DNA of 20,000 bases from an uncultured virus (IMG/VR IMGVR_UViG_3300027724_000009). Taxonomy: Duplodnaviria > Heunggongvirae > Uroviricota > Caudoviricetes. Positions 1-20,000 of the stretch are shown piece by piece. Below the pieces are notes generated by a model. That model searched no databases. It saw only the letters and a list, made by a program, of their open reading frames with translations, and was not told where the DNA came from. Both the position numbers and the translations under genes were made by a program. The stretch is taken from IMG/VR virus record IMGVR_UViG_3300027724_000009; one strand, given 5' to 3'. Positions within the stretch are counted from its first letter, which is position 1; every line of letters starts with the position of its first letter.

Positions 1-546
1 TACGATAAGTGGGTTTATCCAAGTGGTTTATTTGCAGGTAAAAACTATGGTATGCACTTTATACCTCAAAATGGTGATGTTATCAGGCTTACATTCGACG
101 GAGGTAACGTAAATTTCCCGGTGTGGGAGTACGGTTGGTGGCTGAAGTCAAAGAGCATTCAGATTGCCGACAAAGACATTTACTGCATTGTTACTCCGAA
201 AGGACATAGTTGGGTAATTGATGAGAAAAATGACAGGATTTACTTCAGCTACAAAGACGGAAAGGTAATTGAAATCAAAGGACAAAAAATAAGTTTGGGT
301 AAGAACGGAGGTTCTGCCGAGAAAGCAGCATTGGGTGAAACTCTAAAAAAACGTTTAGAGGAAATATGCGATAATCAAAAAGATATTTGTGATGCAATGG
401 TAGCCATGACAGTAACGTGTAATCCACCAGGTTCACCGTCAACAACGCCAATAAATAGTGCGTTATTTGCACAATACGGAGCAAGAGCGACGACGATAAA
501 ATCACAGTTGATTGAAATACTATCTGAAGTCGTTACATTAGACTAA
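1..546 (+). CDS. Baseplate central spike protein (gpV/gp5 OB-fold type), 5' truncated by window
   Basis: Frame is open from base 1: YDKWVYPSGLFAGKNYGMHFIPQNGDVIRLTFDGGNVNFPVW matches the gpV/gp5 OB-fold pattern (W..P...AG...G...P..GD.V...F..G...P); lies directly before gp25. Confidence 0.8.
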   Translation, partial: YDKWVYPSGLFAGKNYGMHFIPQNGDVIRLTFDGGNVNFPVWEYGWWLKSKSIQIADKDIYCIVTPKGHSWVIDEKNDRIYFSYKDGKVIEIKGQKISLGKNGGSAEKAALGETLKKRLEEICDNQKDICDAMVAMTVTCNPPGSPSTTPINSALFAQYGARATTIKSQLIEILSEVVTLD

Positions 547-567
547 AATTTTCATTATATTGTATTT

Positions 568-954
568 ATGAACTTAGAATACTTAGGTGTTAGTGAGAAA
601 TTTACGTTTCAACCTGATTTGAATAGCAGGGTAGCATTAGTATCAGATGTGGAAAGTATAAAACAATCAATGAAAGATATTCTAAGCACAGGTATTGGTA
701 CAAGATTTTACAATGAATACTATGGTAGTTATTTGGAGTATCTAACGTTTGAGCAGAATGATGTAATATTAAAAGATTTACTAATTTATTATTCAATCGA
801 TGCATTGAGAACGTGGGAAAAAAGAATTAAAGTATTGAATGTTGACGTAAAAGTTGGAGTTGATAAAATGGAATTACTTATTCCGTTTTTAATCCTGCAA
901 TCGAACGAGATACAGTCATTAATCTATCCATTTTACAGAGAAATAACACAATAA
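568..954 (+). CDS. Baseplate wedge protein, gp25/GPW family
   Basis: 128 aa; SIKQSMKDILSTGIGTRFYNEYYGS and ALRTWEKRIKV correspond to the gp25 motifs (L.T..G.R.....YG; WEPRI); synteny. Confidence 0.88.
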   Translation: MNLEYLGVSEKFTFQPDLNSRVALVSDVESIKQSMKDILSTGIGTRFYNEYYGSYLEYLTFEQNDVILKDLLIYYSIDALRTWEKRIKVLNVDVKVGVDKMELLIPFLILQSNEIQSLIYPFYREITQ

Positions 955-956
955 AA

Positions 957-2624
957 ATGGCATTAACAAATCCGTTCATAGGTTATTTAGACAGGTCGTT
1001 CCTTACGATTAAACAGTCTATTTTAACACGTATTGCAAATCCGGTTACAGGCATACCAGAGATAACCGACCATTCAGATAGCAATCCGTTTGTAAAGCGA
1101 GTATCAATATGGGCCGGAATAGCCGAAATGTTGGGTTATTACATCGACAATATGGCAAAGGAAACATTTGTCCATACTGCAGATTTATACGAAAGTTTTT
1201 ACAGGCTATCAAAGGCATACGATTATCGTATTCGTGGCCGTATTCCTGCAAGTGGCACAATAAATATCACGCTGAATAATCCGGCACCATACAATATTAC
1301 CATACCGAGCGAAACGGAAGTACAAACTTCAGAGGGTATAAAGTTTTTGACATTGAGTTCTGCAGTAATCGTTACAGGCCAAACGAATGTGAGCATACCG
1401 GTTAAGCAATGGACAAAAGTTGTTGCATCTGTAATAGCAATTTCCGACGGCAGCCAAAATCAGGTTTATGAACTGAATGAGAATGTAGTTGACAAAAGTA
1501 TTAATATTATCGTTGACAACACGATACCGTATATTAATGTTGACAGTTTTGTAAGGAGTTTACCGTTGAGTTACCATTTCATTGCAGGAATGAATGAGAA
1601 TGCAAAAATGCAAATAGTTTTTGGTGACGATATCAATGGAGCAATACCGTTGGCAACAAAAGACATCAAAGTAGGTTGGTATGAAACGAGTGGTAGAAAT
1701 GGTAACGTCGGTTCCGGCCTTATCAATACCATAAATTCAGTATTGACATTGCCGACAGGTTTTACGGCTTCAGTAACCAATCTGTTAGCCATTACGAACG
1801 GCACCAATGCAGAAAGTATTACCGAGTTGAGGAAATACATACCGTTATCATTGCGTACCTTATACAGAGCCGTAACGAGGCAGGATTATATTGACGTAGC
1901 AGAATTGATACCAGGTGTAGCGAAAGCAGGTTTGGAGCACTCCTGCGGAAAGACGGTGGACATCTACATTGCACCGAACGGTGGAGGAGCACCAAGTCCT
2001 ACATTGCTGACAGATGCATACGATTTTATGGAACTGCGTAAAATGATAACCACAAAGCACAGGATTTTTGGTGCAGGGCAGGTTATTATTAAGCATCTGA
2101 TAAATGTAAGGTCAAAGCCTCAATACTTCAATGTTGACACGTATAATGAGGTTAAAGAGGCAGTTGAAAACTTCTATAATGTAGAAAATCAAACGATATC
2201 AGGAAAGGTGCATATTGGCGACATATATCAATTAATTGAGGGATTGCCAAAAGTTGAATATTCAACAGTAGGTATTTTAACTCCGGTTCCTTATGCAAGG
2301 CCGCTCGATACAGGTTATCCTATTCTCGATTGGGCGAAAGAAGTTTTGATATCGTCACAAAATGCTACTTACAAGTTAGTTTTTACGACTAGTACACAAT
2401 TTAATTTAGTTAGAAATAATGTTTTTGTAAATAGCTATTCAGTAGGAGTTTTAGTAACAACAAATGATTTAAAGTTTACAGTGTTCGGTACATACACAAT
2501 AGGAAATAAATATGAGTTTAAGACGTACAACTATAATTCAGGAAGTGTGGATTTAGCAGAGCCGAGTTTACCGGTATTTGATATTACAGAATTTGAATTA
2601 AATGTAACAGGTGGGTTGGTATAA
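957..2624 (+). CDS. Baseplate J / T4 gp6-like wedge protein
   Basis: 555 aa; IVFGDDINGAIP, GTNAESITELR and RAVTRQDY motifs; follows gp25. Confidence 0.88.
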   Translation: MALTNPFIGYLDRSFLTIKQSILTRIANPVTGIPEITDHSDSNPFVKRVSIWAGIAEMLGYYIDNMAKETFVHTADLYESFYRLSKAYDYRIRGRIPASGTINITLNNPAPYNITIPSETEVQTSEGIKFLTLSSAVIVTGQTNVSIPVKQWTKVVASVIAISDGSQNQVYELNENVVDKSINIIVDNTIPYINVDSFVRSLPLSYHFIAGMNENAKMQIVFGDDINGAIPLATKDIKVGWYETSGRNGNVGSGLINTINSVLTLPTGFTASVTNLLAITNGTNAESITELRKYIPLSLRTLYRAVTRQDYIDVAELIPGVAKAGLEHSCGKTVDIYIAPNGGGAPSPTLLTDAYDFMELRKMITTKHRIFGAGQVIIKHLINVRSKPQYFNVDTYNEVKEAVENFYNVENQTISGKVHIGDIYQLIEGLPKVEYSTVGILTPVPYARPLDTGYPILDWAKEVLISSQNATYKLVFTTSTQFNLVRNNVFVNSYSVGVLVTTNDLKFTVFGTYTIGNKYEFKTYNYNSGSVDLAEPSLPVFDITEFELNVTGGLV

Positions 2625-3268
2625 TGACATTCGTACTTAAAAATATAATTTTTGATTTTTTCGGAATACGTGATAAATCTGAAGATTTATACAAAGACGT
2701 AAATGGAAAAGGATTGCATCAGCGTTTCAATGAAATGTTGGCTGAAGATGTTGACGAAAATGAGATTGATAAGACGGAGAACGTGGTAAAGTACACAGTA
2801 GATCCCGACCAATGTTTAGATAAGTTCTTTTTTTATCGTGAGCAGGAATATGGTGGTTTGTATTCAATATCTGCCGTACCTGCAATAAGGAGAAAAATTA
2901 TAAAATATGCATCTTATTTAAATAGAATAAAAGGTACTGAAGAAAGTTATATTTTTCCATTACTTTTATTAGGATTCAGTACCGTTAACATTTACGAATA
3001 TGTGAATACTTCAGGATTTGATAGTCCAACAACTTTTGATGATGAAGTACGAAGATTCGATATGAAATGTAACAGTTGTGGCCGGTACAGGATTGACATT
3101 ACAGGAAGTATTACAATGACGAACTCATTGCTTAACTCCATAATGAATGTAGTGAGGTATAACGAGCCTATAAATGCGACTTTGGACGGTATTACATATA
3201 ATGGTGATACTATTAGTATTGTAGGTGATTTTAGTGATGATTTTAGTGATGATTTTTTTAATGATTAA
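2624..3268 (+). CDS. Baseplate/tail protein, P2 gpI-like
   Basis: Follows baseplate J with overlapping stop/start; LNRIKGTEES resembles the gpI KGT motif; acidic C-terminal GDFSDDFSDDFFND. Confidence 0.6.
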   Translation: MTFVLKNIIFDFFGIRDKSEDLYKDVNGKGLHQRFNEMLAEDVDENEIDKTENVVKYTVDPDQCLDKFFFYREQEYGGLYSISAVPAIRRKIIKYASYLNRIKGTEESYIFPLLLLGFSTVNIYEYVNTSGFDSPTTFDDEVRRFDMKCNSCGRYRIDITGSITMTNSLLNSIMNVVRYNEPINATLDGITYNGDTISIVGDFSDDFSDDFFND

Positions 3269-3278
3269 TAAATAAAAT

Positions 3279-3887
3279 ATGTCAATAGCAGCATTAAAAG
3301 CAAGTATAGCATCCGTAATAAAATTAAACGGTAGTAAATCTATTTATGCTACACACTTACAGGCCAAATTATTTGAAATGATAGATGAAATGCATCCTGA
3401 AAATTATATTAGCGGTAATGAAACGGCTTCTACTTTAGGCGCAACGATTAATGGAGCTTCTGCTGCAATACCAAACAATACAGACTTAGTAGCAACGGCA
3501 GAAAATGCAGGACTTCTTAAAAAGATTACTTGGACAAATGTAAAGGCGTTTTTAAAGACATATTTTGATACTATCTATCAAACTGTATTAATTTCGGGTA
3601 CTTCGATAAAAACTATTAATTCAACATCGTTACTCGGTGCGGGCGATATATCTATAACTCCAAATGCAACACATACGGGCGAGGTTACGGGTACAACGGC
3701 TTTAACTGTTGATAAAACTGCAATTACAAACAAGACGGCAGTAACGATTGATACGGCTGATTATGTTTTAATTTCAGATAGTTCCGATTCTGGCAATCTT
3801 AAAAAAGGATTAGTTTCTGATTTAGGTGGGTTTGATGACGGGGATTTCACATTGGTAGCATCTTTTAAATCACTTTATAATTATTAA
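3279..3887 (+). CDS. Tail fibre-like structural protein
   Basis: 202 aa, T/S/G/A-rich; LKKITWTNVK, SGTSIKTINSTSLLGAGDI and DSSDSGNLKK segments resemble phage fibre shaft repeats. Confidence 0.6.
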   Translation: MSIAALKASIASVIKLNGSKSIYATHLQAKLFEMIDEMHPENYISGNETASTLGATINGASAAIPNNTDLVATAENAGLLKKITWTNVKAFLKTYFDTIYQTVLISGTSIKTINSTSLLGAGDISITPNATHTGEVTGTTALTVDKTAITNKTAVTIDTADYVLISDSSDSGNLKKGLVSDLGGFDDGDFTLVASFKSLYNY

Positions 3888-3891
3888 TATC

Positions 3892-4104
3892 ATGCCAAAC
3901 GTAAAAATAAATCAAAATAACTACGATAATAAGCTGATAGATTGGAAGAACTCAGCAACTAACAGAAGTGACTTATTATACTTTGTCACGGATGAGTTGA
4001 ACGAGAAAGACATTCAGCAATTAGCTTGGAAAAAGGGTTTAATCATAAAGATTGAAACGATAGGATTCCTAAGTAAAATAACATTTTTAGACATTTTAAT
4101 ATAA
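3892..4104 (+). CDS. Hypothetical protein (70 aa)
   Basis: ORF tightly packed between neighbours with 4-nt gaps; no motif recognised. Confidence 0.55.
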   Translation: MPNVKINQNNYDNKLIDWKNSATNRSDLLYFVTDELNEKDIQQLAWKKGLIIKIETIGFLSKITFLDILI

Positions 4105-4800
4105 TATTATGGCATTAGTTGGCATATATAAAATAACGTCACCATCTAATAAGGTGTATATAGGTCAATCTGTCAATATATTAAATAGAAAAGCGTCTTA
4201 CAAAAGACAAGATTGTAAAAAACAAGCAAAACTATATATGTCACTTTTGAAGTATGGTTTTGATAAACACTCTTTTGATATTTTATGTTTGTGTGATAAA
4301 AGTGAATTAAACGAAAAAGAAAAATCATACATTTTAGAATATGATAGCTTTTTAAATGGTTTGAATTTAACAAGTGGTGGTGAAAGTTGCAATGTGCGGT
4401 CAGATGAAACAAGGATGAAAATGAGTTTAGCACAAAAGCGTAACACCAAAAGTAAGGGACATAAACACACGGAAGAATCTAAAAAGCTAATGAGTGAAAA
4501 TAGAAAAGGAAAAGTAATTAGCGAAACTGGTAGAAAAAATATGAGTTTGGTTCAACTTGGCAAAAAGATGTCAGATGAAACAAAGCAAAAAATTAGCGAC
4601 AAATTAAAAGGAAAGAAAAAAAGCAAAGAGCAAATATTAAAGTTTAGTAAATCTATGATTGGAAACACAAATAGATTAGGCAAAAAAAAGACATTAGAGG
4701 AAAGATTAAAAATATCTAAAAGCAAAATGGGTAGTATAATTCCATTGGAAGTAAGAAATAAAATATCATTAACATTAAAAAATAAATATCATGGCATTAG
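4103..4800 (+). repeat. 16-bp imperfect direct repeat bracketing the endonuclease gene
   Basis: AATATTATGGCATTAG (4103-4118) versus AATATCATGGCATTAG (4785-4800), 15/16 identical. Confidence 0.7.
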
Positions 4801-4807
4801 CAGCTAA
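4109..4807 (+). CDS. Free-standing GIY-YIG homing endonuclease with NUMOD3-like repeats
   Basis: GIYKITSPSNKVYIGQS motif, conserved ELNEKE...LNGLN; C-terminal repeats HKHTEESKKLMS, KMSDETKQKIS, KTLEERLKIS. Confidence 0.92.
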   Translation: MALVGIYKITSPSNKVYIGQSVNILNRKASYKRQDCKKQAKLYMSLLKYGFDKHSFDILCLCDKSELNEKEKSYILEYDSFLNGLNLTSGGESCNVRSDETRMKMSLAQKRNTKSKGHKHTEESKKLMSENRKGKVISETGRKNMSLVQLGKKMSDETKQKISDKLKGKKKSKEQILKFSKSMIGNTNRLGKKKTLEERLKISKSKMGSIIPLEVRNKISLTLKNKYHGISS

Positions 4808-5246
4808 GAATATCCCTGTTGTGGCGAATGTGCCTAACGGCGGTGTAGCACTTATAGCAGCATCTTCAAACACGGTAACATTAGGTAGTAATACAAACGG
4901 CGCAACGGCATACACAGCAGGCACAGCAGGTGGTCGTGTAATGAGCTTAACGGCAGTTACTGATGATACGGTAACGGTTAACGTATTTGTATGGATTCTT
5001 AGAGGTGCAACTGTTATACCGATTGCACTTGTAAACGTTCCTTTGAGTTCAGGTAATACGAATGCAGCACGTTTCAATGTGGACTTTTTAGACGGTGTGA
5101 ATATCGTAGGATTACCGCTTGACAATACAGGTAAAAGATATATTCCTTTATTAGCAGGTGATGTTTTAAGAGTTGGTGCATTAGCGAATTTAACGGCAGC
5201 AAAAACTTGTTGGGTACATGCATCAGGTAGTGATTATCAAGCGTAA
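4791..5246 (+). CDS. Tail-associated structural protein (151 aa)
   Basis: A/G/T/V-rich, beta-strand-like composition; sits among fibre genes and is coupled to the next ORF. Confidence 0.55.
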   Translation: MALAAKNIPVVANVPNGGVALIAASSNTVTLGSNTNGATAYTAGTAGGRVMSLTAVTDDTVTVNVFVWILRGATVIPIALVNVPLSSGNTNAARFNVDFLDGVNIVGLPLDNTGKRYIPLLAGDVLRVGALANLTAAKTCWVHASGSDYQA

Positions 5247-6124
5247 TGAATAACGGATTATATAACGGTTTAGATAGCGGATTAAATCAAGGAAGATTTT
5301 CCGGATTAGATAATGGTTTAGCTTTAGGGTTGTTTGGTAATGTACGAGCTAAATTAGATAAAGATGTAATTCCTTATATAGAGAATGCTAAAATAATGAG
5401 AGCACAAGAAATTTTTGCAATAAATTATTTGGTTACTAATACAAAAAAGTTTTTTTTATGGGATAAAATCAAAGCTATTTACCCGTTTTTGGGTGATACT
5501 TTGTTATCAAATGCTTTTAATTTAAAAATACCTATTGATTCCAATTCTGCTTATAGATTAAATTTTGATACTAATCTTCCTTTAATTACAAGATTTGGCG
5601 TAGAGTTTATTGGTAATAGTTCTTCTTGGGCTACTACCAATTTAATACCTTCACAAGTTTTGATAAAAGGAAATCTCGCATTAGGTTGTTATATAAACGG
5701 AGGCAATTTAGGTGGTTCACCATATCCTGTAACTATGGGTTCATCAACTACCTTAAACACAAATACAGATGTAATTAGTTTAGCAATAAGAACAACAGGA
5801 AAGTATTTTATACCAAATGGTGAAGCACAGCCTTTTGTATCTTCTTCTGATACAACTATAACAGGTAACTATATAGGCACAGCTTTGAATGGTTTAGCAA
5901 ATCTATATAGAAATGGTATTGAATTAGGAAATACAGCAACAAGTACAAATGGTGGAATATCTGGTTCACCCATTTTTATTGGTGCATTAGGGCAGAATAT
6001 AAGTAGTACTTATCAAAATGTCAGATTAGGTATTTGCTTCATATCAACGGGATTAACAAAAATAGATGTACGTAATTTTGATATGATTATACAAAACTAT
6101 GTTAGTATATTAAATAGAAGATAA
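5246..6124 (+). CDS. Putative receptor-binding/tail tip protein with lectin (LamG-like) beta-sandwich
   Basis: N-terminal xxGL tetrapeptide repeats; LWDKIKAIYPFLG, NLYRNGIELG and IFIGA motifs recall LamG-type phage tail domains. Confidence 0.55.
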   Translation: MNNGLYNGLDSGLNQGRFSGLDNGLALGLFGNVRAKLDKDVIPYIENAKIMRAQEIFAINYLVTNTKKFFLWDKIKAIYPFLGDTLLSNAFNLKIPIDSNSAYRLNFDTNLPLITRFGVEFIGNSSSWATTNLIPSQVLIKGNLALGCYINGGNLGGSPYPVTMGSSTTLNTNTDVISLAIRTTGKYFIPNGEAQPFVSSSDTTITGNYIGTALNGLANLYRNGIELGNTATSTNGGISGSPIFIGALGQNISSTYQNVRLGICFISTGLTKIDVRNFDMIIQNYVSILNRR

Positions 6125-6140
6125 ACTATTTAATATTTAA

Positions 6141-6335
6141 AAAAAACTAAACAATATCAAAAATGAAAATTCTATTATAAATCATTCAGGAAAAAAGATT
6201 AGAATACATAATAGTTATTTAGATTCTTACCATACTAACGCTGATGTTGCAGTATTAAAGTTTTATAAAAAAGCTTTGAGTAAAGAAGAAGTTATGAATA
6301 ACTTTAATAATTTAAGAGGAAGGTTCGGAATATAA
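6141..6335 (+). pseudogene. Start-less remnant of a LamG-like C-terminus
   Basis: Open frame with no usable start, ending ADVAVLKFYKKALSKEEVMNNFNNLRGRFGI*, which matches the typical LamG phage protein end (YNRALS..EV.QNYN..K.RFG). Confidence 0.65.
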
Positions 6336-6369
6336 CTATTTATAACACAACCAAAAAATTTATGAACTT

Positions 6370-6774
6370 ATGACAACAACGTTAATCATATTATCAGTTG
6401 TATTTTCCGTGTTTGCTCACGCACTTGGCTGTATTTCCGGCTATGCAAAAATGATATGCGACCTAAGTGAGGAGTCCAAGTTAAATAAAACTCCATACGA
6501 ATATTGGCACAAACATTTAAGCAGTAAAAATAAGTACGAATACACAGGCAAAGTAAAGGTATGGTTAATGAAAAATTTGCTGGTAATGTTTACAGATGGT
6601 TGGCATAAATACCAATTCGTTCTTACTATTTGTTTGCTCGTTTCAGGTTTCTTCGTTGGATTTATTTCAGGTAAAATTACACCTTACTATTCATTCATGT
6701 TGCTGTCTGTTTATTTTGTAAGAACGGCAACATTTCATCTATTATACACATCTAAAAAATACAGAAAATTATGA
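6370..6774 (+). CDS. Hypothetical multi-pass membrane protein
   Basis: 134 aa with about three hydrophobic segments; FTDGWH motif. Confidence 0.7.
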   Translation: MTTTLIILSVVFSVFAHALGCISGYAKMICDLSEESKLNKTPYEYWHKHLSSKNKYEYTGKVKVWLMKNLLVMFTDGWHKYQFVLTICLLVSGFFVGFISGKITPYYSFMLLSVYFVRTATFHLLYTSKKYRKL

Positions 6775-6932
6775 TTGGAGGAATTGTCTTTTTACTAATC
6801 TCATTAGTGTTAGTAATTGTTTCTTTCTTTGCAAAGAAACTTAAAATCAAAACAGGTTTACAGGTGTTTATGATTTTATTCGGATTAACAGGAATAGTAT
6901 TAGCAATACTATTTTTTACAAATACTATATAG
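6771..6932 (+). CDS. Small two-TM membrane protein (53 aa, not in ORF track)
   Basis: ATGA overlap with the previous stop; MIGGIVFLLISLVLVIVSFFAKKLKIKTGLQVFMILFGLTGIVLAILFFTNTI*. Confidence 0.7.
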   Translation: MIGGIVFLLISLVLVIVSFFAKKLKIKTGLQVFMILFGLTGIVLAILFFTNTI

Positions 6933-6979
6933 TCCTTTAGAAGCATAATAATAAACCTCAATCTTATTATTTATTTAGT

Positions 6980-7009
6980 TGCCACTTTTGAAAGTGGCAC
7001 TTTTTATTT
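6980..7009 (+). terminator. Rho-independent terminator
   Basis: TGCCACTT-ttga-AAGTGGCA hairpin followed by CTTTTTATTT. Confidence 0.75.
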
Positions 7010-7052
7010 ATATTGAATTGATAATTTATTCTCCACTTATAAAAAATGGAAT

Positions 7053-7604
7053 ATGGCGATATTTGTTTCAGCAGGACATAATCCGAACGGAATAAAGAAA
7101 GATCCGGGAGCCGTTGGCAATGGTTTTCGTGAAGCTGACTTAACCGTTGAGTTCCGTAATCTTGTTTTAGGGAGCCTTTTAAAGAGAGGTTTTAAAGGTA
7201 TTGCAGACGATGATAGTGAAACGTTAGGACAATATCTGAAGCGTATTATTACCGGTAACGGTTCGGTCGTTTTAGAGTTTCATTTCGACGCTGCAATAAA
7301 TCCGACAGCCACAGGTTGCACGTCATTGATTGGAAGTGATGCAGATAAAAATGATAAGCATTTTGGCAACGAACTTGTGGAGGCGACTGCACAAATCTTA
7401 GGTATTAAAAATCGTGGTTGTATTTCTGAAAGCGAATCACACAGAGGTCGTTTAGGATTGATGAGAGAGAGAGGTATTGTTGCATTATTAGAAATATGTT
7501 TTATCACCAATGCCTCCGATTTGAAGAAGTATCAGGACAACAAGTTTACACTTGCTGACAAGATTGCTGAAATAATTATTAAGTACGAAAATCTTATTAA
7601 TTAA
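7053..7604 (+). CDS. Endolysin, N-acetylmuramoyl-L-alanine amidase (Amidase_3)
   Basis: SAGH...DPGAVG..READL, EFHFDA and LLEICFITN provide the H/E/H/E zinc and catalytic residues. Confidence 0.92.
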   Translation: MAIFVSAGHNPNGIKKDPGAVGNGFREADLTVEFRNLVLGSLLKRGFKGIADDDSETLGQYLKRIITGNGSVVLEFHFDAAINPTATGCTSLIGSDADKNDKHFGNELVEATAQILGIKNRGCISESESHRGRLGLMRERGIVALLEICFITNASDLKKYQDNKFTLADKIAEIIIKYENLIN

Positions 7605-8020
7605 TGGTAATAGATATTAAAAACATGAGCCCTTTAATCATTGCATTGATTACTATTTTTTTTAGTAGTCCTATTTTAGTTACCGTCGTAAATTTCTTTA
7701 TGTACCGACGGAAGAACACAGCTGACGTTGACCATATTATCATGCAGAACATGGAAATATTGGTTAACTCTTACAAGGATAATAAATTGCTCGATGAGCA
7801 AATAAAGTCCGAATTGCGTACCGAGATTGCAGAACATAAAATCAATCTAAGAACGATTAGAGAACGACAGGAAATGTACCTGAAGAACTCTACTGATGCA
7901 CTTTCATTACTTGCGAATACGCAAAAGGAGTTGGTAGTTATTAAAGAAAACTACCAAAAATGTATGAAAGAGCATGAGTTTGCAAGAAAAGAAATTGAAA
8001 CATTAAAAGAAAAGTCCTAA
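7604..8020 (+). CDS. Lysis-cassette membrane protein (N-terminal TM plus coiled coil; holin- or i-spanin-like)
   Basis: One N-terminal hydrophobic helix then a charged heptad-like region; coupled to the endolysin. Confidence 0.55.
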   Translation: MVIDIKNMSPLIIALITIFFSSPILVTVVNFFMYRRKNTADVDHIIMQNMEILVNSYKDNKLLDEQIKSELRTEIAEHKINLRTIRERQEMYLKNSTDALSLLANTQKELVVIKENYQKCMKEHEFARKEIETLKEKS

Positions 8021-8023
8021 GTT

Positions 8024-8404
8024 ATGGAAACAGCAAATAATAATGAAATTTTACAAAAAACGTTTGAATACATAGTAGGTACAGACGATATTGCATTTGC
8101 AATAGCAGGTGTATTTTTTGTTGTTATAGGTTGTATTCTTTCAGTAACAATTAGAGCATTGAGAGTAGGTGTTAAGATGCCAGGTACTCCGAATAAATTC
8201 AGCAGCAGGTATATGTTTAAAGATAAAATTGCAGAATTATTATTAGGATTTGTATTAGCATGTATCTGTATGAGGTTATTCAATGATTGGATTGGAGCAC
8301 AGGCCACAATGGGTTTAGGTTTCGTATTAGGTTTCTGCAACTACCGGTTGGCTAATCTAATACCGAAAGTATTTAAGTTTTTAATTGAAGATAAATTAAA
8401 ATAA
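8024..8404 (+). CDS. Putative holin
   Basis: 126 aa, about three TM segments, charged C-terminus, within the lysis cassette. Confidence 0.55.
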   Translation: METANNNEILQKTFEYIVGTDDIAFAIAGVFFVVIGCILSVTIRALRVGVKMPGTPNKFSSRYMFKDKIAELLLGFVLACICMRLFNDWIGAQATMGLGFVLGFCNYRLANLIPKVFKFLIEDKLK

Positions 8405-8405
8405 A

Positions 8406-10598
8406 ATGGCACAAAAGATTTTATGGAATTGGCAAGACGATGATTCAACCAAACATCTTAATCAGCGTACATTAGGTATAGTAGAGCCAGGGTTGTATCG
8501 TGGTTTTGATATAGACCTTTCAGATGTTTCAAATATAAAATTGGTTCAGACTGTAACAGGTGCAACTATTGTGCTTACAGATTCTCCGGTATTCACCACA
8601 GAGCAGAGAGGAGTAGTGGTTACAAAGCAGGGAGTAGTGATACATGAGGACGATGTTGTTGTGTTGCCATTCACTCCAAATACGAGCGGAAATCCTCGAA
8701 TAGATGTTGTGATAATGGAGCATGAATACGTGGACGTTATGGACGGTTCAAACGTGGTATATTCAGTATTGTTGGGTACTCCTGCAGGAACTCCGGTTGC
8801 TCCGACGTTGACAAGTCCCAAAACACAGACAATTTTAGGGTATCTGTACGTTCCAAACGGTGCAGAATACATGGATGCTCCGGGAGTAGTATATACGAGA
8901 GCAGTAACTCCGAACTTTGCAGGTGACGGCAGTATAGCACATCAATATTTGCTGAATATCTTTTTAGGTATTATCGGAATGGTTCGTAATTGCGTATTGG
9001 ATAATGTTGGTAACGACGATCCTGTATATTATTTCAGTTTGAACTTAAACAGTGCGCCGGCCGGTGCCGTAAACAAGGATGCAAATAATTTCATTCTCGA
9101 TTATGGTTACACAGGTGGAATACAGAATGAGAATGTAAGGTTGCGTTACGTTGGCCCAGATGAGAATTTAGGTGGTAAGGAAGTGACGATTTATACAAAA
9201 CAGGAGTTGCGTATTGATTTTGGTTACGACATATTGCCGAGCGACGGTGATGCGACGTATTGCTACATTCCTGCAAATAGCGTTTTTGTACTTAAAAGCG
9301 TATCGAATACCTCTCCGGTAGTTACAGACAACAATAAGTGGGTATTGGTGAATGCACAAAGAGCATCTGAAAACAGGAGCAACAATTTTACTGCATCGAA
9401 TAAGTTTTCAGGTACCGTTACAGAAAATACAAAACAGATCACGATTGGTGACGACGGTAAAAGCAGTTCATTTACTGCAACTGACGGAAATATCCTGAAG
9501 ATTACATCTATGGGTTCTCCGAGCACAGTAGGAGCCACATCTGTAACCGGTTTTAAGGCATTGCCGGTAGATACGATTATCAAAATTGATTTGTCGGATG
9601 CAGGTATTACGTTGGACCATGTAATTTTCAAAAATAATGACTTTGTAGCAAGTGGAGGCAATCTGCCAATTTACACAACAAATTCAGGTGATTTGGTAGT
9701 AAACAAAGGTGGTTGTGTTTGGTTGAAAGCGGAGGCTTCAGCATATCGTGTGGTGGCCGTTCAGGGAGAGAAGAAACATTACGACGGTTATTTTGTATTA
9801 GATAACTCTGCATTCAATGCATTATCGAAAACAATTACTGTAAATAATAGAAATAACTGTTTTAGTATTTTAGTACCAACTGCAGGTAGTTTGGAGAATA
9901 TTAACGTGGTAGATGATTATGGTGCGACGGTAGATGTTCGCCCAGGTACAATTATCAATATACGTTTCAAGCATATAGGAGGTTCTATTGCAAGTAGTGG
10001 AGGCGTATTGACTGCAGTTCCGTTCCTTATTTCACTCGAAAACACATCAAATATCCGTTCCAATGTGAGCGACTTTGGTTATATTAGTAGTTTGGGTAAA
10101 TCGTTGTCAATTATAGACGACCAAATTTACGGAGAAAGCGGTGATGTGATTACGTTCAGAAAGACAGATACCGTTTGGGAAATAGTATCTGCAAATCGTG
10201 ATGCGTACTATGCTCACAAGTTGAACGATAAGAAAATTGACAAAGGAGTAACGTGGCTAACTGCAGACTTCACGCATTCATCTATAAGTCCGAGAGAGGC
10301 TTCACGTCCGGCTATGCGATTATGTAAAAACGATTTAGGAATGATGATTGTTGAGTTTTCATTTGGAGTTTCAGCAGATATCGCAGCAGGTACAATTATT
10401 GGACGTTTTGTTGGTGTATTAAATGGTTATGTTTGGAGTAAGGCAGTACCGGTTACTTATAAACAAAATGGAGTAGGATTTTCAATAGGTCATTTATCTT
10501 TTACAATAGGACCAACATTTCAGGATATGCAGATAATTGCACTTACGGCAATCCCGAATACATACGGAATTTATCAACCAATACTTTTAATTCCATAA
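8406..10598 (+). CDS. Long tail fibre / baseplate-attached protein
   Basis: 730 aa, beta-rich; GNPRIDVVI and GTPAGTPVAPTL motifs are common in fibre attachment domains. Confidence 0.65.
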   Translation: MAQKILWNWQDDDSTKHLNQRTLGIVEPGLYRGFDIDLSDVSNIKLVQTVTGATIVLTDSPVFTTEQRGVVVTKQGVVIHEDDVVVLPFTPNTSGNPRIDVVIMEHEYVDVMDGSNVVYSVLLGTPAGTPVAPTLTSPKTQTILGYLYVPNGAEYMDAPGVVYTRAVTPNFAGDGSIAHQYLLNIFLGIIGMVRNCVLDNVGNDDPVYYFSLNLNSAPAGAVNKDANNFILDYGYTGGIQNENVRLRYVGPDENLGGKEVTIYTKQELRIDFGYDILPSDGDATYCYIPANSVFVLKSVSNTSPVVTDNNKWVLVNAQRASENRSNNFTASNKFSGTVTENTKQITIGDDGKSSSFTATDGNILKITSMGSPSTVGATSVTGFKALPVDTIIKIDLSDAGITLDHVIFKNNDFVASGGNLPIYTTNSGDLVVNKGGCVWLKAEASAYRVVAVQGEKKHYDGYFVLDNSAFNALSKTITVNNRNNCFSILVPTAGSLENINVVDDYGATVDVRPGTIINIRFKHIGGSIASSGGVLTAVPFLISLENTSNIRSNVSDFGYISSLGKSLSIIDDQIYGESGDVITFRKTDTVWEIVSANRDAYYAHKLNDKKIDKGVTWLTADFTHSSISPREASRPAMRLCKNDLGMMIVEFSFGVSADIAAGTIIGRFVGVLNGYVWSKAVPVTYKQNGVGFSIGHLSFTIGPTFQDMQIIALTAIPNTYGIYQPILLIP

Positions 10599-10599
10599 T

Positions 10600-11151
10600 A
10601 TGACAAATTCAGAAAGATATACGGTAATTGAAAGAATCTATGCGAATGGAGGTATCTTTAATATCGACGTGACAACAGGCCCGGTATTGACTTCAGAGGG
10701 AATTGTAATAGACGACGACGTTCAGTTATTTTTAATTGTTGTTGCGGTGGCAGCCGGTATTAATGATGCAGATACAAATTTATTGTCGAAAATGAGTGCA
10801 AAGTTTGCTACTTTAACTGCAACATTGCCAACTTCTGTTTACATAGATGCAAAAGGTTGCAATAGCAATACCAATCCGGCAGTTGCAGATGCAGGGATAT
10901 TCTACCTAAGTCCACAGATTTACGATAATGGCGTCGATCCTCCACAGACTTATAATTTCAATGTGTTGGTAGTAGATTTTCTGAACAATCACACAGGAAT
11001 AACAAGATTAACAAGCGGTCACGAGTTGTTTCCGTACTTTGAGGAATACAGAGCAAACCTGCAGTTGGAAGTTTTAGAAAACGTAATTCCGATAAATTAT
11101 ATCATTTATCACGAAGATACTAACGAATATTTAATAGTAGAAATACTGTAA
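10600..11151 (+). CDS. Hypothetical protein, possibly virion-associated
   Basis: 183 aa ORF starting 1 nt after the fibre gene; no motif recognised. Confidence 0.6.
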   Translation: MTNSERYTVIERIYANGGIFNIDVTTGPVLTSEGIVIDDDVQLFLIVVAVAAGINDADTNLLSKMSAKFATLTATLPTSVYIDAKGCNSNTNPAVADAGIFYLSPQIYDNGVDPPQTYNFNVLVVDFLNNHTGITRLTSGHELFPYFEEYRANLQLEVLENVIPINYIIYHEDTNEYLIVEIL

Positions 11152-11153
11152 AG

Positions 11154-11184
11154 TTGCACGATTGAAAAAAAAGCGTTACTTTTA
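11154..11184 (+). promoter_or_regulatory. Possible Bacteroidota-type promoter (non-consensus)
   Basis: TTG-N20-TACTTTTA, one mismatch from TAnnTTTG. Confidence 0.35.
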
Positions 11185-11187
11185 CAG

Positions 11188-11295
11188 TCAGCCGGTCGCT
11201 ATTGGTTTCAAACTTTGTTGTTGCTAAATTACCTCGTATGATTCCCCCCCGGCACCGGTGAAAATGCATAGATTAATTCTATGCATTTTTATTTT
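11188..11295 (+). ncRNA. Candidate small RNA
   Basis: Non-coding gap between a promoter-like motif and a hairpin; GCCGG (11191-11195) can pair with CCGGC (11249-11253); 11212-11227 is antisense to two downstream leaders. Confidence 0.35.
11261..11295 (+). terminator. Hairpin terminator, possibly bidirectional
   Basis: AAAATGCATAGA-ttaat-TCTATGCATTTT, perfect 12-bp stem, then TATTTT. Confidence 0.65.
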
Positions 11296-11322
11296 GTATA
11301 ACCGTATAAATTACTATTTTTG
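11293..11322 (+). promoter_or_regulatory. Bacteroidota sigma-A type promoter for the helicase
   Basis: TTTG (11293-11296)-N18-TATTTTTG (11315-11322). Confidence 0.65.
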
Positions 11323-11341
11323 TGTAGCAACAATAAAGTAT

Positions 11342-13372
11342 ATGCAAGATTTCACCGAATTATATAACGGCCTGAATGCGTTTAGGGAGTTATTCAAGCA
11401 AAGAATTTTACCGGAAACTGAAGTTAGTATCAGTGCAAAATTTCTGCGTGGTATAGCGCAAAAAGATTATAAAACATGGACTATTGACGAGGCGATACGG
11501 CTTCACAATATCATTAAACCATACGGCCTGAAGTTGAAACGTGTAGGGTTTGATATTAGCAAAATTCCTGTAATACAGATACAGTTATCAGTAGTGAACA
11601 GGGATAACGTGGTTCAGCCGGAGCAGAGGAGGCTTATCGGTACCGACGGTAATTTCTTTATCATTACGTTTCCGTACCGTAAAGAATTGTACGATGCAGT
11701 CAAAAATATACCGAGAGCCAGGTTCATGTACGATACAAAGCGGTGGATAGTTCCGTTGGAATTTGCGAAAGAGGTAACACATTTTGCCAATGGATATGAG
11801 TTTCAGATAGGTGAAAGAGCCATGAACTTAATCAATCTGCAGTACGAGAGCGGTGAGAATATGGAGTTGTCATACATGACGGAGTACATAGAGTTGAATA
11901 TTCCACTAAAGAAAAAACTATATCCGTATCAAACCGTTGGTGGTGACTATGTGCGACGGAATAAGCGTGTGGTTATTGCCGACCAAATGCGACTAGGTAA
12001 AACCATGCAATCAATAGCCGGTATTTTGGTTACAAACTCATTTCCCTGCATAGTTATCGTTCCGAAATCTTTGAGGCTGAATTGGCAGGATGAGTGGCAT
12101 GATTGGACAGATAGAAAAGCCATTGTATTAAACCATAAAAACGTAAAGAAATTGCCGGAACTGATACGTCAGGGTATGGCAGATGTCGTTATTACGAATT
12201 ACGACGGCGTACAGTCATTCCTGATAGATGATTTGAAAGAAGTCAACATAACTACCGGCCCGAATGCAGGAACGAAATATCACAATGCAAAAGGGAATGA
12301 TTTATGCAATCTTTTTAATTCAGCAATCATTGACGAGGCACATCATTGCAGGAACAAGCAGACGATACGGTACAAGTGTGTGCGTGAAGTATTCAAAGGT
12401 AAAGAGGTTCGTATATGCTTAACCGGTTCTCCGATAGTGAAAGGCCCGAAAGATTTGGCCGCACTCTTTGAACTGATAGGCCGTATTGAGGAGTTCGGAG
12501 GATATGACAAATTCATTAAGAAGTACAAAAAAATAGATGCAAAAACATTAGACGACAAAGGTAAGCAACTGCAGGAACTTCAGGAGTTGAATACAAAAAT
12601 GCGTTCATTGTGTTTCATCCGTCGGGAACGGCACCAGGTTAATGAGCAGATATCGGAGAAGTTCAGAAAGGTGATACGAGTGGATTTGGATAATCAGAGC
12701 GAGTACGACCATGCTTGGTTATCACTTCAGTCATACATGGCAGAGAGAGCATTCACCACTTCACAGATATCGAAAGCATTACAGGCTGAAATGTTGGTTA
12801 AAATGGGATTGCTGAAGCAAATTTCTGCGAGAGGTAAATCAGCATCCGTCAAGGAGTTTGTATCTGAATTGATAGATAACGGAGAGAAAGTGATTATCGG
12901 TTGTTGGTACAATGATACCGTTCAGTATTTCAAAGATGCTTTCCGGGAGTATGGAGCCGTTACTATCTGCGGCAGAATCGACGGCCATGATATGAAACCT
13001 GAAGAAATCCATGAGAACAAGAAAAAGTTTCAGACAGACGATAATACGAAAGTTATTATCATTACTTATGGAAAGGGTGGTGAGGGACATACATTGAGCA
13101 AGGCATCAAGTTTGGTTATGGTTGAATTAGGTTGGACATACAAAGACCAGGCACAAATGGAGGACAGAGGCATTGCCGTTAATAAAACTGAAGATTTTAA
13201 CGTGTATGTATTTCTCGGTAAAGATACATTGGATGAGGACACGTATGAGATAATTGATAAACGACGTGTGATTGAGAAAGAGGCCGTCGGTGGTTCAGAG
13301 CACATTGAGAACAGTGAAGAATCTGTAATTTCAGCTATGAAAGATAAAATTCTGAAAAAAATATCGAAATAG
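11342..13372 (+). CDS. SNF2-family helicase with HARP-like N-terminal domain
   Basis: LYPYQ, ADQMRLGKT, IIDEAH, LTGSP; FPYRKELYDAVKNIPRARFMYDTKRWIVP is HARP-like. Start moved to ATG 11342 because the track's start at 11258 reads through the terminator and promoter. Confidence 0.85.
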   Translation: MQDFTELYNGLNAFRELFKQRILPETEVSISAKFLRGIAQKDYKTWTIDEAIRLHNIIKPYGLKLKRVGFDISKIPVIQIQLSVVNRDNVVQPEQRRLIGTDGNFFIITFPYRKELYDAVKNIPRARFMYDTKRWIVPLEFAKEVTHFANGYEFQIGERAMNLINLQYESGENMELSYMTEYIELNIPLKKKLYPYQTVGGDYVRRNKRVVIADQMRLGKTMQSIAGILVTNSFPCIVIVPKSLRLNWQDEWHDWTDRKAIVLNHKNVKKLPELIRQGMADVVITNYDGVQSFLIDDLKEVNITTGPNAGTKYHNAKGNDLCNLFNSAIIDEAHHCRNKQTIRYKCVREVFKGKEVRICLTGSPIVKGPKDLAALFELIGRIEEFGGYDKFIKKYKKIDAKTLDDKGKQLQELQELNTKMRSLCFIRRERHQVNEQISEKFRKVIRVDLDNQSEYDHAWLSLQSYMAERAFTTSQISKALQAEMLVKMGLLKQISARGKSASVKEFVSELIDNGEKVIIGCWYNDTVQYFKDAFREYGAVTICGRIDGHDMKPEEIHENKKKFQTDDNTKVIIITYGKGGEGHTLSKASSLVMVELGWTYKDQAQMEDRGIAVNKTEDFNVYVFLGKDTLDEDTYEIIDKRRVIEKEAVGGSEHIENSEESVISAMKDKILKKISK

Positions 13373-13373
13373 A

Positions 13374-13404
13374 TTTGTATAGTTGTATAAATTAATTAGA
13401 TTTG
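13374..13404 (+). promoter_or_regulatory. Bacteroidota sigma-A type promoter
   Basis: TTTG (13374-13377)-N19-TAGATTTG (13397-13404), consensus match. Confidence 0.75.
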
Positions 13405-13462
13405 CATTAGCAACAACTTCTTATGAAACTTTTTATTTTTTCACCAATAAACTTTTTTATTT

Positions 13463-14809
13463 ATGGAACAGATCGTTCAAGAACAACAATGGAACATTGT
13501 TGAGGAAACAGATGCGTTGAAGATAGCATCTATTTTAACAGTAATCTTCGGAGATCCCGGCATGGGAAAGACATCACTTTCAATGCAGAGTGAAGAATCA
13601 ATTTTATTGGACTTTGACGACGGATTAAAGCGTTCAACAAAACGTAAACGTGCAGTGCAAATGCGTACTTTTGCAGGAGCATTGGATTTTATCCGTTCGG
13701 AGAAATTTAAGGAATTGAAACCACGTACCGTAATTCTCGATACAGGTGGTACGTTGTTGGACAACTACATTGCACACTATGTAATCGAAAATGAAACTGC
13801 CAACAAAAAGAAAGGTGGAGGCTTATCACTTCAGGGTTATGGTGCATTGAAAGAGGTATTCAGTCAGTTTATTAATGAATTGAAACGAATGCAGATTGAC
13901 ATTGTTATCGTATGCCATACGGAACAGTACAAAGACGGTGAAAATCTGCGTTTCCGTCCGAAAATGACAGGTGGTAGTTACGATATTCTTATGCAGGTAG
14001 CTGATTTGGTTGGTTACATGGAAAGTAAGAATGAGAAACGTACACTGAATTTCAATCCTACTGACCGTCACATCGGTAAAAATGCACCAAACTTTGCTAA
14101 TTTCATCATTCCGCATGCAGAAACTATTGAGTTTGACAATTTTTTAGGCCGTATCATTGCTGATGCCAAAGAAAAAATGTCCAAATTGGATGAGGAGCAG
14201 CAAAAAGCGTTATTACTTTTGGATGAGAAACGTAAAGAAGTTGATGAAGCCGATACATTCGAAAAGTTGGTAGCGTTAACAGAAACATTTGCAGATTTGA
14301 AACCTGCATTCCAAATTCAGTTATCTAAACTTGTTGAGGATAAAAAGACTGAGTTTATAAAAGTAATGATTTCAGGGTTAACAGAACCGTTGCAGTTAGA
14401 TGTGATGCTGAATGAGATTAAGACAAAATATGGTGATAGTAACTTCTACAAAAGACTGCTTAATGACCGTAAAACAGGGTTGGGTTTTGAGTTTGACAAA
14501 GATAATGGTGTGTTTGTAAAACCTGAAGTTAAAGACGAACCAGGTGCAGAAGTGAAAGAGGAAGATAAGCAGCCGGTGCTTAATGCAGTTACCGAAGTAC
14601 CTGCCGAACAGACGAATGCTCCTGCAGAGGAAGTGAAAGAGGAAGATAAGCAGCCGGTGCTTAATGCAGTTACCGAAGTGCCTGCCGAACAGACGAGTGC
14701 TCCTGCAGAGGAAGTGAAAGAGGAAGTGAAGAAAAGTGCCTCAAAAAAGAAAGCTGAAGAACCAACAACTGAACTATTCAAAAATGAAAACGCTGAAGCC
14801 AAAGTATAA
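13463..14809 (+). CDS. AAA_24/Sak4-like P-loop ATPase (single-strand annealing recombinase)
   Basis: IFGDPGMGKT Walker A, ILLDFDDG, TVILDT Walker B, VIVCH, ADLVGY; acidic low-complexity tail; adjacent exonuclease. Confidence 0.8.
   Translation: MEQIVQEQQWNIVEETDALKIASILTVIFGDPGMGKTSLSMQSEESILLDFDDGLKRSTKRKRAVQMRTFAGALDFIRSEKFKELKPRTVILDTGGTLLDNYIAHYVIENETANKKKGGGLSLQGYGALKEVFSQFINELKRMQIDIVIVCHTEQYKDGENLRFRPKMTGGSYDILMQVADLVGYMESKNEKRTLNFNPTDRHIGKNAPNFANFIIPHAETIEFDNFLGRIIADAKEKMSKLDEEQQKALLLLDEKRKEVDEADTFEKLVALTETFADLKPAFQIQLSKLVEDKKTEFIKVMISGLTEPLQLDVMLNEIKTKYGDSNFYKRLLNDRKTGLGFEFDKDNGVFVKPEVKDEPGAEVKEEDKQPVLNAVTEVPAEQTNAPAEEVKEEDKQPVLNAVTEVPAEQTSAPAEEVKEEVKKSASKKKAEEPTTELFKNENAEAKV
14549..14726 (+). 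repeat. In-frame 81-bp tandem repeat (about 2.2 copies)
   Basis: Units start at 14549, 14630 and 14711 (partial); two mismatches between the full copies; encodes EVKEEDKQPVLNAVTEVPAEQT(N/S)APAE. Confidence 0.95.
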
Positions 14810-15494
14810 AATTACTCCGTCAAAGTTGGAAAGTTTCCGGTATCTCATCGAGGAGCATTACGGCACGACGGAGGATTTCATTGCTGAAATAAAAGGTACT
14901 AAAGAGTGGAGTCGAAAGATGAATTTTGGTAGCGCCTTTCATGCAGTAATTGAGTTCGGCCCTGAAAAGTATTATGACTTTGATAGTGGTAAATACATTG
15001 TCAAGGAAAGTGACTTTCCGGAGGCCGTAGTCATGGAACAGGAACAGATTGATGTTGCAGTCAGATTCAGGAACAATCATTCACGTATGGTATCTGAATG
15101 TAAGCATTCCTTTGAATTGGATATGGGTGCATTTATTGCCGTATTCTCGCTGAAAGTAGATAGTTTGGAGGGTGACATAGTGAACGAGAATAAGACGACC
15201 GATAAGGCCGTTAGTTTCGAGAAATACTATAAGTCAATCCAATGGAAATGCTACATCTTAGCAACAGGGGTGCAGAAAGTGGTTTACAATGTATTCAAGT
15301 ACAAAGGAAATGAGAAAAAAGGGTATGAGGTGGATGAGCCGGTAGATTTTACATTCTTTCCGTATGAGAACCTGAAGAATGACGTGTATTCACTTTGCAG
15401 GGAATACATTGATTTTTGCACACGACATGATTTGTTAGATTACGTTACAGTAAAACCGAAAGCGAATGTCGAGAAGTGTTCGACAGCATCGTAG
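14784..15494 (+). CDS. PD-(D/E)XK exonuclease-like protein
   Basis: ITPSKL, FGSAFHAVIE, KVDSL...ENKTT and QWKCY (RecB-like QxxxY); ATG 14784 preferred because of its A-rich leader and shorter overlap. Confidence 0.75.
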   Translation: MKTLKPKYKITPSKLESFRYLIEEHYGTTEDFIAEIKGTKEWSRKMNFGSAFHAVIEFGPEKYYDFDSGKYIVKESDFPEAVVMEQEQIDVAVRFRNNHSRMVSECKHSFELDMGAFIAVFSLKVDSLEGDIVNENKTTDKAVSFEKYYKSIQWKCYILATGVQKVVYNVFKYKGNEKKGYEVDEPVDFTFFPYENLKNDVYSLCREYIDFCTRHDLLDYVTVKPKANVEKCSTAS

Positions 15495-15750
15495 CGAGTG
15501 GTTTTATTACAGGTTGATAGCCTCATGGACAGGACATACTGCCTATGAAGTCTATGAGATAATGACTAAATTATTCCTCCTCACAGTAGATGAGGAGGGT
15601 AATTTAGGCATCATTCGGCCAACATCATTAACGACAGTTGAGCACAATGAATATTTAGAGCAAATCCGTTGTTTTATGGCCGGATTTGAGTTCTATCTGC
15701 CTGAACCTAATGAAATACCTACCGAAGATTATATCATTAAAATTATCTAA
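15466..15750 (+). CDS. NinB/Orf-like recombination accessory protein
   Basis: RSVRQH..W....IA..TG and TSLTTVEHNEYLEQI...LPEP resemble the NinB-like family pattern. Confidence 0.55.
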   Translation: MSRSVRQHRSEWFYYRLIASWTGHTAYEVYEIMTKLFLLTVDEEGNLGIIRPTSLTTVEHNEYLEQIRCFMAGFEFYLPEPNEIPTEDYIIKII

Positions 15751-15753
15751 GTT

Positions 15754-16917
15754 TTGAGCGGTTATATAAAATTGTCACGAAAGTATTTTAATAATTTCCT
15801 ATGGAATGAGAAACGTAAATTCTCAAAGGCCGAGGCATGGTTGGATTTGATACAATTAGTGAGATATGACGCAACAAGCAATGGTAAAAAAATAGTAAAT
15901 GGAAAGCTGATTGAATGGAAAAGAGGTGAGTTTCCTGCATCGTCGAGATACCTAAATGAGCGGTGGAATTGGAGTGGACCGTCACAGGTTAAACGTTTCT
16001 TAGATTTACTGAAGAATGAGGACATGATTGCAACAAGAACGGAACAGGGTGAAACAGTTATAAGTCTTTGTAATTACGATAGTTATAATACTGATTGGAA
16101 CGACGTTGGAACAGTAGTTAGAACAGTAGTGAAACACCAACAGAACGGAGATAAAACAGTAGAGGAACAGAAACAGAACGAAACTGTAATACAGTCTAAG
16201 AAAGATAATACAGTTAAGAATGATGAAAAGGGAAACATTCCGTCTGTCGACGGATTTAATCCCCCTGCAGAAAAAATTTTGAAAGAAGAATATCGAAAAG
16301 AATTTTTAAAAGTGATGAAATTCATATTCGAACAACCAATACTGCAGAAGATACCAAAAACGCTGACGGTAGATGAGTATGAAAAATTGAGAGAAAAATT
16401 TACCTTTGAACAGATAGAGGAAATGCTGATAGCAATGGCAAATCACAAAGCAACAAACAAATCGCAAACGATTTACCTGACATTATTGACGTACCTGAAA
16501 AAGAATTTTAGCCAGGGTGAAGTGAAAGAGTTGGAACCGATATTCGAGAAGATGTATCGTGATTTCATTGTGAAACAGGAACCGGATATTCATGCAGTAA
16601 AGTTAACCGACTTTGATAGACGTTCTATGCGTACAATCATTGGTTATTTGCTCGAAAACAATGTGAATGCCAACAAAAAAAGAAACGACAATAGAGATAC
16701 CTCCATTACAGAATTTACCGATAAGGACGGAGCCGTCATATCGTGGAGGTATATACTGACGAATTGGAATAAGTTAGATAATTTCATGCAGAAACGTGTG
16801 AAGTTGACAGAGATAGATAACGATTTAATGAAAATATTAACCGATTTAAAAAATGCAAAACTTAAAACACCTGCTGACGGAAATAAGGACAACTCCCAAA
16901 GAAAAGAATTTAACTAA
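15754..16917 (+). CDS. Phage replication initiator (replisome organiser)
   Basis: TTG start; GYIKLSRK...AEAWLDLI...RGEF..S.RYL..RWNW...V.RFL..L winged-helix N-terminus; followed by a DnaC-like gene. Confidence 0.75.
   Translation: MSGYIKLSRKYFNNFLWNEKRKFSKAEAWLDLIQLVRYDATSNGKKIVNGKLIEWKRGEFPASSRYLNERWNWSGPSQVKRFLDLLKNEDMIATRTEQGETVISLCNYDSYNTDWNDVGTVVRTVVKHQQNGDKTVEEQKQNETVIQSKKDNTVKNDEKGNIPSVDGFNPPAEKILKEEYRKEFLKVMKFIFEQPILQKIPKTLTVDEYEKLREKFTFEQIEEMLIAMANHKATNKSQTIYLTLLTYLKKNFSQGEVKELEPIFEKMYRDFIVKQEPDIHAVKLTDFDRRSMRTIIGYLLENNVNANKKRNDNRDTSITEFTDKDGAVISWRYILTNWNKLDNFMQKRVKLTEIDNDLMKILTDLKNAKLKTPADGNKDNSQRKEFN
16109..16162 (+). repeat. Short direct repeats inside the initiator gene (candidate iterons)
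   Basis: GAACAGTAGT at 16109 and 16121, AAACAGTAG at 16154; related AACAG motifs nearby. Confidence 0.45.
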
Positions 16918-17575
16918 CAGGGAACAAATGCAGTTTGATGCATTCCTCGAAGTATTCAAATCGGTGGCCGGGCACTATGGCCGGAAAGGAGTATTCAGTA
17001 TAGATGATGAGAACAGAGAACAGATAAAATACCTGTTACTGTATTTCAGCAACAACAGAGCATTCAATGAGATCACGCCAAACAATGTGATGAAGTATAA
17101 GCCTGATTTAGAGAAAGGTTTGATTTTGGCCGGTAACGTCGGTAGTGGTAAAACCAATCTACTCCGGATATTTCAAGAAATGAGAATACCGTCCAATTAC
17201 TTCCGTATAGCGTATTGCGACGTGATAACGGACGATTACCGACGGTTGGGTATGCAATCATTGTTTAAATATTACAATTCAAATTTGGAGCGTATTCAGC
17301 ATGATACTTCAGAGAGCATATTCCTGTTTGACGATTTGGGATTTGAAAAGAAGTTCAAGGATTACGGCACCGAGGTAAACTGCCTCATGGATATAATTAT
17401 AAAGCGTGAACGATTATACAATGACTATGGTACACGTTCATTATTTACGACAAATCTAATGTTGAGTGAGATTGAAAGCTATTACGACAACCGTACATTA
17501 TCGAGGTTATGCGGAATGTGCAATGTTATCTACTTAGGCAATAAATCTGACAGTATTGATAGACGTATAAATTAA
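16853..17575 (+). CDS. DnaC/IstB-like helicase loader ATPase
   Basis: GLILAGNVGSGKT, FLFDDLGFE, TTNL and RTLSRL motifs. Confidence 0.82.
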   Translation: MQNLKHLLTEIRTTPKEKNLTNREQMQFDAFLEVFKSVAGHYGRKGVFSIDDENREQIKYLLLYFSNNRAFNEITPNNVMKYKPDLEKGLILAGNVGSGKTNLLRIFQEMRIPSNYFRIAYCDVITDDYRRLGMQSLFKYYNSNLERIQHDTSESIFLFDDLGFEKKFKDYGTEVNCLMDIIIKRERLYNDYGTRSLFTTNLMLSEIESYYDNRTLSRLCGMCNVIYLGNKSDSIDRRIN

Positions 17576-17580
17576 AAAGT

Positions 17581-17748
17581 ATGGAACACACAAACAAAAT
17601 TGCAGTAAAAATTATAATAGAAGAATTTGACGATTACAAAAATAATCCTGAAAATCAATGGCATTATGACAGAGAATACAAGATGATAGTGAAAGCATTG
17701 GAAGAACAGGAAAAGTTGAATAAACATGATAGTATGATAATTTTATAA
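17581..17748 (+). CDS. Hypothetical protein (55 aa, not in ORF track)
   Basis: MEHTNKIAVKIIIEEFDDYKNNPENQWHYDREYKMIVKALEEQEKLNKHDSMIIL*; its TAA stop is the TAAC core of the first hairpin site. Confidence 0.6.
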   Translation: MEHTNKIAVKIIIEEFDDYKNNPENQWHYDREYKMIVKALEEQEKLNKHDSMIIL

Positions 17749-17884
17749 CGCCGTTTTCGGGCTTTGTGCAGGTGGGGAAATCGAAGCCGAAATGTTCAGC
17801 CCACCACTAAACTTAAATTGAAAAACAAATGATGAATACAGTAGAAAGCCCCACTTGCACAAAACCGATGTTAGGCGTAGTGCT
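17746..17884. repeat. attC-like hairpin site 1
   Basis: TAAC (17746); arms CGGGCTTTGTGCAGGTGGGG (17758-17777) and CCCCACTTGCACAAAACCG (17849-17867); GTTAGGC (17870-17876) matches GTTRRRY. Confidence 0.75.
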
Positions 17885-18614
17885 TTTGGAAGATTGCCTT
17901 ACAACGATGGGAAAGCTAACCGACAATTCCGTTGATTTGATAATTACTTCTCCACCTTATAACAAAGCTGGTTACGAAGGTTTTATCCGTAAAAGACACG
18001 AAAAAGATAGTTGGAGCAAAGGCAGAAATATTGAGTATGGCGGTGAAGCGGATAACGACTTTATGATTGAAGCCGAATATCAAGAGCAACAAATAAAGGT
18101 GCTTAATGAAATGCACAGAATATTGAAACCAAACGGAAGTGTATTTTACAACCACAAAGTTAGGGTGGCACAACACAAAGCATCACATCCGATTGAATGG
18201 ATATTAAAAAGCAACTTTACTTTTAGACAGCAAATAATTTGGGATAGAAAAAATAGCCCTGCGGTTGCACCTATTAGATATTTGCCTAATACAGAGTTGA
18301 TTTTTTGGCTAACTAAAACACCTTGCCAACCTAACTTTGAAAGAGCAAAAGCACCTTTATTTGTTGGTGAAGTATGGCAGTTTTCGGCTAAACCTAATCC
18401 GCTTCATCCTGCGCCATTTCCAGAAGAATTGCCAACTAATATTATGATGTGTATTAAGGATAAAACCGAAGATTTTGTAGTGTATGACCCTTATGCTGGA
18501 ACAGGAACAACCTTAAAGGTAGCGAGGTCATTTGGACTTAAATACTTTGGTAGCGAAATAAATTCAAACTATTGTCGGTTAGCTAACGAAACTTTGAATG
18601 GAACGCTGTTTTAG
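17829..18614 (+). CDS. DNA methyltransferase, beta class N4-C/N6-A
   Basis: VDLIITSPPYN (motif IV) precedes HPAPFPEEL and VYDPYAGTGTT (motif I). Confidence 0.92.
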   Translation: MMNTVESPTCTKPMLGVVLLEDCLTTMGKLTDNSVDLIITSPPYNKAGYEGFIRKRHEKDSWSKGRNIEYGGEADNDFMIEAEYQEQQIKVLNEMHRILKPNGSVFYNHKVRVAQHKASHPIEWILKSNFTFRQQIIWDRKNSPAVAPIRYLPNTELIFWLTKTPCQPNFERAKAPLFVGEVWQFSAKPNPLHPAPFPEELPTNIMMCIKDKTEDFVVYDPYAGTGTTLKVARSFGLKYFGSEINSNYCRLANETLNGTLF

Positions 18615-18649
18615 CATTACGCCTAACAAAGCGATTGGCGCAGTGCGAA
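18613..18649. repeat. attC-like site 2 (truncated/degenerate)
   Basis: AGCATTACGCCTAAC (RYYYAAC core at 18621-18627), then only AAAGCG-ATTGGCGCAGTGCGAA with no long stem. Confidence 0.55.
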
Positions 18650-18673
18650 TTTTAACAACAAAATTTAAATAGA

Positions 18674-18907
18674 ATGGAAGACCAAAAGTATTACCAAAAA
18701 CAAAGAGAGGCTATTTTGAATGATAGCCAAAGAAAAGAACTATTTAAGGCACTATTTGAACTATACGCAAATGCAATGCCGATAGCTTTAAAAAAAGATG
18801 ACGGAACAGTTATATGTTCTTATTCTGATAAAGTAGAAGAATTAGCCGAAAAGATAAGAGAGCAAATACGATTAAGGGATAATCAAGTTTTCGAAGCACA
18901 TTCGTAG
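18674..18907 (+). CDS. Hypothetical protein (77 aa)
   Basis: ORF with A-rich leader lying between sites 2 and 3. Confidence 0.7.
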   Translation: MEDQKYYQKQREAILNDSQRKELFKALFELYANAMPIALKKDDGTVICSYSDKVEELAEKIREQIRLRDNQVFEAHS

Positions 18908-18913
18908 TATTGG

Positions 18914-19051
18914 TGCTAACGTTGAAGCTATGACCAGTAAAGTATTACGGGCTTCGTACCTGTCAAAATACACCGATGCTGATGCGAGCTACAATGCTGA
19001 ATTAACCACTAAAAACTTTATTGGTTATAGCTTGTGTTAGCAAATCGGCTT
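18914..19051. repeat. attC-like hairpin site 3
   Basis: TGCTAAC (18914-18920); arms AAGCTATGACCAGTAAAGT (18925-18943) and ACTTTATTGGTTATAGCTT (19015-19033), 17/19 paired; GTTAGCA (19036-19042). Confidence 0.8.
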
Positions 19052-19083
19052 TTTTTTAGTAATTAATTTAAAATCAATTTTAT

Positions 19084-19494
19084 ATGAACAACTTAAATGA
19101 TTTATCAAAACAAATTTACGAAGGAAATAAACTTCGTGGCTTCGATGTTTCAAAAGAAAATATCGGACAAACTTTAATGCTTGTAGTTTCAGAACTTGCT
19201 GAGGCTTTAGAGGCTGACCGAAAAGACAAAAGGAAAATGTTAAATGCCTTTGAACAAGATTTAGGATATGCAAAACTTTCAATTTCAGATTTTGAAACTG
19301 AAAACGAAAATTGCGATTGGTTAAAAAACAGATTTGAAACAACTGTAAAAGATACTTTTGAAGATGAAATTGCAGATTCATTTATTCGCCTTTTCGACCT
19401 ATGTGGTGGTTTAGGAATTGATATTGAAAAACATATTGATTTAAAACTTCGATATAATTCAACTCGCACTTTCAAACATGGTAAGCGGTATTAA
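19084..19494 (+). CDS. MazG-like nucleotide pyrophosphohydrolase
   Basis: LVVSELAEALEA...EDEIADSFIRLFDL (ExxE...ExxD) and GIDIEKHIDLKLRYN. Confidence 0.85.
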   Translation: MNNLNDLSKQIYEGNKLRGFDVSKENIGQTLMLVVSELAEALEADRKDKRKMLNAFEQDLGYAKLSISDFETENENCDWLKNRFETTVKDTFEDEIADSFIRLFDLCGGLGIDIEKHIDLKLRYNSTRTFKHGKRY

Positions 19495-19566
19495 GCTGTT
19501 TGCTAACGGTTCGCAGCTATACGCAGTTGTGTGTCGGCTTTGTGCGGTGGGGAAATTGCGTATAGC
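19493..19566. repeat. attC-like hairpin site 4a (right core missing)
   Basis: TGCTAAC (19501-19507); arms GCTATACGCAGTT (19516-19528) and AATTGCGTATAGC (19554-19566), 12/13 paired. Confidence 0.7.
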
Positions 19567-19694
19567 GTTTTCGGGCTTGGCGAAGTGGCTGAACCCGAAC
19601 TTAAATAGAATTACAAAACTTAATAATTAAAAACGAATGATTGATAGAATTACTGAACAGCCATTTTGCCAAACCCGTGTTATGTGCAGGGCGG
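19561..19694. repeat. attC-like hairpin site 4b
   Basis: TAGC in place of TAAC; arms CGGGCTTGGCGAAGTGGCTG (19572-19591) and CAGCCATTTTGCCAAACCCG (19658-19677), 17/20 paired; GTTATGT (19679-19685). Confidence 0.75.
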
Positions 19695-20000
19695 TTGATA
19701 ACCTTGAACTCCTTTTGTCGCAACCTAATGAAAGTGTAGATTTGATTTATTGCGATATTCTTTATGGAACTGGTAGAAATTTCGGAGATTACCAAGACTT
19801 AAAACCGATTAGAAGTGAAATTGAAAGCCACTATTTGCCACGATTAAAAGAAATGCACCGAGTATTGAAAAGTACAGGAAGTATTTATTTACAAATGGAT
19901 ACTAAAATAAACCATTGGATTAGATGCTTAATGGATGAAGTTTTTGAATATGGTAATTTTAGAAATGAAATAATTTGGTGCTATTCGGGTGGTGGAAGAA
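19637..20000 (+). CDS. Second beta-class DNA methyltransferase, 3' truncated by window (not in ORF track)
   Basis: MIDRITEQPFCQTRVMCRAVDNLELLLSQPNESVDLIYCDILYGTG...PRLKEMHRVLKSTGSIYLQMD...FRNEIIWCY. Confidence 0.85.
   Translation, partial: MIDRITEQPFCQTRVMCRAVDNLELLLSQPNESVDLIYCDILYGTGRNFGDYQDLKPIRSEIESHYLPRLKEMHRVLKSTGSIYLQMDTKINHWIRCLMDEVFEYGNFRNEIIWCYSGGGR

Follow-up and report, generated by a model that had tools for sequence, protein, structure and literature searches.

DNA methylase units built like integron cassettes in an uncultured phage and its relatives

Layout of the array and its intergenic sites

The DNA analysed here (the window) is a 20,000-nt stretch of an uncultured Caudoviricetes phage from activated sludge (IMG/VR record IMGVR_UViG_3300027724_000009). 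The last ~2.3 kb of the window, from 17746 to 20000, hold the start of a cassette array, the cargo of which consists of two DNA methylases, a MazG-like enzyme and a small 77-aa ORF with no assigned family (Table 1). Three intergenic sites occur within 1.9 kb, all three flanked by [T/C]AAC and GTT[A/G], and the cassette sites as well as the genes are common to Flavobacterium phages. The proximal boundary at 17746 is where the first methylase (M1) cassette begins to match its copies in L007 and L018; at this edge, one metagenome contig diverges at 17754 and another at 17750.

Table 1. Coordinates of the array features in the window.
Feature	Position	Strand	Description
Proximal array boundary	17746..17749	+	TAAC at end of 55-aa ORF
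Site 1	17750..17869	+	120-nt imperfect palindrome, first base G, last base T
Unit 1 (M1), N6/N4 DNA methylase cassette body	17870..18627	+	PF01555, E = 2.5e-30
Unit 1 arms	left 17870-17884, right 18613-18627	+	right arm overlaps stop codon 18612-18614
Unit 2, 77-aa ORF (18674-18907)	18628..18920	+	family-type right arm 18906-18920 (AGTATTG...CTAAC)
Site 2	18921..19035	+	115-nt imperfect palindrome
Unit 3, MazG-like cassette	19036..19507	+	CDS 19084-19494; arms 19036-19051 / 19493-19507
Site 3, composite	19508..19678	+	remnant 19508-19566 + complete site 19567-19678
Unit 4 (M2), second N6/N4 methylase, cut by window end	19679..20000	+	PF01555, E = 3.3e-11; left arm 19679-19693

The inner stem of site 1 (17760-17777 with 17849-17866) comprises 18 nt at 89% complementarity, and that of site 2 (18925-18946 with 19012-19033) 22 nt at 86%. 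The M1 frame has its upstream ATG (17829) within site 1; the DNA fold of the surrounding region (17735-17890) has a z-score of -2.4, and window positions 17743-17887 (query positions 9-153) match, at 73% identity, the site that precedes a Muminvirus methylase. Within the composite site 3, the remnant resembles, in a comparison by eye, the 53-nt site of phage mymlan6-1, and the complete site doubles as coding sequence for the M2 frame, of which it contains codons 1-14 (ATG 19637). Positions 19563-19682 are 95% identical to a Muminvirus site, and the identity ends at GTTA. In three of four metagenome runs, the contig depth at site 3 is 1200-3100, versus 60-90 alongside. An Rfam scan of 17000-20000 in E-value mode gave a sole weak match (MIR168, 19.6 bits versus a gathering score of 66, E = 0.23), which was taken as chance. 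The MazG-like unit 3 gives a weak PF12643 match (E = 0.0058) that falls below the cut-off, and a search of genome contigs with the M1 protein returned 41 pattern matches and no relatives.

The 136 distinct sites collected are 40-183 nt long (median ~115) and form imperfect palindromes bounded as TAAC-G...T-GTTA, the first base being G in 135 and the last T in all 136. An inner stem with a dG of -10 or below is found for 134 sites, compared with 11 of 136 when one half is shuffled. The spacers are unequal, with 3-5 nt on one side versus 0-2 nt on the other. The sites display features of the attC type, namely pairing AAC/GTT outer boxes and inner imperfect inverted repeats around a variable centre; attC sites have a total length of ~57-141 nt.

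Pairing of unit ends and exchange at the cores

The initial annotation had proposed that the two ends of each gene unit are complementary to each other, as opposed to the neighbouring site. For the M1 unit, the arms at 17870-17884 and 18613-18627 indeed pair over 14 of 15 positions, and the complementarity extends by one pair beyond the 15-mer (17869-17884 with 18613-18628; 16 nt, 94% complementary, 728 nt apart). The near-complementarity claimed for the arms of the MazG unit is borne out by local alignment, which contains one gap (a bulged T) and one mismatch (G/T). The flanks of site 1 match only in the 4-nt core (GTTA/TAAC), again as described; no arm pairing is seen across site 3, while 7 nt are common across site 2 (GTTAGCA/TGCTAAC). 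The rule thus holds for the methylase and MazG units, but not for the 77-aa ORF unit, where local alignment of the ends (18628-18920) identified neither a complementary left arm nor an own site. For this reason unit 2, the ORF of which has no Pfam match, looks like a decayed cassette boundary. Homology to a unit of L044 whose right arm is the same was also considered and rejected, since only that arm is common to the two. A comparison of the MazG unit with a Flavobacterium MAG unit of the same arm type likewise revealed unrelated proteins, i.e. different cargo between the same arms.

The arm mismatch is not random: G at position 11 of the left arm lies opposite T in the right arm, as in all other strict units. 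Strict units are defined by at least 13/15 pairing with the wobble at position 11; as GTTA/TAAC cores were also a scan criterion, the cores of the 219 strict units do not constitute independent evidence. Across these 219 distinct units, pairs at positions 5-9 and 12-14 are ~99% Watson-Crick; as with all pairing percentages within positions 1-15, this value is inflated by the selection on at least 13/15 pairing plus wobble. This selection leaves two observations unaffected: each of the four Watson-Crick pair types is represented in these two stretches, and pairing ends sharply at position 15-16, being random from 16. Position 4, outside the scan criteria, covaries in Watson-Crick fashion (A·T in 171 and G·C in 46 of the 219), and T·G is present at position -1 in 175. 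In 1.0 Mb of 99 IMG/VR loci, 458 strand-counted pairs (229 physical) reach at least 13/15. The wobble is present in 180 viral pairs, with 120 distinct end pairs, and lies on the gene strand in 180/180 cases in these loci and in 149/150 viral units in another count. Flavobacterium phage mumin6-3 (9 units) and relatives have the same architecture, always with G/A at position 11. Own-end pairing is therefore a general pattern that extends beyond this window.

Structure of the whole unit at the RNA level was examined as part of the cassette mechanism and rejected. While M1 gives z-scores of -6.5 to -6.8 versus +0.3 to -3.8 for controls, five Muminvirus methylase units lie at -1.3 to -2.5 and one at -7.3; inspection by eye of more distant homologues found no compensating changes that keep the 18-nt perfect internal repeat of M1.

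The second methylase provides a prediction, since its unit is cut by the window end. It starts with GTTATGTGCAGGGCGG at 19679, as reported in the initial annotation, from which a far end resembling ...GCACATAAC had been deduced. This end was examined in relatives only: of the best 23 M2 homologues, 19 have a start like GTTATGTGCAGGGCG and an end like AGCCTTGCACATAAC, so that the predicted end is present, apart from a T where C had been written, at the wobble. The last 41 bases of the window have no exact match in IMG/VR, and the nearest record (G001, a 7.2-kb fragment) has no match to 18600-20000.

The cores are the exact points at which units are gained, lost or swapped among related phages and metagenome contigs. 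The M1 cassette is ~96% identical in three other contigs (L007, L008 and L017/L018), and identity ends exactly at ...CTAAC (18627). Three Muminvirus phages differ by whole blocks of site plus unit, inserted or swapped at TAAC-G, and phage filifjonk9-1 possesses an extra terminal unit. Metagenome contigs lose their match at 18627/18628, 18921, 19566 and 19682/19683, with other units after the same site; contigs of other runs match to 18627/18628, the X21 contig continuing with unlike sequence. The activated-sludge runs X1-X14 contain the stretch; parts without contig cover in runs X15, X17 and X21 were not read as absence. No circle or empty site was seen in these data; the only cassette-absent joint (18921 to 19569) is found in a single contig of one run, with a 22-nt side that falls under the 30-nt caution, and was not used as proof.

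Array-linked recombinase, junction folds and alternative explanations

Homologues of a Xer-like tyrosine recombinase were identified in 4 of ~100 viral loci, each located 40-90 nt after the last TAAC. In Bacteroidota, 29 of 80 integrase loci have strict units, and 68 of these 69 units turn the TAAC end to the integrase, with the nearest unit 46-139 nt away in 15 loci. The other 51 loci lack a strict unit, many of them being short or cut. The longest ORF of the bacterial units lies opposite the wobble-G strand in 64 of 69 cases. The array-linked recombinases retain the catalytic residues, and many possess an N-terminal extension of 100-180 aa. Their best sequence match is NF040815 (206-230 bits); TIGR02249 is matched in two stretches with 155-225 bits, compared with a cut-off of 265. 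The alignment to VchIntIA (2a3v) is split in two, residues 179-248 of VchIntIA (70 aa) facing 27 aa of the recombinases, and alignment to Pyrococcus XerA (4a8e) is contiguous. In the place of a possible attI insertion site, next to the integrase, a TAyTATATGT-like motif, as judged by eye, follows the last TAAC in L053, L072, L108, L109, L144 and L154 and is unclear in L034, L095 and L113. No recombinase gene was found among the 26 window ORFs scanned, nor in mumin6-3, P12002L or the complete 50.7-kb contig carrying the M1 cassette.

Circularised junctions were folded in silico, a check suggested in the initial annotation, and the 15 outer pairs form. For M1, the junction folds at -31.5 / -27.2 kcal/mol (sense/antisense) versus -22.1 / -19.8 in the array, a gain of 9.4; the MazG junction reaches -24.0 / -20.0 versus -20.4 / -18.4, a gain of 3.6. 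Swapped arms lead to no gain, and the sense strand folds 2-4.3 kcal/mol better than the antisense strand. Together with the covarying ends, the discrete modules, the M2 ends in relatives and the recombinase at the array end, these folds support the earlier view that the units follow integron-cassette logic.

The anatomy of the arrays, the covariation of the arms, the exchange at cores and the positional and polar link of the recombinase are probably best explained by an integron-like cassette array, with a Xer-like recombinase acting on hairpins folded from a unit's own ends and the site. A cassette would then consist of a folding site and a gene unit whose first and last 15 nt pair together, the site being bounded by TAAC-G and T-GTTA and containing an imperfect stem around a variable loop, with a spacer of 3-5 nt on the TAAC-G side and of 0-2 nt on the T-GTTA side. 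Following closure of the cassette as a circle, arms and site may make one long hairpin by single-strand folding, the putative substrate that the tyrosine recombinase would join to the TAAC end of the array. The G·T at arm position 11 corresponds to A·C on the other strand, so that folding differs between the strands, and it probably determines the strand used for recombination, as extrahelical bases do in attC sites. The candidate enzyme is the Xer-like recombinase that lacks the IntI insert; in some large phages and in many Bacteroidota chromosomes its gene lies directly at the end of the array. Because the arrays of the window and of complete phages such as mumin6-3 and P12002L carry no such gene, they presumably rely on supply of the enzyme in trans, from the host or from a co-infecting element. 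The stock of DNA methylases in phage arrays fits a shuffling of anti-restriction genes.

Several alternatives to this integron-like reading were considered. Chance complementarity in AT-rich DNA could be entertained for weaker pairs, as the window contains five 12/15 pairs versus 4.4 expected from shuffles. However, in 200 mononucleotide shuffles of the whole window (pairs 80-4000 nt apart), GTTA...TAAC pairs of at least 14/15 average 0.015 per shuffle and occur in 3 of 200, those of at least 13/15 averaging 0.585; moreover, the same rule and fixed wobble recur in the 219 distinct units. The shuffles, the viral-contig pairs and the per-position pairing already refute chance, the probability of which is practically nil. 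It is also highly improbable that the units are small transposons or MITE-like elements mobilised by a transposase encoded elsewhere. Their ends could pass for terminal inverted repeats with a common tip (GTTA/TAAC) and a loose consensus, but ends bound by a transposase are expected to be conserved rather than covarying. There is no target-site duplication beyond the common core, no transposase among the 26 window ORFs scanned, and the units always occur in one orientation, in arrays with palindromic sites between them.

An RNA-level device would have the arms act as transcript stems bracketing the genes, with G·U as a recognition mark and the hairpins as processing or termination signals, exchange being a side effect. 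RNase III processing stems bracket rRNAs, the wobble of phage units lies on the gene-sense strand, and in RNA folds of 6/6 Muminvirus methylase units and of M1 the initial 15 nt pair with the terminal ones. In bacterial units, however, the position of the longest ORF opposite the wobble-G strand means that the mRNA would carry A·C and not G·U, and the device accounts neither for DNA identity ending exactly at 4-bp cores nor for the polar recombinase link; we regard it as very unlikely. Finally, the sites might be conserved linkers akin to PeSL elements, i.e. promoter/terminator repeats between which homologous recombination shuffles genes with no dedicated recombinase or circle-specific site. 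The identity of up to 95% between sites of unrelated phages, their high copy in metagenomes, their location upstream of genes with start codons inside, and the absence of a recombinase from most phage genomes are all in keeping with this. It nevertheless appears unlikely, as it predicts neither unit-specific covarying 15-nt arms (120 distinct pairs), nor an invariant wobble, nor recombinase adjacency with fixed polarity, and the breakpoints are located at the 4-bp core, not within the linker.

Relation to integrons and other known systems

The system is built like integron cassettes, yet is a different, Bacteroidota-type system. The same logic of cassettes seems to be served here by a plain Xer-like enzyme and another strand mark, which makes an origin of integrons from Xer recombinases directly testable. 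A broader reading, quite possible although tentative, is that of a second type of integron, which would either stand apart from those with IntI or be their ancestor. In it, a Xer-type recombinase without the IntI insert would act on folded single-stranded sites, with the strand chosen by the invariant G·T/A·C in the 15-bp outer stem. The cassette pool would be common to Bacteroidota chromosomes and virulent phages, phage genes being flipped such that the site becomes the upstream region, and enzyme-less phages would borrow the enzyme to reshuffle anti-restriction methylases. The arrays would explain how virulent Flavobacteriia phages change their DNA methylase sets. Nilsson et al. 2020 (PMC7077304) linked the methylase content of Muminvirus phages to how efficiently they plate on different hosts; where the cassettes of these same phages differ, the differences fall exactly at cores. 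Standard integron finders appear largely to miss the present system. IntegronFinder 2.0 reports only one complete integron in Bacteroidetes, and cassette traffic in this major aquatic and gut phylum and its phages is thus probably under-counted.

CALINs, clusters of two or more attC sites within a few kb that have no integron integrase nearby, have already been published for virulent phages, including Polaribacter phage P12002L (Qi et al. 2023, PMC9892861). There, two P12002L sites called by HattCI/Infernal were read as divergent attCs; IntI1 recombined P12002L_attC2 with attI1, using the bottom strand only, and failed to recombine attC1. The same phage turned up among the sequence matches of the present analysis: attC1 is a site of the present family, located between its two methylases, and attC2 corresponds, in reverse complement, to the DNA that directly follows the TAAC of the last unit. 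The P12002L CALIN and the present array are alike in the TAAC-site-GTTA build in a methylase region, the methylase cargo and the lack of an integrase. The accessible text of Qi et al. 2023 makes no mention of 15-nt own-end pairing, the wobble, a Xer-like recombinase or Flavobacterium phages ('Flavobacter' occurs 0 times). No paper on long arms, wobble or a Xer-like array recombinase in Bacteroidota was found in the literature searched, the coverage of which leaves out most subscription journals.

Other known systems resemble the arrays in part. The PeSL cassettes of T4-type phages are repeated promoter/stem-loop elements in the intergenic DNA on either side of small accessory genes, within plastic parts of the genome, and the likeness lies in the repeated intergenic elements beside accessory genes of phage genomes. 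We know of no PeSL system with unit-specific covarying ends, a 4-bp core or a dedicated recombinase. Xer enzymes (XerA of archaea, XerC/D) are the best sequence matches of the array-linked recombinases. They resolve chromosome dimers at a single dif site, with one dif per replicon and a recombinase unlinked to arrays, whereas the recombinases described here border arrays of several units, all but one of which have the same polarity towards them (68/69 units, 29 loci).

The resemblance to integrons extends to co-oriented arrays of single-gene cassettes, to variable-length imperfect palindromes with conserved AAC...GTT ends and an asymmetric interior, and to the pairing of the first bases of a cassette with the distal part of the region that holds its own site. 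One fixed end of the array has a tyrosine recombinase, and it is there that new cassettes appear; viewed on the opposite strand the array has the canonical geometry, i.e. a cassette body followed by a site distal to the integrase. In contrast to integrons, the outer pairing is ~15 bp as opposed to 7 bp, and the asymmetry arises from the G·T/A·C position and the unequal spacers, not from the extrahelical bases described for attC. The phage ORFs have the opposite orientation relative to site polarity (149/150), the site being upstream of its own gene and able to contain the start codon. In integrons, IntI recombines at G-TT of the R' box, and strand choice is set by extrahelical bases of attC together with an unpaired central spacer. 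The IntI insert, which reads the extrahelical bases, defines integrons. The recombinases linked to the arrays of relatives lack this insert, the additional domain near patch III. As the defining feature of the integrase is absent, the system functions in the manner of an integron but does not belong to that family.

Unit ends and array layout

The 20-kb window is phage DNA whose called genes all lie on the + strand, and its Pfam matches include baseplate gp25 and J, a P2-I-like tail protein, an amidase, an SNF2 helicase and an AAA_24 protein (36% GC; the runs holding the stretch are activated-sludge metagenomes). At 17746 the layout switches, and through the window end it consists of short units carrying M1 (the first N6/N4 DNA methylase), a 77-aa ORF, a MazG-like ORF and M2 (a second methylase, cut by the window end), with non-coding stretches of 115-171 nt between units. 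A unit is a gene body with arms of about 15 nt (GTTA...TAAC); the sites between units are imperfect palindromes, and site plus unit is termed a cassette.

Features of the window
Feature	Coordinates	Strand	Description
Homing-endonuclease gene	4109-4807		GIY-YIG / NUMOD3 (Pfam), amid baseplate and tail genes
M1 arms	17870-17884 / 18613-18627	+	14/15 complementary; 16 nt at 94% with one extra pair
M1 nested inverted repeat	17914-17927 / 18571-18584		Inside arms; 14 nt perfect, within longer imperfect I2
M1 nested inverted repeat	18087-18104 / 18349-18366		18 nt perfect
M1 nested inverted repeat	18155-18170 / 18324-18339		16 nt, 94%
MazG arms	19036-19051 / 19493-19507	+	Local alignment; one bulged T and one mismatch
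Site 3	19508-19678	+	Composite: 59-nt remnant resembling the 53-nt site of mymlan6-1, then a complete site

The initial annotation held that the two ends of each unit are complementary to each other; its coordinates and letters were right, including 14/15 for M1 and one gap plus one mismatch for MazG. The flanks of site 1 are indeed unlike beyond the 4-bp core, and flank matching is likewise limited to the core at site 2 (7 nt) and absent at site 3. In 200 shuffles of the window, GTTA...TAAC pairs of at least 14/15 arose at a mean of 0.015 per shuffle. The end-to-end complementarity is real and far exceeds what chance would give. Only the 77-aa unit departs from it: its right arm is of the family type, but it lacks both a left arm and its own site.

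As RNA, the M1 unit forms a rod (z = -6.5 to -6.8; control genes +0.3 to -3.8). No compensating changes preserving its inner repeats were seen by eye in homologues of at most 77% protein identity. An unrelated methylase unit of the Flavobacterium phage mymlan6-1 (L006 2822-3721, minus strand) folds at z = -7.3 (12 shuffles), and five other Muminvirus methylase units fold at z = -1.3 to -2.5.

A shared arm rule and site structure

The Flavobacterium phage mumin6-3, an unrelated siphovirus, carries nine units in a row built like those of the window, and strict detection gives 8 to 12 units in each of its relatives, filifjonk9-1 and mymlan6-1. The sole regular mismatch in every unit of these three phages is the wobble, a G at left-arm position 11 opposite a right-arm T. 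A scan of 1.0 Mb, comprising 99 IMG/VR loci fetched via M1 and M2 homologues, gave 458 strand-counted pairs of at least 13/15, equal to 229 physical pairs; the G/T arrangement occurs in 180, every one in gene orientation, and these represent 120 distinct end pairs. A strict set of 219 distinct units (150 viral, 69 bacterial) was selected on 13/15 pairing plus the wobble, which inflates the percentages within the arm and leaves its sharp edge and pair diversity unaffected: Watson-Crick pairs of all four types make up ~99% at positions 5-9 and 12-14, 85% of units pair at position 10 (32 have T·T there) and 66% at position 15, and from position 16 onward pairing is random. The base preceding GTTA and that following TAAC form T·G in 175/219 units.

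It had been predicted that M2 would end, beyond the window, in ...GCACATAAC. Such an end is present in relatives: among the best 23 M2 homologues in IMG/VR, 19 combine a GTTATGTGCAGGGCG-like start with a AGCCTTGCACATAAC-like end (pairing of at least 12/15), the only systematic departure being T at the wobble position, and four have no arm pair. A Flavobacterium MAG unit (L108 1911-2267) has the arm type of the window MazG unit, GTTAGCAAATCGG.../...CTGTTTGCTAAC, bulged T included, with unrelated cargo; arm types thus recur with different genes.

Lengths range from 40 to 183 nt among the 136 distinct inter-unit sites (101 viral, 35 bacterial), of which 135 begin with G and all end with T. An inner stem of dG <= -10 is found in 134/136, versus 11/136 after shuffling the right half, and the sites are asymmetric, with 3-5 unpaired nt following TAAC versus 0-2 nt preceding GTTA. 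Window sites 1 and 2 conform, with inner stems I8 and I4. The complete part of site 3 (19567-19678) matches a Muminvirus site at 95% identity as far as GTTA (19682), where the match stops, with different genes on either side. Contig depth at this site type is 1200-3100 versus 60-90 in the flanks (10-50 times) in three of four public runs. In those communities, wastewater or other, it is a high-copy element with many different units beside it.

Exchange of units and sites

The M1 cassette occurs in three other viral contigs at ~96% identity, the left edge of the match falling at TAAC (17746) or close to GTTA (17862), its right edge exactly at 18627. Across four public runs, contig matches to the window end at 18627/18628, 18921, 19566 and 19682/19683, some continuing into unlike sequence, and metagenome contigs hold other units behind the same site, for example one beginning GTGGCAGTACT. 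A joint of 18921 to 19569 represents a form without the MazG cassette; seen in one contig with a shorter side of only 22 nt, it is given no weight here. Differences among the three Muminvirus phages consist of whole site-plus-unit blocks, inserted or replaced between TAAC and G, with one extra block at the extreme array end, preceding unchanged flank. Units and sites behave as modules. In four other viral contigs (L024-L027, e.g. L025 10000-10244) M1 is internally deleted with its right arm kept, window 17959-18101 being joined to 18502-18625 with ~20 nt of overlap.

In-silico circularised junctions, whose folding the initial annotation had proposed as a check, form one hairpin with 15 outer pairs for both M1 and MazG, stronger than in array context: -31.5 (sense) and -27.2 (antisense) versus -22.1 and -19.8 kcal/mol for M1, and -24.0 and -20.0 versus -20.4 and -18.4 kcal/mol for MazG. 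The outer pairing was absent from these folds once the M1 and MazG arms were swapped.

In viral units the site lies upstream of its own gene and can provide its start codon. Identical opening codons, 14-15 of them, occur in window M2 and in a different mumin6-3 methylase, both opened by the site-encoded leader MIDRITEQPFCQTRV (window 19637-19681; mumin6-3, L001 5595-5639), so the site provides any unit that follows in frame with its start codon and its opening 14-15 residues. The ORF strand flips between viral and bacterial units: the ORF is on the wobble-G strand in 149/150 viral units, and in 64/69 bacterial units the longest ORF is on the opposite strand, so that bacterial mRNAs would carry A·C rather than G·U. 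This speaks against arms that act at the RNA level alone.

An associated recombinase and comparison with integrons

A PF00589 search found no tyrosine recombinase in mumin6-3, P12002L (a Polaribacter phage) or a complete 50.7-kb contig with M1, and one in two larger records. In the 169-kb record it begins 59 nt past the last TAAC of an array ending in an M2 homologue. Homologues were found by tblastn in 4 of ~100 viral loci, all four beginning 40-90 nt past the final TAAC on the cassette strand, and the catalytic Arg, Lys, His-x-x-Arg, His and Tyr are present in the three copies that were aligned. Scanning the alignment against one genome per species gave 80 Bacteroidota loci, 29 with at least one strict unit; the TAAC end faces the recombinase gene in 68/69 units, and the nearest unit is 46-139 nt away in 15 loci. 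Among these Bacteroidota loci (L108-L187), a short form (275-291 aa) lies past the array on the wobble-G strand, as in phages, and a long form with an N-terminal extension (375-460 aa; mostly Flavobacteriaceae, e.g. Maribacter, Winogradskyella) is convergent with the array.

The best model for these recombinases is NF040815 ('site-specific tyrosine recombinase/integron integrase'; 206-230 bits, cut-off 220). Against the integron-integrase model TIGR02249 they reach 155-225 bits in two stretches, under its cut-off of 265. One of them, compared with solved structures, aligns contiguously with Pyrococcus XerA and in two pieces with Vibrio IntI4, with 27 residues in place of the 70 that contain the IntI-specific domain. 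The defining integrase feature of integrons is thus lacking.

Qi et al. 2023 (PMC9892861) describe CALINs of virulent phages, one of them P12002L, which has two methylase cassettes; there attC1 gave no recombinants with IntI1, and attC2 x attI1 recombined from the bottom strand only. Their attC1 is a site of the present family between the two methylases, and attC2, placed in the genome, is the reverse complement of DNA past the last unit's TAAC, its bottom strand being the gene-sense, wobble-G strand. The IntegronFinder 2.0 work notes one complete integron in Bacteroidetes. Nilsson et al. 2020 (PMC7077304) link Muminvirus methylase content to plating efficiency; 'inverted repeat', 'cassette' and 'integrase' have zero occurrences in that text. 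The literature searched yielded no account of arms of 15 nt, of the wobble or of a Xer-like array recombinase.

The integron-cassette interpretation put forward at the outset is supported, in that 17746 to the window end is best read as an integron-like cassette array of a Bacteroidota/phage type. We infer circles, single-strand recombination and an enzyme source for the window phage. The array would work like an integron, while standing outside the integron family by integrase type. Read on the strand opposite the phage genes, the order is the canonical one of integrons, with recombinase, array end and then cassettes (body then site), and the ORF-then-site order of the bacterial arrays is the usual integron arrangement.

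Follow-up and report, generated by a model that had tools for sequence, protein, structure and literature searches.

Hairpin modules as probable gene-exchange points and translation starts in an accessory-gene array of a Bacteroidota phage

The final 2.3 kb of the window, by which we mean the whole 20,000-nucleotide stretch of viral DNA analysed here, hold an array of accessory genes from a Bacteroidota phage, with structured junction modules between the genes (Table 1). Integron sites are usually seen as non-coding appendages downstream of promoterless bacterial genes. In this array, the attC-like modules are probably both the points at which cargo genes are exchanged and the places where translation of those genes starts, and the unit is taken to be module, gene and x′-TAA, since most of the exchanges that could be mapped fall at the end marked by TAAC. 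A module starts with TAAC and finishes with GTTA; between the two are an imperfect stem of 18–20 bp, in which certain non-Watson-Crick positions are fixed, and a loop that varies.

The proposed mechanism is as follows. In module families 1 and 2, translation would begin at an ATG in the loop and run through the right arm and GTTA into the cargo, and because translation would start in the loop, as judged from the reading frames, the site would supply the first 13–15 residues of the cargo protein. The modules would act as points of cargo-gene exchange between phages. Each gene is bracketed by GTTA-x and x′-TAAC, such that a circularised cassette would rebuild one long hairpin in an integron-like manner, and these inverse repeats on either side of a gene speak for circular cassettes like those of integrons. 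We favour recombination of single strands in the manner of attC, catalysed by a tyrosine recombinase of the host or, occasionally, of a phage, on top of which homologous exchange between module copies may take place. A broader claim is put forward tentatively, as a possibility: that this is an integrase-less phage cassette system found across several Bacteroidota classes, in which one hairpin is exchange site, initiation region and first 13–15 codons in two frames, and in which recombination of the coding strand mirrors that of bacterial integrons.

Layout of the array and conservation of the modules

The loop and right arm of H1 would encode the first 13 residues of methyltransferase 1, and the first 15 of methyltransferase 2 (MIDRITEQPFCQTRV) would be encoded by H4. 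The 3′ end of methyltransferase 2 was taken from the relative L190 (full length 264 aa), and an exact 40-mer from the window end had no match in viral_contigs. The x and x′ flanks of cassette 1 form a 16-nt inverted repeat, 94% complementary and 728 nt apart; the same pair occurs in mumin6-3 with two compensatory changes. The other x/x′ pair of the window measures 9 nt. No right arm was found in the half-site at 18624..18673, and similar half-sites are present in Muminvirus arrays. H3 is non-coding, the nearest downstream ATG being 45 nt away. The left core of H4 is TAGC in the window, because a truncated extra site is fused to it, and TAAC in most relatives; an intact relative of the extra site was found in mymlan6-1 (L188 6521-6581).

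Table 1. Features of the array at the end of the window (PF01555 gathering cut-off, 26.7)
Feature	Position	Strand	Details
Site H1 (module family 1)	17746..17873	+	TAAC 17746-17749, spacer, GTTA 17870-17873
H1 arms	17760-17777 (left), 17849-17866 (right)	+	16/18 complementary
H1 loop, 71 nt	17810-17828 (leader)	+	leader AACTTAAATTGAAAAACAA, then ATG 17829; read directly
DNA methyltransferase 1 (N6_N4_Mtase)	17829..18614	+	PF01555, 106.5 bits; domain from residue 35
x flank, cassette 1	17874..17884	+	GGCGTAGTGCT, 3′ of GTTA; complementary to 18613-18623
x′ flank and TAAC, end of cassette 1	18613..18627	+	AGCATTACGCC TAAC
Half-site before orf77	18624..18673	+	TAAC, left-arm-like stretch, A-rich leader
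orf77, cargo gene	18674..18907	+	no family matched
Site H3	18917..19039	+	TAAC 18917-18920, GTTA 19036-19039
H3 arms	18925-18946 / 19012-19033	+	86% complementary
MazG-like pyrophosphatase cassette	19040..19507	+	CDS 19084-19494
MazG-like cassette flanks	19040-19044 (x), 19499-19507 (x′ and TAAC)	+	x GCAAA; x′ TTTGC, then TAAC
Truncated extra site fused to H4	19504..19566	+	TAAC, inverted repeat 19515-19525 / 19557-19566
Site H4 (module family 2)	19563..19682	+	TAGC 19563-19566, spacer, GTTA 19679-19682
H4 arms	19572-19591 (left), 19658-19677 (right)	+	
H4 loop, 66 nt		+	leader AACTTAAAT...AATTAAAAACGA, then ATG 19637; read directly
DNA methyltransferase 2 (N6_N4_Mtase)	19637..19999	+	PF01555, 44.0 bits (truncated by window end); domain from residue 34; continues past window end

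According to folding energy alone, H1 is the only hairpin that stands out: none of 200 shuffled sequences was as stable as H1 (z -3.29), compared with 1 of 200 for H3 (z -2.81) and 20 of 200 for H4 (z -1.33). It is sequence conservation that shows the hairpins not to be chance. The right arm of H4, as an exact 25-mer, was found in at least 122 IMG/VR viral stretches, and a 19-mer of the H1 arm in 60, with module family 1 in 52 unique contexts. The module is near-identical in at least 120 contexts from phages of several Bacteroidota classes, and across 115 unique contexts conservation ends exactly at TAAC and GTTA, with diverse flanks beyond both. Inner stems co-vary (GTGGGG/CCCCAC, TGCCGA/TCGGCA, TAGCGG/CCGCTA), and arms pair with their own partners at 6.29 of 8 positions versus 4.76 of 8 with mismatched partners. 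The same arms were also seen with a 26-nt loop. Both module families are present in the Muminvirus phages of Flavobacterium sp. LMO6 and LMO9.

Searched against Rfam at E≤1, the whole window gave 0 matches, and direct reading showed no T-run terminator after the stems. RNA runs contained no more than small shares of the stretch (0.11–0.16). The Bacteroidota promoter motif is TAnnTTTG, and none was seen by eye in the loop. An RNase III-type processing site was rejected by inference, since a cut in the stem would part the coding sequence from its start.

Start codons within the modules

The preliminary description placed the ATGs of both methylases (17829 and 19637) in hairpin loops that follow similar leaders, and read the right arm and the GTT core as codons. 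Direct reading agrees on both points: the hairpins are of the TAAC...GTTA type, the leaders are A-rich, the codons include the GTTA core, and the translations MMNTVESPTCTKPMLGVV and MIDRITEQPFCQTRVMCRAV are correct, and the alternative in-frame ATGs of which it warned do exist, at 17868 for methyltransferase 1 (overlapping the GTTA core) and at 19682 for methyltransferase 2.

The loop ATG was compared with the frame of the cargo wherever a module abuts a gene and one long frame runs across GTTA. It was in frame in 120 of 127 such contexts (95/99 in family 2 and 25/28 in family 1), whose cargos fall into 32 unrelated clusters (clustered at ≥40% identity). Loop offsets of 21 and 20 in family 2, and of 27/24 and 26/23 in family 1, corresponded without exception to frames 0 and 1, and in family 1 the core ATG does not share the frame of cargos in frame 0. 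Because the loop ATG is in frame this often, before so many unrelated cargos and with two loop lengths for two frames, a start within the site is well supported in silico; the loop ATG would be a conserved in-frame start, and the site would encode the N-terminus of its cargo. The arm is conserved at the level of DNA and not of peptide. Both of two frames are in use, and loops that differ in length by one base fit it to each cargo.

Pfam matches were obtained for 15 of the 32 cargo clusters, comprising N6_N4 methylase (seven clusters), C5 methylase (two), Mom, HNH, wHTH, DUF3268 and Thg1. Thus the frame test and this survey bear out the expectation that unrelated proteins share site-encoded leaders. 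Similarly, homologues without a module were expected to lack the extension, and they do, starting 7–12 residues before a conserved (N/L)ED or DNLEL motif. Of 22 gene starts that precede the array, none has the leader motif, and this motif is not the general start context of this phage. In mumin6-3 the loop-start peptide of gp006 (family-2 module) would begin MIDRITEQPFCQTR, and that of gp012 (family-1 module) MLNIVQKPTLHK / MQKSLFENEMLNIV. In the window methylases the core ATGs may be additional starts, giving N-termini of family-typical length.

Exchange at the modules and its possible mechanisms

A cassette had been proposed to consist of a gene and the hairpin upstream of it, with a crossover predicted at AA/C in variant genomes. 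Six exchange events were mapped to the TAAC side; in Muminvirus events 1–4 and in the terminal insertion of snork, the junction falls within TAAC(GTT). At its right end the array finishes with x′-TAAC, directly followed by backbone without a hairpin. Where methyltransferase 1 is 99% identical, the family-1 module was kept in 3 of 4 contexts and the downstream site in none, a different one being present in the window, L208, L209 and the X21/X23 contigs; these variants (L208, L209 and the loose ends of X21 and X23) part from the window exactly after 18627. Over six cargo genes, the downstream site was a different one in 57 of 58 contexts (23/24, 12/12 and 9/9 for single cargos). These findings support the view that in recent events the hairpin would go with the downstream gene and exchange would occur at TAAC.

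Exchange was not confined to TAA/C (the slash marks the crossover), as one junction lay inside a 20-nt left arm and one immediately after GTTAT. Identical cargo was found downstream of modules of both families, joined at GTTA, and breaks in metagenome contigs fall after 18627, at 17750/17754, before 19566 and after 19682; with the break at 17754, the spacer remains with the upstream gene. Those columns of the module that precede the ATG show no linkage to the cargo (z between -1.6 and 2.9, versus 10–19 after the ATG), and the greater part of the module is unlinked to the sequence on either side. The spacer variant, tried as a marker of the crossover side, was likewise linked to neither flank and was dropped. 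Pairs sharing the downstream side outnumber those sharing the upstream side by 367 to 3, a count that we do not use to prove orientation, since the sites were located via the module and a few cargo genes dominate. Thus a cassette of upstream hairpin and gene is partly supported: the TAAC-side exchanges and the hairpin-less right end agree with it, and the exchanges inside the arm and at GTTA do not. The predicted crossover holds for the six TAAC events, with the left arm and GTTA used as well.

Another explanation, which we regard as rather unlikely, is that the modules are PeSL-like regulatory elements, that is, shared conserved 5′ elements between which phage recombinases shuffle cargo through relaxed homologous recombination or gene conversion, without any site-specific enzyme. 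This would leave unexplained the complementarity of x and x′ around genes, with its compensatory changes, and the sharp stop of conservation at TAAC and GTTA; junctions that share the seven nucleotides TAACGTT alone are short for homologous exchange, IntI1 acted on the terminal site of phage P12002L (PMC9892861), and direct reading gave neither a T-run terminator nor a recognisable loop promoter motif. Evidence in its favour comes from the crossovers within the arm, the spacer that remains with the upstream gene, and the left 75 nt of the module, which are unlinked to both cargo and spacer. Furthermore, 50 of 60 near-identical module pairs have no shared flank on either side, the window codes for Sak4-like and NinB/Orf-like recombination proteins, 4 of 5 records have no tyrosine recombinase, and T4-type PeSLs provide a precedent (PMC2839356, PMC4122927).

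It is improbable that the sites have the classical attC orientation, in which the hairpin belongs to the upstream gene, the crossover is G/TTA, the methylases start at 17868/19682 and the loop ATGs are incidental uORF starts. Some observations fit this orientation: in Muminvirus event 5 an upstream methylase retained its hairpin although different genes follow, modules are joined exactly at GTTA to more than 30 distinct cargos, the core ATGs yield N-termini of typical length, and on the + strand it is the AAC arm that carries the additional unpaired bases, which is also their place in canonical top strands. However, this orientation is contradicted by the in-frame loop ATGs, the fit of loop length to frame and the out-of-frame core ATG of family 1 in frame 0, as well as by the changing downstream sites of a given gene, the lack of a hairpin behind the terminal cassette and the six events with TAAC junctions. 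Least probable of all is a small non-autonomous element (MITE-like or IS200/IS605-like, ~120 nt, with terminal inverted repeats) that inserts beside TAAC and brings promoter, leader and start codon, since the discrete near-identical unit in its many contexts and Bacteroidota classes, the near-identical pairs sharing neither flank, the snork insertion that starts after one TAAC and ends with another, and the same arms with a 26-nt loop are set against the absence of either kind of transposase from the window, the unexplained x/x′ pairing around the gene, the implausibility of repeated independent in-frame insertions before start-less genes, and inserted units that include a gene and not the module by itself.

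In weighing the preferred explanation, attC-like modules that serve as exchange points and translation starts, we counted against it the exchange beyond TAA/C, the unlinkage of module and cargo, the bulges on the TAAC arm, the weak box consensus, a recombinase in 1 of 5 records, the inactivity of P12002L_attC1 (described below) and the family-typical N-termini from the core ATGs.

If the broader claim of an integrase-less cassette system is true, a start-less gene body placed behind GTTA would be expressed at once, and the system would be a natural counterpart to engineered attC sites within coding sequence. On the preferred explanation, since the hairpin would carry leader and start and be translated, one stretch of DNA would be under structural, recombinational and coding constraint. 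Phages of different Bacteroidota hosts would thereby have a means of exchanging anti-restriction methylases and further accessory genes quickly. The Muminvirus phages of Flavobacterium sp. LMO6 and LMO9 provide a cultured test system. For annotation, gene callers will be expected to misplace these starts, and assemblers to break contigs at the modules.

Relation to integrons and other phage systems

Like integron attC sites, the modules are imperfect hairpins with inverse AAC / GTT cores (TAAC/GTTA at H1 and H3, TAGC/GTTA at H4) and a variable terminal loop, at lengths of 49–128 nt. As in integron cassettes, the arrays are made of one-gene units, and each cassette begins with bases complementary to the inverse core that ends it: own x and x′ match at 6.01 of 8 positions, compared with 2.79 of 8 in the control, and TAAC stands at the gene end in 85 of 90 cassettes. 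The absence of an integrase nearby recalls a CALIN (cluster of attC sites lacking an integrase). No recombinase was found among the 26 window proteins, nor a complete integron with adjacent intI and attI. Of five related records searched, one had a tyrosine recombinase (PF00589), and both isolate genomes lacked one; the protein found, that of L190, is Xer-like, with a TIGR02249 score of 154.8, under the cut-off of 265 for integron integrases.

Unlike in integrons, the site lies upstream of the gene and the genes point to the hairpin-less end of the array; a downstream site travelling with its gene, as in attC cassettes, is at odds with the differing downstream sites. Unlike attC, the modules have their own 12-nt consensus (ATTGCNNNTAAC / GTTANNNGCWGT), and RYYYAAC / GTTRRRY fits 11 of 104 flanks on the upstream side and 8 of 50 on the downstream side, each distinct flank being counted once. 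Bulges are on the AAC arm, the loop holds leader and start codon, arm and core would be coding, exchange occurs inside the arms too, and the elements are phage-borne across Bacteroidota.

The preliminary description had read the spacer asymmetry as the mirror image of a canonical attC. Folding confirmed the asymmetry itself, with 4–6 unpaired bases after TAAC and 1–2 before GTTA, but the premise contradicts the rule in Nivina et al. 2016 (PMC5027507), by which the canonical top strand has its extrahelical bases on the 5′-AAC arm, while in the recombined strand they are opposite the cleaved 5′-AAC. Since the extra bases follow TAAC, the + strand looks canonical and not mirrored under this rule. 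Besides the 3–6 nt bulge on the TAAC arm of the + strand, a single extra base is found there in 6 of 15 site families. This placement fits minus-strand cleavage by the integron rule, whereas junction mapping points to the + strand. Choosing the strand by folding energy (+ more stable in 10 of 17 sites) gave no signal, and counts of G.T versus A.C (23 vs 14) were too weak.

The synthetic coding-sequence attC sites of Nivina et al. 2020 (PMC7439510) are alike in placing a structure-specific recombination hairpin within protein-coding sequence; in contrast to that design, as far as the available part of the paper describes it, the modules here are natural, N-terminal and used in two reading frames. 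T4-type PeSLs (Arbiol 2010; Comeau 2014; PMC2839356, PMC4122927) also consist of a conserved intergenic stem-loop with expression signals in hyperplastic regions, and mediate insertion, deletion and replacement of accessory genes; mini-circles can arise from them. A PeSL is a sigma-70 promoter beside a terminator stem-loop and recombines by homology, and the available parts of these papers do not report translation of it or gene-flanking inverse repeats. Unlike in PeSLs, the expression signal here would lie within the loop and the stem would be coding.

An array of this kind occurs in Polaribacter phage P12002L, for which attC-like methylase cassettes have already been published by Qi et al. 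2023 (PMC9892861). Of the two sites in that methylase array, the terminal one was recombined by IntI1, and P12002L_attC1 did not recombine; the two sites of this one phage are described as having 'divergent directions'. The verified crossover corresponds to GCCTAA/C on the coding strand of L004, and we count it in favour of the preferred explanation. Like the P12002L CALIN, our array has methylase genes of the same Pfam family with TAAC...GTTA hairpins between them and matching x/x′ flanks (L004), and P12002L gp36 is a homologue of window methyltransferase 2. Qi et al. screened 10,705 phage genomes; in the available portion of PMC9892861, no Flavobacterium phage appears in the tables and the word 'Flavobacterium' is absent from the text. 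Loop start codons, translated arms, module families and the upstream-site orientation are likewise absent from that portion, and the coding use of the hairpin is a new variant beyond the published attC-like phage cassettes.

Hairpin sites of the accessory array

The 20 kb belong to a tailed phage with baseplate proteins, an endolysin, an SNF2 helicase, a Sak4-like annealing protein and DnaD- and DnaC-like loaders, and the closest named relatives are phages of Flavobacterium, Polaribacter and Cellulophaga. From about 17.6 kb, an accessory array on the + strand carries, in order, orf55, an N6/N4 DNA methyltransferase (methylase 1), orf77, a MazG-like pyrophosphatase and a second methyltransferase (methylase 2), which runs off the window end. 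A 7.2-kb viral fragment, G001, is identical to window 16800-17754 and stops at the first hairpin. Within the region of the baseplate and tail genes there is also a gene for a GIY-YIG/NUMOD3 homing endonuclease.

Features of the window (window coordinates)
Feature	Span	Arms (left / right)	Loop ATG	Core ATG
Homing endonuclease gene	4109-4807			
H1	17746-17873	17760-17777 / 17849-17866	17829	17868
H3	18917-19039	18925-18946 / 19012-19033		
Truncated second site	19504-19566			
H4	19563-19682	19572-19591 / 19658-19677	19637	19682

Three full TAAC...GTTA hairpins were found in the array. Reading of the window sequence confirmed the preliminary description in that the ATGs of both methylases are placed in hairpin loops (H1 and H4) behind similar leaders, AACTTAAAT...AAAAAC(A/G)A, and that arms and GTTA would be translated, as MMNTVESPTCTKPMLGVV in H1 and MIDRITEQPFCQTRVMCRAV in H4. 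Unpaired bases number 4-6 after TAAC, compared to 1-2 before GTTA. Folding energy by itself was only modestly unusual (z of -3.29, -2.81 and -1.33 for H1, H3 and H4), and the reality of the hairpins is therefore argued from conservation. The left core of H4 is TAGC instead of TAAC because the truncated second site is fused to it; an intact relative of that site follows a methylase in mymlan6-1 (L188 6521-6581). Within the H1 loop (17778-17806), CCCACC (17800-17805) is a potential partner of GGTGGGG (17771-17777) in place of the right arm, and TTTCGGGCTT could pair with AAGCCGAAA; such alternatives might form at the expense of the long stem.

H1 and H4 represent two module families, 1 and 2. 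More than 122 IMG/VR stretches contain the H4 right arm as an exact 25-base match. Bacterial genome collections add 17 stretches, which are mostly from Bacteroidota MAGs, while one is prophage-like sequence in a Lacibacter chromosome. A 19-base part of the H1 arm was found in 60 stretches. Comparison of 115 unique H4 contexts shows that the sequence between TAAC and GTTA (roughly 118 nt) hardly changes and that the flanks vary right up to TAAC and directly past GTTA. Inner stem positions co-vary in the H1 family, and one C.A mismatch and one G.T wobble keep fixed stem positions across 15 site families. In metagenome contigs the loop between the H4 arms, otherwise 68 nt long with leader and ATG, also occurs in a 26-nt form, so the loop is a variable terminal part. 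Public assemblies and G001 end or branch exactly at module edges (17754, 18627, 19566 and 19682), where modules act as assembly-breaking repeats marking population variants of the array. In a Bacteroidales MAG contig (L200, ~5001-5025), copies of a ~30-nt direct repeat, GTTTCAATTCCAATAAGGTGCGATTGATAG, flank a spacer made up of the 25-base H4 arm plus the initial bases of one type of cargo (the gene behind a module), an arrangement suggestive of a host CRISPR array directed against the conserved module.

Predicted start codon within the site

All unique contexts having one long open frame across the GTTA junction were used for a frame test. The loop ATG was in frame and open in 95 of the 99 H4-family contexts and in 25 of 28 H1-family contexts; in the seven other contexts, GTG replaces the ATG once and, at least twice, the gene starts farther downstream. 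The cargos form 32 clusters (at least 40% identity), with N6/N4 methylases (7), C5 methylases (2), Mom-like, HNH nuclease, wHTH, DUF3268 and Thg1-like proteins and 17 unknowns, which bears out the expectation that unrelated phage proteins share such leaders. In H4 loops the ATG-to-arm distance is 21 nt for frame-0 cargos and 20 nt for frame-1 cargos, and H1 loops show ATG offsets of 27/24 and 26/23, all without exception to the frame match. Loop length is thus matched to cargo frame, with one arm read as ...PFCQTRV or ...HFAKPVL, and one as ...PTCTKPML or ...PHLHKTDV. Conservation of the arm is at the DNA level and not the peptide level.

Homologues without a module start 7-12 residues ahead of the conserved motif, and so lack the site-encoded residues; MIDIRLSDNLELM is the start in mumin gp007 and in gp36 of Polaribacter phage P12002L, and module-less relatives of methylase 1 have MELNKIYNED-type starts. 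A start codon within the site is well supported by comparative frames. The core ATGs are likewise in frame and would give N-termini of typical length, making them possible additional starts of the two window genes. In 54 further contexts without a long frame at the junction, the loop ORF terminates about 20 codons in, and a separate leader precedes the next gene. GenBank CDSs of ~34 aa ('hypothetical protein') annotated inside Muminvirus hairpin sites (L002 5894-5998 and equivalents in L003, L188 and L189) are probably not genes.

Gene linkage and exchange of the modules

The cassette had been proposed to consist of the upstream hairpin plus the gene, with a crossover at AA/C. Exchange events were mapped by comparing near-identical Muminvirus genomes (99-100% flanks), and two insertions and two replacements had junctions sharing only TAACGTT, at the left end of a site. 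A terminal insertion, in snork9-1, is made up of hairpin, GTTA-x, gene and x'-TAAC (x being the bases after GTTA and x' their complement before the gene-end TAAC), between ...GCTTATAAC and the backbone. At its right end, the array of these genomes passes from x'-TAAC straight into backbone and lacks a hairpin. In the window lineage, metagenome contigs have methylase 1 and then a different site directly after TAAC 18627. A gene-centred search returned 99%-identical methylase 1 in four contexts. In three of them it follows the H1 module, each time with another upstream flank, and in the fourth it follows an H4-like module; no two of these contexts share a downstream site. For six cargo genes, the downstream sites of 58 contexts formed 57 clusters. 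IntI1 was shown to recombine the P12002L array at its terminal site (Qi et al. 2023, PMC9892861), and the junction maps to GCCTAA/C on the methylase-coding strand. TAAC-side junctions, the hairpin-less right end, varying downstream sites and the IntI1 junction together favour the upstream hairpin plus gene as the unit.

Other junctions depart from this. In a snork permutation, one junction falls within a 20-nt left arm and another directly after GTTAT, so that the hairpin remains with the upstream methylase. At 17754 the upstream gene keeps the five bases following TAAC, and both module families are found in front of identical cargo, with the joint exactly at GTTA. The proposed orientation and crossover are thus supported for recent events, but not as a strict rule.

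In the H4 module, variable columns preceding the ATG are not associated with cargo (z -1.6 to 2.9), whereas those following it are (z 10-19), which can be explained by selection for frame. No linkage of the spacer variant with either flank was found, and 50 of 60 near-identical module pairs have neither flank in common; exchange or homogenisation therefore also affects modules independently of their flanks, an indication of homologous exchange. Recombination may proceed by an attC-like site-specific reaction or by homology-driven exchange, and the two may well act together. A tyrosine recombinase was found in only one of five related records and in neither isolate genome. It is a 298-aa Xer-like protein (L190 1183-2079, on the 170-kb viral contig G002), encoded directly after a module-bearing methylase-2 homologue and its x'-TAAC; it scores under all NCBIfam cut-offs, including that of integron integrase, and is a candidate enzyme for the sites.

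Cassette ends and comparison with integrons

Inverse repeats bracket each gene of the array. Across methylase 1, GTTAGGCGTAGTGCT is complementary to AGCATTACGCCTAAC (16 nt, 94%), as is GTTAGCAAA to TTTGCTAAC across the MazG-like gene, and the methylase-1 homologue of mumin6-3 has the flanks GTTAGCCGCAGT and ATTGCGGCTAAC, with two compensatory changes. TAAC lies at -3 to +50 nt from the stop in 85 of 90 cassettes. Within a cassette, the 8 nt following GTTA agree with the reverse complement of the 8 nt preceding the gene-end TAAC at 6.01 of 8 positions, compared to 2.79 of 8 for mismatched cassettes, and the flank consensus is ATTGCNNNTAAC / GTTANNNGCWGT. After some H1-family sites (e.g. at L132, L152 and L154) comes GTTA-CCTGCCG-T-run-...CGG-TAAC without an ORF, perhaps as empty or ORF-less cassettes.

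The ends of integron cassettes meet in a circular intermediate, and complementary end flanks are their hallmark; the module cassettes have the same gene-flanking inverse repeats. The canonical attC box consensus, however, is satisfied by only 11 of 104 and 8 of 50 module flanks. The spacer asymmetry had been taken for a mirrored attC, a reading that is not supported by the rule of Nivina et al. 2016 (PMC5027507), by which top-strand extrahelical bases are on the same arm as 5'-AAC: the module bulges lie on the TAAC arm of the + strand. Methylase cassettes of an attC-like type were already published for a virulent Flavobacteriia phage (Qi et al. 2023); among open-access papers and preprints, we found none on start codons inside such hairpins, the module families or the upstream orientation. 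The passages covered from an integron review (PMC8876359) describe fused cassettes borrowing an upstream start and no start codon inside an attC loop.
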